Shown here piece by piece: positions 1 to 64,000 of a stretch of 64,000 bases of DNA. The notes under the pieces were generated by a model. It saw nothing but the letters and a program-made list of their open reading frames with translations, did no database searches and was not told the origin of the DNA. Location: positions 11,721 through 75,720 of the IMG/VR virus record IMGVR_UViG_3300025133_000072; one strand, written 5' to 3'. The DNA is from a virus. How positions within the stretch are numbered: position 1 is the first letter of the stretch; every line of letters begins with the position of its first letter. The position numbers and the translations under genes are program-made.

Positions 1-1190
1 CTGCTGTTTTCCCTACAATTGGAACAGATAGTATCCCTTCCTTGGTTAGAGGAGGAGCTGATGATGCTGATTCTCCTGGGGGATGGGTTCAGATCCTTGC
101 TGGGGGGGATGTAGCTATCAATGCTAATCTAGATGCTAAAGGAACTGCTACTGTAGGAACTGCTGGGGGTGGTGGCGGTGGTTTGCTCGTTATTGTGTCT
201 GGTGGAGATATTTCAGGATCAGGCAACATAGACCTTTCTGGAGCCAATGGAGGATCTACTGGATCTGCTAAAGGTGGGGGAGGCGGTTATGCTGGAGGCT
301 GGGGAGGCCATTCTGGATATGGCGGTTCCGGGGGAGGAGCAGGTTCTTCTGTTGATGCTTCTGGAACCGGAGGTTCTGGGGGTGGTGGTTTAGTATCTGG
401 GAATGATGGCGGGGATATGTATTCTGCTGGAACTCTTGGAGCTGCTGGAGGAGGTTCCTTAGACAATACAGGTGGAGATGGTCACCCGAATGGAGATGGA
501 GGAAATGGTGGAGCTGGAGGAGATCATCTGAGCTCTTACAAACCTATTCCCAAACAACTTCTTCAAGGAGCTATTCGAGCTGCTGTTGCTACTGCTGGTG
601 CTGGAGGATCGGCTGGAACTGAGTCTAATACTGGAGGCACAGGAGGATCTGACGGAGGTGGCGGAGGTGGCGGAGCTTGGGCTACTGATGCTGTAAATGA
701 TGGTGGTGCTGGCGGAGATGCGGGTGCTGGAGGCGGTGGCGGTTCAGGATACGAAACAGGCGGAGGAACTTCCGGAGACGGAGGAGATGGAGGAGACGGG
801 AATGCAGAACTTTACCCACAATTCGACGAATCACCCTGGAACGGACGACCAGGAGGACAAGGTGGAGGTGGCGGTGGAGGAGCCTGTAAAGGTAATTCCT
901 ATAATGGTGGTCTATCTAACGGAACAGGAGGTTCTGGGGGTTCAGGAGCTTCTGGAAATACTGCTAATTTGAATAATACTGGAGCAGGAGCAGGAGGAGA
1001 TGGAGCAGACGGAGCTGCGGGAGACTCTAATGGAAATGGAGGAGCTGGCGGAGCCGGGGGAAATGGAGGAGGAGCGCCGGGATTGGTAATCTTTATTTGT
1101 ACTACTTTTTCATATACCGGGACCATTACAGGTCGCTCTCTCATTTTGACTGGGGATGATGCCCGAAAGATAATTACTCGTTATGTCTAA
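1..1190 (+). CDS. Glycine-rich virion/adhesin-like protein, 5' end outside the window
   Basis: Frame is open from position 3 (AVFPTIGTDSIPSLVRGG...). Poly-Gly runs alternate with beta-type motifs (GGWVQILAGGDVAIN, GLVIFICTTFSYTGTITG). Confidence 0.7.
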   Translation, partial: AVFPTIGTDSIPSLVRGGADDADSPGGWVQILAGGDVAINANLDAKGTATVGTAGGGGGGLLVIVSGGDISGSGNIDLSGANGGSTGSAKGGGGGYAGGWGGHSGYGGSGGGAGSSVDASGTGGSGGGGLVSGNDGGDMYSAGTLGAAGGGSLDNTGGDGHPNGDGGNGGAGGDHLSSYKPIPKQLLQGAIRAAVATAGAGGSAGTESNTGGTGGSDGGGGGGGAWATDAVNDGGAGGDAGAGGGGGSGYETGGGTSGDGGDGGDGNAELYPQFDESPWNGRPGGQGGGGGGGACKGNSYNGGLSNGTGGSGGSGASGNTANLNNTGAGAGGDGADGAAGDSNGNGGAGGAGGNGGGAPGLVIFICTTFSYTGTITGRSLILTGDDARKIITRYV

Positions 1191-2028
1191 AATCAGAACT
1201 AAAGAAATTGAGTATGCTCCAAGCCCTGATATGTATGGTGATGGATCTGATGGAGCTGTAGGAAATCTATCTTCAGGAAGTACCGAAGCAACTTCAGTAT
1301 CAACTACCAGTACACATGGAATTGGATCTGGGGCTATTGTTCGAAGTCAAGGAAATGTAGCTATTAACGAAGGGGACTCTCTTCAGATACAGCAACAGGA
1401 CGGAATTGCTCGACAATCTGATGCTGAAATAGGTAGTGAGGGAATTGATCCTGATATCATTATGAACATGATAGGAACCAGTTTTATTCCTCCTTTGGAA
1501 AGAGAAGGAACAGATGCTACCGGGGCCTGCGGGGGATGGGTTCAAATCATAGCTGATGGCAATGTTTCCATTAATGGTATTCTCCAAGCTAAGGGGTTGG
1601 CTCCTGCTACTAATGCTGGGGGAGCGGGTGGAGGATTGGTCATAATCGTTTGTTCAGGTTCTTTTGATGGATCTGGGACAATTGATATATCCGGAGCTGT
1701 TGCTGGAGCTACAGCTAATGGGAAAGGTGGGGGCGGAAGTTATTCAGGACGAAGAGGAGGCCACGCAGGTTATGGCGGATCTGGTGGTGGTGCTGGAACA
1801 AATGATAGCGGAGATGCTTCTGCTGGAACAGGTGGGGCTGGATTTGTTGCTGGAAATGCAGGTGGAACAGGGGGACAGACTGACGGAGGAGGCGGAGGTG
1901 GAGGCGGAGCCTTAGCCGAAGCTGGGTCTAACGGAGCTGCTTCCGGAGGAGGCGGAGGAGGCGATGGAGGGTCTAACGAATTAAGTGGGGAAATCTTCGT
2001 TGCTCAAAATCTCCAAAACCAAACTTAG
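1183..2028 (+). CDS. Glycine-rich virion protein, paralogue 2, N-terminal part
   Basis: YGDGSDG start motif. GGWVQIIADGNVSIN and GGHAGYGGSGGGAG align with the preceding gene. Confidence 0.7.
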   Translation: MSKIRTKEIEYAPSPDMYGDGSDGAVGNLSSGSTEATSVSTTSTHGIGSGAIVRSQGNVAINEGDSLQIQQQDGIARQSDAEIGSEGIDPDIIMNMIGTSFIPPLEREGTDATGACGGWVQIIADGNVSINGILQAKGLAPATNAGGAGGGLVIIVCSGSFDGSGTIDISGAVAGATANGKGGGGSYSGRRGGHAGYGGSGGGAGTNDSGDASAGTGGAGFVAGNAGGTGGQTDGGGGGGGGALAEAGSNGAASGGGGGGDGGSNELSGEIFVAQNLQNQT

Positions 2029-2036
2029 GAATCATT

Positions 2037-2900
2037 ATGCATTTATTTGACCCATTTTATAATTCAATTTGTTTTGCTTCTTGTGGAGATAGTGGGAGTG
2101 CTCCTGGTTCTGGGGGAGGCGGAGGGCAAGGATCTTCGGGAGATGGATCTGCTGGAAATGGCTCTTCGGGTGGTTCTGGTGGAACTGGGGGAGGGGCTGC
2201 TGGAAATGGATCAACTTCCGGAGGAGCTACTGGGGGAACAGGGGGCAATGGTGGTGCTGGCGGAGGCGGAGGTGGGGGAGGAGGTAAGTCAACCGGACCC
2301 TCGACATCTGCTGGCGGATCTGGTGGCTCGGCTGCTACTGGAGGAGGAACTGCTGGTGCTGGAGGTAATGCTGGAGGAGGCGGAGGTGGGGGAGGTTCTT
2401 CTCTTACCAATGGGGACACAGGCGGAGGAGCTGGAGGAATAGCTGGATCTGGTGGGGGTGGAGGAGCTGGATACAATGATACTGGTCCCGCTTTAGGAGC
2501 TGGAGGCGATGGAGCTGATGGAGATGCGGATCTTGTTCCTTATGTGAATAAAGATTATTTCAATGGAGGTTCCGGGGGTCAAGGAGGCGGAGGTGGGGGC
2601 GGTCCTGCTGTTTATTCTGAATCTAATGGAACAGTTGGGGCTGGTGGAGGTGGAGGAGCTGGAGAACCTCGTGCTGGAGAGCAAGCTGTTGGATCAGGAA
2701 CCGGAGGAGCTGGGGGAGCTGGATCTAATGGAGCTACAAATGGAAATGGGGGAGCAGGTGGGAATGGTGGGAATGGTGGGGGAGCTACTGGTTGTTTGAT
2801 CGTGCTCTGTACAGCTAATAATTTTACAGGAACGATCAACGGATACAGTCAAATTATTGTAGTTGATGATCCAAAGAAATTAGCTAAACGATACCTTTGA
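2037..2900 (+). CDS. Glycine-rich virion protein, paralogue 2, C-terminal part (-1 frame relative to 1183..2028)
   Basis: Ends GCLIVLCTANNFTGTINGYSQIIVVDDPKKLAKRYL, matching the C-terminus of gene 1..1190. Confidence 0.7.
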   Translation: MHLFDPFYNSICFASCGDSGSAPGSGGGGGQGSSGDGSAGNGSSGGSGGTGGGAAGNGSTSGGATGGTGGNGGAGGGGGGGGGKSTGPSTSAGGSGGSAATGGGTAGAGGNAGGGGGGGGSSLTNGDTGGGAGGIAGSGGGGGAGYNDTGPALGAGGDGADGDADLVPYVNKDYFNGGSGGQGGGGGGGPAVYSESNGTVGAGGGGGAGEPRAGEQAVGSGTGGAGGAGSNGATNGNGGAGGNGGNGGGATGCLIVLCTANNFTGTINGYSQIIVVDDPKKLAKRYL

Positions 2901-2920
2901 TTCGTTGATATAATGATCCC

Positions 2921-3328
2921 ATGGAATTAGATAAGATCCTTCTTCAAAACAAATGGAGCAGAGATCCAAAAGAACATAAGATAGTCTATTCTGCTTCTAT
3001 CCCATCCCATCTTGTATTAATGAAGATTAGAGACTGGTCTATTTTCTTCGCTAAGAAGCTGGCAGGGAAGCAGGAAATTGACTTAGCTTTTAACATAAAC
3101 AAGTGTACGTTAGATTTGGAATATCATGCCGAAAAGGGGATATTACAGGATGGACTCCATCCCTGTGCCGATAAACAAGAAGCCTATGACCGATCGGGCG
3201 GAGGTCATCAAACGTATGGTGAAAATGGGAAAGTTGCCATATATCGACACCGAGGGAGAACATTTCTTGGTAACTTGGAAGAAGTCCGAGAACGAGACAA
3301 AGACGAATCCGGAAGATGTTTGGTCTAA
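2921..3328 (+). CDS. Hypothetical protein, possibly frameshifted near 3115 into the frame of 3126
   Basis: ATG lies 6 nt after TGaTATAAT. About 200 nt overlap with the more protein-like 3126 frame. Confidence 0.4.
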   Translation: MELDKILLQNKWSRDPKEHKIVYSASIPSHLVLMKIRDWSIFFAKKLAGKQEIDLAFNINKCTLDLEYHAEKGILQDGLHPCADKQEAYDRSGGGHQTYGENGKVAIYRHRGRTFLGNLEEVRERDKDESGRCLV

Positions 3329-3443
3329 ATTATCGTTGCCTAGAATGGATGCTTTCTTCACCGATTCTGTGTATGAAGGAAGTCAAGTTTTTGCTCTTAA
3401 TTGTGATACAATAGAATTAGGGCAGTCTGAAGAGGAGAATACA

Positions 3444-3914
3444 ATGGCTGGATTTTCAGGCCGAGCCCAACACATCCGAGTCAACAGCATCCAGAACAAT
3501 CTTACTGACGATCAGAAACAAGAACTTCTGAATTCTGAAAAAGTCCCTACTGCTTCTGAACTCACAAGCAGCGATATTCTGGACGGAACTATCCAAGCTT
3601 ACAAAGTCCTGGTCAAAACGACTTCAGACAAAGTACGAGCAGGGAATTCTGCTACAGTATCTGAGAAGGATGCTGTGGTGGGTGTTTCTTTGGATGGTGG
3701 GATTGACGGAGAAAGAATTACCTATGCCCGGTTCAAAGAAGTTTATATGAAGGCCCATGGATTCGCTGTTCAAAAGCCTCTTTTCTTGAGTGGGTCTACA
3801 GGGGATTTTTCTACGACAGCTCCTACTTCTGGCTTTGTCAAAAAAGTAGGAGTGGTTTTGGATCAAGATCGAATTGCTTTCGATGTCCTTTCCAGTGATT
3901 CCATCAAGTTATGA
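3444..3914 (+). CDS. Putative virion decoration/cement-type beta protein
   Basis: Strong SD GAGGAG at 3432-3437 before an in-frame ATG. VVGVSLDG...PLFLSGSTGDFSTTAPTSGFVKKVG pattern is typical of this phage protein class. Confidence 0.5.
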   Translation: MAGFSGRAQHIRVNSIQNNLTDDQKQELLNSEKVPTASELTSSDILDGTIQAYKVLVKTTSDKVRAGNSATVSEKDAVVGVSLDGGIDGERITYARFKEVYMKAHGFAVQKPLFLSGSTGDFSTTAPTSGFVKKVGVVLDQDRIAFDVLSSDSIKL

Positions 3915-4009
3915 GTTCTGTAGAAACACACATTCCTGGGAAACGAATTAAAATAGATTCCTTTATTCCTGGGAAACGGATCAAGCTAGAAACTGCGGTA
4001 AGGAAATAA
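3911..4009 (+). CDS. 32-aa small protein with an internal IPGKRIK repeat (not in the ORF track)
   Basis: MSSVETHIPGKRIKIDSFIPGKRIKLETAVRK. ATGA overlap upstream and TAATG overlap downstream. Confidence 0.6.
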   Translation: MSSVETHIPGKRIKIDSFIPGKRIKLETAVRK

Positions 4010-4377
4010 TGTCCAATCCAAGATTTGCTATAGGGAGTGTTCCTGAATTTGATTGTGTTTTCAATGACGAGAGCACAGGAACTTTCTTAGATCTCACTGG
4101 AATCGATACAGCTAAGTCCTACCTGTGTTTGTTGAGTTCTGACGGGACAACAGAATTCAAAGGATTATTGAACTCCTCTGCCGTGACAATGCCAGCGGAT
4201 CTCATGGACGGAAACATCATTTTATTGACTAAGAATCTGACCAACTTCACGAACCTGGACGAAGCTGGGAAATGGACTATTGGATTTCGTCTTGAGTATA
4301 CTGCTGGGGCTGTGATCATTTCGGAACAGCATACAGAGTTTGCTGTCCAGGTCATTGTTGCTGTAGATTGTGCCTGA
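4009..4377 (+). CDS. BppU-like (baseplate upper, Ig-like) structural protein
   Basis: LDLTG...DG.I...LDEAGKWTIGFRLEY pattern; structural gene context. Confidence 0.5.
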   Translation: MSNPRFAIGSVPEFDCVFNDESTGTFLDLTGIDTAKSYLCLLSSDGTTEFKGLLNSSAVTMPADLMDGNIILLTKNLTNFTNLDEAGKWTIGFRLEYTAGAVIISEQHTEFAVQVIVAVDCA

Positions 4378-4763
4378 TGGTATCTGTTAAACGCTGGCTC
4401 ACTTACTCTCTCTATATTCTGGCTTTTGTTGGTCTATTTGTCCTCCTTCGAGGATTTCTTAAAAAAGAAGACTTTGACAAAATCCTCGGAGCATTGAAGA
4501 ATAAAGAGAAGGATCTTCAAAAACAGATCCACAAGAAAGAAATAGAAGCAGCTAAGCTCCAAACCAAAAAAGAGATGATCAATCTTCAGTATGAGGATTT
4601 ACAGGTCAACACAGTTCGACGTATTGAGGCGATTGAGGCTTCTCTAAGGGTCAAGGACCAAGAACTTGAGATATACTTCAAATCTGTACGAAACGGAGCC
4701 CTTTCTGGTAATTTCTCGGAGGCTCTGGTTCTTGCTAAGGCTAAACAAGTGGATGAGTTTTAA
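4377..4763 (+). CDS. Putative inner-membrane spanin
   Basis: N-terminal TM helix followed by a long coiled coil; overlaps the next lipoprotein gene. Confidence 0.5.
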   Translation: MVSVKRWLTYSLYILAFVGLFVLLRGFLKKEDFDKILGALKNKEKDLQKQIHKKEIEAAKLQTKKEMINLQYEDLQVNTVRRIEAIEASLRVKDQELEIYFKSVRNGALSGNFSEALVLAKAKQVDEF

Positions 4764-5247
4764 ACTCTTTCTATTTCTCCTTCTTGTTTGCTCCTGCTCT
4801 TCTGTTGAATTCACAAACCTTCCCGAACCCTTCACAGCTTCTCGTGGAGACAAATCCAAAGAGTTCCCTGCTGGAGTGTTCATCGAGAAGAAGCAATGGG
4901 AATCTCATCTCCTGATAATCGTCTCTGACCAGGAAACAATAGCTCGTTTGAAATTGAGAAACGATGCCTTTGTGCAAAAGGAAAAAATCTACAAGGAAAT
5001 TCTCCAGGGAAAAGATGAACTTTGGGAGCAGAAAAAGCAGATCGAAATCGAACAGAAACAGATAAGAGAAGATCTGAATGTTTTGTACGAAGAGAAGTTC
5101 CGGGTCAAAGACGAGATCATAGAAGTTTACAAGGAGAAAGAAAAAACCCTCCAGTATAAACTGAAGGGCTCCAGATTCCTTCAAAAGGTTTCGCTTGTAA
5201 CCGGACTGTGGATCGGCTACAAAGTGTCTAAGATCTTAGACTTTTAG
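4753..5247 (+). CDS. Putative lipoprotein (outer-membrane spanin-like)
   Basis: Signal peptide MSFKLFLFLLLVCSC with lipobox Cys, then a coiled coil. Confidence 0.55.
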   Translation: MSFKLFLFLLLVCSCSSVEFTNLPEPFTASRGDKSKEFPAGVFIEKKQWESHLLIIVSDQETIARLKLRNDAFVQKEKIYKEILQGKDELWEQKKQIEIEQKQIREDLNVLYEEKFRVKDEIIEVYKEKEKTLQYKLKGSRFLQKVSLVTGLWIGYKVSKILDF

Positions 5248-5951
5248 ATGTACCTACCGTGTAAAATTCCATGTCTGCTTAAAGCAGAACATCCTATGTT
5301 TCCTGTGGCGTGAACTAATCCCTCAAAGATAAAAGGAATTCCCGCTTTTTGTTTCTTCCCTTTTTTCATCGTGGAATAAATATCAGCGAGTTTATCCACG
5401 GAGATTTTAGTTCCGATTTTATCTAAGGTCCCTGTTTTCATTAAAAGAGATATTTCAGGATCTTTGTCATCTTCGATCTTGGCATAGATCCCAGCGTCTT
5501 GATCATATTTTTTCAGAAATTTAATAACCATGCTCTGGAATTCTTTCCTGGGCATATCTTCTGGTTTGACGAACAACAAAGAATCTTCCTCACTCTTAAA
5601 AGATTTACCGTCTTCCTTCTCTTCTCTCCAGAATCCATTGAGAAGGTATCCTCCTATTTTCTTAGAATTGAATTCTTTCAGAATATCCCTGTTAGCTTTT
5701 ATATTCTTTTTGTGTTGATCTCTTTGGTCTTTTGTCCATTCGCTCTTTGGCCTTGAATGGTCTGTGTTATATGGATCTCTCCAACCTGTAAACACAGTAA
5801 AATCATCCTCTTTTACTCGTTGAAGTAACCGGGATAATTTAGCTTCGGAAATAGGCATGGAATTAGAAAAATCCGGGGTTTCTCTTTCCTGGGCTTCTTC
5901 TAATGCTTCGGATAATTTGTCAGTGAGGGTTAGGGTATGGGAGTAGTTCAT
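5244..5951 (-). CDS. Conserved phage hypothetical protein
   Basis: TGWR...ANR...GY.L.G.W.E...E.S...KYDQDA pattern, recalled from many large phages. Confidence 0.55.
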   Translation of the reverse strand: MNYSHTLTLTDKLSEALEEAQERETPDFSNSMPISEAKLSRLLQRVKEDDFTVFTGWRDPYNTDHSRPKSEWTKDQRDQHKKNIKANRDILKEFNSKKIGGYLLNGFWREEKEDGKSFKSEEDSLLFVKPEDMPRKEFQSMVIKFLKKYDQDAGIYAKIEDDKDPEISLLMKTGTLDKIGTKISVDKLADIYSTMKKGKKQKAGIPFIFEGLVHATGNIGCSALSRHGILHGRYI

Positions 5952-6550
5952 AGGAATTCCTTTTCCTTATTATACCATTCATTTCCCTTTAATAGACGAG
6001 TTACCTTAGCTCCTTGTTTATTCGTGTAATGATACAGAACAAGACCCATGAATCTACAATCATCCCCGGCTGTGTGTCGTAGCCTTTTTTCGGATTCTAT
6101 GGCTAGTAAATTCCCTTCCTTTGTTCGAGCAAAGTAAACGAAGCAAGGCGAATTATAATCCCCTTGATTGATCACATAAGTAACCGTAGCTCGTAACATA
6201 AGGACTTCCTCTTTCTTCCCTATGTAAACAGACGCTTTATCTTGAACTATACGCCTCCGAGTTCCCAGGAGATACTTTGCATGGTTGGCCCAAGATTTTT
6301 CTAGAGCGCTTATTTGAGATGCAGACAAATCTCTTCCCTGTCCTACTAAGTTCAGACAGTCTCTGATGAATTTCATATTGTGTTTGGATTTGAATTCGGC
6401 CTCTTCTAGTTCCTCCAGGAATTCTTCAAGATCCCATATAAGCGTTTTCCTACGGGCTTTTTTATGGATTGAAGCTAATGTGACAGGGGAGTAATAAGGC
6501 ATGAATGCTGTTCGGCTATATCGTTTTTTCGTCATAGTTTTAGTATACAT
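5948..6550 (-). CDS. Hypothetical protein (possible C-terminal OB fold)
   Basis: 200-aa ORF with a 4-nt overlap with the downstream gene. Confidence 0.55.
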   Translation of the reverse strand: MYTKTMTKKRYSRTAFMPYYSPVTLASIHKKARRKTLIWDLEEFLEELEEAEFKSKHNMKFIRDCLNLVGQGRDLSASQISALEKSWANHAKYLLGTRRRIVQDKASVYIGKKEEVLMLRATVTYVINQGDYNSPCFVYFARTKEGNLLAIESEKRLRHTAGDDCRFMGLVLYHYTNKQGAKVTRLLKGNEWYNKEKEFL

Positions 6551-6661
6551 AGAATCTCTTATAATGCCAAGAGTCTATTAGAGAAAGAAAAAGTTGACGG
6601 GGATGAATTGGATCGGTATCTTAGATTTATTCTTTTTATACAAGAAAGCGTGAATTGAATG

Positions 6662-6690
6662 AAGCTCCTGGGTGGTCCGGGAGCTTTTTC
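6662..6690. terminator. Intrinsic terminator
   Basis: aagctcctgg-gtggt-ccgggagctt followed by a T tract. Confidence 0.75.
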
Positions 6691-6692
6691 AT

Positions 6693-7130
6693 TTACCCGT
6701 AAGTTAGGTGAGCATTGGGAGCAGGGGTATTCACAGGAGGAAAGAACCTGTCTGCTTTAGTTCGTAGATCTCGAACCCTGTATTTCGTGTAGATCTCTTC
6801 AGTGCCTTCATCACAGGCCACTTCCCCATTAAACAAAAGAACCCGATCCTCATCCACTAGAAAAGTCATATCGATCAGTGGATAAGAAAGCTGAGGGATC
6901 AATTTTCGGATAACCTCTATGGTCTTTCTTTGTTTTTGGATAGAGAGTCCTTTTTTCTTCAGCGCACAACAAAGGTCTATTTGAAATAGATCAGTGAAGG
7001 TATACAATCTATACTTAGACTTCCTTCGATATGAAGGTTTGATGAAGTTAGTCTTGTCCCAATATTGGATCTGCCTGTAAGACAGGTTTGTGATCTTAGC
7101 TACCTCTTGTGGAACAAAAAATGATTTCAT
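6693..7130 (-). CDS. MerR-family transcriptional regulator
   Basis: EVAKITNLSYRQIQYWDKTNFIKPS...YRLYTFTDL MerR winged HTH. Confidence 0.9.
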   Translation of the reverse strand: MKSFFVPQEVAKITNLSYRQIQYWDKTNFIKPSYRRKSKYRLYTFTDLFQIDLCCALKKKGLSIQKQRKTIEVIRKLIPQLSYPLIDMTFLVDEDRVLLFNGEVACDEGTEEIYTKYRVRDLRTKADRFFPPVNTPAPNAHLTYG

Positions 7131-7162
7131 CTGGATTTCCTCTGGTTACAAAAAATTTACAT

Positions 7163-7202
7163 TTGACACGTTTATTGTACTGGGCTATATTCAAACTGTC
7201 AA
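7163..7202. promoter_or_regulatory. Overlapping divergent sigma70-type promoters
   Basis: Plus strand TTGACA-17-TATATT; minus strand TTGACA-17-TACAAT. Confidence 0.8.
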
Positions 7203-7261
7203 ATCTTATACAGATTGATTTTATAAGAGATTACTTTTACTATTATAGAAAGGAATAAAAT

Positions 7262-7558
7262 ATGAGTGAGAACTGTCCCTCTTCGAAACTATCGGTTTTA
7301 GCCATGGACATAGACTTGTTTAAAAAGAGCTTGCCAACAGGCGTAAATCTACTGGAAGGTCTGAGAGAGGTTCGATTGGAAATTGAGCGCTTGAGAGGAA
7401 TTGATCAAGCTAATGCTCCTGGAACTTTGGGCAAGGATCATAATCTTCGAGCTTTGGAAAAAAAGCTGGTTGAGATATTAAATTCTTTGACTCCGGTTCG
7501 ACATGACCTGGATCGATTTTCTCAGATACTTGAACAGGAGGCGGTATCTCGACTGTAA
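7262..7558 (+). CDS. Hypothetical coiled-coil protein
   Basis: SD AAGGA, ATG start, downstream of the plus-strand promoter. Confidence 0.6.
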   Translation: MSENCPSSKLSVLAMDIDLFKKSLPTGVNLLEGLREVRLEIERLRGIDQANAPGTLGKDHNLRALEKKLVEILNSLTPVRHDLDRFSQILEQEAVSRL

Positions 7559-7927
7559 TGCCCCTTAAAATGTGGGATATCATTTTCCCTGTTCTGAATA
7601 GAAAGGTAAAAGCCCCTAAGATTTTAGAATTGCGCCGATACATTCTAGAGCAAGAAAGTGAAGTGGGAATGGACGAAGGCGGTCTTTTCTTTTCCTCCAA
7701 CACATGTTCAAAAAGAGCATTTTGATTACTGTTCTGTGAATTTTGCGTGTTCTTTGAAATTTGCTAAGATCGTTCTACAATCTGTTTCTTCTCAATCTGA
7801 CATGCTTATGGTTCGCAGCTTTTATGCGGATCTGAGTAACTACCAAGTAACGCTAAAAGAATTTCAAAAATGGGGGGCGGATCAAGAGGAAAGAAAAAAG
7901 CCCCTGGACCCTCCAGAGGCTTTATAG
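7558..7927 (+). pseudogene. Hypothetical gene with an apparent +1 frameshift near 7690
   Basis: TAATG-coupled ORF MPLKMWDIIFPVLNRK... stops early, while the +1 frame continues to 7927. Confidence 0.45.
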
Positions 7928-7934
7928 GGTGGGT

Positions 7935-8324
7935 TTAGGACTTGGGAGGTTCTAAGCGCACCGAGTCCTCGAAAAACGACTCATACGCTTCGTGAACATC
8001 TTCAGCAAATTTAGTGTTGCTCTCATTTAACAATGTTTTGATCTGAGGACTACTGATGGGAGTCCAACGAGCTTTGAAAGTTATCTCAAACTCTACCGGG
8101 AAATCCTTGCGGAGATCCCCGAGCCTATCCTGATCCCAGCCCATTTTCTCTTTAGATATGATGATCGCCTTGCCCGAACCTGTTTCTAGCGTTACGGAAG
8201 ACTTGCCTTGGGGAACCGGATTTGATTTGATCAACTCGGCTTTAAGAGCTTTAAGCTCTTTAGTAAATTTTTCCGAGAGTCTTTTGAGCTTTAGCGCTCT
8301 TCTGATTTTGTCTTCTGTTTTCAT
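7935..8324 (-). CDS. Hypothetical phage protein
   Basis: SD AAGGAG and a repeated promoter unit upstream. Confidence 0.7.
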   Translation of the reverse strand: MKTEDKIRRALKLKRLSEKFTKELKALKAELIKSNPVPQGKSSVTLETGSGKAIIISKEKMGWDQDRLGDLRKDFPVEFEITFKARWTPISSPQIKTLLNESNTKFAEDVHEAYESFFEDSVRLEPPKS

Positions 8325-8424
8325 GCTGCTCCTTTGTCTACCTACTCTTATAGTATAACACTTCTATAAGATCTTGTATAGTATTATAGTCTTTATTGAA
8401 TATGGAACATGATATACTCTCTCT

Positions 8425-8841
8425 ATGCTAAGTAGAATATCAGATTATTTTCTCCAGGGTGTGTTTGTTGGTTTGGGTGCTTCAGTCGTGGCTTTTTTAA
8501 GTTGGTCAGCTTTGAGGCAGCATGAGATTGAAACCGGGATCTTGTTTCAAATGAAAATGGAATCGCAGGCTATAAAAATGACCTTGGAACATGTGGCTCA
8601 GGATGCCGGACATTTAAAAGGGAGACTCCAGGTATTGGAAGATCGGGAAATTGATAAATTTGTTAAGAAGATTCAGGAGCCTGAGTCAGAGAACGGAAGT
8701 AGTCTAGTTCCTGACGAACCTTATTCTGAAGAGGTTCCAATTCACGAGCCTCTCGACTACCACAAGCAGTACATGGAACAGAGTCCAATGCAGCGACTAG
8801 AGATCCAACAGATGCGCCTTCCACGGAAGACATCCCCTTGA
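8425..8841 (+). CDS. Membrane-anchored coiled-coil protein
   Basis: N-terminal TM segment; ATG 6 nt after TGaTATACT. Confidence 0.6.
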   Translation: MLSRISDYFLQGVFVGLGASVVAFLSWSALRQHEIETGILFQMKMESQAIKMTLEHVAQDAGHLKGRLQVLEDREIDKFVKKIQEPESENGSSLVPDEPYSEEVPIHEPLDYHKQYMEQSPMQRLEIQQMRLPRKTSP

Positions 8842-8855
8842 GATCATAAACAAAT

Positions 8856-9047
8856 TCAAGGGATCATAGGTTTTCGTCCTGTTATTGTTCTAAATGCCTG
8901 ACAGATAAAATTTTCCCCAATAAACAGACCTCCAATAAAAGACTGATCAAGATCTCTGTATGCGCTTTCCATAGGCACTTGACCATGCCATTTTACGTAT
9001 TCTCTGATTTCTTTATGGGGGTAATTGAACTCAACGGTTATACGCAT
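8856..9047 (-). CDS. Small hypothetical protein
   Basis: GGAG SD before MRITVEFNYPH. Confidence 0.45.
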   Translation of the reverse strand: MRITVEFNYPHKEIREYVKWHGQVPMESAYRDLDQSFIGGLFIGENFICQAFRTITGRKPMIP

Positions 9048-9555
9048 AGAAAGTCTCCTCTTCTCGCCTGCTGAAAGCATCCACAATATACAGAGGAAAG
9101 GACCCATTTTTGAAAAAATGATCTATGTGCCTGCCCTGAACTATGCCGTATTCATTTCTTTTTCCGCATATATCTACCCAATAGATTTCTTTGGATTCTA
9201 TCTTGAATTGAATGGAAGGGGAATCCTGTTCAAAAGCATCCATCGTAGATTGAAATCGATTGCCCCATTCCGTGGATAGTTGAGGCTGAATATCATGCTC
9301 CAAATAAGCTTCACCCCATTTGGCTTGAGCATATCCCAAGCATTTTCTGATCCTCATGGCATAAGAACTGTCCATGATATAGGTGTGTCTTTCCTCTTCC
9401 ATAGTCCCCAAGCTTTTCAGATCCAGTACGCCTCTGATTAAGCCTTGTATACCAAGGAGAATATCTGCGTGGCGTGGAGACCGTTTTTTCTTTCTGTCGA
9501 GTCGAGGAAAAATAGGCGTTACCAAAAGGACTTGAATGGATTCTTCTTCAATCAT
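9031..9555 (-). CDS. Short DUF3150-like paralogue
   Basis: LDRK...GLIRGVLDLKSL...YIMDSSYAMRIRKCLGYAQAKWGEA aligns with the core of 10514..11368. Confidence 0.55.
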   Translation of the reverse strand: MIEEESIQVLLVTPIFPRLDRKKKRSPRHADILLGIQGLIRGVLDLKSLGTMEEERHTYIMDSSYAMRIRKCLGYAQAKWGEAYLEHDIQPQLSTEWGNRFQSTMDAFEQDSPSIQFKIESKEIYWVDICGKRNEYGIVQGRHIDHFFKNGSFPLYIVDAFSRREEETFYAYNR

Positions 9556-9979
9556 CGATAGCCTTTGACATTATTTCCAGGTGTGTTTTCTTCTCCAGAT
9601 CCTTCGGGAGCATAAGCACTTTTCTCAATCGGTGCATAGGGCTGTCGGGGTCTTCAAAAAGAGATTGGTATTCTTGATCATATCTCTGAGCAATCTCCTG
9701 AAATTCGTTTTGGAGTGTGGACAGGATCTCTCGGAAGTCTTTCATAAGATCGATTTCGTAAATGATCCAGAACTCATTTCCATTATATCGCTTTGCTCGA
9801 ATGCCGTGTTCCTTTTGAAATTCTTCCAGGGCATTTTCGATCTTAGCTCCAAAGCAATTCATCTCACTCCGGAGAACCCCCATTTCTGGAACCTTGTCCA
9901 TTTGAGTTCGGAGCCTGTGATCATTAGAGGGCTCCCATATTTTGATGATTATGGTCGTTTTTAGATATTCTGTACCCAT
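9548..9979 (-). CDS. Short DUF3150-like paralogue
   Basis: FWIIYEIDLMKDFREILSTLQNEFQEIAQRYDQEY. Confidence 0.5.
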   Translation of the reverse strand: MGTEYLKTTIIIKIWEPSNDHRLRTQMDKVPEMGVLRSEMNCFGAKIENALEEFQKEHGIRAKRYNGNEFWIIYEIDLMKDFREILSTLQNEFQEIAQRYDQEYQSLFEDPDSPMHRLRKVLMLPKDLEKKTHLEIMSKAIDD

Positions 9980-9992
9980 GCCTATCCTTTGC

Positions 9993-10436
9993 TTAAGTCC
10001 ATTTAGGCTCTTCAAAATGATGGGGGTCGGGTGCTTCTAGTGCCTCATCCGTTAATTCGATTTCGATGGTAAGGACGAATAGACTATCCAAAGTCTCTTT
10101 GAATTCAGGTCCATTACCTCCGTATTTTGTAGCCATTTCCTCTTTTGTTTTTTCCCAGGAGGTTTTGACTTTTTCAATATGCTTTCTAAAATCCAGGGCC
10201 TCTGATCCCGGAACCAAATAAGTGGTCCAACGATCCGAGCCGAATGGAGCATGTTCTGAATTCCTTTTTACTAAAACCCAACCCCTTACTTCATGAGCAG
10301 TTGCCAGGAGATCGAATAATGTGTTTATGCAGTCGAAACTCTCTCCTCCTATATTCAGAGATTTTCCAAACACTGAATTTTTTCTTGTTTCCCATTCTTC
10401 TACGTGGGAATAGATTCTGACTTTTAGATTTTTCAT
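9993..10436 (-). CDS. Short DUF3150-like paralogue
   Basis: AHEVRGWVL...YLVPGSEALDFRKHIEKVKTSWEKTKEEMATKY. Confidence 0.6.
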   Translation of the reverse strand: MKNLKVRIYSHVEEWETRKNSVFGKSLNIGGESFDCINTLFDLLATAHEVRGWVLVKRNSEHAPFGSDRWTTYLVPGSEALDFRKHIEKVKTSWEKTKEEMATKYGGNGPEFKETLDSLFVLTIEIELTDEALEAPDPHHFEEPKWT

Positions 10437-10513
10437 TTAAAAAAACCTCCTTCCTACAGGTATATCCAGAGCCTCCTTTTTTCAGAAGCCCTGGATAGTT
10501 ACTTGTCCTTGAA

Positions 10514-11368
10514 TTAGAATCCAAGGGAATTGATATTCCCCAGGATGTCGTTGGCGATCTCGGCGGTACTCTTGCGCTTCTTTTCATCTTCCCTGAGTTC
10601 TTCCGGAGAGTATTTCGAGACTTCCGATAGGCGCTTGCCCAGTTCCTCGATGTTCTCATCATCCGAAATATTCAACCCTGGAAGAATTCCAAGAAGTTCT
10701 GAGATGTTATTGATCAAGCTGTTTTTGAAGATCTTGGGCTTGCCCTCTTCACGATCCTCAGCCAGCCTGTCTGTAACCGAATGAGCCACTTTCTTGATCC
10801 TGTTATACAGATCTCTCAAAGTATCCTCTTCCGTAGACTTAATGGATTCTGCGACTGACTTACGGATCTCTTCCATGTCCTCATCGTCTAGTCCTGCAAT
10901 CCTGAAATCCGAGCTATCCGGAACCGGATAAGCCTTGACATCAAAAGCGAACTTGTCGGAAATCTCAGCCGGGAATTCGTTGATGTCATACAGATCTCCC
11001 AGACGCTCTCTGGCCTCTTCACGAGCTACGTCATAGTTCGCAACGAGCCTAGCAACAGCATCATTCCACTTGCCATGATACTCAGCTTCCTTCTTGCGGA
11101 AGTCCGAGAAAAGCTTGATGGGAAGGACCCTGGAGCCTGTATCGCACCAAGGCAGCGTCATTTCATAAAACATCCCACGGATCTCTCCTGCTAGGGATTC
11201 GACCTCTTTGAGATGCTCTTTGGAAATCAGGCGCTTGTTGTAGCGACCAGCATCCTTAGCAGCCCCATTGTTTTCGTGTACTTCTTTGGTCGCTTTGCGA
11301 TCCAGCTTACGAGCAGTCCACCTTGAAATGCTCAGATTTACTAAAATGGATTTAGTGTGTAACCCCAT
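10514..11368 (-). CDS. Full-length DUF3150-like protein
   Basis: ILVNLSISRWTARKLDRKAT...TLPWCDTGSRVLP...FPAEISDKFAF..PVP..SDFR; a family I recall as typically adjacent to AAA/vWA genes in phages. Confidence 0.7.
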   Translation of the reverse strand: MGLHTKSILVNLSISRWTARKLDRKATKEVHENNGAAKDAGRYNKRLISKEHLKEVESLAGEIRGMFYEMTLPWCDTGSRVLPIKLFSDFRKKEAEYHGKWNDAVARLVANYDVAREEARERLGDLYDINEFPAEISDKFAFDVKAYPVPDSSDFRIAGLDDEDMEEIRKSVAESIKSTEEDTLRDLYNRIKKVAHSVTDRLAEDREEGKPKIFKNSLINNISELLGILPGLNISDDENIEELGKRLSEVSKYSPEELREDEKKRKSTAEIANDILGNINSLGF

Positions 11369-11453
11369 CTCCAACCTCCAGTTAGTTTATACTTTGTTTC
11401 CCACTCTTTTAGTATAACACCTTTCTATTAGAAAGTACATGTTGTTTTAGTTT

Positions 11454-11684
11454 TTATCCCTCTTCCTCTTCCAATTCATCCTCTAAAAGCTCAATCCACT
11501 CTCGAAAGTTGATGAGATCATGCTCAAACGAGAGCCAATCCACATCGGTCATCAAAGAAATTGCATCCACTTCCCCTTTGAAGGATTCAAGAGCTAGACG
11601 CTTTGTTTCCGGGGATGTAGCCACTCTAGCCAGATAATTGGCTTTGGCCTTCTCTAATCTTTCTGCTGGATTTAATCGTGTCAT
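11454..11684 (-). CDS. Small acidic hypothetical protein
   Basis: SD GAGGAGG. Confidence 0.6.
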   Translation of the reverse strand: MTRLNPAERLEKAKANYLARVATSPETKRLALESFKGEVDAISLMTDVDWLSFEHDLINFREWIELLEDELEEEEG

Positions 11685-11696
11685 CTCAAAACCTCC

Positions 11697-12017
11697 TCAA
11701 ACATCTTCCATGTAAATTGATTTTCTAGCCCTTGCCCACTCAGGGATATATCCAAAGGAATGATAAAAATCTTCGATTTCGTATCCTTCTGCTGGAGTGA
11801 TAGTTCCCCTTTGTATCCCATCTGCAACATGGAGAAAAATAAAAGCCCCATGTCCTTTGGGATTCCCGTCCTTGTCTTTTCTATATGAATGAAAACGATA
11901 GGTCATTTCCAGTGTCTCCTTTGAAAGGGAGTCATGGATATATGGAGGGAGTCCTCTGCGAATTGCCTTTAATGCGTGATCGTTGAACAATGACGCATGT
12001 GATCTCGTATACCCCAT
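11697..12017 (-). CDS. Hypothetical protein
   Basis: SD AGGAGG before MGYTRS. Confidence 0.6.
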   Translation of the reverse strand: MGYTRSHASLFNDHALKAIRRGLPPYIHDSLSKETLEMTYRFHSYRKDKDGNPKGHGAFIFLHVADGIQRGTITPAEGYEIEDFYHSFGYIPEWARARKSIYMEDV

Positions 12018-12027
12018 TTCTAACCTC

Positions 12028-12234
12028 CTAAGTCCATTTAACAGTAAAGTTTTTTGTTCCCACATTTAAGATCATTCCACGACGATTTGCTATACTCTTC
12101 ATAATGTTGATAGCTTTGGTAAATTCGTTTGCATCATCGTTAAGCGCATTCAAAACTAAATCTTTAGGAACCTTGTGATTAGTTTTGTAAAGATCACCCA
12201 TAGCCATGTGAGCTATAATTGATGTGTTTTCCAT
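12028..12234 (-). CDS. Small hypothetical cassette gene
   Basis: Directly follows a copy of the repeated promoter/leader unit. Confidence 0.65.
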   Translation of the reverse strand: MENTSIIAHMAMGDLYKTNHKVPKDLVLNALNDDANEFTKAINIMKSIANRRGMILNVGTKNFTVKWT

Positions 12235-12330
12235 CTTGAACCTCCTTAGTTCTTATCTTCTTCCCACCTACATATATATTATAACAGGTTTATATAAGAA
12301 TAGCAAAGATGTATTAGAATCGAACAAGTC
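12235..12330 (-). repeat. Repeated promoter-leader-RBS unit
   Basis: Reverse complement: gacttgttcgattctaatac...attcttatataaacctgttataatatatatgtaggtgggaagaagataagaactaaggaggttcaag-ATG. Confidence 0.85.
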
Positions 12331-12389
12331 TCTTATAAAACAAGAACCCCCGGACTTTCCAGGGGCCTTGTTGTTAAGGAAGTTCGACT

Positions 12390-13418
12390 TTAGAAGTCAT
12401 CGCCGTCGGAACTCATGTCCTTGGCAATCCAGTCTAAGAAAACCTTATTCTCAAGAGCTTCGGGATCACGTCCGTTGACGATCTCTACCATGAGACTAAT
12501 GAACTCGCCATTGTCTCTCAGGTACTTAATCGCATTTCCGATAGTAACCTTATTTACTTTCATGGCGATTGCTGCGGTTACGGCATACCTTGCACAGAGC
12601 TTGTCTGGCAGATTGATCGTGGTTGGATCATCTGCGGTAAGGATGTCATCCAAATTTGGAATCTGAGTGTAGTAATCCTCAAAGCTCTTCAGAGCTGTCG
12701 CAGCCTCTTCCCCCACTGCTCCAGAAGTCGTTTCGTAATTGGCAATCTTCATTTTGCGAAGATTAGAAACAAACTCCCAGGAACGAGGCGTTGGAAATCC
12801 TCTTTCGCAGGGCTTCTTAGGTGGATCAAGAAGCTTGTCAGCCGAGAAGTTCAGGAATGCGATGATTGTAGGATCAATGGCATTCTTTGCAGCCCACTTA
12901 GTCCAATCAGCAATCGCCACGTCAAATTCCAGGTGTGTGAAACGATTAGCCAGAGGAGCTGGGAGTCGGTTTGTTACTCCACGATCTTCGGCCCTGTTTC
13001 CTGCTGCTACGATGATCCAGCCTGGAGGAAGGGTATAGGAACCGACTTTCCTATCCAAGACCAACTGATAAGCTGCTGCCATTACGCTGGGAGGGGCTGC
13101 GTTAATCTCGTCCAGGAAAAGAATCCCTTTGTCCCCGTGTGTATCCAGGTGAGGGAGAATGGGGGATTCGGAAAAGCTTGTTCGATTGCTGGACTTATCC
13201 ACAACTGGGATTCCCCTCATATCCACAGGATCGATCTGAGAAAGCCTCAGATCCTCGAAACTGATTCCCAGATCATCGGCTACCTTCTTAACCACCGAAC
13301 TTTTTCCTACTCCCATGGCTCCCCACAAAAAGACGGGGATATGCACAAGATCTTTAGGATTGTTCAGGTTGTGGCCTATAAGAGCCTTTAAGAATTTTTC
13401 TGTTTCCATCGGTGTCAT
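12390..13418 (-). CDS. MoxR-like AAA+ ATPase
   Basis: Walker A GAMGVGKS, Walker B LFLDE, AAGNR, LANRF, PTPRSW. Confidence 0.9.
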   Translation of the reverse strand: MTPMETEKFLKALIGHNLNNPKDLVHIPVFLWGAMGVGKSSVVKKVADDLGISFEDLRLSQIDPVDMRGIPVVDKSSNRTSFSESPILPHLDTHGDKGILFLDEINAAPPSVMAAAYQLVLDRKVGSYTLPPGWIIVAAGNRAEDRGVTNRLPAPLANRFTHLEFDVAIADWTKWAAKNAIDPTIIAFLNFSADKLLDPPKKPCERGFPTPRSWEFVSNLRKMKIANYETTSGAVGEEAATALKSFEDYYTQIPNLDDILTADDPTTINLPDKLCARYAVTAAIAMKVNKVTIGNAIKYLRDNGEFISLMVEIVNGRDPEALENKVFLDWIAKDMSSDGDDF

Positions 13419-13556
13419 GTTGAACCTCCTCATTTGGTTGTGTTTTCCTGACCTACTCTCTTAGTATAACCCACGGCTAAAAGCTCTGTCAATCATTTTT
13501 ATTCTTTGCAAACTCTCTTATAAACCCCTATAATATAGAGAAGGAGGTTTGACAAC

Positions 13557-14042
13557 ATGAGTGGAATTTTAGTTAGAGTATCATACTGTGGGACTGCCAA
13601 AATTCTCCACTTTCTTAAAGAGCTTACTTATAACACCAGCCCTTTAAGAATACATAAGAAGAAAGCCATAGACTCTAGAGGGATAAAAGAGGTTGAACAG
13701 GCTTTGAATTTTCTGTGGAATCGGTATCGAAGGAACCTGCCGTTTAAAGGGTCTTCTTGCTCTAATAACAGAGCATTGGTCTTTTGGTTAAAAGCGGGAG
13801 CTATTGATTTCAGAAAGACTTTGGAAGTGTTCAAAGCCGACTGGAAAAAAGATGTTATCAATGTTCTGAGAGATCATCTTCCTTTCAATGTGTCTGAAGT
13901 AAAAGAAAGCATAGAGGAGTTTATGGACGAGTCCCTTAATATACAAGTGGACTCATCTTACCTGGATTACAAACCAAGTCTAGGGGGAATGCTCAGTAAA
14001 ACATCTTTTGATATTGAGGTGGGAAATGAAAATTCACCTTAA
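13557..14042 (+). CDS. Short DUF3150-like paralogue
   Basis: SGILVRVS..TAK, IKEVEQ...NLPF, IDFRKTLEVFKADWKKDV. Confidence 0.6.
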   Translation: MSGILVRVSYCGTAKILHFLKELTYNTSPLRIHKKKAIDSRGIKEVEQALNFLWNRYRRNLPFKGSSCSNNRALVFWLKAGAIDFRKTLEVFKADWKKDVINVLRDHLPFNVSEVKESIEEFMDESLNIQVDSSYLDYKPSLGGMLSKTSFDIEVGNENSP

Positions 14043-14439
14043 AACCAGATACTCTGATCTCTATAATCTCCTCTTGTCTCATAAAACAAGAGCCCAGAAA
14101 AAAGGTCCTGGCTTCTGGCCTGTTGTAAATTTTTATGAGAGCATGATCCATGCCTTGTATTTTTTTAATAGGCCCCTTGAAGGAATTCATAGAGCGCTGG
14201 GCTCGAAAAGTCTCTTATGTTTGACAGGTGGGTACGTGGTTGCTCCTTCGGAAATTTTGTCTGTTAGAAGAAGCTTAGAATCCGCTAAACAAGGATGGGT
14301 GGAAACTAGGATTACCTACGTGTCTGAATACTCTCGATGGGTGGCTGGTATGCATTCTCGTTTCCCTCAGATTTCTTTTCCGTCCCCGGCATTAATTGAA
14401 TCTTTTTTAGATCTATCTTACGGAGTTGAAGATGATTAA
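14026..14439 (+). CDS. Short DUF3150-like paralogue
   Basis: GGYVVAPSEILSVRRSLESAKQGWVETRITYVSEY...FPSP. Confidence 0.55.
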   Translation: MKIHLKTRYSDLYNLLLSHKTRAQKKGPGFWPVVNFYESMIHALYFFNRPLEGIHRALGSKSLLCLTGGYVVAPSEILSVRRSLESAKQGWVETRITYVSEYSRWVAGMHSRFPQISFPSPALIESFLDLSYGVEDD

Positions 14440-14889
14440 CGAGCCTGGAATATTAAACCGAGACGAGCCTGTTTTGAGATATGCATTGAAGACTCTATCC
14501 GATGTTCAAGGAGCCTTAGATATGGTGCCTGCATATGTTTTGATTAAATAGAAGGACGACAGGACTACTCCAGGTCAATAGGATTCCATAGAAAAATTCT
14601 CTATCTTTTAGAAGACAAACTTCCTCATTGTATTTTTGACAAGTTTGTTCAAGGGTCTGATCTGCTTTTGTTAAGGAGGCATTTAACTGTTCAAAAAGGT
14701 ATATGGAATGAAGCTGTAGCAGAACTCTTGGATCATTTGGATTATGGGGAAACTCATGATTTCATTCGAAGAGGATTTCCGATAGAAGAGTTCAAAAATA
14801 ATTTGAAGGTAAAACATATCCTATTCAAATGGGATGAGGAGACAGACAGATGGGTGAACGAAGAAAAGAAGCAGGAGAAGGGGACATGA
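14432..14889 (+). pseudogene. Short DUF3150-like paralogue with a -1 frameshift at about 14548
   Basis: MINEPG...VLIK* then the -1 frame IEGR...KLPHCIFDKFVQGSDLLLLRRHLTVQKGIWNEAVAELL. Confidence 0.5.
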
Positions 14890-15314
14890 ATAATTTTCCC
14901 GTTCTAGAATATGAAACCAAACGAACCGAAGTAGTCGGATGGAAAAGGCTTGTACGAAGAGCCCACAAAGCTCAACTTGAATCAGAAGCAGATGTTAAGT
15001 TAGCTATGTCCCCTTATGACATGTTTGAACTTCTTACATATGAACAGAAGTTAAGAGGAATCCTTGTTCAAGTCTCTTGCCTGGAATTTACTAATGAGAA
15101 ATTTACTTTTAGTTTCTACGGAATAAGTCCTTCTTCGGTACTTCAAATCAGAAACGAATTGGAATTGTTCAGTCAAAAATGGGATGAGGCTTTGAATCGG
15201 ATTCTTTCTGTTTATGAAAGGCAATGGGAAGGTGGTTTGAAAAGACCTTATCTTCCACCACCAGAAGAATTAAAAGAGCGCTGGAGATTCCGAATTAAGG
15301 AGAAATCCGAATGA
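14886..15314 (+). CDS. Short DUF3150-like paralogue
   Basis: EQKLRGIL...SSVLQIRNELELFSQKWDEALNRILSVY...LPPPEELKERWRF. Confidence 0.6.
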   Translation: MNNFPVLEYETKRTEVVGWKRLVRRAHKAQLESEADVKLAMSPYDMFELLTYEQKLRGILVQVSCLEFTNEKFTFSFYGISPSSVLQIRNELELFSQKWDEALNRILSVYERQWEGGLKRPYLPPPEELKERWRFRIKEKSE

Positions 15315-15691
15315 TGCGCCTCATTGTAAAGTGTAAATGGAATTCTTTTCATGAGCATCTCCAAGGACTTAACACCCTGTTTCTTGTAGATAGGGACCCT
15401 CGTTTTACAAAGCCTTTTAACACTGTGTGGATGAAAAATATAGTTGGGATTATCGCTCCTATAGGGGACATAGCACACAACACAAACACAGCACTCAGCC
15501 ACGTAGATTCCATCGTAGAGATAAGAAAGATATGGACTAAATCCCAATTGCTATGGGAAGAGGAATCTAGGCTCGTTCTTCAGAAATGGGAGAATGTTTT
15601 GGTGTATCAAAAACAGGTTGAGATTTTCAATCTTGCCGATTCCAAACAAGTAATCGAATGGCTGCATAGGAGTCATGAACTCAATTTATAA
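15311..15691 (+). CDS. Short DUF3150-like paralogue (more diverged)
   Basis: SIVEIRKIWTKSQLLWEEESRLVLQKW. Confidence 0.45.
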   Translation: MMRLIVKCKWNSFHEHLQGLNTLFLVDRDPRFTKPFNTVWMKNIVGIIAPIGDIAHNTNTALSHVDSIVEIRKIWTKSQLLWEEESRLVLQKWENVLVYQKQVEIFNLADSKQVIEWLHRSHELNL

Positions 15692-15789
15692 ATTTATTCT
15701 GTCTGTTTCTAAGACAAAGTAGACACTCTATTATAGACATGCTATACTAAAAGAGTGGGGTAAGAAGTAAGAGACTCAAGGAGGTTTGA

Positions 15790-17019
15790 ATGTCAGATAA
15801 AAAAGTTTTTAACAGTAAGGCCGAGAAGAAATACAAAAGGGCCAAAAGATCCCTTATGATTCTTCATCCTTTTTTTGGGCCTTTGATTGTTCGATTGAAG
15901 CCTATTCAGAAAGTGGAAGTAGGAACGGCTGGGGTAGATGGGGAATCCTTATTTTACAATCCAGAGTGGTTTAATACCCTTTCCGATCAGGAAGCTGTTT
16001 GTCTGCTGGCTCATGAAGTCATGCATTGTGCGCTCGGACATCATACCCGTCGAGGGAAGAAGGATAATAAGCTGTGGAATATTGCTTGCGATCATGCAAT
16101 TAATATTCTTCTAGATGCCCATGGGAACATCCTTCCTCCAAATCCAGTAATGGATAAGAAATATGACGGATGGCCCTCAGAGAAGATCTATGCAGACATC
16201 TACGAAGATCAGCCCCAGAATCCAGGCGGAGGAGCGGGTAATGGAATGTCTGGTAGTGGGACTGGGAACAGTCCTGGGAGCAATCCTGGAAATGGTCAGC
16301 CTGATCCTAATGCTCCAGGGCAGTGGGGTCAGATTTTAGATGCTCCTAAAGGCTCTGAAAAGGAATCAGCGTCTGACTGGGAAGCAGCTACTATCGGTGC
16401 TGTAAAGATCGCTCAGATGCAGAAGAGCAAAGGAACCAATCCTGGATTTGCAGACAGATTGGCTGACATGTTCGGCCTGTATCACAAAGTTTCCTGGAAA
16501 GAGGTTCTCAAGAACTTTGTCCAGACCTCTATTGGTGTGGATGATTTTACCTGGAAACGTCCTGGTAGAAGGGGTCTTTCGGAAGATCTGTACCTCCCTC
16601 ATAGAGAAGGGGTCAAACTTGATGGAGTTTGGGTAGCTATTGATACATCCGGGTCTATCGATGACAAGACTTTGCAGATGTTCAAGACTGAAATTGAAGG
16701 AATCATGGAAATGTTTCCGAATAGCGAAGTCGGCTTGATGTTTTGTGACGCAAGGCTGCACAACATTTCAATGCAGAGCGCTCCTCTGGATTTCAAACCA
16801 AAGGGCGGAGGCGGAACTGATTTTCGTCCGGTATTCAATTATTTTGAGGAGCAGTACATCAATCCCAAGTGTGTGATTTACTTAACCGATCTTTACGGAA
16901 GCTTTCCGGAAGAGCCTCCTTTTTACCCGACATTGTGGGTTGTAAAGGACGGGCCTTCAAAGCCTGAAGATCATGTGCCTTTTGGCATTACAATTGTACT
17001 TGAGGAAGATGATGATTAA
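15790..17019 (+). CDS. DUF2201-type metallopeptidase + vWA domain protein
   Basis: TAGVDG, LAHEVMH (HExxH), WNIACD, Gly/Asn linker, MIDAS DTSGS, GGGTDF, YLTD. Confidence 0.9.
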   Translation: MSDKKVFNSKAEKKYKRAKRSLMILHPFFGPLIVRLKPIQKVEVGTAGVDGESLFYNPEWFNTLSDQEAVCLLAHEVMHCALGHHTRRGKKDNKLWNIACDHAINILLDAHGNILPPNPVMDKKYDGWPSEKIYADIYEDQPQNPGGGAGNGMSGSGTGNSPGSNPGNGQPDPNAPGQWGQILDAPKGSEKESASDWEAATIGAVKIAQMQKSKGTNPGFADRLADMFGLYHKVSWKEVLKNFVQTSIGVDDFTWKRPGRRGLSEDLYLPHREGVKLDGVWVAIDTSGSIDDKTLQMFKTEIEGIMEMFPNSEVGLMFCDARLHNISMQSAPLDFKPKGGGGTDFRPVFNYFEEQYINPKCVIYLTDLYGSFPEEPPFYPTLWVVKDGPSKPEDHVPFGITIVLEEDDD

Positions 17020-17057
17020 TCTAAACCAAAAGATGGTAACTGAGGATATAGGGGACT

Positions 17058-17390
17058 GTGACAAGGGGGATTTCAATTCCCCCTTTGCTCAGAATAAGAA
17101 CAGGGTTTTTCAATTGGTGGGCGGATCTCCCTGATAAAATCTTAAATAAAGCTTCCTCTAAATTAGATGAAGCAAAGCTGAGAGATGATGTTAGTTTGAG
17201 TATGGACTTGATCCCCTTGATGCCTTTTCATAAAATCAACAGAGGAAGAATGAACTGGAGATCTACAAATTATCGAGAATCTGAAGATTTTTTTGTAACA
17301 GATGAGCCTACTTTCAAAGATCTGACAAAGGATATGCCCAAGGCAAAAAGAAAAGAGATCCGAAAATCAAAAACTCTTGTGGTGGTGTAA
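17058..17390 (+). CDS. Hypothetical protein
   Basis: SD AGGGG; TAATG coupling to the helicase gene. Confidence 0.55.
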   Translation: MTRGISIPPLLRIRTGFFNWWADLPDKILNKASSKLDEAKLRDDVSLSMDLIPLMPFHKINRGRMNWRSTNYRESEDFFVTDEPTFKDLTKDMPKAKRKEIRKSKTLVVV

Positions 17391-19198
17391 TGGGCAAAGC
17401 GACTTGTATAGGTAACGAAATAATCATCCAATTCAGATATGACCCGGTTCTTGTAGCCAAGATAAAAGACATCCCCGGAAGGAAATACTGTCCTGATACA
17501 AAAGCCTGGAAAGTCCCTGCTTGTGATTTGAGCCTTGATCATCTAAACGGAATCCCTGAGATCCGCATGACTCAATCTGTGGCTCAGGCGCAGGGTAGAA
17601 ATCCAATGAATACTCAACCTGGAAAAACTGGGGAAATCATAGTTCATTTTCCTTATGACGAAGAGTTGATCAAAGACATCAAAACAGTCTATGGAATTCG
17701 ATGGGACAAGGAGAAAAAATACTGGACTGCTCCTTATAAAACCCACACCCTCAAATATCTTCGGAAACTTGGATTTGATACTTCAGAGACTCCGGAAGAA
17801 AGAATCTCTTTTGACATCACCCCGACTGCCGGACAGCTTCCAGATCATTTTCTTGATGGCCTGTACAATTTCCAATTGATAGGCTTTCGCTTTATCGAAC
17901 GCATGGGTGGAAGGGCTTTGATAGCCGATCAGATGGGGCTGGGAAAAACAATAATTGCTCTTGCTTACCTAGCTGCTCATCCTGAAATGCGTCCGGCTAT
18001 TATTGTCTGTCCTTCTAGTGTGAAGCTCAACTGGGGAAGAGAGATAAACAAGTGGCTCAAGAAGCCTTGTACTGTCTTGTCTGGAAGGGTAGCAGATCCA
18101 AGGATGCAAAGTGACATATCCATCATCAATTATGAGATCCTGCACAATTCTGATGATACTGAAAAATCCTGGGTAGAGCACTTCAAGAAAAAGGTGAAGC
18201 CTAGAATAGTGATTGCTGATGAGTGTCATTATTTCAAAACAGACAAATCCCTGAGAACAAAGGCAGTCAAGAAACTAGGGAAAATCACCCCTTATTTCGT
18301 TGCTCTAAGTGGGACTCCGATTACCAACAGGCCCATCGATGCTTTCAATGCTCTTAATATTATTCGTCCAGAGATCTTTCCTTCTCGGTGGGAATTTGGA
18401 AAAAGATACTGTGATCTTAAAGATACTTGGCAGGGCTTGGATTGGACTGGGAATTCTAATGAGGCGGAGCTTCACGAGCTTCTCAAAGAAACTTGTATGA
18501 TTCGCAGAGTCAAGAGCGAGGTACTCCAGGATCTTCCTCCTATTCAAAGAACCATCGTCCCCATGGGAATTTCCAATGCAGCTTACAATTCCTACAAAAA
18601 GAAGCTGGAGCAGATGACCCAGTACCAAGGATCTACTGTAGGAGCCATGCAGGAAATTGAGAAAATGAAACAAGACATTCTGAGAGCAAAACTCCCTTCC
18701 TGTATTCAATGGATTCAAGACTTTGTAGATACCGGGGAAAAGCTCGTGGTTTTCACTTATCATCATGAGGCTATAGATGCGCTCAAAGCTAAGTTCAAGG
18801 ACATAGCTGTTGTATTGGATGGACGAACCCCGATGAAGAAAAGACAAAAGGCTATTGATGAGTTCCAAGAAGGAGATCGGGCTCGTTTGTTCCTGGGCAA
18901 TATTAAGGCAGCAGGAACCGGGATAACTCTGACAGCAGCTTCTAATACCTGTTTCATAGAATTGCCCTGGATACCCTCTGATTTAGACCAATGTGAAAGC
19001 AGAACGAACCGTATTGGAAGTACAGGAACCTCTAATAATGCTTGGTATTTATTAGCTGACGGGACTTTCGAAGAGTGCATAGCACAGGTTCTGGATTCCA
19101 AGAGAAAAGTAATAGACAAGATCATTGACGGAAAAGAGACTGACGAAAGCTCTCTCCTGTCGGAACTCATGAGGTTGATCAAAGGAGGATTAACATGA
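17390..19198 (+). CDS. SNF2-family (SMARCAL1-like) helicase with two HARP-like domains
   Basis: ADQMGLGKT, DECH, LSGTP; N-terminal repeats FRYDPVLVAKIKDIPGRKY...W and FPYDEELIKDIKTVYGIRW...W. Confidence 0.9.
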   Translation: MGKATCIGNEIIIQFRYDPVLVAKIKDIPGRKYCPDTKAWKVPACDLSLDHLNGIPEIRMTQSVAQAQGRNPMNTQPGKTGEIIVHFPYDEELIKDIKTVYGIRWDKEKKYWTAPYKTHTLKYLRKLGFDTSETPEERISFDITPTAGQLPDHFLDGLYNFQLIGFRFIERMGGRALIADQMGLGKTIIALAYLAAHPEMRPAIIVCPSSVKLNWGREINKWLKKPCTVLSGRVADPRMQSDISIINYEILHNSDDTEKSWVEHFKKKVKPRIVIADECHYFKTDKSLRTKAVKKLGKITPYFVALSGTPITNRPIDAFNALNIIRPEIFPSRWEFGKRYCDLKDTWQGLDWTGNSNEAELHELLKETCMIRRVKSEVLQDLPPIQRTIVPMGISNAAYNSYKKKLEQMTQYQGSTVGAMQEIEKMKQDILRAKLPSCIQWIQDFVDTGEKLVVFTYHHEAIDALKAKFKDIAVVLDGRTPMKKRQKAIDEFQEGDRARLFLGNIKAAGTGITLTAASNTCFIELPWIPSDLDQCESRTNRIGSTGTSNNAWYLLADGTFEECIAQVLDSKRKVIDKIIDGKETDESSLLSELMRLIKGGLT

Positions 19199-19788
19199 AA
19201 TTAGAAGTAGGCAGCATTGTAAATTATGATTTTTTATCCGCACGTTATGACGAGTACGTACTTCAGATCCTGGGGGTTCAATCCGGGGAAGGGGATTTCC
19301 TTAAGCTGGGATCTCCTGATGAAGACAAGAACGATCAGTTCAAGATCATGAAGCTCATGCCTTCGATTCGAGAATATGAAAAATTGAGAGATAAGCTCTA
19401 CTTGTTTTCTATTGGAGGGACTTACGATTTCATTGAGGCCAAGGTTCTGAACTTTGCTGATGAGATTGTTGTTATGGAGGATGTCCCAGCCACGATCAGG
19501 AGGGCTATTCAAAACGCCGTTCGGGAAACTCGCATTCTGGGGCTTATGCTTCGACAAGAACACAGGAACCAGGAGCTTCATGGACATCCTAAGATTGATG
19601 AGAGGGGTTGGATTGACCGGGACCAGGATATCCCTCACGAGGAACTTCAAGAGGTTTGTGATACAATAGAGGATATTGTGGCATATTTCCCACCAGAAAT
19701 AGGAACGACGATGACCCAGATCCAAAAATCATTATCGGTAATGGGCAAGGGAGATGAGAACAAAGGTTTCTTAAAAAGTCTGCTTTAA
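19195..19788 (+). CDS. Hypothetical protein
   Basis: SD AGGAGG, ATGA overlap. Confidence 0.65.
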   Translation: MKLEVGSIVNYDFLSARYDEYVLQILGVQSGEGDFLKLGSPDEDKNDQFKIMKLMPSIREYEKLRDKLYLFSIGGTYDFIEAKVLNFADEIVVMEDVPATIRRAIQNAVRETRILGLMLRQEHRNQELHGHPKIDERGWIDRDQDIPHEELQEVCDTIEDIVAYFPPEIGTTMTQIQKSLSVMGKGDENKGFLKSLL

Positions 19789-19789
19789 C

Positions 19790-19904
19790 AGCACCTGTCC
19801 AACCCACTGACAGGACTCCAATCAACTTGACCCACGAGTTGATTAAACCTCTAAGTTCTTCTAGAACCTACTTGAGAGGCTCGGAAACGGGCCTCTCTTT
19901 GTTT
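19790..19904 (+). ncRNA. Candidate multi-hairpin RNA ending in a GAAA-loop terminator
   Basis: Hairpins cctgtc/gacagg and aatcaactt/gagttgatt, both with ACCCAC loops; a third stem; terminator gagaggctcg-gaaa-cgggcctctc-ttt. Confidence 0.45.
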
Positions 19905-19914
19905 ATCTTAGAAA

Positions 19915-20012
19915 TGTTCCTTTCTAATACAAACTACCTATTCTTATAGAAACGTGTTATAATATATATGTAGGTGGGAAGAAGAGATAAGAACTCAGGA
20001 GGTTCAGATGAA
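19915..20012 (+). repeat. 98-bp direct repeat copy 1 (promoter-leader-RBS-ATG)
   Basis: Identical to 20307..20404; contains TGTTATAAT and AGGAGG. Confidence 0.95.
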
Positions 20013-20256
20013 TTTAACAAATTTAGAGACTATCGTTTTCGAAGCAATTAGTAAAAACTCCAATCCCCATTACATGGAGTGTATCGATATATTGGATCTG
20101 GAGATACTAACCCGTATCACTTCCAAGGTACTTCGTGGGGTTATATCTTCCCTCGTAAAAAAAGATTTAATTGAGGTTGAGAAGTGGCACAACGGTAATA
20201 GAAAAGCAGAATATTACTGGAACAGAAAAGAAGCGATAGTAGCATTTAGCATTTAA
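20008..20256 (+). CDS. Small winged-helix-like protein
   Basis: ITSKVLRGVISSLVKKDLI pattern; followed by a terminator at about 20274-20301. Confidence 0.65.
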   Translation: MNLTNLETIVFEAISKNSNPHYMECIDILDLEILTRITSKVLRGVISSLVKKDLIEVEKWHNGNRKAEYYWNRKEAIVAFSI

Positions 20257-20306
20257 CCTTTAATAAATTCCTCAAGCTCCTGTTGAAAGACAGGGGCTTT
20301 TACTTT

Positions 20307-20404
20307 TGTTCCTTTCTAATACAAACTACCTATTCTTATAGAAACGTGTTATAATATATATGTAGGTGGGAAGAAGAGATAAGAACTCAGGAGGTTCAGA
20401 TGAA
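20307..20404 (+). repeat. 98-bp direct repeat copy 2
   Basis: Identical to 19915..20012. Confidence 0.95.
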
Positions 20405-20645
20405 AATGATGATAATAGGAGGAAACTTTTACGTAGTGTTAGAAGGTACGACGTTATACACCAAGCCCTTATGTGCTACGGTTGATTTCCCTTTTGAAGA
20501 CGGGATGTTGTGGGACATGCCTCTTACAGAAGGAGACGAGCTTATTGAAGTAACGGCGGTAGAGGAAGAGGATGCAGGGATTCTGGTGCTTATCAATAAA
20601 CACTTCGGAACTAATTTCAAGTTTGAAGACTTTGCGGGGAGATAA
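20400..20645 (+). CDS. Small acidic cassette protein
   Basis: Starts within repeat copy 2; followed by the terminator ggggcctg-gaaa-cgggtcc-tttt. Confidence 0.65.
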   Translation: MKMMIIGGNFYVVLEGTTLYTKPLCATVDFPFEDGMLWDMPLTEGDELIEVTAVEEEDAGILVLINKHFGTNFKFEDFAGR

Positions 20646-20748
20646 ATCAAAGGAAAATGATTGGGGCCTGGAAACGGGTCCTTTTCTGTTATATAAGACT
20701 TGACATATTCTCTTAGTGTTTTTTATATTAAAAGATAAAGAGGTAGCT

Positions 20749-21321
20749 ATGAAAGAATGTTCTGGATGTGGGATGGTTCGTCCCCTCGGTAAATTTCAAG
20801 ATAATGAGTACCAACCAGACGGAAAAAATTCCTGTTGCAACAAGTGCTTAGAAATTCCTGATAGCTTGAATGAGAAGCGATGTTCCCAATGTAAAAAATA
20901 CAGGGCTTTGGACCAGTATCATAAGTGTGTCAATACCAAAGACGGACTTCAAACCAAGTGCAAGTCATGCCAAAAGAAAAACGACAGAGGCCGAGAGCAA
21001 ATAAAGAGAGAAAAAGGTATGTTCATACCCGTGGCTAAGGCCCCTATTCGGGCTCCTATCGTAGGTGGGCTGAACCCTTCGCATAAAGCTGAAACTTTGT
21101 TTGACGGGAATATTTATGTTCAACAGTGTTTTCCTGGTATGAAGGGGGTTTCTTTTGCTGACCCAGCCCCTCCAGCCAAACGAAAAAGAGGACGACCTAA
21201 GAAAGAGAAAACCAAAATGTGCCTCAAGTGTGCCAAAGTCCTCACCAAAGAATATTTTGAGAATGAGGAATGGATTTGTTCTGGGTGCCGGGATATGCCC
21301 TTGGTGGCTTTTGGTACATGA
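20749..21321 (+). CDS. Multi-zinc-ribbon protein with an AT-hook-like motif
   Basis: Three CxxC...CxxC units and KRKRGRPKK; no HNH core seen. Confidence 0.65.
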   Translation: MKECSGCGMVRPLGKFQDNEYQPDGKNSCCNKCLEIPDSLNEKRCSQCKKYRALDQYHKCVNTKDGLQTKCKSCQKKNDRGREQIKREKGMFIPVAKAPIRAPIVGGLNPSHKAETLFDGNIYVQQCFPGMKGVSFADPAPPAKRKRGRPKKEKTKMCLKCAKVLTKEYFENEEWICSGCRDMPLVAFGT

Positions 21322-21842
21322 CCCCTCTCAGATTTTATGCCGGGATAGGCTCTAGACAGACCCCTGATGAAGTCCTAATCAAAATGAAGAGGATGGCTTC
21401 TTTATTAGAGAGGCTTGGATTCATTCTAAGATCGGGAGGAGCTAATGGGGCTGACTCTGCTTTTGAATCTGGAGTTGAATCTGATCTCAATCAAGAGATC
21501 TATCTTCCCTGGAAAGGGTTTAATGGAAATCGATCTGATTTATACACTCAGCCTATACGGATAAGACGTTTAGTAGAACGTGTTTTTCCTCCTGCAAAAA
21601 CAGTGGCGGTAGAAAGGTTTCAAAGAAGGAATGCACAACAAATTCTAGGCTATCATGGATACCCAGAGAGCAAAGTTTCGTTTGTTCTTTGTTGGACTCC
21701 TCAAGGACGAGGATCAGGTGGAACGGGAATGGCTCTTAGAATAGCTCGAAGATATCAGGTTCCTGTCTTTGACATGGGAAAGGAAGAGGTTGGACATCCT
21801 GAACTTTTTATAAGGAAAATCTTAGCTCATATTGCACTATGA
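21318..21842 (+). CDS. DprA/SLOG-superfamily protein
   Basis: YAGIGSRQTP...LRSGGANGADSAFE...GGTGMA. Confidence 0.8.
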   Translation: MTPLRFYAGIGSRQTPDEVLIKMKRMASLLERLGFILRSGGANGADSAFESGVESDLNQEIYLPWKGFNGNRSDLYTQPIRIRRLVERVFPPAKTVAVERFQRRNAQQILGYHGYPESKVSFVLCWTPQGRGSGGTGMALRIARRYQVPVFDMGKEEVGHPELFIRKILAHIAL

Positions 21843-22735
21843 AACAATTCAATGTTCTTTCTTTCTACCAGGATTACAGAATTTCAGTAGCTCCTGATGG
21901 TCATAAACATGCTCGGTTTGGTTGGATTCAAATCCCCTGTCCTTTCTGCACAGGAAACCCTGGATATCATTTAGGCTTCAAAGAGGACAAAGGATATTTC
22001 AATTGCTGGCGCTGCGGATTTCATTCGATTAAAGAAGTGATCAAAGAACTCCTGGACTGTAACTGGAAGAAAGCCAAACAAGTTTATGACGAGTACCTGG
22101 AGAGAGTTGGCCGGGTAGTGGATAAGGCTGAATTAGTTGAGAATCGAATCCTCTTACTTCCAGAAGGAACAGCTCCTTTGCAAAAGATCCACAAGAAGTA
22201 TTTGACCTCCAGGGGATTTGAATCCTGGGTAGAGGAACTGTTTGATCTTAAAGGGACTTCTTACTTCGGTCCCTATAGTCACAGGATCATTGCTCCTATT
22301 TATTACAGAGGGCAATTGGTGTCCTATCAAAGTCGAGACTACACAGGGAAGACAGACATGCGTTGGAAGGCTTGTAGTGACTCTCACGAACTCCTATCAC
22401 ATAAAACAATGGTCTATGGATCTGATTTGGTTCCCACTTCAGTCGCTATTGTCGTAGAAGGGATCTCAGATGTCTGGAAGATAGGTCCTGGGGCTGTAGC
22501 AACGTCCGGGGTCGAATACAAGACAGAACAGGTGCGTTTCCTTGCCAAGCATTTCTCGAAGCTTTATGTAATGTTTGATAATGATTCTGCGGGAAGAAGA
22601 GCGGGTAAATCTTTGAGGGCTGAGTTAGAATTTAGAGGAGTAGAGACAGAAAGTATCCCAGTTAAATCAGATCCTGGAGACATGGAACAAGAAGAGATCC
22701 AGGAGCTTTTAAATAAATACAAAATCCTGGGATAA
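21839..22735 (+). CDS. DNA primase (Zn finger + TOPRIM)
   Basis: CPFC...CWRC, VEGISD, FDNDSAG, SDPGD. Confidence 0.9.
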   Translation: MKQFNVLSFYQDYRISVAPDGHKHARFGWIQIPCPFCTGNPGYHLGFKEDKGYFNCWRCGFHSIKEVIKELLDCNWKKAKQVYDEYLERVGRVVDKAELVENRILLLPEGTAPLQKIHKKYLTSRGFESWVEELFDLKGTSYFGPYSHRIIAPIYYRGQLVSYQSRDYTGKTDMRWKACSDSHELLSHKTMVYGSDLVPTSVAIVVEGISDVWKIGPGAVATSGVEYKTEQVRFLAKHFSKLYVMFDNDSAGRRAGKSLRAELEFRGVETESIPVKSDPGDMEQEEIQELLNKYKILG

Positions 22736-22858
22736 GAAAAAGCCCCAATTCCGGGAAAAGAACATGGGGCTTTCGGGAACAAATTGGTTTCAGTAAAGAA
22801 ACTAACTGTAAATTCATAATATAAGAAAGAAAGGACTATGTAAAGGGAGTGAGGGGAA

Positions 22859-23344
22859 TTGGATAAATTAAGGGGGATTAAAACGATTGCGGATCTAGGT
22901 TGTGGTATAGGTTATTCATCGTGGGCTTTGAAGGGTATATTCCCTCAAGCTACTGTATGGGGAACAAATTATCCTGGGTCCGATCACTTTGCCTATAGTG
23001 TACGTTTAGGTGCAAAAAAAGGGTTTCAAGTATATGAAGAAATACCAGAGGGAGCGGGGAAAATTGATTTCCTTTTCGCTTCCGAATTCTTCGAGCATCT
23101 AAGAGAGCCTTTCCATTACTTAAGACGCTTCATCCAAAACCACAAACCTAAATTTTGTTATATAGCTAATGCGTTCAATACAATATCTGTTGGTCATTTT
23201 ATTGAATACAGAGATGGGCCTGATTTAATCTCGCAGGAGAGTGCTAGTAGATATTTTAATCAGATATTAAAAGATGCGGGTTACTCTAAACTGAAAACAA
23301 ACTTGTGGAATAATCGACCCTCTCTGTGGCAAAGAGGAGATTAA
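22859..23344 (+). CDS. Class I SAM-dependent methyltransferase-like protein
   Basis: IADLGCGIG, SEFFEHL. Confidence 0.7.
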   Translation: MDKLRGIKTIADLGCGIGYSSWALKGIFPQATVWGTNYPGSDHFAYSVRLGAKKGFQVYEEIPEGAGKIDFLFASEFFEHLREPFHYLRRFIQNHKPKFCYIANAFNTISVGHFIEYRDGPDLISQESASRYFNQILKDAGYSKLKTNLWNNRPSLWQRGD

Positions 23345-23348
23345 AACA

Positions 23349-23681
23349 ATGAGAGATATAATATGCTCAAACTGCTTTGGAACAGGTTTAGAGGACAGAT
23401 ATTGGGCCACAAGTGGTTCTTGTGTTACGTGTACAGGAAAAGGAGCAATTAACATGTGGACAAAATTGGACGAGAAAATATGGGATTTACCTCAGCTTAC
23501 GGTCATTTGTATAAGGGGATTAGGCATACCCAAAACCTATCAATATGATCCTGGTTACGGGCTTCTCTCTGTCCAGGGACATGGATTGATTACAAAGACT
23601 AAGCTTCCTGAAATCATAAAGCGGAGTGAGCTAGAGGGAAAGATCCTTGAATATATTGTTGTACAAGAAGGGGTAGCATGA
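23349..23681 (+). CDS. Protein with a DnaJ-like CxxCxGxG zinc finger
   Basis: CSNCFGTG...CVTCTGKG. Confidence 0.6.
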   Translation: MRDIICSNCFGTGLEDRYWATSGSCVTCTGKGAINMWTKLDEKIWDLPQLTVICIRGLGIPKTYQYDPGYGLLSVQGHGLITKTKLPEIIKRSELEGKILEYIVVQEGVA

Positions 23682-24688
23682 CCAAGAAACGCCTTTTTCC
23701 TTTAGTATGCAACAAACGATTTTGGAGGGGGTTAAATCCAGAAGACTATGAGATTTGGATAGAACAATTATTTCAACATTATAGAACCAAGGGGTTCCCT
23801 TATTTTCCTTTTGATGATTTAACTTTGGATCGAGAACTAAAAAAATTGGTTCTTTTTGATTATCGAAAACTAATTGACCATCAAAATAAAACTATTCGCC
23901 AATCAATGCATGGGCTTTCGTGGGCTTGGCCTTTTTTCCCTCATTCTTGGGAAGTGCGATGCGGGAAGCAGAAGACCCCATGGGAGGTGTTTAATGATGA
24001 TGATTTATTCAAACAAGTTATTCGCAAACGAACCCAGATAGGGGATAATATGTCTGATGCAGGTATCCGTAAAATCCTTAAAATATTCAGCGGAGCCCAA
24101 TCTGTAAGTAATTTTCGACCCACGGCAGCAGCTTGTGTTTATTCCATATTTTGTGATAGGGGAGACGTGGTTTGGGATATGTGCGCAGGATTTGGAGGAA
24201 GACTATTAGGAGCGTTTCTATTAGATTTGAATTACATAGGAACAGACCCTTCTTCCCACACGTACAGAGGATTGAGACTTATGGCTAAAAAATTAGGGAT
24301 GGATTCTCAGTTATGGAAAATAGGGAGTGAGTCCTATTTACCTGAAGCTCATTCTTTAGATTTCTGTTTCACGTCTCCGCCTTATTTTGATAATGAAGTA
24401 TATGCTCAAGAAGAAACCCAGAGCTGTATAAAGTACCCAAACCCAAACAAATGGATGGATCATTTTATAGGACGCACTTTTTTTAATTGCTTTATAGGAC
24501 TTAAGCCTGGAAAATTTATGGCGATTAATATAGCTGATGTTCGGTCATTCAAAGATTTAGAAAAACAATTATGTAACAAAGCCCAAGAAATAGGCTTTAT
24601 TTGGGTCGATACTTGGTTCTTGCAGTTGTCTAGATTGGGTGGGACTGGGTATAAAACAGAATCTATTTTTATTTTCCAGAAACCATAA
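23678..24688 (+). CDS. DNA amino-methyltransferase (SPPY type)
   Basis: Motif I DMCAGFGGR precedes motif IV FTSPPYF; SNFRP. Confidence 0.85.
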   Translation: MTKKRLFPLVCNKRFWRGLNPEDYEIWIEQLFQHYRTKGFPYFPFDDLTLDRELKKLVLFDYRKLIDHQNKTIRQSMHGLSWAWPFFPHSWEVRCGKQKTPWEVFNDDDLFKQVIRKRTQIGDNMSDAGIRKILKIFSGAQSVSNFRPTAAACVYSIFCDRGDVVWDMCAGFGGRLLGAFLLDLNYIGTDPSSHTYRGLRLMAKKLGMDSQLWKIGSESYLPEAHSLDFCFTSPPYFDNEVYAQEETQSCIKYPNPNKWMDHFIGRTFFNCFIGLKPGKFMAINIADVRSFKDLEKQLCNKAQEIGFIWVDTWFLQLSRLGGTGYKTESIFIFQKP

Positions 24689-24705
24689 ATAAACAAAGGG
24701 ATGGA

Positions 24706-24930
24706 ATGACCAAGAAACGCACTAGAGAAGAAGTAAGAGAAAAAATCCTGGGATTGTTGAATCCTTCAGTGAAATTGACTGTGGATCAGATCACAATACG
24801 AACTGGAATGTCGGACAGCAAGATCCGAAAAGTGCTCAAGGATCTCAAGCAGGAAGGCATCCTGGGATCTACCAAAATGCCCTTGAGCCAGAAGATGTAT
24901 TTCTTCAAAATCATTGACCAAGCCAGTTAG
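24706..24930 (+). CDS. Small winged-HTH protein
   Basis: LTVDQITIRTGMSDSKIRKVLKDLKQEGIL. Confidence 0.75.
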   Translation: MTKKRTREEVREKILGLLNPSVKLTVDQITIRTGMSDSKIRKVLKDLKQEGILGSTKMPLSQKMYFFKIIDQAS

Positions 24931-24944
24931 TTTGGTACAATAGA

Positions 24945-25105
24945 AGAACGATTATATCGAACGGAGTTGAGGCCCAGAATCCGGAATTCTGGGGTTTTAA
25001 ACCGAGGGACAAGTTCTACCTACTTACTCCGGGGTAGACACCATATCGATCTTGTCCCGAAGCCTCTTTTTCACCAGATATGGGGTGAGTAGCGGAACCC
25101 CTGGA
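24945..25105 (+). ncRNA. Structured leader RNA of the replication initiator
   Basis: Promoter TTGACC-16-TACAAT at 24914-24941; nested stems gaggc/gcctc, cccagaat/attctggg, gggacaag/cttgtccc, tctacc/ggtaga. Confidence 0.55.
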
Positions 25106-25149
25106 CAATTAAATAAGTTTTATTTTAGGACTCAGGAGGGGTATACCCT

Positions 25150-26592
25150 GTGAATTTGTGCAATCAATTGAAAGAAATTGTAGAGAATCAGACTATAGAA
25201 AAGAGGGAGCTTATGCCTTTGGATGTGTTCTACGATCCCGATTTATCCTTACAAGCCAAGATGGTTTATGCCTGTATTGTGGATGCCTGGAACTCTAATA
25301 ATGGGGTATGTAACAAGTCCGTTCGAAGCCTTGCTTTGTTTGCTCATGTGTCCAAATCAAGGATAAGTGAGTACATAAAAGAATTGGAAGATAAGGAATA
25401 TATCCACATTGAAAGGAACCACAGAACAGCCTTAGCTATCCTTCCAAAAGAGCCTAATGATAAGAGGGAAGCGCTCAAAATAGTGCGAAATCAGATAAAG
25501 GCAGCTCTTCCCTCTGTAAAGGAAGAAGGGGAAAAGCACTGGATGAGGATCGGCTCTGAGAAAGGGATTGAGGAGGTACTGTCCCTGAAAGAGGACAGAC
25601 GGATGAAAATACCCTATCCGACCGCCCCCAAAGAGGACAGAGCAAAAAACACCGCCCCCAAAGAGGACAGAGCACTACTCTCTGTCCCCCAAAGAGGACA
25701 AGACTCACATTTTCATAATAGAATTGAGGGTTTTTTGTCATGGCCTCCAAAGAGGACAGAGCAAGAAGAAAATGAAGCTTTGCGCCCCCAAAGAGGACAA
25801 GACCCACAAAAACTAGATAATACTGGATTTTCTGTATGGAGCTTCCGAGATTCCGAACAGTCGATTTTAACGAGAAAAACCCCTTATAAGAAAGATCATT
25901 CAATATCCCCTTTATATGGGAATATCTCCTCTGTCGAGGATCTATTCCTTGTTATGGAAAATTCCATAACGTGTATGAAATTATATTTTTCTTCATTAAA
26001 TTCAGAAAAACAACCTCCAGGCAAGCAAACTCCTTTTGAAATAACTAACAATATAAAACCCCTATCTGTAGCCTTTCCCCAGCTAAGTCTCTTAGAGCAC
26101 CTCAAGTCTCTTAGTGATCTCATTTCTAATAGAGATGGGGTTACGGTACAGCCCCCTCATCCGAAACCGAAATTGGTTGGCCCTTCGAATCGGGTGAAGT
26201 CGATTGACCCAGAAGGAAAATTCCGAGAAGTGGTTTTGGAGTTTTACTCGGAGGCGAGACAGGGGGGACTGATCGAGCGAGTGGACGATTCCCTGATTGA
26301 CCGATCCATCGTCCAGCTCGAACTCCTCCACCGCAAAGACAAATTCCCGATTGAGAAGATTCGGGAGGTCCTCCTCTGGGGGTTGACGGATACGTTTTGG
26401 TGCGATAAGATTTCATCGTTAGCAAATATTCGAAAGAAGTCATCGAGCAACGGGAAATTGAAATTTGTAAATCTCTTGGACGGAATGGGAAAGGACAAAG
26501 CAGGGACAACCAAGAATTTTCAAAGTCAAATTGGTTCGAAGACTAAATCAAAACCCTACACCTACCACCGAGGAGGAATGGGTAAGGGCTGA
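25150..26592 (+). CDS. Phage replication initiator (N-terminal HTH, internal iterons, C-terminal DnaD/O-like domain)
   Basis: DPDLSLQAKMVY, SKSRISEYIKELEDKEYI, DTFWCDKISSLANIRKK; lies upstream of a DnaC-like gene. Confidence 0.8.
   Translation: MNLCNQLKEIVENQTIEKRELMPLDVFYDPDLSLQAKMVYACIVDAWNSNNGVCNKSVRSLALFAHVSKSRISEYIKELEDKEYIHIERNHRTALAILPKEPNDKREALKIVRNQIKAALPSVKEEGEKHWMRIGSEKGIEEVLSLKEDRRMKIPYPTAPKEDRAKNTAPKEDRALLSVPQRGQDSHFHNRIEGFLSWPPKRTEQEENEALRPQRGQDPQKLDNTGFSVWSFRDSEQSILTRKTPYKKDHSISPLYGNISSVEDLFLVMENSITCMKLYFSSLNSEKQPPGKQTPFEITNNIKPLSVAFPQLSLLEHLKSLSDLISNRDGVTVQPPHPKPKLVGPSNRVKSIDPEGKFREVVLEFYSEARQGGLIERVDDSLIDRSIVQLELLHRKDKFPIEKIREVLLWGLTDTFWCDKISSLANIRKKSSSNGKLKFVNLLDGMGKDKAGTTKNFQSQIGSKTKSKPYTYHRGGMGKG
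25583..25803 (+). repeat. Six iterons (CCCCCAAAGAGGACA consensus), probable replication origin
   Basis: Copies at about 25583, 25625, 25655, 25686, 25744 and 25785, read in all three frames. Confidence 0.8.
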
Positions 26593-26615
26593 GAAGCCGG
26601 AGGGCTGGGAACAAA

Positions 26616-27173
26616 TTGAACCAAGACGAGCTTGATCGAATTGTACAGGAAAAAATAAGGGAAGCCGGAATACCACCAAGATTCCAAAAAGCAAAACTAG
26701 AGGACTTCCCAAAAAAGATTCAAACTGAAGCGAAGGAAAACCGACAAGGGCTTTTTATAGCCGGACCAGTCGGATCGGGCAAGTCCCATCTTCTAGCTTC
26801 CATCCTCATTGATCACTTAGGCAGGGCTCCCTTTTTGAAGTACAGCTTTGTCTCAACTACCGATCTTCTACACAACCTCAGAAGTGAGGAATTTTCCGGG
26901 ACAACTTTCGACACCCTGGATAAGGTCAAATATTGTGACGCTCTTTATTTAGATGATTTTGCAGCGCACACATTATCTCCCTGGAAATACCAGGAACTGT
27001 TCACTATCATTAACCATCGTTATGCTCACATGCTTCCTACTTGGGTTACATCTAATTCGAGCTTACAGGATTTGTATGAGGGTGATTACGAGCGCTTAGC
27101 TTCTCGATTCAGTGAGATGTGTAAGAGCCTTGTATTAGATGGAAATGATAAGAGAGCAGTCAATGAGTATTGA
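26616..27173 (+). CDS. DnaC/IstB-like helicase loader
   Basis: GIPPRF, GPVGSGKSHL, LYLDDF, IINHRY, TSN, RLASRF. Confidence 0.9.
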   Translation: MNQDELDRIVQEKIREAGIPPRFQKAKLEDFPKKIQTEAKENRQGLFIAGPVGSGKSHLLASILIDHLGRAPFLKYSFVSTTDLLHNLRSEEFSGTTFDTLDKVKYCDALYLDDFAAHTLSPWKYQELFTIINHRYAHMLPTWVTSNSSLQDLYEGDYERLASRFSEMCKSLVLDGNDKRAVNEY

Positions 27174-28737
27174 ACGCAGAATAGTAACGGGACTCATTGT
27201 TTCGGCCTCTTACATAGAGGACTTCATCAAAATCTACCACTCAGATTATATCGATTCTGAGTCAGCCGAAACCCTTATTAGCTGGGTGCTCGATTACTTT
27301 TCCAAACACAAGAAAGCTCCTGAGAGAAAAATAGAAGAACTCTTTCAGTCGAAGCTGTCCACAGGCAAGATCCAGAGCAAGGAAGTAGAGCAGGATATAG
27401 CCGAGATCCTCGAAGGACTCTCCAGAGATTACGAACGAACTTACGCTGATTTTGATCCCGCTATCCTCATCGAGGACACAGAGAACTATTTCCAGAAACA
27501 GCAGCTCATTATGCTCAAGGAGGATATTGGGGAGTGTCTGGATAAGGGAGATGTTCCAGAGGCTCACAAGCTCTTAGCTGAGACAAAGCCTGTCAAGCTC
27601 ATTTCGGTTTCCAGTGGAAAGCTTCTGGAGAACAAGGAGGCTGTGTTTGGGGCCTTTGACATGAACTACGAACCCTTGATTCGTTTCGGAGGCGCTTTAG
27701 GCGAATTATTGGATCATCAATTTGTCAGAGACTCGTTTGTAGGTATCACAGCTCCTGAGAAAAGAGGAAAATCCTTCTGGCTTCAGGAGGTGGCTTTCCA
27801 GGCCCATCGATCAGGTAGTTCTGTTGTTTATTTTGAAGTGGGGGATATGACAGAGAAGCAGATTTTGAGAAGGATGGGAGTTTCCCTTTCAGGCAGGCAC
27901 TACATGGAAAAATATTGCCGACCGGATTACATTCCTACCCTCGATTGTACCCATTCCCAAATGGGTTCTTGCACACGAGATGAGTTTATCACCAGAGATC
28001 ACTATCCCTTCAAAGAGTACAAGAAATCTCAGATCGGCAAACTCTCGTACTGGGATTTGATTGGTTCTGTGAAGTCTTTTGATCAGTACAAGAGTTGCAC
28101 AGCTTGTCGAGATTGTAAGAAGTCAGATTTCGATCCTGCTCTTTGGTATTGGCTCAGAGGCAAACAAGAGCCTTTGACTAAGGAAGATGCTTGGGAATTA
28201 TTCCAAAGACAGTTAGAGCGTTATGGTAATAATTTTCGGGTGGAGATCTTCCCCAGGAATTTAACCACAGTCGAGGATCTTCACACATTGCTACAGGAGT
28301 GGGAAAGAACTCAGAATTTTGTGCCTGATGTGGTTGTGATCGATTACGCCGACGTACTGGCTCCTGAGAAGGGTCAGAGGGACGGGAGAGATGTTCACAA
28401 TGAAAGATGGGGAAGGCTTCGGAGATTGAGCCAGGATTGGAGTTCTTGTGTGGTTACAGCTACTCAATCCAATTCCATGGGAAGTCAGGCTTCTAATTTG
28501 ACTGATCAGCATTTCTCAGAAGATAAACGAAAAAATTCTCATGTTACTGGAATGGTTGTTTTGAATCAGGATTTAGTTGAGAAGAAAAAAGGGCTCCTGC
28601 GAGTGGGGGTCACGCTTTCCAGAGAAGAGGATTTTGATCCTTTTAGTACAGTTACGGTCTTAGAGAGAAGGAGCATGGGCAGAATTTTTCTAGATTCTTA
28701 TCCGACCCCTATTGACAACCAGTTCAAATCTAAGTAA
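27163..28737 (+). CDS. DnaB-like replicative helicase with a Cys-rich insertion
   Basis: APEKRGKS, VVIDYAD, VVTATQ, SEDKRK. Confidence 0.85.
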   Translation: MSIERRIVTGLIVSASYIEDFIKIYHSDYIDSESAETLISWVLDYFSKHKKAPERKIEELFQSKLSTGKIQSKEVEQDIAEILEGLSRDYERTYADFDPAILIEDTENYFQKQQLIMLKEDIGECLDKGDVPEAHKLLAETKPVKLISVSSGKLLENKEAVFGAFDMNYEPLIRFGGALGELLDHQFVRDSFVGITAPEKRGKSFWLQEVAFQAHRSGSSVVYFEVGDMTEKQILRRMGVSLSGRHYMEKYCRPDYIPTLDCTHSQMGSCTRDEFITRDHYPFKEYKKSQIGKLSYWDLIGSVKSFDQYKSCTACRDCKKSDFDPALWYWLRGKQEPLTKEDAWELFQRQLERYGNNFRVEIFPRNLTTVEDLHTLLQEWERTQNFVPDVVVIDYADVLAPEKGQRDGRDVHNERWGRLRRLSQDWSSCVVTATQSNSMGSQASNLTDQHFSEDKRKNSHVTGMVVLNQDLVEKKKGLLRVGVTLSREEDFDPFSTVTVLERRSMGRIFLDSYPTPIDNQFKSK

Positions 28738-28778
28738 TCTTCAATCGTTGAGATATTCGACAGGGCAGGTATCCAAGA

Positions 28779-29774
28779 ATGAATCCATTAAATTTTCAAA
28801 GTGTCCTCAAGTTTGTGACTTCTTTTGCCTCGGTAAAGGAAGGTCCGAACGTAACTTTCTTGGATGGTAAAGTGATTGTATTTGGCGGGGAAACCTTAGC
28901 CTATGCAGAAGCTAATCATCCATTCGGCAAGGTTCCGGTTTCGGTTCCTAGAGAAAAACTCGTTGCCGTAGTGAATTCTCTCCCTTCTTTACCGGAGGAA
29001 GAGGTGGATCTGAAAGTTGAAGATGATGTGATGAAGATTGAGTGTGGTTCCGTTTTGGCTGAGATTCCCACCACTAATCAGGCTTTGGTTGCTCTTCCTT
29101 CTTTTAAGAAGGGAAAGTCTTTGACTGGAGTTAGTTTAGGGGATGCTTTGGGAGATGTGTTGCCTGCGGTTTCGCAGACGATGTTAGATCCTAAATTAAC
29201 CTGCGTCCACTTCGAGGGAGGCAGAGTTGAAGCTTGTGATGGCTTCCGTATGTCAAGGTACGAGCTTGAAGAAGCCGTATTCCCAAATAGCGGAGGCATC
29301 TTGGTTCCTGGTCATCTGTTAAAAGCGATTTCAAAGAGAGTATTCACGGCTTATGCTGTTGCATCTCCTTGGCTGCTGTTAGAAGAGTCTGAGGGGCGTA
29401 TCGCTGGAGTTCGCACATACAGCGAAAAGTACGACGATCTTGAGACATGTTCTGATGTTTCGGGTAATTCTGTAGAATTTCCGGCGGGTCTTGAGAAAGA
29501 GCTGCCCAAGCCTGCAAAGGTTTTCTGCAAGGATCATCCGGATATTCGGGTGCGAGTAGCAGATAATTCTCTGTCGCTTTATCTTGGCGGAAGTCTAGGG
29601 TGGATGCAAAAAAAGTTTGATATGGAATATGGTGGCGATCCCATTCAGTTTTCAATTCGATCTGAGCATCTACTCTCGGCTTTAACTTTAGGGAACAATT
29701 TGGAAATTGGAGGAGGCAGAGTGAAAATATCTGGGGAAAGATTTTCACATGTAGTCTGCATCTCTCAAAGCTAA
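28779..29774 (+). CDS. Beta-clamp-like sliding clamp
   Basis: 331 aa; LTCVHF..GRVEACDGFRM resembles the DnaN ATDGHRL motif; promoter TTGACA-17-TAATCT upstream. Confidence 0.75.
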   Translation: MNPLNFQSVLKFVTSFASVKEGPNVTFLDGKVIVFGGETLAYAEANHPFGKVPVSVPREKLVAVVNSLPSLPEEEVDLKVEDDVMKIECGSVLAEIPTTNQALVALPSFKKGKSLTGVSLGDALGDVLPAVSQTMLDPKLTCVHFEGGRVEACDGFRMSRYELEEAVFPNSGGILVPGHLLKAISKRVFTAYAVASPWLLLEESEGRIAGVRTYSEKYDDLETCSDVSGNSVEFPAGLEKELPKPAKVFCKDHPDIRVRVADNSLSLYLGGSLGWMQKKFDMEYGGDPIQFSIRSEHLLSALTLGNNLEIGGGRVKISGERFSHVVCISQS

Positions 29775-29793
29775 TTCAGTAAAGAGGTGAACC

Positions 29794-31080
29794 ATTGGTG
29801 ACATAGTAGGTTTTTTCGGGAACAGCCTTAAAGATGTAGCCAAAGCCAAGAAGTCCAATAAGATTCCGGACTGTTTTTCTTGTAAGCTCTATACGGGGTG
29901 TATGCATCCTAAGATGGAGCCTGTTGGAGAGGGCAGGAAAGGTATCTTCATTATTGGAGAATCTCCTAGTAGTCAAGAAGATGCTTTGGGGGAATCCTTC
30001 GTAGGTAAAGCCGGGGAGTTCCTCAGAGAAACATTAGAGGATTACGGGATTCATTTAGAAAGAGATTGTTGGAAAACTAATGCTATTCAGTGTCATCCGA
30101 GAGAGAACAGAACCCCCTCAGACTTTGAGATCCAGTGTTGTCGAACCAGACTACATAGGCAGATCCAAGAAAGGAATCCATCTAAGATTCTTCTCCTGGG
30201 CAATTCAGCGATTCAGAGCATAATAGGCCATCGCTGGACCCGGATCAAAAGATACTCCGTTTCTTATTGGCGAGGCTTCACCATTCCAGATGCTTTTTAC
30301 AAAGCTTGGATCTGTGCTACTTATCATCCTTCGGCTATTCTCAGGGCTTTGGACGATAAGATCCCTTCTGTTATCCCAACCTTGTTTTTCAATGACATGG
30401 ACACTTACATGAACCTGCCAGAGAGAACTCATTTCAGTGATTTGGATGAGGATCGAAAGAATGTGCGGGTTCTTTACAAAAGAGCTGAGATCGAGAGAGC
30501 TTTGATAGATGTTTTGGATAATCCAGATCCCCTCTTTGCTTTTGACTACGAGACGACAGGACTTAAGCCCCAGGATTCCAGGCATAGAATCGTTTATGGG
30601 GGATTCAGTGTGGAGGATGGGAAGTCCACAGCATTCCCTTTCCCTATCACAAGAGATGACAGAATCTTTTATCTATGGAGGAGGATTCTTTTAGATCCCA
30701 GAATTGAGAAGACAGCACACCATATTAAGTTTGAGGAGAATTGGAGCAGAGCCAAGGTAGGTCTTGAGGGTGTTGTGAATTGGAAATGGTGCTCAATGGA
30801 GGGCGCTCATATCCTGGACAATCGGGAAGGCATAACAGGATTGAAATTCCAGACCTATATTCGTTTTGGAATACCTGATTATTCTTCTGCTGTAGACAAG
30901 TTTCTGACACATGATGATGAGGATGATTCTGGATCGAATGCCATGAATAACATCACCAATGCAGATCCCAGAGAGGCTATGATTTATTGTGGTTTGGATT
31001 GTATTTATCAGAGAAGATTGGCGTTGGATCAGATGATAGAGAATCGATTATTGGCTACGTCCATGCTGGAGAAAAAATAA
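29794..31080 (+). CDS. Family-4 uracil-DNA glycosylase fused to a PolA-type 3'-5' exonuclease
   Basis: CFSC, IIGESP, FVGKAG, TNAIQC.P, TYHPS, then FDYETTG and YCGLD. Frame is open from 29791; first ATG at 29902. Confidence 0.85.
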   Translation: MGDIVGFFGNSLKDVAKAKKSNKIPDCFSCKLYTGCMHPKMEPVGEGRKGIFIIGESPSSQEDALGESFVGKAGEFLRETLEDYGIHLERDCWKTNAIQCHPRENRTPSDFEIQCCRTRLHRQIQERNPSKILLLGNSAIQSIIGHRWTRIKRYSVSYWRGFTIPDAFYKAWICATYHPSAILRALDDKIPSVIPTLFFNDMDTYMNLPERTHFSDLDEDRKNVRVLYKRAEIERALIDVLDNPDPLFAFDYETTGLKPQDSRHRIVYGGFSVEDGKSTAFPFPITRDDRIFYLWRRILLDPRIEKTAHHIKFEENWSRAKVGLEGVVNWKWCSMEGAHILDNREGITGLKFQTYIRFGIPDYSSAVDKFLTHDDEDDSGSNAMNNITNADPREAMIYCGLDCIYQRRLALDQMIENRLLATSMLEKK

Positions 31081-32474
31081 TGAGAGCTACGACTCAGGAA
31101 GCTTACCAATTATTTCATGATGGGGCTCTGGCTTTAGCACGAGCTGAGTACAACGGCATCAAAGTAGATCTTCCCTACTGCAAGGAGACAGACAAGCATC
31201 TCCAGAATAGAGAAGAGGCTATGCAGAGTCTTCTAAAAGAGTCGGAGCTTTACCAGCTCTGGGGGAAGATGATGCCTCCTACAGAGATCAACCTGGATTC
31301 GACAAAACAATTGGGGAAAGTTCTTTTTGAGGTGATGGAAATTCCTCCTCCAATTATAACTGACAAGGGAAATTATTCTGTTTCAGAAGAGGCTCTTTCT
31401 ATTGTGGCCCCGGAGGTTCCTGGGGTTCAGCACATCTTAGATATTCGAGGGATTCAGAAAGCTCGGTCTACTTATTTCGGAGGGATTCTCAAAGAGCAAT
31501 TTGACGGGGTTCTCCATCCTTTCTTTCATTTGAACAAAGTCAAGACCTATCGCTCCAGCAGTTCCCGGATCAATTTTCAGAACCTTCCTAAGCGGGACCC
31601 TTTTATGATGAACATGATCAGGAAGGCTTTTTCCGCTCGTCCTGGTCACAGGTTGGTAGAAGTGGATTTTGGGGGTATCGAGGTCAAGGTGAGTGCCTGT
31701 TGCCACAAAGATCCGAACATGCTGAAATACATTAGAGATCCCTCCACGGACATGCACAGGGATGTTTCTCAGGATGCTTTTTTCCTATCCTTGGAAGACA
31801 TGACACCAGATAACGAGGACCAAGAAAAAGACATAGGAAATATCCGTTACGTGGGTAAGAACGGGTTTACCTTTGCTCAGTTCTATGGAGATTATTTTGG
31901 GAACTGCGCTCGGATTATGTGGAATTATATTGATTCAATGAACCTCGTTACAAAACAGGGCGTGGGTCTTTATGATCATCTGGCGAAACATGGAGTGCAT
32001 AATCTGGAGGATTTCAAAGATCACCTTAGAGGGGTGGAGGATATTTTTTGGAATGTTCGTTTTAAGAAATATTCTGCCTGGAAGAAGAAGACATTCAAAA
32101 AATATTTGGACACGGGTTACGTAGATCTTTTGACAGGGTTTCGATGTGGCGGAATCCCATTAGAGAAGAACCAAGTTTTGAATACACCAATACAGGGTCC
32201 AGCGTTTCATTGCTTGCTTTGGTCATTGATTGAGACAGACAAAGAACTCAGGAGAAATAACATGAAATCCTTGATCTTGGGCCAGATCCATGATGCGATT
32301 GTGCTCGATGTTCTGGACAGTGAATTTGACAATGTGTTAGATCTCTTATTAAATATAATGTGTAAGAGACTTAGAAAATACTGGAAATGGATCATCGTTC
32401 CTATGGAAGTCACAGTGGAAGCTTCCCCTGTTGACGGGAACTGGTCTGAGCTAAAAAAATTGAAACTAAACTAA
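31080..32474 (+). CDS. polA: Family A DNA polymerase, polymerase domain
   Basis: RSSSSRINFQNLP, DFGGIE (motif A), RYVGKNGFTFAQFYG (motif B), QIHDAI (motif C). Confidence 0.92.
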   Translation: MRATTQEAYQLFHDGALALARAEYNGIKVDLPYCKETDKHLQNREEAMQSLLKESELYQLWGKMMPPTEINLDSTKQLGKVLFEVMEIPPPIITDKGNYSVSEEALSIVAPEVPGVQHILDIRGIQKARSTYFGGILKEQFDGVLHPFFHLNKVKTYRSSSSRINFQNLPKRDPFMMNMIRKAFSARPGHRLVEVDFGGIEVKVSACCHKDPNMLKYIRDPSTDMHRDVSQDAFFLSLEDMTPDNEDQEKDIGNIRYVGKNGFTFAQFYGDYFGNCARIMWNYIDSMNLVTKQGVGLYDHLAKHGVHNLEDFKDHLRGVEDIFWNVRFKKYSAWKKKTFKKYLDTGYVDLLTGFRCGGIPLEKNQVLNTPIQGPAFHCLLWSLIETDKELRRNNMKSLILGQIHDAIVLDVLDSEFDNVLDLLLNIMCKRLRKYWKWIIVPMEVTVEASPVDGNWSELKKLKLN

Positions 32475-32483
32475 GGGGCAGCT

Positions 32484-33083
32484 ATGAGTGAACCACTCTA
32501 CGATTTTTTGATTACATTTAAGACAACTTCTTTAGATCCTTTGTGTTGTTCTGTTATAGGAATTGACGCAGCCCTCCTCCATCGGAAGGACAAAAAGTTA
32601 GAGAAGTCTTATTCTAGTTCGGTCAGTCCTTTTGAGGAGGATTTTGATTTGGATATGAGTACCTCCGAATATCTAGGACTCAAGGGAGATGAAGAGGATA
32701 TTCGGAATCAGTTATTGTCCTGGGATTCGGCTGATTCTGTTTTTCTGGCGTTGCATAAGTTAGGGATGTATTGGGAAAGACCTCGTTTATTTATCTGGGG
32801 TGGATTTTCTATGATCGTCTTTGAGCGTTGGTTTGAGGATGCCTACAATTTGTTCAACAGGAACAACCCAAACAGCCTGCTCCATCCAAAAGCATACAAG
32901 CTTGTGAATTCTTTTTCTCTCCCGGCAGTAGATATCCAGTCTTTGGCGATAATCCAATTGAGATCCCAGAATCTCCGGTCTTTTGGATTCGACAGTGTTT
33001 CCAAGCATCTGTCTCATGGCAAGCAGCCCCATTTATCTCGTGCCATAGAATTGGCTCAGGTTTATCGGAAATTGGATCTGTAG
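32484..33083 (+). CDS. Degenerate DnaQ/DEDDh-like exonuclease
   Basis: ITFKTTSLDP...VIGI occupies the position of DxETTGLdp...IieI. Confidence 0.5.
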   Translation: MSEPLYDFLITFKTTSLDPLCCSVIGIDAALLHRKDKKLEKSYSSSVSPFEEDFDLDMSTSEYLGLKGDEEDIRNQLLSWDSADSVFLALHKLGMYWERPRLFIWGGFSMIVFERWFEDAYNLFNRNNPNSLLHPKAYKLVNSFSLPAVDIQSLAIIQLRSQNLRSFGFDSVSKHLSHGKQPHLSRAIELAQVYRKLDL

Positions 33084-34031
33084 ATGAGTTTATATAATCA
33101 ACATCGACCAGCGACTTTTTTAGACATGATCGGATCTCCCGAAACAATAACCTCTCTCCAGACAGTTTTTGACAGGCCAGAGGATATGATTCCTCATGTG
33201 TTTCTGTTCCATGGACCTACAGGTTGTGGGAAAACAACAGCAGCCCGGATCTGTGCCAGTGAACTTGGGTGCGAGGGCTCAGATTATGTAGAGGTGAATT
33301 GCGGGAGCCAGAGAGGGATCGATAATATTCGGGAGATTGCTTTGAATAGTAAGTATGCTCCTATGTATGGGAAGAGTCGTATATGGGTTTTCGATGAAGC
33401 CCATAAGATGACCAAGGATGCTATGTCCTGTCTTCTCAAGCCCCTGGAAGATGTTCCTCCCCATGTGTATTTCTTTCTGGTTACAAATCAGCCCGGAGGA
33501 TTATTCAATGAGATCAGAGGGAGATGTATCCAGTATGAATTTCATCCTTTGATTCGGATGGAGATGATGCGCCTTATTCGGACGGTTTCTCACAAAGAGA
33601 AATTTGGGGTTATCCCAGAGATCTGTGATGAGATATTCAAGAGATCAGAAGGCAGACCCAGAGAAGCTCTCCAGATCCTCGATTCTATAAAGGATGTGCC
33701 TTCAGAGGATATGATGGAAGCTGTCCAGGCTTTCCAAGAGGAACAGACCTTGGCTTTTGATTTAGCACAGACTCTTATGGAGTCCACGACTACTATGGAT
33801 GAGGCGGGTTGGCTTAAGATAAAGCCTGTTCTTAAAAAATTAAAAGGAGATCCAGAGTCTGTTAGAAGGGTGGTGCTTTCTTATTGCACTCAGGTCATAC
33901 TTTCCAGTAGATTGGAGAGCACAAAAGGATCAAAAGCCTTCATTATTTTGGATTGTTTTTCGAAATCATTTAGAGAATCAGAGTTCGCAGGGTTAGTAAA
34001 ATCTTGTTACGAAGTGTTTAGTAGCTCTTAG
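33084..34031 (+). CDS. Clamp loader, DnaX gamma/tau-like
   Basis: LYNQHRP.TF, GPTGCGKTT, DEAH, IRGRC, SEGRPREAL. Confidence 0.9.
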   Translation: MSLYNQHRPATFLDMIGSPETITSLQTVFDRPEDMIPHVFLFHGPTGCGKTTAARICASELGCEGSDYVEVNCGSQRGIDNIREIALNSKYAPMYGKSRIWVFDEAHKMTKDAMSCLLKPLEDVPPHVYFFLVTNQPGGLFNEIRGRCIQYEFHPLIRMEMMRLIRTVSHKEKFGVIPEICDEIFKRSEGRPREALQILDSIKDVPSEDMMEAVQAFQEEQTLAFDLAQTLMESTTTMDEAGWLKIKPVLKKLKGDPESVRRVVLSYCTQVILSSRLESTKGSKAFIILDCFSKSFRESEFAGLVKSCYEVFSSS

Positions 34032-34083
34032 ATTTTTTAGTAGAGGGCTTGTCTTTTAGAATAAAAGGGGTAGAATAGAAACA

Positions 34084-34575
34084 GTGAGCAGACCTTCCTT
34101 TATAGAAGATATAGAAATTGATGAGCATAGATTAGATGCGGAATGGTTGAAGCAACCATCTCTTATTCTTCAATATTCAGAAGACCAAGCTTTAGCAAAG
34201 AAAAGACTTGAAAGAGCAAGACAGAGAGTAGATAGAGTCAAAGCAGAGACATTCAAAGACATTTGTAAAACTCCCTCAAAATATGGACTTACTAAAACTA
34301 CCGTCGATGCTATGCGCTCAGCAGTGGATCTCCAGCCTGAAGTTAAGGCTGCGAATGATGCTGTAGCCGAAGCTGTTTATCAGGCGGAGAGGTACAGGGG
34401 TGTTTTATCGGCTTTGGATCACAAAAAGAAAGCTTTAGAAAATTTAGTGACTTTGTATCTAAGAAATTATTACAGCGACTCAGATCATTCAGACATGAGC
34501 CCAGAAGACAAAAGATTAGCAAATAGGCGTGTTGCCAGAACAAGGACAATGAAAACTAAAATCAACAAGGAGTAG
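34084..34575 (+). CDS. UvsY-like recombination mediator
   Basis: DIEIDEHRLDAEWLKQP...ALDHKKKALENLV; helical, upstream of the SSB gene. Confidence 0.65.
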   Translation: MSRPSFIEDIEIDEHRLDAEWLKQPSLILQYSEDQALAKKRLERARQRVDRVKAETFKDICKTPSKYGLTKTTVDAMRSAVDLQPEVKAANDAVAEAVYQAERYRGVLSALDHKKKALENLVTLYLRNYYSDSDHSDMSPEDKRLANRRVARTRTMKTKINKE

Positions 34576-34581
34576 GGTGTA

Positions 34582-35772
34582 ATGCAAAGAAAAAGTATGC
34601 GAGAAAGGACAAGGGAAAGAGCAAGCAGAGTAAAGGGCATGGGTCTTTTGTACACTTTCGAGGAAGGAATAAAGCCTGTTTTTTACAGAGAGAAGGTTGA
34701 GGAAGAAATCAACCTGGACATCATCCCGTATGTCGTGACCATGGATAATCATCCAGACGAAGTAGAGAAGGGAGATCTTTTTTGGGTTCTGACTGTCCCT
34801 CTACATAAGAACGTAGGGGCAAGCAAAGAGAAGTTGGTCTGTCCTAGATTCAAGAATCTTCCCTGTCCAATTTGTGAAGAAGTGGACGCTCTTTCGGAAA
34901 ATTATGACGCTAACAGCACATTGATAAAGAACATCCGGTCTAAGGACATGGATATGTTCAATGTCATCGATACGGAGGACAGAGACAAGGGACCTCAAAT
35001 CTGGACTATTTCCCCTTTCTGTTTCACCAATATGCTGGATCGAAAACTGAAAAGGGCTAAGGATGATTCTCCTCATTTGGATTTTGCTGAGTTGGAGGGT
35101 GGTTCTACTTTGGATTTAGTTTTCGTAGTAGACACTTCCGGAAAGTACAAATTCAATAAGGTCGATGAGATCTCTTTCTCCAAGAGGGCTAAAGACTATC
35201 CGGAAGATATTCTCAAAGAGGGATTTCCTCTGGACAAGATTGTTCGAATCCTGGACTACGATAAGATCGCTGCCATGTTCTTTGGAGGCTCTGAGGGTGA
35301 TTCCGAAGAGACTGAATCTAAAGACGATGCGGAGTCAGAGAGTCCAGCGGATCAAGCAGCCAGCAGACAGGCCAAAGAGAATGCATCCGAGTCGATATCC
35401 CAGACGACGAAATCCCCTTCTGAGGAAGAGGAGGAGCAAGAGGAGCAGGAGACTAAGGAATTAGATCCTGATGCTTGTGTAGCGTGTGAAGGAGCAGGGA
35501 AGTCCTCTAACGGTAGGAAGTGCAAGCCTTGTAAAGGGGCGGGGAAGAAAGAGGAAGATAAAAAAGAGGAAGCGAAAGAAGAAGAACCTTCCGGGGAAAA
35601 GGAAAAGACTAAGGAAGATACGACCTCTACAGAGAAATCAGGGGACGAAAAGTGTCCGTCAGGATTCAAATACGGTATAGATACTGACCAACCACATTGT
35701 AGAGAAGTTTGCTTGAAATGCGATCTGTGGCCTGAATGCTTCAGAGCTAAGTCAAACAACAAAGCAACCTGA
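34582..35772 (+). CDS. gp32-like ssDNA-binding protein with extra Zn-binding C-terminal modules
   Basis: H...VCP...PCPICE, NVID; acidic linker; CVACEGAG...CKPCKGAG; terminal Cys cluster. Confidence 0.75.
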   Translation: MQRKSMRERTRERASRVKGMGLLYTFEEGIKPVFYREKVEEEINLDIIPYVVTMDNHPDEVEKGDLFWVLTVPLHKNVGASKEKLVCPRFKNLPCPICEEVDALSENYDANSTLIKNIRSKDMDMFNVIDTEDRDKGPQIWTISPFCFTNMLDRKLKRAKDDSPHLDFAELEGGSTLDLVFVVDTSGKYKFNKVDEISFSKRAKDYPEDILKEGFPLDKIVRILDYDKIAAMFFGGSEGDSEETESKDDAESESPADQAASRQAKENASESISQTTKSPSEEEEEQEEQETKELDPDACVACEGAGKSSNGRKCKPCKGAGKKEEDKKEEAKEEEPSGEKEKTKEDTTSTEKSGDEKCPSGFKYGIDTDQPHCREVCLKCDLWPECFRAKSNNKAT

Positions 35773-35787
35773 TTAAGAGGAGTTGAT

Positions 35788-36228
35788 ATGTCGAAAGACA
35801 CAAAAGAAAAAACAAAAGATGTTCTGGTATCCGCTTGGGTCCCTAAAGAGGATGTGGAGAGGTACTCCCTCATTCTTTTCAGCAAGGAATCCAACAAGCA
35901 GAGAGACATTATATCTCGTGTGAAAAAAGTTGTTTCGGCTGAGACAGAAGATGAGACGTTCGCCCGGATCATTGAGATGTATCGGAAGCACTGGTTTGAA
36001 GCTGGCGGGTTCATGCCCCTGGAAGTATTCATGAAGAAAGTCCAGGAGGATCTCCATAACAAGAGAACGGGCCTTCCGGATCGCTATGTTCCGATGATCA
36101 TTGATCGAGTTGAAAAAGGGCTCAAGGAACAGAAAGGGGATACCAAAGGTGGCTCCAAGAAAAAAGCAGCACCTCCCGTCCGGGGCGGAAATGGGAAGCT
36201 CCAAAAAGCAAAAACAGCCTCAGCCTGA
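35788..36228 (+). CDS. Hypothetical protein
   Basis: SD GAGGAG. Confidence 0.6.
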   Translation: MSKDTKEKTKDVLVSAWVPKEDVERYSLILFSKESNKQRDIISRVKKVVSAETEDETFARIIEMYRKHWFEAGGFMPLEVFMKKVQEDLHNKRTGLPDRYVPMIIDRVEKGLKEQKGDTKGGSKKKAAPPVRGGNGKLQKAKTASA

Positions 36229-37363
36229 TACCATTGCAGAATTAGATGCGATGATCGACCAGGAGGAAGAGGAGGATGAGAATTTAAAAACTCATCTGAT
36301 GGTTCCTACAGGGAGCACCCTTTATAATCTGGCTTGTACAGACAGGCCAGATGGGGCGTTTCCAGTCGGCACAATTGTCAATGTCGTTGGAGATTCTTCT
36401 TCTGGAAAGACTGTCCTGGGTTTGTCTTGTTTCGGGGAGTGTAATCTGCTCCCTTCTTTTGATGATTATAGATTCATCTATGATTATTCTGAGTGTGCTG
36501 CTGAGATAGACATCGGAGCTATGTTTGGCAAACGCACAGCTTCGAGAATAGAGAAGCCCCACGAGGGGAAGACTCTTACCGGGTATTCTTCTACAGTAGA
36601 GGACTGGCAGGATGCTATGAATGCCTGCCTGGAAGACGGCAGGCCATTTATCTATCTTCTGGATTCCCTGGATGCTCTTACCAGTGAGAATGAGCTGGCT
36701 CAGGTGGAGAAACAGAAGATCTCCAGAGAGACAGGAGAAGCGACTACTGGCGACTACACAGCAGCCAAGAAAGCAGCTTCGATCACTCAGATTCTTCGGA
36801 CGATGAATGATGAGCTGAAGGGAAATAATTCTCTTCTCATTGTCATTTCACAGGTTCGAAAAAAGCTGGATTCTCGTTTCCCGGTTAGGTATAGAACTGG
36901 GGGAGATGCTCTTTTGTTTTATACTTCCCTGGAATCCTGGGTTCAGATTAGAGGGAAGCTAGAGGTCAGAGGCCGACAGGTTGGAGTTCACACAGTAACT
37001 AGAGTCTCTAAGAACAAAATAACAGGGAAGCGTAGAGAGGTTCCGATTGTTATGCGGGATGCTTTGGGGATTGATGATGCAGAGGCTCTCCTCACTTTTT
37101 TGATTGATGAGAAAGTTTTTGAGGTAGGGAAGAAAAAGAATACGAAAAAGAAAGACAAGGAAAAGGACAAAGAGAAAGAAAAAGAGAAGAAGAAATCCAA
37201 TTCCATTACTATTGAGGAACTTGGTTTTGAAGGACTCCCCTCAACCTTTCTCAAGAGGACAGAAGATCCAGAAGTCATGAAGTGGTTGGTAGACAAGACA
37301 ACCCAGACCTGGAAAGAGATCGAAGCATCCTTGGTCGTTACAAGGTTCCGAAAATATGCGTAG
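36191..37363 (+). CDS. RecA/UvsX recombinase
   Basis: PTGS, GDSSSGKT, LLDSLDAL, ISQVR, TGGDALLFYTS, KNKI. Confidence 0.9.
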   Translation: MGSSKKQKQPQPDTIAELDAMIDQEEEEDENLKTHLMVPTGSTLYNLACTDRPDGAFPVGTIVNVVGDSSSGKTVLGLSCFGECNLLPSFDDYRFIYDYSECAAEIDIGAMFGKRTASRIEKPHEGKTLTGYSSTVEDWQDAMNACLEDGRPFIYLLDSLDALTSENELAQVEKQKISRETGEATTGDYTAAKKAASITQILRTMNDELKGNNSLLIVISQVRKKLDSRFPVRYRTGGDALLFYTSLESWVQIRGKLEVRGRQVGVHTVTRVSKNKITGKRREVPIVMRDALGIDDAEALLTFLIDEKVFEVGKKKNTKKKDKEKDKEKEKEKKKSNSITIEELGFEGLPSTFLKRTEDPEVMKWLVDKTTQTWKEIEASLVVTRFRKYA

Positions 37364-38255
37364 GAGATCTTATAATACTGTCCTTCTCTTAGATTGTAAT
37401 AATCTGGGACACGTTAGTTTCCATACAACAGGAGAGCTTACCCATAAAGGTGTTCCAACAGGGGTAATCTATGGCTTCCTTCGCAAGCTCATAGATATGT
37501 GTCATCATCACAATACAGGCCGGGTCCTTTTCTTTTGGGATGGAGCCAATTCCAGGATGCCCAGGAGGACTATATTTCCTGAGTACAAAGGGAATCGAGA
37601 GAGGACTGAAAAGATGCCTAAAGAACAAGAGGATATGTACTGGCAGTTCGACACTATTCGACATAATATTCTTCCTGCTCTTGGATTAGGTCAGTATGTT
37701 TTTCAGAAGCATGGAATGGAAGCTGACGATCTGATTGCCTGTGCTGTCAAACAGCTCCCTGGACATGAATTGGTTATAGGTTCTGGGGACACAGACATGT
37801 ATCAGCTCCTATCCAAGTCCGTTTCTATTGCTCCTCTTGGAAAAGGGAGTGTTCCCCTTGTGACAGAGAAAGACTTCAGAACAAGTTATGGGGGATTGGG
37901 TCCTTCGGATTACGTGACCATCAAGGCTATGGCAGGGGATGCCTCAGACAATATTCCAGGCATAGTCAAGGTAGGGGAAAAGACTGCGGTTAAGTATCTG
38001 AAAGGTGAGTTGAAAAATACTACCAAAACATGGGAAGCCCTTACTTCTGATGAGGGGATGGGCATTGTTCGGAGAAATCGTAATATAATCAGACTTCCTT
38101 TTAGGGATGTTCCTTTGGACTTTCCTTTGGATGAGGGCAAAATCAGATATCCTATGTCTTGTTCTAAGAGATTCGCTAGTGTATTTGAGGAATATGGATT
38201 ACATACTTTTTTACGTCCAGAGAATTTTAAGCGATGGGCTGAGTTTTTTTGCTAG
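37356..38255 (+). CDS. 5'-3' exonuclease / flap endonuclease
   Basis: LLLD, FWDG, YKGNR, EADD, SGDTD, GDASDNIPG, GEKTA. Confidence 0.92.
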   Translation: MRRRSYNTVLLLDCNNLGHVSFHTTGELTHKGVPTGVIYGFLRKLIDMCHHHNTGRVLFFWDGANSRMPRRTIFPEYKGNRERTEKMPKEQEDMYWQFDTIRHNILPALGLGQYVFQKHGMEADDLIACAVKQLPGHELVIGSGDTDMYQLLSKSVSIAPLGKGSVPLVTEKDFRTSYGGLGPSDYVTIKAMAGDASDNIPGIVKVGEKTAVKYLKGELKNTTKTWEALTSDEGMGIVRRNRNIIRLPFRDVPLDFPLDEGKIRYPMSCSKRFASVFEEYGLHTFLRPENFKRWAEFFC

Positions 38256-38451
38256 GGGTAGCTATGTGCGAGGAAAAAGAGGTTCCTGTAGAGAGGTCTT
38301 TGAAGAATGAATTCAATGACCGGGCCTATTGTTGTTCTGAGATTATTCAGAGCATGATAGGAGAGCATCCTTATTTAGAGGAGGATGCCAAAGCATCTAA
38401 GAAGGTGGCTGAGGTTTGTGAACTTTTGTCTAATTTGTATCACGAAACCGT

Positions 38452-39030
38452 ATGAAAGAAGTTATTCTTTCAAACCAAAAAGGCGAACATGTAAGGGTCC
38501 CAATCTCCGATGATTTCATCATAGGAGTAGATCCAGGACCTGAAACATCCGGGCTGGTTATTTATGTTCCCCAAGCCCCAAGGATTGCTTTCTCCAATTA
38601 TGCTTTTCCCAACGATCGGTTTCCCTATGTCATAAGGTGTTTTCAAAACTGCTCTTGGGCAGTGGAGATGGTGTCTTGCTACGGGATGCCTGTAGGAGAT
38701 CCCATTTTTAATACCTGCGTAGCTATCGGAGCCATAGAAGAAAGAGCACGAGACTACCAGTCCAAGATCTACAGAATTACCAGACCGGATGCTAAGGTCT
38801 TTCTTTGCGGGAGTCGTGCAGCCAAAGGAACGAATTTAACTCAGGCGCTTAAAGATAGGTTTCCAAAAGTAGGAGGGGGGAAGGATGCTTCAGTGGGTAT
38901 TAAGAAGCAGCCAGGACCTCTGTTTGGAATAGCAAAGCACTCTTGGGCTGCGTTGGCAGTGGCGTACACTCTAGCCCACGGAGAGGCTCATTTGGGTATG
39001 AAAGAATGGGCTTTAGGGAGAACAGTATGA
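38452..39030 (+). CDS. RuvC-like Holliday junction resolvase
   Basis: IIGVDPG..SG, AVEMV, WAALAVA. Confidence 0.7.
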   Translation: MKEVILSNQKGEHVRVPISDDFIIGVDPGPETSGLVIYVPQAPRIAFSNYAFPNDRFPYVIRCFQNCSWAVEMVSCYGMPVGDPIFNTCVAIGAIEERARDYQSKIYRITRPDAKVFLCGSRAAKGTNLTQALKDRFPKVGGGKDASVGIKKQPGPLFGIAKHSWAALAVAYTLAHGEAHLGMKEWALGRTV

Positions 39031-40103
39031 TCAAAGGAGCCAGAGGAACAGATTTCCAGGCGTTGGCTAAATATGACGTAGAACTCCATCCAGGGGTGAA
39101 TTGTTTTGTGGGGGAATCGGATGTAGGTAAATCTGCTTTCCTCAAGACGATAAAGTTCGTTTCCCAGAACAGACCTTCAGGGGATGCTTTTATTCGAGAG
39201 GGACAGGATTTCGTTTCTTGTTTCCTTGACGTGGCAGAAGGTTCAGTAGAAAGGACCAAGGGAGAGAAGAAGCAAGTTTACAAGATTGTGACAGAGAAGG
39301 AGAGCAAGGATCTCACAGCATTTGGGACCTCAGTTCCAGAGGAAGTGTCAGACCTCCTTCGATTAGATCCAGAGATAAATTTCCAAGGCCAGTTCGACAA
39401 ACATTTTCTTCTGTCCTGGACTCCTGGGGAAGTGGGTCGGTTTTTCAATAGGATTGTGAATTTAGAGAAGATGGACTATGCGGTTTCTTCTATTCAGAAA
39501 ACGGTCAATTCCCTGAGTGCGGATATCAAAGCTAATGAAGCTCTTCTTGTGGAACACATATCCTCCCTGGATCAATACACAGACCTGGATGAAGCTGCTA
39601 ATCAAGTGAATGCCCTGGATCAGCTTAATGCAGAAACAGATAAGATAAAAGAGGACATCTCAGGGCTCTCAGATCTCCTTGATAACTCGCAAACGGTTAC
39701 TGGCAGGCTAGAAGACCTGAAACCTTATAAAGGGGCTGGCGTGTCTGTTTTGGCTATCAGGGACCTGTTTGGAATGTCTGCTGTAGCTCAAAAATACATA
39801 GAGGATATTCAGGGGATTTTGAAGAGCAGAGAACAGGTAGAGAAAGCCCTGAGTCCGGCCAAGAGGATGAGCAAGTGTTCCAAGGCTATAGAAGGGTTCC
39901 AGGAAGGCATAGCAGAGATCCAAACCATACAAAAATCCATGGCAGAGATTGAGGCTATGATTTCCTCCTATACTAAAATGAGATCTGCTTTGTTCTCTGT
40001 TGAGGCAGAGCAGGCGGAATTTATAGCGGAGAGGGAGAAACTCATTCCTGATGAGTGTCCTTTGTGTAAGCAGCCTGTGGGCAGAGAGGTGTTTTGTGGC
40101 TAA
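39027..40103 (+). CDS. SbcC/Rad50 N-terminal half (Walker A, coiled coil, Zn hook)
   Basis: FQ, GESDVGKSA, Q-loop FQGQ; ends CPLCKQ. Confidence 0.85.
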   Translation: MIKGARGTDFQALAKYDVELHPGVNCFVGESDVGKSAFLKTIKFVSQNRPSGDAFIREGQDFVSCFLDVAEGSVERTKGEKKQVYKIVTEKESKDLTAFGTSVPEEVSDLLRLDPEINFQGQFDKHFLLSWTPGEVGRFFNRIVNLEKMDYAVSSIQKTVNSLSADIKANEALLVEHISSLDQYTDLDEAANQVNALDQLNAETDKIKEDISGLSDLLDNSQTVTGRLEDLKPYKGAGVSVLAIRDLFGMSAVAQKYIEDIQGILKSREQVEKALSPAKRMSKCSKAIEGFQEGIAEIQTIQKSMAEIEAMISSYTKMRSALFSVEAEQAEFIAEREKLIPDECPLCKQPVGREVFCG

Positions 40104-40992
40104 ACCGATAGCTATTTTGGTGGGCGATCTCCATGCAAGGGAAACGGTTCCTGAGTGTCGTGTGGATGATTTTTTGGAGGCGCAATTTAATAAGTGGCGT
40201 TGGTTGAAAAAACTCTGGGAGGAAACAAAGGTCCCTATTGTTTATGCGGGGGATGTTTTCGACAAATGGAAATCCAGTCCTTGGCTTTTGAGCAAGGTTC
40301 AGGAACTTCTTCCTCCTGGTTTGTTCATCGTAGGACAACATGATATTTCAGGCCATAGCATGAAGAATCTAGAAAAATCTAATCTCAATGTTCTTTTGAC
40401 TTCAAAGCTAGGGTGGACTGAGATAACAGACATGGGATATCTGGACAATAAGGATTTCACAGCATGGGGCTATTCCTGGGGAACAGGATTGAAAAAAATG
40501 CTTAGCGGGAATTCTTTACCTTGTTTGGCTGTGGTACATAAGTTTGTCTATGAGAAGGAAATTCCTTGGCCTGGATGTGATGGTCTTTCAGCAGAGGAGG
40601 CCCTGGAACAGCTCTCAGGATATGAACTCGTTCTGTGCGGGGACAATCACCAGAAATTCATTTATGAGAAAGGGAATCAGAAGCTTTTGAATCCTGGTTC
40701 TTTCTTGAGGATGTCTGCGGATCAACAGAATTTTGCTCCTGCGGTTTTTATCTGGAAGGATGACAATTCCCTAGAAGAGGTTCCCGTTCCCATTGAGAAG
40801 GGCGTGGTTTCCAGGGAGCATATTGAGAGGAAGAAAGAGACGGATGAGAAAATGAATGCTTGGGTAGAGTCTCTGAATTCTGACATTGAAATCACTTTGT
40901 CTTTTGAGGAGAATATAAAAAGATACAAAGAAGAGAATCCAAATGTTCCAGATCATGTTTGGGATATTGTAATGACGCATGTTAAAGCATAG
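40096..40992 (+). CDS. SbcD/Mre11-like nuclease
   Basis: GDLH, AGDVFD, GQHD, GDNH, NPGS. Confidence 0.9.
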   Translation: MAKPIAILVGDLHARETVPECRVDDFLEAQFNKWRWLKKLWEETKVPIVYAGDVFDKWKSSPWLLSKVQELLPPGLFIVGQHDISGHSMKNLEKSNLNVLLTSKLGWTEITDMGYLDNKDFTAWGYSWGTGLKKMLSGNSLPCLAVVHKFVYEKEIPWPGCDGLSAEEALEQLSGYELVLCGDNHQKFIYEKGNQKLLNPGSFLRMSADQQNFAPAVFIWKDDNSLEEVPVPIEKGVVSREHIERKKETDEKMNAWVESLNSDIEITLSFEENIKRYKEENPNVPDHVWDIVMTHVKA

Positions 40993-40994
40993 GG

Positions 40995-41267
40995 GTGGCT
41001 GTGGAACACAAGATTGATGATATTTTAGAGAATATAAAGCGAGCGGACAAGAGGATCAAAGATGCTCAGGAAGAGGGGTCTAAGTTAGAAGGGAAGCTCG
41101 AACAGCTCAAGTCTGATTTAGAGTCCAGGTTTGCTTGTAGTAGCTGGGACAAGGCAGAAGAATTGCTCCAGGGAAAGAAAGAAGCTAAGGAAGCTATGGA
41201 AGCTAGGATTCAGGTTCGTTATGAGAGCCTTGTCGAGGAGCATGGGACACTTTTAGGATTAGTATGA
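40995..41267 (+). CDS. Small coiled-coil protein (possible SbcC arm segment)
   Basis: Heptad-rich; lies between SbcD and the SbcC C-half. Confidence 0.6.
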   Translation: MAVEHKIDDILENIKRADKRIKDAQEEGSKLEGKLEQLKSDLESRFACSSWDKAEELLQGKKEAKEAMEARIQVRYESLVEEHGTLLGLV

Positions 41268-41881
41268 ATTGTGTAGAGAATCTCAAACTCAAAGTGTCTG
41301 CTCTCACAGGAGAGCGGGATCAGATTCTGAGATCAATAGAATCGATTGCTACAAAGGTCGTCGGGCTCAGAGATCAGAAAGATGATCATAAGAAGGCTCA
41401 GCAGATCATTCGAGATGTATCCCTTCAAACTCAGAAGCAATTGGAGTTCAAAGTGTCTTCATTGGTTTCCACTTGTTTGTCAACGGTTTTTGAAGATCCT
41501 TATGAGTTTCATTTGGAATTTACAGAGAGAAGGAACAAAACAGAGGGAGACATCTTCTTTACCAGAGGAGATGCTGTTATTGATCCTATGGAACAGTCAG
41601 GAGGCGGGGTGCTAGATGTTGCATCTTTTGCTCTCCGGGTGGTAGGCTGGAAGTTGTCGAGAAAGAACCTTCGTCCTGTTTTTATCTTGGATGAGCCTTT
41701 CAAATTCCTTAACAGGGATCGACAACCGAAAGCGGGACAAATGTTGGTTGAAGTAAGTCAGAAGCTCGGAGTTCAGATCATAATGGATTCTCACCAAAGG
41801 GATATTATTGCTCGTTGTGACAAAGTATTCGAAGTCACAATGAGGGACAGAGTCTCCAAGATAATGGAGATAGAAGCGTGA
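41264..41881 (+). CDS. SbcC/Rad50 C-terminal half
   Basis: Signature QSGGG, Walker B FILDEP, switch DSH. Confidence 0.85.
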   Translation: MNCVENLKLKVSALTGERDQILRSIESIATKVVGLRDQKDDHKKAQQIIRDVSLQTQKQLEFKVSSLVSTCLSTVFEDPYEFHLEFTERRNKTEGDIFFTRGDAVIDPMEQSGGGVLDVASFALRVVGWKLSRKNLRPVFILDEPFKFLNRDRQPKAGQMLVEVSQKLGVQIIMDSHQRDIIARCDKVFEVTMRDRVSKIMEIEA

Positions 41882-41920
41882 GAAAATATAACTTCAATGT
41901 GATCTCGAACGACACCGGAT

Positions 41921-41947
41921 AAAAGCGACTGTTCACGGTCGTTTTTT
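41921..41947 (+). terminator. Intrinsic terminator
   Basis: aaaagcgactg-ttca-cggtcgtttttt. Confidence 0.75.
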
Positions 41948-42074
41948 CTTTCCTCTTATTTTTTGCGGGATACGTTTCGCTTCAAGACTTAGGGGAGGAG
42001 AGGGATATAAAATTCCAGGGCAGGCGCAGTAGTGGTGGTATTTACGTGATAAAGAGCAGCAGGAGGATTCAGTC

Positions 42075-45014
42075 GTGGCTCATTTTTTATCTTTTCAACT
42101 TGAGGACGAGTTTGTAAATTCGATCCCAGAGCCCCAGTTAGGATTTGGAGAATTAGGAGCATTTACATTTCTAAGGACCTATAGCCGGGTTAAACCAGAT
42201 GGAACAAAGGAATCTTTCCGGGACGTTATTAAGCGTTGTGTGGAAGGTTCTTTTTCATTACAGAAGGATCATATTCTTTCCCATCATCTAAGTTGGGATG
42301 AGGGGAAAGCAACTAAAGCAGCTCAAACAATGTTTTCTCATATGATGAATTTATATTTCCTTCCTCCTGGGAGAGGGCTGTGGATGATGGGAACCGAGTA
42401 TGCTCACACCAGGACTCCGGCTGGATTATTTAACTGTTTTTCTGGGGATACTGAGGTTCTTACCAGACATGGAACTAAGGAAATACAAAATTTAGTAGGC
42501 ACAGAACCTTTTCTTCTCACAAGTGCTGGAACTTGGACTTCGGCACCTGTTCGATCTTATGGTTTCCAGTCTTTATATGAGCTTACATTAACTAGACAAG
42601 GAATTCATAAAACCATCCGAGTAACCAAGGACCACAAATGGTATGCCCAGCATGGTCATAAGGTACGGAGAGGGCATTCTTTTGATGAATTGACTACACT
42701 TGAATTAGAAGAAGGAATGTGGTTGAGGTATCAGTTAGCCCAACCAGCGGGGAAGCCTTCTCCTCAAGGGATTCAACATGGAATTTCTTTTGGGGACGGC
42801 ACAGGCACTTCTTTGAGTTTAGTAGGAGAAAAACAGGATCTTCTTCACTATTATTCGGCTAATGACAAATATCCTGAAGAAGAGAGAAATATAATCCGAG
42901 TGATCGATCTACCAGAACATTTTAAGGATAAGCCTGATCTGTCCTGGGACAGAAAATATCTATTAGGTTGGTTGATGGGGTATTTCGCAGCAGACGGGTC
43001 AGTGGATAATGGGCAAGTCACTTTGTCTTCTTCTCGAAAAGAAAATTTGGAGTTAGTTCGAGATGTTGCTTCTATTATAGGGATAGGGACTTATTCAATC
43101 AGGTTTTCTAGCGGGTCTTCTAATTATAAGGAAGATCGAGAATTATGGGACATAACTTTCATGCGGGATACATTTCCGGAGGGGTTTTTCTTAAGAAAAA
43201 AACATAGTGAAAAGGCGGGGAATAAAGACACGCCCAGAAGAAATTGGAATGTTGTTTCTGTGAAAGATTTAGGAGTAGAAGAAGAGGTTTTTTGTGCCGA
43301 AGTTCCTACAACACAAAATTTTACCTTGGAGGGAAATATTTTGACCCATAATTGTGCCTTTACGAGCACGAGAAACATAGCTAAAGAGTATGAGTCTCCC
43401 TTCACATTTTTGATGGATGTTTCGATGCTGGGAGTTGGATGTGGTTTTGATGTCAAAGGAGAATCCAAGGTCGAGATCCACAAACCGACTGGGGAAGCAA
43501 AGAATTTTGTAATAGGGGATTCTAGAGAAGGCTGGGTGGAGAGTACAGGAGCCCTCATTCGATCCTATATCCATCCCACAGATAATCACCAGCTCCTTTT
43601 TGATTATTCAGGTATACGAGCAAGGCATACTCTTATTAAAGGATTTGGAGGAGTAGCCGGGGGACCAGAGAGCCTTATTCAATTGCACTGGGATCTCAGG
43701 GAGATGTTTGATCGAGCTATCGAAGCAGATAAAAAGCACATGGATTCCAGGATGATTACAGACATTATGAATCTTTTAGGTTCCTGTGTGGTGTCTGGTA
43801 ATGTTCGTAGGGTCGCTGAGTTAGCTCTAGGCTTTCCTGATGATGAAGACTATTTGGATCTTAAGAATTATGAGATTAATCCAGAACGCAAGGGATATGG
43901 GAAGTACAGTAATAATTCTGTATTCTGTCAGGTTGGAATGGATTACTCTTCTCTTATTGAGCGCACAGCTATCAATGGAGAGCCTGGAATGTTTTGGTTA
44001 GACAATGTTCGTCGCTTTGGTCGAATGGGGGATGATGAGAACAATCGGGATGCTCTTGTGAAAGGAGCAAACCCTTGTATGGAGCAATCTCTGGAAGATA
44101 AGGAGATGTGTAATCTCGTTGAGATTTTCCCTACGAATATTCCTGATTATGTGTCTTTTGAGGATGTTTTGAAGTCGGCTTACTTGTACGGAAAGTCTGT
44201 GACGCTGACCAAGACCCATATTCCTGAAACAAATCAGAAGCAGCTCAAGAATCGTAGAATTGGGATCTCCTTGTCTGGATTAGCTATGTTCAAAGAATCC
44301 AGGGGAATGAACACTATGATCGAGTGGATGGATCGGGGATACAAATTCCTGAAAGCTACAGACACTCAATACAGCAAATGGCTCACGATTCCAGAGAGTG
44401 TGAAGCTCACTTCGATCAAGCCTTCTGGTACTATTTCTTTAGTAGCAGGAGTAACAGCCGGGGTTCATTATCCTGTGGCTAAGCATTACTACAAGAATAT
44501 CAGAGTGTCTTCACATCTCCCTCTTGTGGATAAGTGTAGAGAGCTTGGATACAAAGTGGAATGGGAGATCAAGTACAAGGATGATCCTTCTTCTCTTACA
44601 GGATTCTCTTCTTATGAATCTGATGATACGGTAGTCATTGCTTTCCCGGTCAATATCCCAGTCAATATACGAGGTCGGTCGGAGATTTCTGTCTGGGAAC
44701 AGGTAAAGTTTGTGGAACTTGTTCAGCGCTATTGGGCTGATAATCAAGTCTCTTGCACAGTAACTTTTCAGGATTTTGAAAAGGATGATTTGGTTCGGGT
44801 CTTGGAGATGTTTGATAGATCTTTGAAAAATGTTTCTTTCTTGCCTTTATTTGATAGCGGATACGAGCAGATGCCCGAAGAGAAAGTGAATCCAGAAGAT
44901 TTCCAAAAGTACGTGACCGGGATTGTTCCTTATGCATTTGCCTCCGAATACATCAAAGGGGAAGCCAAGGGAGAGACTGGGTGCGACAATGAAGGGGGTT
45001 CTTGTTCTTTATAG
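42075..45014 (+). CDS. nrdJ: Class II (B12-dependent) ribonucleotide reductase, intein-containing
   Basis: RTYSR, PPGRGLW, GNVRR, NPCMEQSL..EMCNL, TSIKPSGT, C-terminal CDNEGGSC. Confidence 0.92.
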   Translation: MAHFLSFQLEDEFVNSIPEPQLGFGELGAFTFLRTYSRVKPDGTKESFRDVIKRCVEGSFSLQKDHILSHHLSWDEGKATKAAQTMFSHMMNLYFLPPGRGLWMMGTEYAHTRTPAGLFNCFSGDTEVLTRHGTKEIQNLVGTEPFLLTSAGTWTSAPVRSYGFQSLYELTLTRQGIHKTIRVTKDHKWYAQHGHKVRRGHSFDELTTLELEEGMWLRYQLAQPAGKPSPQGIQHGISFGDGTGTSLSLVGEKQDLLHYYSANDKYPEEERNIIRVIDLPEHFKDKPDLSWDRKYLLGWLMGYFAADGSVDNGQVTLSSSRKENLELVRDVASIIGIGTYSIRFSSGSSNYKEDRELWDITFMRDTFPEGFFLRKKHSEKAGNKDTPRRNWNVVSVKDLGVEEEVFCAEVPTTQNFTLEGNILTHNCAFTSTRNIAKEYESPFTFLMDVSMLGVGCGFDVKGESKVEIHKPTGEAKNFVIGDSREGWVESTGALIRSYIHPTDNHQLLFDYSGIRARHTLIKGFGGVAGGPESLIQLHWDLREMFDRAIEADKKHMDSRMITDIMNLLGSCVVSGNVRRVAELALGFPDDEDYLDLKNYEINPERKGYGKYSNNSVFCQVGMDYSSLIERTAINGEPGMFWLDNVRRFGRMGDDENNRDALVKGANPCMEQSLEDKEMCNLVEIFPTNIPDYVSFEDVLKSAYLYGKSVTLTKTHIPETNQKQLKNRRIGISLSGLAMFKESRGMNTMIEWMDRGYKFLKATDTQYSKWLTIPESVKLTSIKPSGTISLVAGVTAGVHYPVAKHYYKNIRVSSHLPLVDKCRELGYKVEWEIKYKDDPSSLTGFSSYESDDTVVIAFPVNIPVNIRGRSEISVWEQVKFVELVQRYWADNQVSCTVTFQDFEKDDLVRVLEMFDRSLKNVSFLPLFDSGYEQMPEEKVNPEDFQKYVTGIVPYAFASEYIKGEAKGETGCDNEGGSCSL
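42435..43352 (+). mobile_element. 306-aa intein with a LAGLIDADG endonuclease
   Basis: LFN|CFSGDTEV...TKDHKW...GISFGDG...GYFAADGS...ILTHN|CAF. Confidence 0.92.
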
Positions 45015-45193
45015 GGTAGGGTATGGAAAAGCCCACTGAGAAGACCAAAGCCCAAAAAGTAGTTGTGGATTATTATACTGGAGAGAGATTTTATCTTGTT
45101 TCTGTGAAGGGGAATCAGATGTATGTTGATGAGGAGCAATATCTTCAGATACAGAGAAGGGAGACAAAAGCCCCTTCCTAGTATTTTGTAATC

Positions 45194-45406
45194 ATGCGGG
45201 TAAAACCAAAGGCGGTAGCTAGAGCAACTGGGGTTCCTGAAAAATTAGTCAGAGTTTTAGGAGCCCTTCTCCTATCCATGAAACCTGGAGATGAAATCAA
45301 TCTGGGTGAGATCCTCATGACTCGTGTTTCTCAGGATACTTTTAGAATCCACAAAAAGAGGAGATACGCTACAGAGGAATTATTCGATGAGTTTTTCAAA
45401 GATTAG
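45194..45406 (+). CDS. Small basic protein (weakly HU-like)
   Basis: VARATGVPEKLV...GDEINL. Confidence 0.4.
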   Translation: MRVKPKAVARATGVPEKLVRVLGALLLSMKPGDEINLGEILMTRVSQDTFRIHKKRRYATEELFDEFFKD

Positions 45407-46535
45407 TAGACCACGAGATATTTACGTCTATAAGAAGGCCAGAGAAATTCCTCCTCTTATTCGGGAGTATCGAGAAACAGATGAGGGGGACATCCTTTTG
45501 CCTGTGTTTGAGAAGGTCCGGGATGTTGCTTACCATTGGATGAAGTGGGAGCTGTCCTCTACTGCTATGTCCTTTGAGGATATCGGAGAGCTTTCCAAAG
45601 ACTACGCTTCGTCTTTCATAGAGAAGATTCTTACCAAATCGGATTTCAGGGTGAATGATGCATCTAAGTATATCCAAAAGAATATGCTGGAAATTCTTTA
45701 TGACAAGGACAGGAAAAAGCGGGTTCCTGTTTCTTATGCAGAGGTGTTCAAAGAAACTAATCCTGATTTAATTTTGGTTCGCCGGGAAGTTCTCAAAGAG
45801 TGCTTGGATACCATTCAACTGCTTTTGGGGGAGGATCTTTTTCCTTTGTTTGTTTCTTATATTAAAGGAGATATTCAAGGGTTTAAGGGTTTGGTAAATG
45901 ACCGGGATCTCATGCGGTATACAATAGCCAAACATTTACTAGAAACACGTTGTAGGTTTTTGGTTTCTTCTAAAATGCCGTCTTACAAAGAGAGCAGTTT
46001 AGCTTCTGCGGTTATCCTTTCCCATCTTATGGAAGTGGACGAATCCCTTATATACATCCCCATGTTGATTGGGGAAGAGAACTTCGTGAAATTGATGACC
46101 ACGTTCCAGGGAAGGACAATGACTTTCCCTACTATGGAGGAAATTGAGATAGCCTATGATGTTGGTAGAACTCTTACTTTCTTTGAAGATCCTACAGTTA
46201 AGCATTTGAATTTTAGGATAGCGGAAAGGATGATAAATTTTTCTGGAGAAATGGAGCTGGTAGACCTTCCTTCTTCACACAATCATAAGTATAATAGAGC
46301 TGACTTTCCTATGAATCAGGGTGTTCTTGTATCATATTTCATCACTAATTTTAGTAGGATAGGTGGTCTTTTAGGGTCATTAGAAACTAAGGTTAAAGAT
46401 CTTCCTAGAGATGGCGCAGGGAATTTGTCGGACATCACAAAGGAATTGAGCAGGATATTTAAACTGCAAACAACTTTACTGGATCAAGTGAGTAAGTCTA
46501 CAGAGGAGATGCGGGAACATGATAGACAAGATTGA
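45324..46535 (+). CDS. Hypothetical protein with a Mor-like segment
   Basis: IGEENFVKLMTTFQGRTMTFPT; start codon uncertain. Confidence 0.55.
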   Translation: MFLRILLESTKRGDTLQRNYSMSFSKISRPRDIYVYKKAREIPPLIREYRETDEGDILLPVFEKVRDVAYHWMKWELSSTAMSFEDIGELSKDYASSFIEKILTKSDFRVNDASKYIQKNMLEILYDKDRKKRVPVSYAEVFKETNPDLILVRREVLKECLDTIQLLLGEDLFPLFVSYIKGDIQGFKGLVNDRDLMRYTIAKHLLETRCRFLVSSKMPSYKESSLASAVILSHLMEVDESLIYIPMLIGEENFVKLMTTFQGRTMTFPTMEEIEIAYDVGRTLTFFEDPTVKHLNFRIAERMINFSGEMELVDLPSSHNHKYNRADFPMNQGVLVSYFITNFSRIGGLLGSLETKVKDLPRDGAGNLSDITKELSRIFKLQTTLLDQVSKSTEEMREHDRQD

Positions 46536-46704
46536 GAAATCCTGTGGGAGCTGGGAAGAGGCTGAGAAGTATATTAACGAGAACAAAGGGAATTACAAGA
46601 ACTATGCGATCAATCCTTCAGGGAGTTGGTATGTGGCAGTTCTGTGGGGTAAGATGCATTCCCCGGACACAATTCCATTACACGAATAAGGAAGGAAGGA
46701 TTCA

Positions 46705-47403
46705 ATGGCAGTTAAAGCCAAAGTATCAAAAGAACCAAGAAAAGCTCAAATAACCATGATGGAGGCTCTGGGCCTGCTGTCTTCTTCACACAAACGATGC
46801 TCGGAAGTTCTCCAAGACGCTCGATTTCTAGGCATTCGCAAAGGGAATGAAATACCTCCGGATTTTAATTCCTGGAAGGATTTTGAGAAGTTGGCTAAGT
46901 CCGGGATGATGAAGATAGAAGCGCTGCTCAAAGCCAGACAAGTGCTCACCAAGCTTATCGTCAAATCCAATATGGAAACGACTGTCTCAGTAGAGGGTGT
47001 GGAAATGCCTTTAGCTCAGGCCGATGCTTTCCAGGAAGCTACCATGTCCACACATACCCAGATCCTGGAGTATTTCCGACAGGTCCTCAAGGTCAACCTC
47101 AATACACTGGGAGAAAAGAACAAACCAGTGGATGAGCAGACTACCAAGCATATTGCCGAGATTATGGCTTGTGATATGCCTGCGAAGGACAAACAGAAGC
47201 AGATAAAGGATTTCGAGGCATTGTACCGCCTTCCTTATCAGCATAGTTTGGTAGATCCTACAAACATTCGAGGAGTCATTGAGAAGATGGACAGGATTCG
47301 GGTTCAGACAGTGAACAAGTATTCCTCGGTCATTCAGCAATCCCATCAAGTGGTTAAGATTGAGCTTGATCAGAAAGTCTTGGATGTCCTTCGAGAAACG
47401 TGA
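46705..47403 (+). CDS. Helical phage protein (septicolysin-like pattern)
   Basis: ITMMEAL...SNMETTVSVEGVEMPLAQA...LVDP. Confidence 0.5.
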   Translation: MAVKAKVSKEPRKAQITMMEALGLLSSSHKRCSEVLQDARFLGIRKGNEIPPDFNSWKDFEKLAKSGMMKIEALLKARQVLTKLIVKSNMETTVSVEGVEMPLAQADAFQEATMSTHTQILEYFRQVLKVNLNTLGEKNKPVDEQTTKHIAEIMACDMPAKDKQKQIKDFEALYRLPYQHSLVDPTNIRGVIEKMDRIRVQTVNKYSSVIQQSHQVVKIELDQKVLDVLRET

Positions 47404-47686
47404 TCTGTCAGTAATAAAGGACCCAGCCTTTGTAGCCTATCTCAAGAAGAGTAAAGCTTTCCAGGAGATTCTTATTCATAGTGTTTCCCCGAATGTGATT
47501 ATAGCTTGTGTAGATATGCTCCCTTCGACCACTGTTGATGAGTGGTTGAAGGACTTCAAGAAGAAGAAAACTAAAACGGAAACTTCAGGTAAAGTTATTC
47601 CTGTGGACTTTACAAGTTCGAATGTTTGAGCCTCTTTTTTGTATTCTATTGGACATTCTCTCTTATTATCCATTACACTTTTATTA

Positions 47687-48415
47687 ATGCCAGCACGACA
47701 AGCACGTAAGTCGAAAGGCTCTTCTAGGATTCGGAAACGAAGACAAATAGAGCCAGAAGAACCTTCTGTAGATCTAGAAAAGAACACTACAGTCAGTACA
47801 GCTATCTCCATTCTTTCAGACCCAACGAATCTGGATGAGAAGGTAGCCAGCTTGCTTTCGACGACTTCTATTGGTATCAAGGTCTTATTTGCGGGGATAG
47901 CACAGCAGACTTCCTCTACCCTGAGTTCTATGTTCATGACATTGGATTCTATGGAGAAGGAATTATCTACTGACAAGTTTCAACAAGACTTACCAAAATC
48001 TCAGAAGATTCAACTTTACAGAACCATACGAGATACCTTCCAAGATAAGTTGGAGTTCCTCAGACAGGTTATGGAAAAGGGGGATCACGATACTTTCAAG
48101 GATGAAATTATGCTGGCTCTGAGATCAGTACAGGGGACAGAGGAACATCAACAGGACGTAGATCATCATGATATAACTACCCTGGAAGAATTTCCGGATA
48201 TGGAAAAATCCATTCTGTCGGATTTAAGAAACATTATCCAGGACAATGCTCTCCCGGCCCCTAAGAAAGAAGATCCTCCATGTCCTCCCAAAAAAGCCAA
48301 AAAACCCCCATCCAAGAAGTCTTCTCGATCCTCGACCCGCTCTACCAAAAATACCCAAAAGTCGAAGTCCACAAAGTCATCGGCAAGCAGTTTGGTTATG
48401 AACGGGTCCCCGTAG
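47687..48415 (+). CDS. Putative terminase small subunit or packaging-associated protein
   Basis: Helical protein immediately upstream of, and overlapping, terL; called by position only. Confidence 0.4.
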   Translation: MPARQARKSKGSSRIRKRRQIEPEEPSVDLEKNTTVSTAISILSDPTNLDEKVASLLSTTSIGIKVLFAGIAQQTSSTLSSMFMTLDSMEKELSTDKFQQDLPKSQKIQLYRTIRDTFQDKLEFLRQVMEKGDHDTFKDEIMLALRSVQGTEEHQQDVDHHDITTLEEFPDMEKSILSDLRNIIQDNALPAPKKEDPPCPPKKAKKPPSKKSSRSSTRSTKNTQKSKSTKSSASSLVMNGSP

Positions 48416-50346
48416 ATATAGATGAGTTCATTGCCAGTGATCATTATTTAGGTCGCTTGTTTAATCAGAAGCAATCTGGAAGATGGGATCAGAGAGACTC
48501 AGAGGAATTCAGAGAGTGCTGGAGGCACCACTTACACAAGATTTACCCCAATCCTTTTTTTAGTCCTTTCCACGAGGTTATTCTCACTGGAGGAATTGGA
48601 ACAGGAAAGACCACAGGGGGAAATATCATAGGGGCTAAAGACATTGAGAATATTCAATGCATGGGCAATCCTCATGCTCGTTTTGGATTAGATCCCACAA
48701 CCGTTCTGGTCTTTGCTGTGTTCTCCGCTACGTTGAAACAAGTTCAGGATGTTGCCTTTCAACAGATCATGGGATTTTTTGATGTTAGTCCTTACTTCAA
48801 AGACTTGAGAAAAAGATCTTTGGCAGAATTTAAAAAGAAGGTATCCGAACAAGATCCCATGACACAGAAGAGACAGAAAGCTCTTCAAACATTGTTTCCC
48901 AAGAGGACTGATATTTCTGTGGGCTCTGTTGGGGGACATGGATTAGGGAAGGCTATTTTTGCTGCTGAGATTGATGAGTCTAATTTTGGGGGAAGACTGG
49001 GACAGGCTAAGGATACCTACACTACTCTAAGAAGGAGAATCCAGACTCGTTTTATGGAAGCGGGTGGAGGGCTCCCAGGACACATGATTTTGATATCTTC
49101 TAGAAAAGATGACACTGATTTTCTAGATGAGCATATTGAGAAGGTCAAAGATTCCAAAGGGGTCTATGTTGTAGAGATGCCGATTTGGGAAGCCAAGCCC
49201 CAAGTATATTCAGGCCATTCTTTCCCTGTGTTTGCAGGAGACACTACGACAGATCCTTTTATTATCGATGAGAGCAACATAGCTGATAGGGCTACGTTAG
49301 ATGAGTCCAATATCATTTATTTCCCTGAAGAGCACCGAGAGGACTGCTTACAAGACATTTACGGGGCTCTAAAGGATTTGGCTGGTCGCAGTACCATTAC
49401 GAGTAAAAAGCTCATTACTAAGCCAGCTCTGTTGGAACAGGCTATGTATTTCCCCATCATCACATCCCAGCAAGTCATTCGTCTCTCCTTAAAAGGTTCT
49501 GATAGGTTGATTGATTACGTGTATTCACATCTCCTGGGACAGAGGGCAGATCCACAGGCTCCTAGATTCATTCATTGTGACTTTTCCCTCACAGGCGATA
49601 GGACTGGGGTAGCTTGTTCGTATAACAAAGGATTCAAGAAGATTGAGCGTTATGATCCTTTGTCTGGAACCTATAAGGTTTTTTCAGAGCCCACTATAAA
49701 AACAGAATGGGTGATCTATCTTCAGTCTCGTCCTGGGGAAGAAATCCCTCTGTTCAAGATTTTGGAATTTATTGTGGATCTCAGGGATTCCTATAAATAT
49801 CATATTGGATTGCTTTCTACTGACGGATTTCAATCAGCCGATTTTAGACAACGAGCAGAGATGCAGCATTTTAAAACAGATGTTTTGTCTCTAGATAAAT
49901 CGAAAGACCCTTACATTAAATTTAGGATCATGGTGAATGATGGTAGGTGGGAGGGTCCGAGACATCCTCTTTTATTGAGAGAGTTTGTAGGGCTCAGGGA
50001 TACAGGGAAGAAATTTGATCACGGAACGGATAAGGAGGCTTGTTTTGTGGGGGAGACAGAGGTTCGTATTAGAAAAAAGGAGGGGGAATATAATATAGCA
50101 ATGGAGGCTCTCTCTAAGGAGGTTTTTGCCGAGATTTCTGTTTTGTCTTATGATCAAAGTAAAGGGACTTTTTGTTTTTCTAAATTAAACAGGTGTTGGG
50201 AGTCCAAAATTGTGGAGGAGTTGATCGAAATAGAGTTGGATGAGGGGACAGTTTTCAGATGTACTCCGGATCATTTAATTTTGACTAGAAGAGGATATGT
50301 GCAAGCTCAGGAGCTTACGTTAGAGGATGAATTAATTAGTGCTTAA
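48280..50346 (+). CDS. terL: Terminase large subunit, N-fragment + N-intein
   Basis: GGIGTGKT, IDESNF, IHCDFSLTGD, STDGFQS, KKFDH, then CFVGETEV...FRCTPDHLILT.RGYVQAQEL. Confidence 0.9.
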   Translation: MSSQKSQKTPIQEVFSILDPLYQKYPKVEVHKVIGKQFGYERVPVDIDEFIASDHYLGRLFNQKQSGRWDQRDSEEFRECWRHHLHKIYPNPFFSPFHEVILTGGIGTGKTTGGNIIGAKDIENIQCMGNPHARFGLDPTTVLVFAVFSATLKQVQDVAFQQIMGFFDVSPYFKDLRKRSLAEFKKKVSEQDPMTQKRQKALQTLFPKRTDISVGSVGGHGLGKAIFAAEIDESNFGGRLGQAKDTYTTLRRRIQTRFMEAGGGLPGHMILISSRKDDTDFLDEHIEKVKDSKGVYVVEMPIWEAKPQVYSGHSFPVFAGDTTTDPFIIDESNIADRATLDESNIIYFPEEHREDCLQDIYGALKDLAGRSTITSKKLITKPALLEQAMYFPIITSQQVIRLSLKGSDRLIDYVYSHLLGQRADPQAPRFIHCDFSLTGDRTGVACSYNKGFKKIERYDPLSGTYKVFSEPTIKTEWVIYLQSRPGEEIPLFKILEFIVDLRDSYKYHIGLLSTDGFQSADFRQRAEMQHFKTDVLSLDKSKDPYIKFRIMVNDGRWEGPRHPLLLREFVGLRDTGKKFDHGTDKEACFVGETEVRIRKKEGEYNIAMEALSKEVFAEISVLSYDQSKGTFCFSKLNRCWESKIVEELIEIELDEGTVFRCTPDHLILTRRGYVQAQELTLEDELISA
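50041..50346 (+). mobile_element. Split intein, N-half (101 aa)
   Basis: Block A CFVGETEV, block B TPDH, stop TAA at 50344. Confidence 0.88.
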
Positions 50347-50711
50347 GCTAGATCGGTATCTATATAAATACCCAAGTATATCTGATCATTTGGATGAGAT
50401 TATTTTTTTGTGCACAAAGGAGGGCTTGTCTGTAAGAGAAATATCGAAGGGGTTAGATTCGAATGTGCATCATGCCGTTATACAAAGAATTCTTAAGATG
50501 TTAGGCTTGCTGAGAAGTAAAGCAGAGACTTGATTTAGATATACCTCTTCCTTCTCAGCTTCGAGATAAATTGAGGCAAGGCGGGTTTTCACAGGTTGCT
50601 CAGGTTTTTCGATGGATTGGTAGATCCAGGAATTATGGGATTGCTTGGATAGAAAAGATTTATAGGCAAAAATACACAGAATTTTATAGGGAGCATTTTA
50701 ATGAAGATTAG
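50339..50711 (+). pseudogene. Interposed HTH/endonuclease-remnant gene, broken at about 50530
   Basis: GLSVREISK...IQRILKMLGLLRS in one frame; DLDIPLPSQLRD...REHFNED* in the next frame. Confidence 0.5.
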
Positions 50712-50973
50712 ATCAATTCAAAGAGTTTTTTGTTCTCCCACACCTGTTTATGATTTAGAAACAGAAGAATTCCATAATTTTGCTTTAGGATGTGGTGTGA
50801 TTGTTCACAATTCGAAAGATGGTGCTGATGCCGTGGGAGGGTCTGTGTATCAAGCAGCTACTTCCGATTCTCAGCCACAGGTATACGCTGATGATTTAAT
50901 AGCTCAAATGGAAGCCGAACTTCAGAGAGGTTCTGAGGGTGGTCTTTTGTCTGATTTGTTTGATGATGATTAG
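50701..50973 (+). CDS. Split intein C-half (37 aa) + terminase C-terminal extein
   Basis: MKIRSI...VYDLETEEFHNFALGCGVIVHN|SKDGADAV; SD AGGGAG. Confidence 0.9.
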   Translation: MKIRSIQRVFCSPTPVYDLETEEFHNFALGCGVIVHNSKDGADAVGGSVYQAATSDSQPQVYADDLIAQMEAELQRGSEGGLLSDLFDDD

Positions 50974-51060
50974 GATTGATTTGCTTTGTTTTGTTTTTCG
51001 CCGTTTTCCCCTGGAATCTGGTACAATAGAATAGGGTAGTAGAATAGAGAATATACTGCT

Positions 51061-52767
51061 GTGTTTGCCTTATTAGATCCCCGAACCTACTATCAATCCT
51101 TCCAAAAATTATTCCAGAGGGATGATCCTTGGTTAAAGCAGATCACGAACGCTGTTGATCAGGCAAAACTTGAAACCAGAGAAACAACAGCCTTCAAGAT
51201 CTATCAGACTTATCAGGATCTAGCAGGTTTGATCGCTGATCTTAATCCCTTTATTGATTATTATCTTGTAGATCTGATCTTAAACACTCATAAGGATCAG
51301 ACACTTTCAGAAGACCCCTCTTCCGGGAAAATGTTCACGATCGAAATAGATTCCAAAGCTCAGAACGCTTCTAAAATCCAGAAAAGAATTGATCGTCTTT
51401 ATGAGGTGATTGATCTGGAGGCTGTTTTAGCTGATGTTCTTTCGGACGCTATGTTCTGGGGCCAGTATCCTTTGAGGATTATGTTTCAGAAGACTGGAAC
51501 AGAAAAAGGGATTGTAGACCTGCTTGATGTAGTGCAGCCTGGATCATTAGTCTCTATTCATCGTAAGCACCTTCCTTCTATTGTGTTTGAAAAAACAGGC
51601 AGGGAAATTAGGACGTTCAATCCTTGGGAATACTGGACCTTGGATATGTCGATGAGAAAACTTATGATCGAAAGCCAGTATGGGTGGACTAAAATTCCTT
51701 ATCACCTTCGAGTAGGCCGACCTATGTTTGCTAATCTCCTTCCTCAGATTCGAGATCTGATGTCCTTGGAGATTATCGATGTAGCCAGAGAGCTTGCTGA
51801 GCTATCCCGGAATTCGCTTGTGAATATCTCAGGTCCTGATGGATTGGATTTGGACAAGCAGAAGATCTATACCACTTATTATGAGAAGAAGATCAATCGT
51901 AAAGTAGGCGACCTCACTACCATGTCTCCTCAAGCTATTGAGAAGATCATCCGGAAATCCGGAGAGATGAAAGCCATCATCCGAGACTCCAGTAAGGGGG
52001 AAGTGAACCCCATATCTCTATCACAGGCTCATCATGGAGAGAATAGGATAGATAAGATCAAGGATCGAAGAGAAGCCATTTGTACCAGTACAGGAACCCC
52101 TTTTGAGGTTGTGTTCGGTCAAACAGATGTTTCTGCTCGTGGAGGCATTCGACAATTTGCCAGATTTCAAAAACGTATAGCTGCGAATCACAAGGCTATC
52201 GGTTGGGCTATTAAGCGATTGATAGCTATCGATACTGCCATGGCTGGGATTGAGATCAGGAACTGGAAAGATATCCAGGTAAATTTCTCTAACTTCATTG
52301 ATGCAGAAGAGCTTCAGACTTTAGAGGCTATAGATACTAAGTTCGCTATGTATACAACGGCGGTTCAGTATATGAATGAGCTTGGAGACAGTTCGGTGTT
52401 ATCGCCTTATGTGAAAAAGGATAAAGCTGCGGAGTTCATGCAAACTCTCATGGGTGGAATGAAAGGAGCAGCGGAGATTTTAGACCCAGCTAATCCAGAG
52501 GAGCCTGAAGGAGAACCAGGAGGAGATTTTGGAGGACCGGGTAATTTTGGGAATCAACAGCAGCAACCACAAGATGCCCCAGCAGCAGAGCCCCAGCCAG
52601 CCCCAGGACCTTCCCCAGAAAAAGAACCAGAGGTGACAACCGAGCCCGAAGCTAAGCCAGAGCCTGAAGAAGAAAAGGCTAAGAAAGAGCCCGAAGAGAA
52701 AACTCCGAAAGAGGACGAAAAGGCCAAACCAAAAAAGAAGCCAAAAACTAAGCCTAAGTCCAAATGA
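51061..52767 (+). CDS. Portal protein
   Basis: Follows terL; 568 aa with T4 gp20-like layout and a low-complexity C-tail. Confidence 0.75.
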   Translation: MFALLDPRTYYQSFQKLFQRDDPWLKQITNAVDQAKLETRETTAFKIYQTYQDLAGLIADLNPFIDYYLVDLILNTHKDQTLSEDPSSGKMFTIEIDSKAQNASKIQKRIDRLYEVIDLEAVLADVLSDAMFWGQYPLRIMFQKTGTEKGIVDLLDVVQPGSLVSIHRKHLPSIVFEKTGREIRTFNPWEYWTLDMSMRKLMIESQYGWTKIPYHLRVGRPMFANLLPQIRDLMSLEIIDVARELAELSRNSLVNISGPDGLDLDKQKIYTTYYEKKINRKVGDLTTMSPQAIEKIIRKSGEMKAIIRDSSKGEVNPISLSQAHHGENRIDKIKDRREAICTSTGTPFEVVFGQTDVSARGGIRQFARFQKRIAANHKAIGWAIKRLIAIDTAMAGIEIRNWKDIQVNFSNFIDAEELQTLEAIDTKFAMYTTAVQYMNELGDSSVLSPYVKKDKAAEFMQTLMGGMKGAAEILDPANPEEPEGEPGGDFGGPGNFGNQQQQPQDAPAAEPQPAPGPSPEKEPEVTTEPEAKPEPEEEKAKKEPEEKTPKEDEKAKPKKKPKTKPKSK

Positions 52768-53075
52768 AAGGGGCAGTGATTATGGAATTCGATTGGAAAT
52801 CAATAACAATGATCCTTGAGGCGGTAATTGCCGTCATTCTGTTCTATGTGGAGTCTCCCAAATCCAGAAAGATTTTAAAGGCTGTTATCGAAGGAATAGA
52901 AGAGGGCGGGAAGAAGCTCAAAGATATCCACGGAGAGAACAGTCGTAAAGAGGTTATGGAGAAAATAACCAAAGTAGCCAAGCATCATGGAGTTCATGAT
53001 TCCCTTGAGGCCAAAGTTCATTGGGTAACAGGGAAGCTTAAGGGACTTGGATTCTGGAAAAGTCTTTTTGGCTAA
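52764..53075 (+). CDS. Small membrane protein (holin-like)
   Basis: One N-terminal TM helix and an amphipathic remainder. Confidence 0.45.
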   Translation: MKGAVIMEFDWKSITMILEAVIAVILFYVESPKSRKILKAVIEGIEEGGKKLKDIHGENSRKEVMEKITKVAKHHGVHDSLEAKVHWVTGKLKGLGFWKSLFG

Positions 53076-53180
53076 AAGACTTGTCATTCTCTTTTAATTT
53101 TCTTAGACTGATAAAAGCTGAAATCTTTCAGTTAGATCGTCAGGCTTGTTTGTGGTATTGGTGTAAGCAAGCGCTGACGG

Positions 53181-53435
53181 TTGCCCCTGATGATCATTCC
53201 TTATTTAAAAGAGCAAGCAGAGAATAAGGAACTTATCCTGTCTCTGGGGTTCTCAATTATTCCCAGACGTAACTATTCTCATATCTATGTGAGAAAAGAT
53301 CTTCACATTTGGTTTTGCCACAAGGGTTGGGTCGTTGCTCGAAGAGATCCTGAAACCCATCAATTTTCTGATCACGATTCTTTCCTAGATCTGTTCTCCG
53401 CCATACAATTTACTCTCCCTATTATATCTTGTTAA
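53181..53435 (+). CDS. Hypothetical protein
   Basis: Downstream of TTGTCA-17-TAGACT and a hairpin leader. Confidence 0.45.
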   Translation: MPLMIIPYLKEQAENKELILSLGFSIIPRRNYSHIYVRKDLHIWFCHKGWVVARRDPETHQFSDHDSFLDLFSAIQFTLPIISC

Positions 53436-53686
53436 GTCTATTACTATTATGGTACACTAATAGTAAGCAAAAGGTATTCATCATTGGAGATAGAGGAGAA
53501 GCTAGTGGATTGGGCGTTATTATTAGAAGAGTTTGTGGAAGTTTATAATTCATTTGGAGATTACCCGGTGAGTTTAGCTTTAAAGATCTTGTGGGAAACA
53601 AAGCTTTTTTGGGCTTTTGCTACTTTGTTCGTGGTTTAGTTTTAGTCGTTGACACTTCTAATATAGTTCAAGTAAACTAAAAGAGA

Positions 53687-54046
53687 ATGGATAGGCAACA
53701 AAGAACCAAAGAGATGTTTGAGAATCCTGTAGTCGGGGCTGTTTTTCAGGAGATGTTTTCTTTCTGGATTATGGTTGTTCTTGTTTTTAATGATGAGATA
53801 ACTTGGGTAGAGGTATTCGGAGGAGCTAAATTTTCAGAGGGTAAAATGTATCGAGGGACTCCAGACGAGTTTCGAGATCGTTTTCATTACGGATCGATAG
53901 ATGGGTATTCAGTAGATTTTGAAGAGGTTCATTCTATGGGGACTCAGTTTCGGAATAAGTTGGTAGCTAATGCAGAACAAGCAGAAACAGCAGAAGCCCA
54001 AGGAAAAAAGCGTGAGCAAAAATCAATCGAGAACAGCCGGATTTAA
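53687..54046 (+). CDS. Hypothetical protein
   Basis: Promoter TTGACA-17-TAAACT just upstream. Confidence 0.55.
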   Translation: MDRQQRTKEMFENPVVGAVFQEMFSFWIMVVLVFNDEITWVEVFGGAKFSEGKMYRGTPDEFRDRFHYGSIDGYSVDFEEVHSMGTQFRNKLVANAEQAETAEAQGKKREQKSIENSRI

Positions 54047-54096
54047 TAGAAGAAATCAAACGCAGGCTGATTTATTTCCCGTGGGATATCCAGTCT

Positions 54097-54468
54097 TTGA
54101 TCTCTAAGCCTAGATACAACGAATTTGTAATAGAGCATTTTGATCTAGATTCGTTTAGGAAAAAGGAGGAAATAAACAGAGAGATTTTAGTCAGAATTTC
54201 TTTAAAAGATCTGTACCAGGAATTGACCCCGGCTGCGTTCATGCTTCAATTACGCCATTTAATGGAGAAGGTAAAACACAATACAGAAGGAGACAATATC
54301 TTCATCCAACACATTGAAGGAAGCCATGGTCTTTACATATTTAAAAAACAGGTAGTTCGAGAGTCGGACGATGATGTGATCAGTAGGCTCGTAAGAGTGG
54401 TTGAGACGGCGGTACAAGAACACGGAGCTTCTAAGATCAAAACGGACTGGGGAAAATTCGGTGGGTAG
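54097..54468 (+). CDS. Tandem paralogue 1 (FxLDSFR family)
   Basis: EHFDLDSFR...RESDDDVISRL. Confidence 0.65.
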   Translation: MISKPRYNEFVIEHFDLDSFRKKEEINREILVRISLKDLYQELTPAAFMLQLRHLMEKVKHNTEGDNIFIQHIEGSHGLYIFKKQVVRESDDDVISRLVRVVETAVQEHGASKIKTDWGKFGG

Positions 54469-54835
54469 ATTCAAAACCATAGAAGAATTCAGAGAATCTA
54501 ACATCCCTGTCTATTTTCAACTGGATTCTTTCAGGGACTTAAATAAAAAATCAATAGAAAAAAAGAGGGTTCATTTAGCAGTGTTGGAAGGTCCGGTTAG
54601 CAGAGGTCAGGCTTCTTTGAATTTCAGAAAGGGATTAGCGGAGATCTTAAGTTCTCCAGAAGGGTCAACAGTCCATGTAACCGGGCCTCCGACTAATGAA
54701 CTCTCCATGGTCATTACTACGTCAATAATCAGACCAGAGACGGATGCTGAGGTAATCTCTAATCTCCAGCGCATGATATTCGATGCAGTATACGAAATAT
54801 CTTCAGAAAGGGAGTTAAGGCGTGAAAAAATTTAA
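54461..54835 (+). CDS. Tandem paralogue 2
   Basis: YFQLDSFR...RPETDAEVISNL. Confidence 0.65.
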   Translation: MGRFKTIEEFRESNIPVYFQLDSFRDLNKKSIEKKRVHLAVLEGPVSRGQASLNFRKGLAEILSSPEGSTVHVTGPPTNELSMVITTSIIRPETDAEVISNLQRMIFDAVYEISSERELRREKI

Positions 54836-55382
54836 GAGTTTCTCAGACACAAAAGGAATAGTAGAGATTTTCGAATCCGTCGCAGCTTCAGACAGACCAG
54901 AAAAAATAAAAGAGCATTTTGATTTAGATTCCTTCAGAACAAGCGCAGTCTTTTCCAAAAACACAATTATTTCTATAAACCAAGTCCTCTCAGGACAAAT
55001 GAGCAAAGGCCAATTACTGTTAGCTATAAGAACATTAGCAGAAAAAATCCAAGTCACAGCAGATGATCTGTTATTTGAGTGCCTACCAAATTCCGGGAGA
55101 ATAGAAGGAATAAAAATAGAAACACACGAAGAATCAGATCACTCGGTAATACATAGAATTCTAGACTTCATACTCAATGCCCTCCACGCCAAAAAAGAAG
55201 TAGAAGAAGCCGTAGCCAGAGCCAAACAGGACAAAGATCAAACTAACCAATATGTAAAGGAATACAAAAGAGAATTGAGACAAGAAAACGGTCTTAATCC
55301 CTCTCCTGTCACAGCAGGAGGATACACATTCTACAAAGGCTCCTATGCCTATAATGCTACAGAGGATGAGGAAGATATTTAG
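54822..55382 (+). CDS. Tandem paralogue 3
   Basis: EHFDLDSFR...EESDHSVIHRI. Confidence 0.65.
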   Translation: MKKFKSFSDTKGIVEIFESVAASDRPEKIKEHFDLDSFRTSAVFSKNTIISINQVLSGQMSKGQLLLAIRTLAEKIQVTADDLLFECLPNSGRIEGIKIETHEESDHSVIHRILDFILNALHAKKEVEEAVARAKQDKDQTNQYVKEYKRELRQENGLNPSPVTAGGYTFYKGSYAYNATEDEEDI

Positions 55383-55441
55383 ATCAAACCAAATGCAAGA
55401 AAAAACACTCACAGTTTTTTAAGAGAACAGAGAAGGTTTAT

Positions 55442-55816
55442 ATGTTTAAAAGACTCTTAGATAAATTCAGAAAAAGAATAGAAAAACCTAAACAGAAAGA
55501 CAGTATAGAAAACCTACTGAAAGATGTTATGGAGGAATGTACAGTCATCTCGTTAAGAGAGTTCTCCCACCATATCCAAAAAGAACAAAAGACTTATGTA
55601 GAGAGGGAGACTAAAGACAAGTTCCTAAAGAGGTTATCGGAAGTTGAAAAAGAGTATCACATCCAAATCCATTTATCAGATGCACATATGGAAACACATT
55701 ATGAGGGGAACGTAATTTCCTTTTCCCTTAAGAACTTTAGATCCACGGTATACCCAGAGTCTCCTTTTATGAAGAGGTTAACACAATGTCAAAAGAGGAT
55801 CAGGCGAGGGAATTAG
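55442..55816 (+). CDS. Hypothetical protein
   Basis: ORF with an SD-like AAGG. Confidence 0.5.
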   Translation: MFKRLLDKFRKRIEKPKQKDSIENLLKDVMEECTVISLREFSHHIQKEQKTYVERETKDKFLKRLSEVEKEYHIQIHLSDAHMETHYEGNVISFSLKNFRSTVYPESPFMKRLTQCQKRIRRGN

Positions 55817-56275
55817 TGAAGAGATTAGCGGAAGCCTTCAAGGACGCTAAGGAATTTGCCAATAAAGCGGAGGGGAAATGAGTAAATCAGAAAAAGAACT
55901 TTTAGAAGAACAGAAAACAGATTATTATTTAAAGGAACCAAAATGACAGAACAGATAGAACAGACAAAACCACCTACGATTCAATTACCGGAGGTCATCT
56001 CCTATATCAAGCTCCCGGATGGTGAGACGCTTTGTGTTTCCCTTGAGTTGTTTTTGAGTGTAATGCCCCTGAGAATCAACTAAGGAAAGATTTTTACTCT
56101 TATATCGCATAACAGCCAATTCTCACGGCTCTTTTGAAGTTTAGGATTAATCCCTTGTCGAGCCCTTGGATCTTCGTCCCACAAGGCCCTGAGAGATCCA
56201 TATTGTGTGGATTTCTATTATAAACTTTACATTCTCTTATAGTGGGATGTATACTTTTAGAAAAGGTAGGTAATT

Positions 56276-56677
56276 ATGGATTCTGAAATCCTTAAGCAAC
56301 AAGCAAACGAGGCCGAAAGGCTTTTCCTTCGAAACAATGTTCCCTTCTTCAAAGAGGACATCAAAACATATAAAGTCCAGGGTATAACTTTTCACCTGGA
56401 TTCTGGGGAATGGAAATCCTCAGAGGAATATGGGAACAATGTGTATTCTCTTGTTCGTCATTTGACTCAGAAGAACAAGGCTCAGTTGATCCGGGATATT
56501 CCCTGGAACAAAAATGTGTGGTCTTGTCCGGAGAATCAGAAACTCTCTTTGCTCATGGATACGTCCGGCAAGCGAAAGATCGTTTATGGAAGACGAATAG
56601 GGCATGAGTTTCAGTCCCTGGAAAATCCGAGCGTAACTTATGAGGCCACAAACATGGTCGGCTGGGTTTTGCTTTGA
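56276..56677 (+). CDS. Hypothetical protein
   Basis: ORF following a TATACT element. Confidence 0.55.
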   Translation: MDSEILKQQANEAERLFLRNNVPFFKEDIKTYKVQGITFHLDSGEWKSSEEYGNNVYSLVRHLTQKNKAQLIRDIPWNKNVWSCPENQKLSLLMDTSGKRKIVYGRRIGHEFQSLENPSVTYEATNMVGWVLL

Positions 56678-57010
56678 GTAAAGTTTATAGAGAATTGAAA
56701 CGAGATATGTTCTTGTTTCTTCAATGCCTAATAGCAGGCGTTGGAATTTCCATTGATTTGTTTGCTGATTTGTTAAACTGGATATCAGGTCTTTTGTTAG
56801 ATGCTTTTACTTATTGTAACAATCAGACAAGGCGGTAGAGGGTGAAGGACAAAACTCGATTCATTTACATTGACGGGCAAATCTATCGTTGTTCCCACGA
56901 TGTGTGGGCTGTGGATTTTAACCCAAAGCTTACCAAGTTAATAAGGCTTTTTCTAAGGCTTTTTCCTCTTAATGAAGGCAGGAAACCGTGAGTAAGGATG
57001 AGGGCAAGAA

Positions 57011-57325
57011 ATGAACCTCCTCCTGTTTACCAACATAGGCTTAGTTCTCATTGCTCTGTGGTTTGGCCTGTGGGCTGTTTACCTCTATCTGGAGGAGTAT
57101 GTCTACAAGCATTTTCTTAAGCTGCATAAAGACGGACATCTACACGATGAAAACCATCTCAAAGCCATTGAGCAGCAGAGGCTTAATGTTTGGGTAGTTC
57201 GGTCTTGGGGTCCTCTCATTTTCTTTTACAAGTGGCGGGAAATGGGAAATAACACATCCTTCCTAATACGGTTTTGGTGGATAGAGAAGAAGATAAAATG
57301 GAAGCACTTTTTCGGATTAAAATAG
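57011..57325 (+). CDS. Membrane protein
   Basis: N-terminal TM helix. Confidence 0.5.
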   Translation: MNLLLFTNIGLVLIALWFGLWAVYLYLEEYVYKHFLKLHKDGHLHDENHLKAIEQQRLNVWVVRSWGPLIFFYKWREMGNNTSFLIRFWWIEKKIKWKHFFGLK

Positions 57326-57529
57326 CGGGACGGTGTTCCCGAAGATATCTGGATGCTCTCTTGATCAAGGGCAACGACTGGAGACGTGTTTTCTATTGCC
57401 CTGAGTTGAGGCAGTGTGTTCGATTAGACAGGACTGGGTTCGGTTGGATTCAGAAGGGTCGTGGAGAGGCTTTCAGGAAAATGAGTCTTATGGAGAGAAG
57501 GGGCGGGGAATGGTTGATGTCAAAGTAAT

Positions 57530-58459
57530 ATGGGACAAGGGAAAATGAAGATAAAGTTTCAATACCATACTTTGTTTGGTCAGGCGTATGCTTGGTTCTA
57601 TAAGAAAACAGACAAAGCCCCTGGAAGACCCAATATTTTCTACAATACCAAACCTGTGTCTGTTCATCGCAGAGTTAATAAAATTAGATCCTTCTTATGG
57701 GAGATGGGCCAGCTCTACAATACTTTTATAGACCTTCAGTTTCCGATATATACTTCTGGTCAGTTGATCGGTTTGAGGAAAAGATTAGAACCAGAGCATG
57801 GGGCTTGGCTTGAATGGACAGCTTTAATCGAACGGGAATACACAAGTCTGTACCAGGAGTTCCAACAGAAAGAAAAGCTAGTTCCTCCAGATGATTTTCT
57901 CAATTCCCTGAAGATCCAGTTTGAGTTTGGGGTATTGGGAGAGGTTCATTCTTCTATCTCCCAATTGACCAGGATAGACTACGGCACTTCTTCTGATTTC
58001 AAGAATCTAGAAAAATTTGAAGCTCGGATGGTTCGGACCAATGAAATAGAGAAAGCTATCTTAGAGACTCTAGATGCTTACAAAGATCTTCCTTTTGTAG
58101 AGGCTCTTTTACGTCGAGCGAAATCCAATATAAAAGGAAACAAGCGATTTATCGAACATTCCATAGAACAGTGCAAGGCCCAGGAGGGGAAGTGCCCGTT
58201 TAAAGTAGGGATGTCTGTTCTGATAACAAAGCAGCGATTCAACCAAACAGGACAATATCCCGGAATCATATCCAAGGTAGATCCAAAGAACTTCAAACTT
58301 GTGTGGATTGATTGCAAGGCATTGAGTGGAGCCAAGGGCAAGGGGGTTAAGTTTTACAAGGATCGTTATGGAAGTTGGGCTAAGTGGGGGTCTGGAGCAG
58401 ATTCTTATGGCCCTTCCTATTTTATTTTGGATTCTGAGGGAAAGCGATTAGGTCGGTAG
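57530..58459 (+). CDS. Hypothetical protein (possible C-terminal SH3-like barrel)
   Basis: 309-aa ORF; CPFKVGMSVLI. Confidence 0.6.
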   Translation: MGQGKMKIKFQYHTLFGQAYAWFYKKTDKAPGRPNIFYNTKPVSVHRRVNKIRSFLWEMGQLYNTFIDLQFPIYTSGQLIGLRKRLEPEHGAWLEWTALIEREYTSLYQEFQQKEKLVPPDDFLNSLKIQFEFGVLGEVHSSISQLTRIDYGTSSDFKNLEKFEARMVRTNEIEKAILETLDAYKDLPFVEALLRRAKSNIKGNKRFIEHSIEQCKAQEGKCPFKVGMSVLITKQRFNQTGQYPGIISKVDPKNFKLVWIDCKALSGAKGKGVKFYKDRYGSWAKWGSGADSYGPSYFILDSEGKRLGR

Positions 58460-58468
58460 AGGCATCTC

Positions 58469-59473
58469 ATGTCCAGGTACGGGGTTCTGTCAGTTCGAAA
58501 TGATTGGAAGCCTTGCATAGAGTGTTACCAGCTTTACTTCAGAATCGACACTGTGCGAGAGGATGATGATGTCTGTGATTGGTGTCATTACATAGGTGAT
58601 GAACAGAACTATCAGAAACTCGAACACGAGGAATACAAAGAGCCGAGAAAAACGGCATCCTACGTGTACGAGAATAAAAAACTTCCTGTAGGTATTACAA
58701 AGACTGAAAAAGGATATAAGGTTCATCGGTTCAAGGTAGGCTACACCTTCTCTACCCAAAGAGATCCCAAAGGGGCCAGACGACTTGCCGGGATACTCAA
58801 CGAGCGATTCAGAAATAGCTTTAACAAAGAAGAGGCTTTGTTAGCTCGTGAGGACTTCCTTCTAAAGCATCCTGAATGCATTACAAGAGCTTTGTTTTTT
58901 CCGAAAGGCGTGAGCTTCTCTTTCATGGGAAAACATCCAAGAGGGTATTACGGACGATTCAGGGTATACATTCCTTCTCATAAAATAGCCAAAGGCGTTT
59001 GGGTCAAGACAGTTCAGGATGTGAAGACCAAGATTCTGGAGGCTAAGAAATATCTGGAAGTGTGTGAGCAGATCAAGAAAGAAGAACTCCAGGGCAAAGT
59101 CTTTGGATCTTTGGAGATCAAGAGGCGTTTGGGGATGAGAGGCAAGACCCTTCCCAGAGGTATCAAAAAAGAAGGAAATGGATATAGCATCAATATCCAT
59201 GGAAAGAAAACTGACGGAACCTCCGGGAGAATTGTTTACGCCTACATTCCCAGGAACTTGTTTGAGTCTGAAGAATCGGCGGGAATGCAATTAGAGGATA
59301 TCCGGGAATATGCCCTGGAGTTTCGGAAGACTGAGGATATCCAGGCTTATATCGATTACAGGTATACCCTGATTCGATTCCAGTTTTACCAGAGACAGAT
59401 CAAACAAGATCACAAGAAAATGAATCTGTGGCATAAGAAGAACGCTGACGATTCCATTGACTCTGGTATTTAG
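58469..59473 (+). CDS. Protein with an N-terminal Zn site and three AP2-like DNA-binding repeats
   Basis: CIEC...CDWC; LPVGITK, FPKGVSF, LPRGIKK each followed by beta strands and a helix. Confidence 0.55.
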   Translation: MSRYGVLSVRNDWKPCIECYQLYFRIDTVREDDDVCDWCHYIGDEQNYQKLEHEEYKEPRKTASYVYENKKLPVGITKTEKGYKVHRFKVGYTFSTQRDPKGARRLAGILNERFRNSFNKEEALLAREDFLLKHPECITRALFFPKGVSFSFMGKHPRGYYGRFRVYIPSHKIAKGVWVKTVQDVKTKILEAKKYLEVCEQIKKEELQGKVFGSLEIKRRLGMRGKTLPRGIKKEGNGYSINIHGKKTDGTSGRIVYAYIPRNLFESEESAGMQLEDIREYALEFRKTEDIQAYIDYRYTLIRFQFYQRQIKQDHKKMNLWHKKNADDSIDSGI

Positions 59474-59551
59474 TAAAAGCCCTGTTCTGTTCTAATATAT
59501 CTTGAGATTTCTATTATAGATATGTTATATTTATATTAAAGGGAGGGAATT

Positions 59552-59824
59552 GTGAACTTTTTAATCATTGATGTAGAAACACATTCTGCCAGCTTTCTCA
59601 TACTAAGGCTTCGTAAACTCAAGAGCACAGTCGAGGTTCTGGACGGAGGCATGTATCACCAGGACAAATCATATAGTCAGGTCCATGTAGCTTCAGAAAA
59701 GACTGAGGATGAAATGGATAATTGGCTGTATAGCATAAATGGTGTTGATTACGTGGGCGTGGTGGAATCCACTGCCATGGCTCTTGGAATGGATTATTTG
59801 GTAGAGGAGGAGGATTGTAGGTAG
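59552..59824 (+). CDS. Small cassette protein
   Basis: Follows a variant of the repeated promoter at 59482-59551. Confidence 0.6.
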   Translation: MNFLIIDVETHSASFLILRLRKLKSTVEVLDGGMYHQDKSYSQVHVASEKTEDEMDNWLYSINGVDYVGVVESTAMALGMDYLVEEEDCR

Positions 59825-59993
59825 CTCAATAAAAAAATTTAAAAACCTTTCAGACAAGAAGGAAATTCTGAGGCTGTTTCCCACGATGGAAGATATCAGG
59901 GACCATACCAGGATAAGTAGATATTTTAGTCTAAAGCATTTCAGAAGGCTCAAGGAGGAGAAGGAGCTTTTTAGAGGCAGGAAGGAGGAATCA

Positions 59994-60275
59994 ATGAAGC
60001 CATTATCACCAGTACAGCAGAAGATCTACAACTACATTCTAGAATACTTTGGAAGGCAAGGAGTCGTACCACACACCACCGACATTCAGGACCATTTTCA
60101 ATACTCGGCCAACTCCACGGTTATTCAACACCTGGACGCTATTGAGACCAAGGGATACATTAAAAGGTTCCGACGACAGAAACGAAGTTACGCCATCTTG
60201 GATCTTCCGAGTCCTGGAAGCTTACCCAGAGTTCAAACTGGTGCCGGTGATGAAGATCCTCTCACACAAGGGTAA
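59994..60275 (+). CDS. LexA-like N-terminal DNA-binding domain only
   Basis: LSPVQQKIYNYI...P.TTDIQDHF...STVIQHLDAIETKGYIKR; SD AGGAGG; no S24 peptidase domain. Confidence 0.85.
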   Translation: MKPLSPVQQKIYNYILEYFGRQGVVPHTTDIQDHFQYSANSTVIQHLDAIETKGYIKRFRRQKRSYAILDLPSPGSLPRVQTGAGDEDPLTQG

Positions 60276-60516
60276 GGAGTTTGCTATCCATGATTGGTTG
60301 GAGGTTAAGTATATCCCCAGTGCTTCCCCTTTCGTGAGTCGGAATTATCCGGTGAATGTGTCTGAAGGAGAGTTTACAATCCGAGAGAAAGAGGATATGA
60401 CAGGCACTGTTCAACCAGGACTAGAGATCCTCATTATGTCATGAAGGCAAAGCTTTTTATCGGTGAGATCATGCACGAGATGAACACCAAGCACTACCTC
60501 GATCAGTAGTCTTTTA

Positions 60517-60651
60517 GACTTGTTCCGTTCTAATACCTCCTTGAGATTCTTATATAAACCTGTTATAATATATATGTAGGTGGGAAGAAGAGATCAGGCT
60601 CTCACCAATAAGGAAGTAGTAAATGCAGTACAAGAACTCAGGAGGTTCAAG
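60517..60651 (+). repeat. Repeated promoter-leader-RBS unit with a 37-nt insertion
   Basis: Matches the copies at 12235 (minus) and 19915 on both sides of 60595..60631. Confidence 0.85.
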
Positions 60652-60924
60652 ATGAATGTAGGGAATTTCAAAAAAAGCGTAAAGATAATAGGGAATAAAT
60701 ATGACAGATACTGTATCGTGGAGAGTCATAGGACCAATTCTGAGGGAACCCGTGATGAGAGCGGGAATCTTCTGGAAATCAAAGTTTCCGGAGATTTCTA
60801 CGGACTCATCCACCCACCCATATTGAAACTCATTGCTAAATTGGATGGGTTCAAAGCAGTCAAGACAACAGAGCCCGTTCTGGGTTACAGTTCCGTAATA
60901 ATTTATGTAGGTGAGGGGAAATAG
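60652..60924 (+). CDS. Small cassette protein
   Basis: AGGAGG SD. Confidence 0.65.
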   Translation: MNVGNFKKSVKIIGNKYDRYCIVESHRTNSEGTRDESGNLLEIKVSGDFYGLIHPPILKLIAKLDGFKAVKTTEPVLGYSSVIIYVGEGK

Positions 60925-60925
60925 A

Positions 60926-61234
60926 ATGGAAATTGCAAAGAACATTCTCAAGGTATTGGGTGGAACAGGTCGCATGAAAGTCATGACAGGAGCAAGAAAT
61001 TTTGTAGCTCTTAAAAATGGAGTCACATTTAGGATTCCAAAGATGTCAGGGGTCAAGGGAAATTTCGTGAAGATCACTCTCAGTTCCCTGGATCTCTACG
61101 ATTTAGAAGTGGGCAATATCAGGAAGAAAAAAGGAATTCCCACTTACAAGGTGAAGAGCGAAGTCACAGGGATTTATGCAGATACTCTCATGGAGGTTCT
61201 TGAGGGTGAGACAGGGATGTATTTCAGTTTATAG
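60926..61234 (+). CDS. Conserved phage hypothetical protein
   Basis: IAKNILKVLGG...MTGARNF...DLYD...GIYADTL...ETG. Confidence 0.7.
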   Translation: MEIAKNILKVLGGTGRMKVMTGARNFVALKNGVTFRIPKMSGVKGNFVKITLSSLDLYDLEVGNIRKKKGIPTYKVKSEVTGIYADTLMEVLEGETGMYFSL

Positions 61235-61313
61235 GAGTAGGGAATGAAAACATACAAAGCTATTTTCACAGAGGAAGGTAAGAAAGTTAATTAGGTGAAT
61301 CAGGAGGTTCAAA

Positions 61314-61673
61314 GTGGGTACTTATGTTTATGCTTTAGCAGGGAACAAAAAGAATTTTGTAGTTGATGGGAAGAAAGTCCCGGTTTATCTCCTTCGGTTT
61401 GTATCTCGTTCGAGTGACTGGAGCAAGCCGGATTATGCTTGGGATGGAGATATTGCAGCAACAACTAATTACGGGTATACCGAACTAAAAACTTTCCGTG
61501 ACAAATTGATCCGGAACCGAGAGAAGGCTAATGAGGTGGCTTGCGTAGCTAAGTATGCTTATATCGCAGACAGCTTTAAGAAAGTAGGAACCTTGATTAA
61601 GCTGGAAGATAACTTCGACGGAATCTGGATTGATACCGATCCTCATCCCGGTGAAATCATCGAAACAGTATAA
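61314..61673 (+). CDS. Hypothetical protein
   Basis: TCAGGAGGTTCA RBS, shared with the repeat family. Confidence 0.65.
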   Translation: MGTYVYALAGNKKNFVVDGKKVPVYLLRFVSRSSDWSKPDYAWDGDIAATTNYGYTELKTFRDKLIRNREKANEVACVAKYAYIADSFKKVGTLIKLEDNFDGIWIDTDPHPGEIIETV

Positions 61674-61679
61674 GTCAGA

Positions 61680-61792
61680 GCCCCTGGATTTCCGGGGGTT
61701 CCTTTCTAATACATCGTGGACACTCTTATAGAAATATGTTATACTATTATTGAAGGTGGGAAGTAAGAGGACAGAATTAAGGAGGTTGAATC
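61680..61792 (+). promoter_or_regulatory. Terminator + repeated promoter-leader unit
   Basis: gcccctgga-tt-tccgggggt, ttctaatac, tcttataga, tgttatact, aggtgggaag, aaggagg. Confidence 0.8.
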
Positions 61793-62209
61793 GTGGGGAT
61801 CGAATTTAGAGAGTGGGCAAATAGTTCTGTAACAATGCACAACACTAATGTCCCGTCTGTCTTAATTGACGGGTTCATTCGAACTAAGGAAGGCCCTTCT
61901 TATGGTCGTAGCCTTCTCAGGGTTACGGATTATGATCGTGAGTGGGCGAAAGAGGTCGGTTTAGTGGTTCGTCCGGGGGAAGGTCTTTTCAGGATCGAAA
62001 ACGCCTTTACTACCGTGGACAAGAATGGAGCCATATGGAATGCTTCCATTGTGAAGATCTCCAAGGCCGGAAGTCTCTACACTACAGAAGGGGACGAAGG
62101 GGAAGGAACTCTTCGTTGGAGTAAAGCAATGCCTTCCAGCCTCACACTTATCAACGTGGGCAGGGATGAGTATAGAGGTCTTACTCGCCCTTTATTGGAG
62201 ATTGAGTAA
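61793..62209 (+). CDS. Hypothetical cassette protein
   Basis: GTG start after AAGGAGG. Confidence 0.65.
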   Translation: MGIEFREWANSSVTMHNTNVPSVLIDGFIRTKEGPSYGRSLLRVTDYDREWAKEVGLVVRPGEGLFRIENAFTTVDKNGAIWNASIVKISKAGSLYTTEGDEGEGTLRWSKAMPSSLTLINVGRDEYRGLTRPLLEIE

Positions 62210-62230
62210 AACATAGGGTATCTTAGAATT

Positions 62231-62371
62231 ATGAAGAAGAAAAAAAGACATAAGAAACGAATAGGGCCTGAGCTGGCTCTACTTCTTCGATCCCGGTTTT
62301 CTTCCAAGGTGAAGACCTCCAAAAAGGTTTACAACAGAAAGAGGCAGGATGTCACCTCAAGAAATCTCTGA
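62231..62371 (+). CDS. 46-aa basic protein with an ArfA-like pattern (not in the ORF track)
   Basis: MKKKKRHKKRIGPELALLLRSRFSSKVKTSKKVYNRKRQDVTSRNL. Confidence 0.5.
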   Translation: MKKKKRHKKRIGPELALLLRSRFSSKVKTSKKVYNRKRQDVTSRNL

Positions 62372-62564
62372 CGAATTAGCTCCTCGATTGAAAGAAGCCC
62401 TTAAACATATCCACCAGGATTCGGAGCTATACAAGACTTATCTTCATTTGCTGGAAGATCCCGATACTTTTCCGATCCGCAAACTAGCGGATCTTTCTTT
62501 TTATTCAAATAAACCATTGTCTTTTAGTTTCAGAAAGATTAAGCTAAAGTTGGATAAGTTTTAG
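62349..62564 (+). CDS. Hypothetical protein
   Basis: SD GAGG. Confidence 0.45.
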   Translation: MSPQEISDELAPRLKEALKHIHQDSELYKTYLHLLEDPDTFPIRKLADLSFYSNKPLSFSFRKIKLKLDKF

Positions 62565-62598
62565 AAACACATCTGAATCTTATAATAAGGAGTTTATA

Positions 62599-62958
62599 TT
62601 GAAGAGGCATATGTTTTTTCTTGGCGTGGGCTTGATCCTGGTAGGGGTCGGGTTTTTTACCAAGGATATTTATACGATGCTCTTAGGGGCTCTTTTTGTT
62701 CTAGGTGAATCCCAGAATTCTTCGGACGAGATGGCGAAGTGTCACCACGAATTTATAGACGAAAAAATAGACCGTATTTATTTCCTTCTGGGGGAAGACC
62801 CCTCAGACCTCCCTAATATTCAAGCTACTATGGAAACTATCGGGTCTGTCAAACTCGGTGATGTGAAAGAGATTGAGGATGGAGTGCATTACAGAGCCGA
62901 CAGAATCTTGAACAAAGCTGAATTCGATAAAGTGTTTTGGATTGAATATGGGAAGTAA
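62599..62958 (+). CDS. Membrane protein
   Basis: Two short N-terminal hydrophobic segments; SD AAGGAG. Confidence 0.55.
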   Translation: MKRHMFFLGVGLILVGVGFFTKDIYTMLLGALFVLGESQNSSDEMAKCHHEFIDEKIDRIYFLLGEDPSDLPNIQATMETIGSVKLGDVKEIEDGVHYRADRILNKAEFDKVFWIEYGK

Positions 62959-63287
62959 AGACTTTCTTGATTCTCTCGCACAGGCTGGAGGTGGAGGGCT
63001 GCTTACCAATATAACTTCTTCAAATCTCACTGTGTTCAGATTGTGATGAGATCTTTGGGTTAGAGTCTGGAGAATTACAGGACAAGAAAGAAGACAAAAG
63101 AACCACCATGAAAGTTCATTCAGGGATGCCTCTCTTTACTGCACTAGAGCCCAGACATGAGTTATCCCTTGTTCGGTGGACAGCAAAATATTATAAGATT
63201 TTTTGTCGTGCAACATTGATACTGATAGGCATATTGGCAGGTTTGATAGGATTGCATATTTCGACAGGGTAGCGAAAGGCAGGAGGA

Positions 63288-63776
63288 ATGCTTCAGGTGC
63301 ATTTTAGGAATGATGAAGTTCGTAAGTTATACAAGAAATCAGGAGGGGTTAAAACCAAAGGATCTCTAGGATTCGATCTGGTTAATTCTCAGGACATCCA
63401 TGTTTACGGGGACGAGAAATTTCAACCAATAGAGATTGATTTCGGGATCATTGCCAAGGTAGATACTCCTGGATCTTTTCTCGCTATTTATCCCAGAAGC
63501 AGTTTATTCAAAAAGACTGGATTCATTATGGTGAATTCGGTAGGGATTATTGATCGAGATTATTGTGGGGCGGAGGATTGGCTTAAGGCTTTTGTCTGCA
63601 AGCTTGGAACAGGAAGAAGCAACGATTGGTACAAGGTTGTGGATACGGATGTTCTCCCAGCAGGGACCCCTCTTTTTCAATTACTTGTTCTTCGATCTCC
63701 AGGTGTGGGCGCCTTTGAAGAATTTGATCCTCCTGAGATTTCAAGAGGTGGGTTTGGATCTACTGATGAAGGGTGA
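63288..63776 (+). CDS. dut: Trimeric dUTPase
   Basis: GFDL, PRSS, NSVGIIDRDYCG, Q, RGGFGST. Confidence 0.92.
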   Translation: MLQVHFRNDEVRKLYKKSGGVKTKGSLGFDLVNSQDIHVYGDEKFQPIEIDFGIIAKVDTPGSFLAIYPRSSLFKKTGFIMVNSVGIIDRDYCGAEDWLKAFVCKLGTGRSNDWYKVVDTDVLPAGTPLFQLLVLRSPGVGAFEEFDPPEISRGGFGSTDEG

Positions 63777-63861
63777 TTTTCTTTTTTTATATGGGGATCA
63801 CACCGGCGGGTCCGGTCCCCCCGATCCGAAAGCCCGGTGTTTCAAAAACGGATCCCGAGAG

Positions 63862-63975
63862 CCCCAAAACGGAGAAATTCCTGCGACTAAAATTGGAGCT
63901 CAGTGGCGATTTGATAGAGAAGAAATCGACGAATGGGTCAAAATTCAGCCTAGGATTAGCAAATTTGAGAGGTAA
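63862..63975 (+). pseudogene. C-terminal fragment of an excisionase-family HTH
   Basis: GEIPATKIGAQWRFDREEIDEWV, with no N-terminal helix or start codon. Confidence 0.6.
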
Positions 63976-64000
63976 AGAAGGGAAGCGATGGCAATACATA

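Follow-up and report, generated by a model that had tools for sequence, protein, structure and literature searches.

Why should one phage carry, on both sides of an AAA ATPase gene, two runs of short hypothetical ORFs, and what relation do these have to the conserved genes beside them? The window analyzed here is a stretch of 64,000 nucleotides taken from the record of a marine, uncultured phage (IMG/VR record IMGVR_UViG_3300025133_000072, 75.7 kb); its viral origin, assumed in a first-pass annotation, was borne out. The window encodes a trio consisting of a MoxR-class AAA+ ATPase, a zincin-vWA protein and a divergent DUF3150 protein, with an SNF2 helicase and replication genes as neighbors (Table 1).

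Identity and distribution of the trio

The AAA protein scores above the cut-off for Pfam AAA_3/AAA_5 and matches PHROG 1297 at 5.7e-88. The zincin-vWA protein matches DUF2201_N (2.7e-42) and DUF2201 (4.5e-22), and an alignment of 26 relatives shows no variation in either HExxH or the MIDAS motif (DxSxS/T/D). These matches confirm the MoxR-AAA and peptidase-vWA identities proposed earlier. The full-length DUF3150-like protein comprises an N-terminal α/β domain (approximately residues 1–150), a conserved linker and a C-terminal helical bundle (approximately 160–284). Its direct Pfam DUF3150 score is only 14 bits; however, many of its 70 homologues (30–40% identity) carry precomputed PF11348, and its AF2 model (pLDDT 94) matches BFVD DUF3150 models with TM 0.85–0.89, so the proposed identity holds. 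The three small ORFs between the full-length and AAA genes have no Pfam match and were not recovered by the family HMM.

The trio is real, widespread and recurrent in mobile elements, as had been claimed. Relatives of the full-length DUF3150 protein are encoded on at least 585 viral contigs, and all three genes are present in 79–81 fetched viral loci (nearly all of the approximately 80 examined). The copy number in these relatives is one full-length DUF3150 gene per fetched locus. The trio occurs in the Synechococcus cyanophage MinM2 (gene set MoxR-DUF3150-VWA), on Burkholderiales and IncC plasmids, and on a Simplicispira conjugative plasmid.

Table 1. Genes and signals of the locus and one distant candidate (window coordinates)
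Feature	Position	Strand	Remarks
Short paralogue, N-domain-like, 174 aa	9031..9555	-	last gene of left operon
Short ORF, probable member, 143 aa	9548..9979	-	ATG 9979; TTG 10015 would give 155 aa
Short paralogue, 147 aa	9993..10436	-	best-supported member; strong SD GGAAGGAGG
Full-length DUF3150-like protein, 284 aa	10514..11368	-	Pfam, homologues, AF2 model
Promoter -10/leader unit 5' of full-length gene	11400..11416	-	TATACTAAAAGAGTGGG; exact match, upstream-region alignment
Three small ORFs between full-length and AAA genes	11454-11684, 11697-12065, 12028-12234	-	not family members
Terminator-like hairpin directly 3' of AAA gene	12345..12367	-	10 pairs, 6 GC, then T-run
MoxR-class AAA+ ATPase, 347 aa	12390..13433	-	Walker A GAMGVGKS, Walker B LFLDE
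AAA gene promoter and leader unit	13452..13492	-	TTGACA-18-TATACT
Promoter-like site for right-hand array	13505..13534	+	TTGCAA-17-TATAAT
Short paralogue, 161 aa	13557..14042	+	strong SD
Short paralogue, 137 aa	14026..14439	+	from ATG 14026; hhalign, BLASTP
Broken paralogue	14432..14889	+	ATG 14432 to TAG 14549-14551, 39 codons
Short paralogue, 142 aa	14886..15314	+	from ATG 14886 (154 aa from 14850); hhalign, HMM
Short ORF in array, 126 aa	15311..15691	+	membership not supported
vWA gene promoter and leader unit	15720..15759	+	TAGACA-17-TATACT
Zincin metallopeptidase fused to vWA domain, 409 aa	15790..17019	+	HEVMH (H84), complete MIDAS
Candidate extra member, 309 aa	57530..58459	+	family-core alignment over N-terminal 135 residues

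Relationship of the short ORFs to the DUF3150 N-domain

The ORFs flanking the AAA gene had been regarded as diverged relatives of the N-terminal part of the full-length protein that lack its C-terminal helical domain. This is true of most of them, but not of the ORF at 15311. The individual similarities are weak (18–25% identity, bit scores of 10–43): pairwise BLAST E-values mostly exceed 0.01, single short sequences give P values of 0.01–0.5 against the family profile, and the databases offer no relatives from which independent profiles could be built. These values favor chance or convergence, that is, unrelated small helical proteins sharing a short amphipathic R...W motif, with the DUF3150 link a product of by-eye searching. 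We consider this very unlikely in view of the profile comparisons. Leave-one-out HMMs were scored against 828 six-frame ORFs, and the omitted ORF ranks first or second for seven of the nine members, the full-length protein included. In leave-one-out hhalign, six short ORFs (9031, 9993, 13557, 14008/14026, 14554 and 14850) reach P values of 7e-7 to 1.5e-3 and the full-length N-domain 7.7e-4, whereas all 99 decoy ORFs from the same genome fail (best P 0.028) and small-paralogue families of other loci give P ≥0.064 in the same test. The profile of the eight short ORFs also aligns with that of 68 full-length relatives (P 0.0027) over 114–124 colinear columns, scoring 28.3 compared with 12.1 for the reversed control and at most 15.8 for 97 column shuffles. 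The HHalign comparison suggested with the original claim supports it for six of the eight short ORFs.

The best-supported copy, 9993, has a leave-one-out hhalign P of 6.8e-7 and an HMM E of 5e-7. The corresponding values are 5.4e-4 and 0.0012 (rank 2 of 828) for 9031, 1.5e-3 and 0.023 (rank 2) for 13557, and 3.5e-4 and 2.5e-5 for 14886 (as 14850). The 14026 copy (14008/14026; hhalign P 3.1e-4) is additionally connected by BLASTP to 14850 (2e-4) and 9993 (1e-3), and shows a weak Pfam DUF3150 match in register (73–121 aligned to 73–121). The 9548 ORF fails leave-one-out hhalign among the paralogues (P 0.099). It is nevertheless a probable family member, backed solely via the wider DUF3150 profile: the independent DUF3150-family profile A1 ranks it second of 828 ORFs (E 0.019), with profile positions 60–122 aligned in the correct register to residues 66–129. 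The DUF3150 family profile places 9548 and 9993 second and third among the 828 ORFs. The 15311 ORF fails every membership test, its hhalign P of 0.15 lying inside the decoy range. An R...W motif is present in 15311, which also has its place in the array. Hence, about six to seven of the eight short paralogues originally claimed are supported, with 15311 unsupported and 14432 frameshifted.

Some 40 kb from the array, the ORF at 57530–58459 is a candidate further member. All leave-one-out HMMs recover it (E 4e-4 to 0.05), and it gives hhalign P values of 0.0043 against the short-ORF profile and 2e-4 in the leave-one-out series. It is an ORFan, for which no database relatives were found.

The AlphaFold/Foldseek comparison was also carried out for 9993. 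The AF2 model, built without the full-length protein, has the same E-H-H-E-E-H(29)-H-E order as the full-length N-domain, and a Foldseek search with it against the whole BFVD library places seven of the eight DUF3150 entries among the 50 best matches, an enrichment that argues against chance or convergence. However, confidence in the model is low (pLDDT 61), and the matches are individually nonsignificant (E 0.03–0.95, TM approximately 0.4).

Origin within the phage lineage

Among the 68 family members, G65 is found in 3, R91 in 8 and W101 in 3, and all three coincide only in the full-length protein of this phage. In the short ORFs, R91 is invariant and W101 is present in seven of eight. These rare residues, common to the copies and the resident full-length gene, point to an origin of the copies within this lineage. 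The short ORFs are confined to one phage population; they are ORFans, with no relatives outside this phage among 1.84 billion proteins. The sequence comparisons indicate that repeated duplication of the resident gene's N-terminal α/β domain in this lineage gave rise to stand-alone N-domain proteins of 126–174 aa; there are at least six and probably seven or eight of these, one of them now broken. The copies retain fold-core residues (W17, R64, L82/P83, F90-R91, W101, Y112, P133 and F140) and lack the family-invariant loops DAGRYNK and TLPW as well as the C-terminal helical bundle.

Operon organization and maintenance of the copies

The copies lie in two operons flanking the AAA gene. In the minus-strand operon, three short genes come after the full-length gene and appear to share its transcription unit; in the plus-strand operon, five short genes precede the vWA gene. 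The AAA gene stands apart as a one-gene cassette that has a promoter and a terminator of its own. The promoter/leader unit was correctly recognized before the AAA, vWA and full-length genes; it is also present at 8341, and there are five matches against 0.22 expected. The unit belongs to a genome-wide family and is therefore not a specific marker of those three genes.

The 14432 copy is frameshifted, with the family core resuming in another frame (14548–14889); this core piece (14554) has a leave-one-out hhalign P of 3.8e-4. The same frameshift is found in a second, independent run (contig X2, 14415–14662; identical sequence, no gaps). The in-frame codon score is positive for every copy, at 0.08–0.18 versus 0.26 for the full-length gene, and reaches the shadow-ORF range; the codon bias of the copies is weaker than that of the core genes. 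Both the broken copy and the weak codon bias fit partial decay. It is possible that the copies are functionless remnants of tandem duplication heading for loss, that is, birth-and-death debris of real DUF3150 N-domain duplicates. The frameshift in two independent samples, the low codon scores, the ORFan status, and the loss of the invariant loops and the C-terminal domain all agree with this, but we regard it as unlikely. Seven or eight frames of 126–174 codons remain open at approximately 20% pairwise identity. With a GC content of 42%, roughly 6% of codons drawn at random would be stops, which by our calculation gives a 140-codon open run a chance of the order of 1e-4. In addition, SD sites, overlapping starts and stops, and fold-core residues are preserved across the copies.

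Proposed role of the short copies

We propose, with somewhat better than even confidence, that the best explanation overall is a trio accompanied by duplicated DUF3150 N-domains that are kept by selection and act with or around the module. Selection on the short copies is suggested because their frames stay open at such low identity. They might provide the ATPase/protease-adaptor module with a diversified set of heads that bind targets, of decoys or of regulators. If other MoxR-vWA pairs are a guide, a partner would be bound at the MIDAS site of the vWA domain and remodelled by the AAA ring, and the fused zincin could cleave it. The loss of the most conserved family loops argues against the short copies being simple interchangeable subunits that dock like the full-length protein.

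With the family-invariant residues lost, the short ORFs may no longer touch the module. A role unrelated to it, for example as early-region regulators or DNA/protein binders, with adjacency reflecting only the site of duplication, would agree with the loss of loops that are the likely interface with conserved partners, the self-contained AAA cassette, the distant candidate at 57530, and the frequency of unrelated small-paralogue arrays in phage early regions. We think this improbable: three copies apparently lie in the full-length transcription unit and five directly upstream of the vWA gene, and small-paralogue arrays recur beside the module elsewhere (three genes in MinM2, six in locus L039).

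For copies that act with or around the module, the most likely setting would be the early takeover of the host or escape from its defences. The earlier reading of the copies as a bank of specificity subunits or decoys directed at host defence has circumstantial support: in the IncC hde operon (PMC7498323), an anti-restriction AAA gene pair shares a gene run with DUF3150 and VWA genes, and an anti-defence function has been reported for the gene of a phage MoxR ATPase (bioRxiv 10.1101/2025.11.20.689424). A counter-defence role of the short copies themselves can be put forward only tentatively. In this phage the front half of one module subunit appears to have been copied at least seven times, and the resulting small, fast-evolving proteins form a family private to it.

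Comparison with known systems

The AAA+ ATPase and peptidase-vWA pair of N4-like (Schitoviridae) and jumbo phages matches the window through PHROG 1297 and 1314. The zincin-vWA family of the window is shared by 691 records of cultured phages, which include jumbo phages and many phages of approximately 73–78 kb with an N4-like appearance; tblastn finds the DUF3150 partner in just three cultured phage records. A virion-assembly role, which counts against our explanation, was proposed for the jumbo-phage pair (Iyer et al. 2021, PMC7824862), for which no subunit-domain expansion was reported.

The hde operon of IncC and SXT/R391 elements has a MoxR/CbbQ-class AAA_5 ATPase co-directional with DUF3150 and VWA genes, near recombination genes (in IncC pSN254: AAA, hypothetical, ssb, bet, exo, DUF3150, VWA). 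This operon serves host defence evasion on entry into a new host; the AAA gene and an adjacent gene counter type I restriction, and a TnSeq screen identified five depleted genes, vcrx089-093, with the DUF3150 and VWA genes just downstream and outside these five (Roy et al. 2020, PMC7498323), a further point against our explanation. The AAA protein of the window has no CbbQ_C match, and tblastn with it finds no IncC plasmids. At 425 aa for DUF3150 and 598 aa for VWA, the IncC proteins are larger than those of the window, a zincin domain is a feature of the window's vWA protein not demonstrated for the IncC one, and the hde operon is without a paralogue array.

Bacterial ternary conflict systems of the VMAP and iSTAND types (Kaur et al. 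2020, PMC7159879) resemble the window in combining MoxR, vWA and a third, fast-diversifying component, with peptidase domains on the vWA protein. In contrast, their third component is VMAP or iSTAND instead of DUF3150, they belong to the host and their vWA proteins carry effector domains at the C-terminus, and their diversity comes from domain swapping rather than from an array of truncated paralogues.

Among the closest counterparts are the trios of MinM2, Burkholderiales conjugative plasmids and many IMG/VR contigs, which have the same three families, full-length proteins sharing the fold and 31–40% identical to that of the window, and conserved HExxH and MIDAS motifs. In these relatives all three genes point the same way and DUF3150 is present once, whereas the genes of the window trio are divided between the two strands and have seven to nine truncated DUF3150 N-domain copies around them. 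Arrays of small paralogues in or beside the module are also present in MinM2 (three), L039 (six) and a further IMG/VR locus, L061 (four). They are likewise tandem and fast-evolving, but without similarity to DUF3150. Judged by sequence similarity, an array derived from the module's own subunit is found only in the window phage among the arrays compared.

Relationship of the short ORFs to the DUF3150-like protein

Most of the short ORFs flanking the AAA gene, named here by their start positions, appear to be diverged copies of the N-terminal domain of the full-length DUF3150-like protein. Pairwise BLAST among the short ORFs is weak, yet the register of the alignments is consistent. HMMs built with one sequence left out were searched against the 828 six-frame ORFs of the whole genome. 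When left out, 9993 (5e-7), 14850 (2.5e-5), the 14432 core piece (5e-5) and 14008 (1e-3) were each recovered at rank one or two. The same was true, with weaker values, of 9031 (1.2e-3), of the full-length protein (9e-3) and of 13557 (0.023); 9548 and 15311 were not recovered among the 828 ORFs. The corresponding leave-one-out hhalign comparisons gave P values of 7e-7 to 1.5e-3 for the six short ORFs recovered by HMM. For 99 decoy ORFs of this genome, 100-220 aa in length, the best P was 0.028, and six unrelated small-paralogue families of related phages gave 0.064 or more in the same test.

The relationship is also seen between two profiles with no sequence in common. A3, the profile of the eight short ORFs without the full-length protein, and A1, the profile of 68 full-length relatives without the short ORFs, align colinearly over 114-124 columns, corresponding to full-length residues 8-145 (P 0.0027). 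The score was 28.3, compared with 12.1 for the reversed control and at most 15.8 for 97 valid column shuffles; three further shuffles with artefactual scores over 3-22 columns were set aside. The A1 profile alone ranked 9548 second and 9993 third among the 828 ORFs, with the correct register, and we regard 9548 as a probable member because of this match.

The first-pass annotation had described about eight short paralogues of the full-length N-terminal domain, all devoid of the C-terminal helical domain. Judged by the HMM, hhalign and A1 comparisons, membership is supported for six and probable for 9548, for which the profile similarity is ambiguous; 15311 is unsupported, its hhalign score lying within the range of the decoys. 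The absence of the C-terminal domain is confirmed, the proteins ending after the last strand of the N-domain. With these corrections, the original observation is largely real.

A structural model of 9993, the sole short ORF modelled, was obtained with AF2 from alignment A3 only and is of low confidence (pLDDT 61). It reproduces the element order of the full-length N-domain: a strand and helices, then a long helix that has RG at its end, two paired strands, a helix of 29 residues, another short one and a last strand. Among its top 50 Foldseek matches in BFVD are seven of the eight entries that the full-length model had matched at E ≤0.001 (ranks 1, 3, 10, 12, 14, 25 and 48; TM ~0.4). Each of these matches is non-significant singly, and in this low-confidence model their enrichment would not plausibly be due to chance. 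A look-up of 9993 in the ESM Atlas gave no usable match, and the Atlas's own model was poor.

Positions of the module genes, the short genes and the candidate extra member
Feature	Position	Strand	Remarks
Three short genes (9031, 9548, 9993)	3' of the full-length gene	-	
Full-length DUF3150-like gene	10514-11368	-	
AAA gene	12390-13433	-	one-gene cassette; promoter and terminator of its own
Five short genes (13557, 14008, 14432, 14850, 15311)	between the promoter-like site 13505-13534 and the vWA promoter	+	
Broken paralogue (14432)	14432-14889	+	frame from ATG 14432 ends at TAG 14549-14551; family core follows in a different frame, up to 14889
Zincin-vWA gene	15790-17019	+	
Candidate extra member	57530-58459	+	309 aa; matched by every leave-one-out HMM

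Origin and coding status of the copies

Among 68 family members, the residues G65, R91 and W101 of the full-length protein are found in 3, 8 and 3, respectively, and only the protein of this phage has all three. R91 is shared by all the short ORFs, W101 by seven of eight and RG by most. This shared pattern indicates, on sequence grounds, that the copies arose from the resident full-length gene, inside this phage lineage. They keep the fold-core residues W17, R64, L82/P83, F90, Y112, P133 and F140. The most conserved loops of the DUF3150 family, DAGRYNK (with the invariant K45) and TLPW, are missing, as is the entire C-terminal bundle, and the short proteins end where the conserved linker P148-x-P150...D154-F155-R156 starts in the full-length protein. 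The family-invariant residues K45, N233 and R265 are not found in them, the K45 loop not being alignable. Because an invariant loop and the C-terminal domain are missing, we regard the short ORFs as derivatives of one domain and not as full family members.

Shine-Dalgarno sites precede most short ORFs, and several starts overlap the preceding stop. The in-frame codon score is positive for all of them, at 0.08-0.18 per codon, compared with -0.07 to 0.08 for shadow ORFs and 0.26 for the full-length gene. That frames of 126-174 codons stay open at ~20% identity argues for selection on the short ORFs.

The paralogue at 14432 is interrupted at its TAG, where the frame shifts by one base. A contig from an independent run spans 14415-14662 without gaps and has the same sequence, so an assembly error confined to one data set does not account for the split. 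Programmed frameshifting at 14549 was considered and rejected; no slippery heptamer is seen at ATT AAA TAG, and the gene is therefore treated as broken. Within it, base 14516 is G instead of T in contigs of two runs (Leu to Val).

The candidate extra member at 57530 lies 40 kb from the array. Its N-terminal 135 residues fit the short-paralogue profile (IRS...LRKRLEPEHGAW), with IRS...FPIYTSGQLIGLRKRLEPEHGAW in the family register; a search of 5.8 billion clusters with this protein returned only itself.

A search of 1.84 billion representative proteins with a profile of the eight short ORFs returned only the phage's own proteins, and IMG/VR scans for close relatives with 9993 and 14850 found none. 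A search for stand-alone short forms of the full-length N-domain gave one 94-aa protein on a 1.7-kb contig, possibly cut at the contig end. The DUF3150-derived array is so far confined to one uncultured marine phage population.

This population is represented by near-identical contigs in three marine metagenome runs from three studies. The window covers bases 11721-75720 of a 75.7-kb IMG/VR record that has no end repeats and an estimated completeness of 86%. It encodes a replication initiator, a DnaB-like helicase, a DNA polymerase, a UvsX-like recombinase and a ribonucleotide reductase, and a SNF2 helicase gene lies directly downstream of the module and array region. Megablast of the region against cultured phages gave no match and no close cultured relative was found; Rfam and tRNA scans of the window were likewise negative.

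The unit TATACTAAAAGAGTGGG lies upstream of the full-length, AAA and vWA genes, as the first-pass annotation had noted. It also precedes a gene at 8324 and is part of a genome-wide set of promoter units, so it is hardly informative on the trio genes in particular and does not serve as their specific mark. At such dispersed units (window 12232-12331 and 11397-11432), marine-run contigs break or continue into unlike sequence; one has 40 other letters at 12255, and the word depth reaches 29 at 12252-12522. The units behave like repeats, or like variant-cassette junctions within the population. A different element, an imperfect hairpin (TATCCAG...CTGGATA) with no T-run, is found just before a strong Shine-Dalgarno site in the minus-strand spacer 10437-10513 that separates 9993 from the full-length gene; processing or attenuation within the operon could take place there.

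The three core genes

The AAA protein matches AAA_3 (38 bits, cut-off 27) and AAA_5 (32.9 bits, cut-off 22) in Pfam and PHROG 1297 at 5.7e-88, and Walker A (GAMGVGKS) and Walker B (LFLDE) motifs are visible in its sequence. By domain and motif content, it is assigned as a MoxR-class AAA+ ATPase. In the zincin-vWA protein, DUF2201_N (145.7 bits, 2.7e-42) is fused to a DUF2201 vWA domain (78.9 bits, 4.5e-22), both above the Pfam cut-off. The HExxH motif with its further His, and the MIDAS DxSxS, T and D, correspond to H75, E76, H79, H84, D285, S287, S289, T343 and D367, all invariant in an alignment with 25-26 relatives. Because of this conservation, the peptidase and MIDAS activities are both probably intact.

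The full-length protein scores 14.1 bits against Pfam DUF3150 (PF11348; E 0.029, profile positions 5-196 of 257), below the gathering score of 24.9 bits. It is 30-40% identical to 70 homologues, and for many of these a PF11348 match has been precomputed. Its AF2 model (pLDDT 94) consists of an N-terminal alpha/beta domain to about residue 150 followed by a helical bundle, and it matches DUF3150 models in BFVD at E 7e-22 to 1e-16 with TM 0.77-0.89; its resemblance to solved structures goes no further than generic helical bundles. Despite the low Pfam score, the protein is filed as a divergent DUF3150 member because it shares the fold and the AAA/vWA neighbourhood. One homologue of 468 aa (32% identity, 97% coverage) has a precomputed match to the vWA-like family PF09967 and may represent either a merged gene call or a fusion of DUF3150 with vWA.

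A cobalt chelatase (CobS/CobT), to which a weak secondary match to PHROG 249 would point, was rejected; CobN is absent, and the vWA protein has a zincin domain.

The trio in other mobile elements

A scan of IMG/VR gave at least 599 pattern matches, at least 585 of them confirmed as relatives of the DUF3150 protein, both counts being lower bounds. In the 80 loci kept for reading, the AAA, DUF3150-like and zincin-vWA genes almost always lie together in the same orientation, and each locus has a single DUF3150 copy. No extra DUF3150-like ORFs were found in these loci, where copies this diverged would be hard to detect. A MoxR-class AAA and vWA neighbourhood of DUF3150 is present in the window, in 79-81 related viral loci, in cyanophage MinM2 (annotated MoxR - DUF3150 - VWA), in a Simplicispira conjugative plasmid, which carries the trio, and in the IncC plasmid pSN254. 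Relatives of the DUF3150 protein occur in 61 other plasmids, mostly of Burkholderiales. The order in pSN254 is AAA, hypothetical, ssb, bet, exo, DUF3150, VWA (NC_009140.1 93624-101617), with the DUF3150 (425 aa) and VWA (598 aa) genes directly after the hde genes on the same strand. The zincin-vWA protein alone is found in 691 records of cultured phages; many of these have an N4-like size, and jumbo phages are also among them. The trio ranks with the commoner uncharacterised modules of phages and conjugative plasmids, including the backbones of IncC resistance plasmids, and among the papers covered by a full-text search, DUF3150 is named in one.

Possible functions and comparison with known systems

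Related components have been given several roles. The AAA gene vcrx089 of IncC plasmids, together with its neighbour, shields incoming DNA from type I restriction; both act in the recipient cell (PMC7498323). Neither the DUF3150 gene nor the VWA gene belongs to the five reported in that study; the two share one gene run with the AAA gene. A preprint describes a phage MoxR ATPase as an anti-defence gene (bioRxiv 10.1101/2025.11.20.689424), and a virion-assembly chaperone role has been proposed for the MoxR/peptidase-vWA pair of jumbo phages (PMC7824862). The module here lies amid replication and recombination genes, as in IncC plasmids, and we favour a role in early host takeover or defence evasion because of this analogous setting.

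A single domain of one subunit has been multiplied and diversified, which points to diversifying pressure on the N-domain, likely the target-facing part. It is plausible that the copies act as diversified heads, decoys or regulators; a choice among these roles would be made with low confidence. A more specific proposal, which we consider improbable, is that the DUF3150 head forms a germline repertoire, in which every copy would have its own host-protein variant to recognise or mimic, for instance one of a defence factor; that protein would then be handed over to the ATPase-protease or kept from acting on the phage. If the repertoire reading were true, unrelated arrays beside the module elsewhere would embody the same idea with other folds, and phages and conjugative plasmids alike would have in the module a general, programmable engine of counter-defence. 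The array ties the recurrent small-gene arrays next to the module to the module's own biology, and it provides a concrete hypothesis for cyanophage MinM2, IncC plasmids, N4-like phages and other tractable relatives.

The resemblance to the IncC hde pair (Vcrx089/Vcrx090) is limited to ATPase class and gene neighbourhood. The Vcrx089 class combines AAA_5 with CbbQ_C; the window AAA has no CbbQ_C match at E up to 1, and tblastn with it matched no IncC plasmid. In the bacterial MoxR-vWA ternary systems, the third component is described as fast-diversifying (PMC7159879). That component is VMAP-C or iSTAND, whereas here it is DUF3150-like; the passages of the account drawn on make no mention of DUF3150.

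Small-gene arrays beside the trio are also seen elsewhere. Between DUF3150 and VWA, MinM2 has a tandem set of three small paralogues of 112, 111 and 115 aa, with 34-51% identity (OQ594354.1; locus L086, 7878-8904). Two IMG/VR phage loci have tandem small paralogues of 75-98 aa upstream of the trio, six in L039 (3091-4946) and four in L061 (2887-3903). By hhalign, these three families have no similarity to DUF3150. The arrays of the compared phages are unrelated to DUF3150, whereas that of this window is built from the module's own subunit, and it is a new form of an already known, uncharacterised module.

Follow-up and report, generated by a model that had tools for sequence, protein, structure and literature searches.

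How might a tailed phage complete its large terminase subunit (TerL) when the gene is broken into two separate ORFs, each of them carrying one part of an intein? The question is raised by a window of 64,000 nucleotides from an IMG/VR record of 75.7 kb (IMGVR_UViG_3300025133_000072), a metagenome assembly representing an uncultured marine tailed phage. The upstream ORF (48280-50346, 688 aa) consists of a 587-aa TerL part followed by the N-terminal intein half (IntN), with the Cys1 codon at 50041-50043, and the downstream ORF (50701-50973, 90 aa, ATG start) consists of the C-terminal intein half (IntC) followed by a 53-aa TerL tail, while the gap between the two halves covers 50347-50700, or 354 nt (Table 1). 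The coordinates and residues given in a preliminary description of this locus, including an IntC ORF with a Shine-Dalgarno sequence of its own, were all found correct on direct reading of the sequence. One copy of TerL is present in the 75.7-kb record, and with completeness estimated at 86%, a second terminase gene may sit in the missing 14% of the genome. A scan of viral contigs with the N-terminal TerL ORF revealed no close relatives of this phage, the best TerL homologue being a fragment with 53% identity.

Table 1. Features of the broken terminase locus, in window coordinates
Feature	Position	Strand	Details
TerL N-extein	48280..50040	+	587 aa; Walker A GGIGTGKT; C-terminal end ...KKFDHGTDKEA
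IntN	50041..50346	+	101 aa; Cys1, block A CFVGETEV, block B TPDH; ends ...LTLEDELISA, TAA 50344-50346
64-aa ORF	50339..50533	+	frame 2; GTG start overlaps IntN stop; HTH-like, without sequence relatives
46-aa ORF	50571..50711	+	frame 3; TTG start; 58 codons open; end overlaps IntC start
Shine-Dalgarno AGGGAG	50688..50693	+	7 nt upstream of IntC ATG; direct sequence reading
IntC	50701..50811	+	37 aa: MKIRSIQRV..., block F PVYDLE..FHNFAL, block G GVIVHN
TerL C-extein and stop codon	50812..50973	+	53 aa; Ser+1 first (SKDGADAVGG...)

Frame-restoring indel errors in the gap, for which the preliminary description had proposed a check by read mapping, were looked for in Logan contigs from four marine runs, each belonging to a different study. 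Over 49700-51300 these contigs, which are assemblies of 2-8x depth rather than raw reads, show 0 differences and 0 indels. Contigs of two Logan runs read across the TAA at 50344, and those of two runs read across the stop at 50531-50533; one run (X1) covers the IntC start from both sides, and the contig of a second run (X2) begins at 50704. Identical ORFs are also found on three ENA/JGI contigs, including a 25.9-kb ENA and a 54.8-kb JGI contig. Both ORFs of the gene lie in frame 1, the gap adds eight frame-1 stops beyond the TAA of the N-terminal ORF, and no single frame is open throughout it. The break is real DNA and no assembly error on this evidence. The idea of a sequencing or assembly artefact, the true state being an unbroken intein that may or may not hold an endonuclease domain, could draw on the shared frame of the halves and on the metagenomic assembly of the window, but it is barely credible against the eight further stops, the agreement of the four runs and three public contigs, an IntN stop position shared with numerous split IntN ORFs elsewhere, an IntC that has a ribosome site and an ATG of its own, and a relative (L006) that is broken at the same point. 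We give equally little credence to a break mended by a self-splicing intron, ribosomal bypass or a variant genetic code, for which the shared frame and an insert whose length would suit a small group I intron might speak, as no Rfam family was matched at E≤1 in 50100-50900, the gap folds just as shuffled sequence does (z -0.07), in-frame stops of all three kinds are present and reassignment of one of them cannot open the frame, and the start and ribosome site of IntC are canonical. No direct repeats flanking the gap were found.

The interrupted protein is identified as a large terminase by its P-loop ATPase and C-terminal nuclease motifs and by its annotated homologues. In tblastn, annotated large terminases from phages of Escherichia, Rhizobium, Vibrio and Maribacter are 31-35% identical to the N-extein over approximately 80% of the length, and annotated TerL matches of many phages are found with E values of 1e-51 to 7e-95. 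The PHROG TerL match is weak (E 0.0025), and a solved terminase was reached by sequence neither from an intein-less homologue (P0004) nor from a 15-sequence profile. The invariant Asp, Glu and His columns common to the window TerL and 15 homologues include DH...SKDxxD, where S, K, D and D are invariant or nearly so across 15 intein-less homologues. To judge by this invariance and by what is generally known about nucleases of this type, SKDxxD presumably holds the third catalytic Asp of the nuclease. The insertion junction of the intein is exact, because intein-less relatives read ...DHxxxG/SKDxxD... (the slash marks the insertion point) without interruption, as in P0003, P0004 and P0006 with DH..G/SKDG.D. 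The exteins together make 587+53 = 640 aa, and intein-less homologues have 615-642 aa. The residue at position -1 is Ala in the window and Gly in nearly all relatives with an intein at the same site.

When the intein halves are read through as one protein they score 48.3 bits on PF14890 (profile positions 20-155), above the curated cut-off of 35.8 bits, and each half alone scores 22-23 bits. IntN matches 786 proteins at E≤0.001 in a search of 1.84 billion representatives, with an identity to any 50%-cluster representative of 55% or less, and of 46% or less over the whole IntN. Many of these intein-bearing matches end at the same point as IntN, whose end also coincides with the ends of P0165, P0117 and P0173. 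IntC covers positions 122-155 of the 155 positions of Pfam Intein_splicing, shares its length and register with the 37-aa Npu DnaE IntC (chain 4qfq_B), and aligns to residues 3-37 of the latter. The catalytic residues are all intact, namely Cys1, the block B Thr and His, the block F Asp, the terminal His-Asn and Ser+1. When 23 relatives are aligned, H78 of block B (RCTPDH) does not vary and T75 hardly does, and the columns of blocks F and G (PVYDLE..FHNFAL..GVIVHN/S) are invariant in comparison with the same-site intein GXN1 and with P0023. As far as sequence can tell, this is a genuine class-1-type intein, canonically split, in the single TerL gene of the record. The naturally split TerL intein of the preliminary description is borne out by the separate ORFs, the intact catalytic residues and the Pfam threshold passed by the joined halves. 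The 786 matches of IntN and the PF14890 score put the pattern beyond chance.

Among solved structures, 8ubs, the split intein NrdJ-1, comes closest to IntN (E 2.5e-7), and IntN is 31% identical to NrdJ-1. In an AF2 model, IntN has a pLDDT of 88-96 and the first 20 residues of IntC, docked on IntN, have 93-96, while the last 17 residues (blocks F and G) are of low confidence (35-60), which may reflect a poor input alignment in this part. A Foldseek comparison of the model with the PDB gave nothing but intein or HINT folds among the 49 matches shown at E≤0.001, the split intein 8ubs (NrdJ-1) being reached at E 4e-7, and in some of the alignments both parts are covered (TMt ≤0.72). According to the model, both intein parts would together form a HINT fold.

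L006, the nearest relative (61% identity over 84 aa), is split at the same residue; its spacer has only 58 nt, and it possesses a GAGGAG and a start codon of its own. Comparison of L006 with the window yields a saturated pS of 0.75 and a pN of 0.32, pN being far under pS in both halves. Such a low pN against a saturated pS indicates purifying selection on both halves. At the DNA level, the likeness of the window gap to the 58-nt L006 spacer is at chance, being equally high in 123 of 300 shuffles.

Since the break is real and has been kept by selection, completion of TerL by trans-splicing is the best reading of the locus. We consider it likely that the only TerL of this phage is completed in this way, and we infer that packaging would depend on splicing. 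The intein resides in the conserved C-terminal nuclease motif ...DHxxxG/SKDxxD... and is itself broken at the canonical place, the one at which inteins carry a homing endonuclease. One late transcript of this fractured gene would give rise to two polypeptides, TerL(1-587)-IntN and IntC-TerL tail. Nothing like a terminator was detected in between the ORFs. The acidic IntN (net charge -8) and the basic head of IntC (+3 over its first 12 residues) would associate into one HINT domain, where Cys1 would form a thioester, Ser+1 would attack it, Asn37 would cyclise, and a peptide bond between Ala587 and Ser+1 would be formed. A TerL of 640 aa would result, joined as ...DKEA-SKDGADAV... and with the motif restored.

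Would it be more logical to regard the terminase gene as dead, with a split intein that no longer splices and a contig that stands for a defective or decaying phage genome? We find this highly unlikely. Splicing is read here from sequence alone, the -1 residue is atypical and the last IntC strands are modelled with low confidence, all of which would suit a dead gene. Every catalytic residue is nevertheless intact, as are the ribosome site and ATG of IntC, pN in both halves is far under the saturated pS of the comparison with L006, the invariant SKDxxD is kept in the C-extein, and the same sequence occurs in four marine runs, as for a replicating phage.

The proposed trans-splicing leaves the content of the gap to be considered. 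The 64-aa ORF has a GAGGA 11 nt before its GTG, and the overlap of this GTG with the IntN stop allows translational coupling. Its Pfam match to HTH_38 is sub-threshold (E 0.019; 15 bits, where the cut-off is 27), and the ESM Atlas gives structural leads to HTH_7/HTH_23 and clusters of phage homing endonucleases (TM 0.57-0.66). This ORF is identical on three contigs, and no homologue of it was found in phages or in a set of 5.8 billion proteins. The 46-aa ORF has no Pfam or PHROG match; its likeness to the last HTH of the GXN1 element is marginal (E 0.023 in a single comparison) and was not recovered window-wide, and a second HTH in it is possible and unsupported. The preliminary description saw here a small broken HTH-bearing gene, of which the HTH is retained on sub-threshold and structural leads only, and the word broken is an interpretation that is absent from the sequence itself.

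No nuclease domain was detected in the gap by Pfam, PHROGs, tblastn against phages or the search of the 5.8-billion protein set. In BLASTP of the gap ORFs against the GXN1 element, the E values were 8.3 and 0.023 (single comparisons), in tblastn against phages the best were 1-4, and comparison with the longer proteins of the 5.8-billion set gave nothing. Nor was the gap ranked when the tails of GXN1 and L032 were run against the whole window by tblastn, and an HMM of 22 same-site endonuclease domains found no gap match among the six-frame ORFs of the window. The patterns YLY..SISD and SRNY..W, shared by eye, have no statistical support and were set aside. The earlier claim that an invading endonuclease has decayed here could not be sustained, as the gap ORFs do not significantly resemble nucleases of any kind, the same-site endonucleases included. 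Its decay would be plausible by analogy only, in that relatives carry endonucleases at this place and L006 carries nothing.

For the gap ORFs there are two readings, debris of a homing-endonuclease gene that was lost, or independent small genes. In the latter case the 64-aa ORF, and perhaps the 46-aa one, would be functional, for example as a DNA-binding regulator or a domesticated targeting module, at a locus where a free-standing nuclease like those of the relatives was either never present or was replaced. We regard such a function as possible, though doubtful. The 64-aa ORF is intact, with its GAGGA and overlapping GTG, it is predicted to have an HTH fold, it is the same on all three contigs, and no homology between it and the same-site endonucleases of relatives could be detected; on the other hand, no relative of it turned up anywhere searched, so that conservation cannot be shown, and the gap of the nearest split relative is empty. 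Moreover, two short ORFs in different frames with overlapping ends have the look of a frameshifted remnant, and in L032 a same-site element is reduced to two HTH modules without a nuclease.

The preferred reading, a TerL completed by trans-splicing, has clear precedents. As the preliminary description stated, phage genes 'fractured' by split inteins are already known: Dassa, London, Stoddard, Schueler-Furman and Pietrokovski (2009, PMC2677866) described canonical split inteins gp41-1 to gp41-8, NrdJ-1, IMPDH-1 and NrdA-2, with an IntN of 88-105 aa, an IntC of 33-54 aa and the break between motifs N4 and C2. The window locus resembles them in that the intein interrupts a conserved motif of an essential and conserved phage gene, the intein is broken at the endonuclease-insertion point, both halves (101 and 37 aa) are within these size ranges and are oppositely charged locally, the source is a marine or metagenomic phage, and NrdJ-1 is the closest solved structure. 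It differs from them in its host gene, TerL, cut at the nuclease motif, and in having two HTH-like mini-ORFs and no endonuclease gene between the halves. The gp41-7 locus is a fractured gene without an endonuclease (PMC2677866), and the window and L006 are similar to it, as a split intein persists in them after, or without, a free-standing endonuclease gene; however, the host protein and the intein family are different, and the window keeps 354 bp with two ORFs where L006 keeps 58 bp.

Terminase inteins have also been reported. GOS-TerL and AceL-TerL are atypically split (the 'Terminase' locus of PMC2677866; PMC10189870, PMC7891396), the GOS locus having an IntC of 122 aa (PMC2677866) and GOS-TerL using Ser1/Cys+1 (PMC10189870). 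Like these, the window intein is naturally split and resides in a phage large-terminase gene, but they are split near the N-terminus, with a very short IntN and a long IntC, whereas the window intein is divided into 101 and 37 aa with Cys1/Ser+1. Mycobacteriophage TerL inteins occupy seven insertion sites, all in the ATPase domain, and none of them is split (Kelley et al. 2016, PMC5050341); they lie in active-site motifs, and the authors argue that function needs splicing (PMC5050341). The window intein is likewise in an active-site motif of TerL, in this case the C-terminal nuclease motif, and is split.

The window locus adds one case to an arrangement that is already known and common in phages. 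Knowledge of inteins and of packaging is left unchanged by it, and the window sequence alone opens no long-standing question. The gp41-1, NrdJ-1 and IMPDH-1 split inteins have the Cys1/Ser+1 pairing too, and of the 'new Cys1/Ser+1 split-intein pair' announced at first, the novelty of the sequence stands and that of the pairing does not. What is added is a natural, canonically split Cys1/Ser+1 pair, distant in sequence from the characterised ones, which can be considered a candidate orthogonal tool for protein ligation.

The TerL site DHxxxG/SKD is host to at least 40 inteins in public contigs, among them Streptococcus phage vB_SagM-GXN1 (PQ819873), the IMG/VR loci L005-L042 and the metagenome loci L056-L066, and we found no description of this same-site family in the literature searched. 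Its members share with the window the identical insertion point, K/R-V/I-D-H-x3-G / C ... H-N / S-K-D, and related IntN and IntC blocks. Unlike the window intein, most of them are continuous, with 15 mini-inteins of 118-153 aa and 22 inteins of 294-384 aa that carry an endonuclease domain. Together with its relatives the window shows, at a single site of an essential phage gene, every proposed stage of intein evolution: an intein with an endonuclease domain, a mini-intein, a split intein with a free endonuclease gene, a split intein with remnants, and a split intein with an empty gap. A tree of the splicing domains has 3 of 24 branches starred and is too weakly resolved for counting independent splits. 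We may even suggest, as a conjecture with a small chance of being right, that at this site, hosting a large intein family, the endonuclease-less split of the window and L006 is a stable selected end-point and no way-station to loss, that trans-splicing may gate the nuclease post-translationally until both halves accumulate, and that the HTH mini-ORFs are maybe domesticated control parts. Besides the window and L006, further loci split at the same site are GXN1, L016, L032, L037, P0086 and P0155, of which GXN1 carries a Vsr/DUF559-like domain, L016 has HNH plus AP2-like ORFs, L037 has an HNH domain interrupted by a stop, and L032 has the two HTH modules, all in distinction from the window.

The only terminase large subunit (TerL) gene of the record is interrupted by a canonically split intein, and we consider this split to be real. 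Its source is a linear IMG/VR virus record of 75.7 kb, about 86% complete by estimate, of which bases 11721-75720 form the window, and marine metagenome runs contain the window sequence. Direct re-reading returned every coordinate of the preliminary description unchanged.

Components of the split terminase gene and gene organisation of loci split at the same site
Feature	Location	Character
N-ORF	48280-50346, frame 1	688 aa; residues 1-587 large terminase, ending ...KKFDHGTDKEA; last 101 N-intein
N-intein (IntN)	50041-50346	101 aa; first residue Cys (50041-50043); RCTPDH inside; ends ...LTLEDELISA
Gap	50347-50700	354 nt
64-aa ORF	gap, frame 2	GTG overlaps IntN stop; weak HTH signature (HTH_38, E 0.019)
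46-aa ORF	gap, frame 3	3' end overlaps IntC start
C-ORF	50701-50973, frame 1	90 aa; 7 nt 3' of AGGGAG
C-intein (IntC)	50701-50811	C-ORF residues 1-37, MKIRSIQRVFCSPTPVYDLETEEFHNFALGCGVIVHN, then SKDGADAVGG...
L006	IMGVR_UViG_3300029687_000169, 1-501	N-part truncated by contig end; contig shared with L055
GXN1 (Streptococcus phage vB_SagM-GXN1)	PQ819873	IntN fused to HTH modules and Vsr/DUF559-like domain; separate IntC ORF follows
L016		Free-standing ORFs between halves, HNH-like and AP2-like by eye
L037		Stop inside HNH domain
L032		IntN fused to two HTH modules, without nuclease

Taken alone, each half gives a sub-threshold Pfam match to the Intein_splicing profile (IntN 22 bits, positions 20-93; IntC 23 bits, positions 122-155), and when both are read through in their common frame a single match of 48.3 bits spans positions 20-155, against a curated cut-off of 35.8. 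The class-1 splicing residues are complete: Cys1, Thr and His of block B, Asp of block F, the terminal His-Asn and Ser+1. Among 1.84 billion representatives IntN matches 786 proteins at E<=0.001, with identity of at most 55%, and at most 46% across the whole of IntN; among solved structures the NrdJ-1 split intein (8ubs, E 2.5e-7) comes closest, and IntC aligns residue for residue, weakly (E 0.19), with the 37-aa Npu DnaE IntC chain. In an AlphaFold2 model of the read-through, pLDDT is 88-96 for IntN and 93-96 for the first 20 residues of IntC, the last 17 being poorly modelled, probably because the supplied alignment is poor there; Foldseek with this model returned inteins exclusively (49 matches at E<=0.001). 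An acidic IntN (net -8) is paired with a basic IntC head (+3), a charge pattern described for split inteins (PMC2677866). G+C, measured on short stretches of 50041-50811, is 0.39 in IntN, 0.37 in the gap and 0.32 in IntC (GC3 0.16) versus 0.43 and 0.46 in the exteins, which fits horizontal acquisition of the element.

By tblastn the N-ORF matches large terminases annotated in many phages (27-35% identical across about 80% of the N-ORF, E 1e-51 to 7e-95). Intein-less metagenomic homologues of 615-642 aa read ...FDHPPKG↓SKDGSDA..., ...DHERDG↓SKDGADAV... and similar across the junction (arrow, insertion point), and from their lengths and this conserved motif the extein halves, 587+53 = 640 aa, make a normal TerL. 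In an alignment of 15 such sequences there is no variation at the H of DH or at either D of SKDxxD, and almost none at S and K; by sequence, the intein sits exactly within the most conserved C-terminal motif of the protein. The C-extein had been said to carry the last conserved Asp motif of the nuclease, and from the invariance and general knowledge of TerL we infer that SKDxxD bears the last catalytic Asp, but sequence searches from the TerL homologues reached no solved terminase for mapping it. Upstream, an ORF at 47639-48415 (258 aa, Lys/Ser/Pro-rich tail) overlaps the start of the terL ORF by 136 nt in a different frame and might be a small terminase or no gene at all; two genes upstream of terL, the ORF at 46705-47403 matches phrog_1491 'tail fiber protein' (E 4.7e-23), an unexpected gene to find near a terminase.

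Indel errors in one contiguous intein ORF could in principle imitate such a split. Frame 1, however, holds eight further stops in the gap after the TAA of the N-ORF, and no frame stays open throughout it. Logan contigs from four runs of four studies, which are low-depth assemblies rather than raw reads and possibly in part from one sampling campaign, match 49700-51300 with zero substitutions and zero indels; the TAA at 50344 is spanned in two runs, as is the stop at 50531-50533, and the IntC start in one (contig X1), a second-run contig (X2) beginning at 50704, just inside the ORF. Three public contigs, 25.9, 54.8 and 75.7 kb long, carry these same ORFs. Repair of the break at the RNA level is unlikely, since the gap gave no Rfam match, unusual RNA fold or terminator-like site, and for the same reason the two ORFs probably share a transcript.

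Trans-splicing of the two protein products would complete the enzyme, and, as far as sequence allows us to judge, this is most likely how the terminase of this uncultured marine phage is made whole. The best indirect pointer to working trans-splicing is selection on both halves. The closest relative of the intein, L006 (61% identity, 84 aa), has an IntN stopping at ...LQLDDQLV, a 58-nt spacer with GAGGAG and a restart MKLRSIKRV... from TTG, that is, the same break point with a gap devoid of a gene. Between the window and L006, over 85 codons of both halves, pS is 0.75 (synonymous sites saturated) and pN 0.32, and identity of the downstream portal-like proteins is just 28%, which argues that purifying selection kept both halves in two distant split phages.

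C-ORF scans gave 50 viral and 13 metagenome loci. Those with exactly the window's insertion site (K/R-V/I-D-H-x3-G↓C ... H-N↓S-K-D) comprise 37 continuous inteins, namely 15 mini-inteins (118-153 aa) and 22 with an endonuclease domain (294-384 aa), and five split loci, GXN1, L016, L037, L032 and L006 (ranges L005-L042 and L056-L066 plus GXN1). On these counts the site is widely occupied. P0086 and P0155 are two further stand-alone TerL-N plus IntN ORFs with the same end point as in the window.

The gap had been said to contain a small broken HTH-bearing gene, the invading endonuclease having decayed. A weak HTH signature is indeed found in the 64-aa ORF, and its structure leads (Atlas) are HTH_7/HTH_23 proteins and phage homing-endonuclease clusters, but for neither gap ORF did any comparison reach significance, those with the endonucleases of same-site relatives included. 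The two ORFs may represent what is left of the DNA-binding part of a lost homing endonuclease, a reading made plausible by their position and by the analogy of L032 rather than by homology. It is equally possible that they are functional genes of small size. A 12-nt inverted repeat (GCTGAGAAGTAA / TTCCTTCTCAGC, 50509-50559, 92% complementary, 27-nt loop) has its arms on either side of the stop that ends the 64-aa ORF, with no T-run after it.

Genes fractured by split inteins with intervening endonuclease genes are known, as the preliminary description stated; they were described in ocean metagenomes in 2009, and one locus of that survey, gp41-7, is without endonuclease (PMC2677866). The arrangement is known and frequent, and the window adds another case. 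A terminase locus of the same survey has an atypical split, its C-part being 122 aa long (PMC2677866), and so have the characterised GOS-TerL and AceL-TerL (PMC10189870, PMC7891396), whereas the present intein is split canonically. The TerL inteins of mycobacteriophages are unsplit and occupy the ATPase domain in every case (PMC5050341), in contrast to the split intein at the C-terminal nuclease motif here; in the literature searched we found no published intein at that motif (DHxxxG↓C...HN↓SKD).

The GXN1 terminase (L002, PQ819873.1, 1345-4306) is in at least three pieces, none annotated in a record of only 40 features. The C-half of a different split intein (...VVSHN↓CALMDEIEF, Walker B region) opens its 868-aa ORF, which closes with the IntN fusion; an ORF of 124 aa then supplies IntC plus SKD.... 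GXN1 is a culturable system in which multi-intein trans-splicing of TerL can be tested. In two other loci, L009 (1398-2337) and L010 (2392-3331), the gene directly downstream of the intein-bearing TerL contains a second intein, continuous and about 310 aa long (...DDYPEL↓CVTGDT...VVHN↓SSALDYY).
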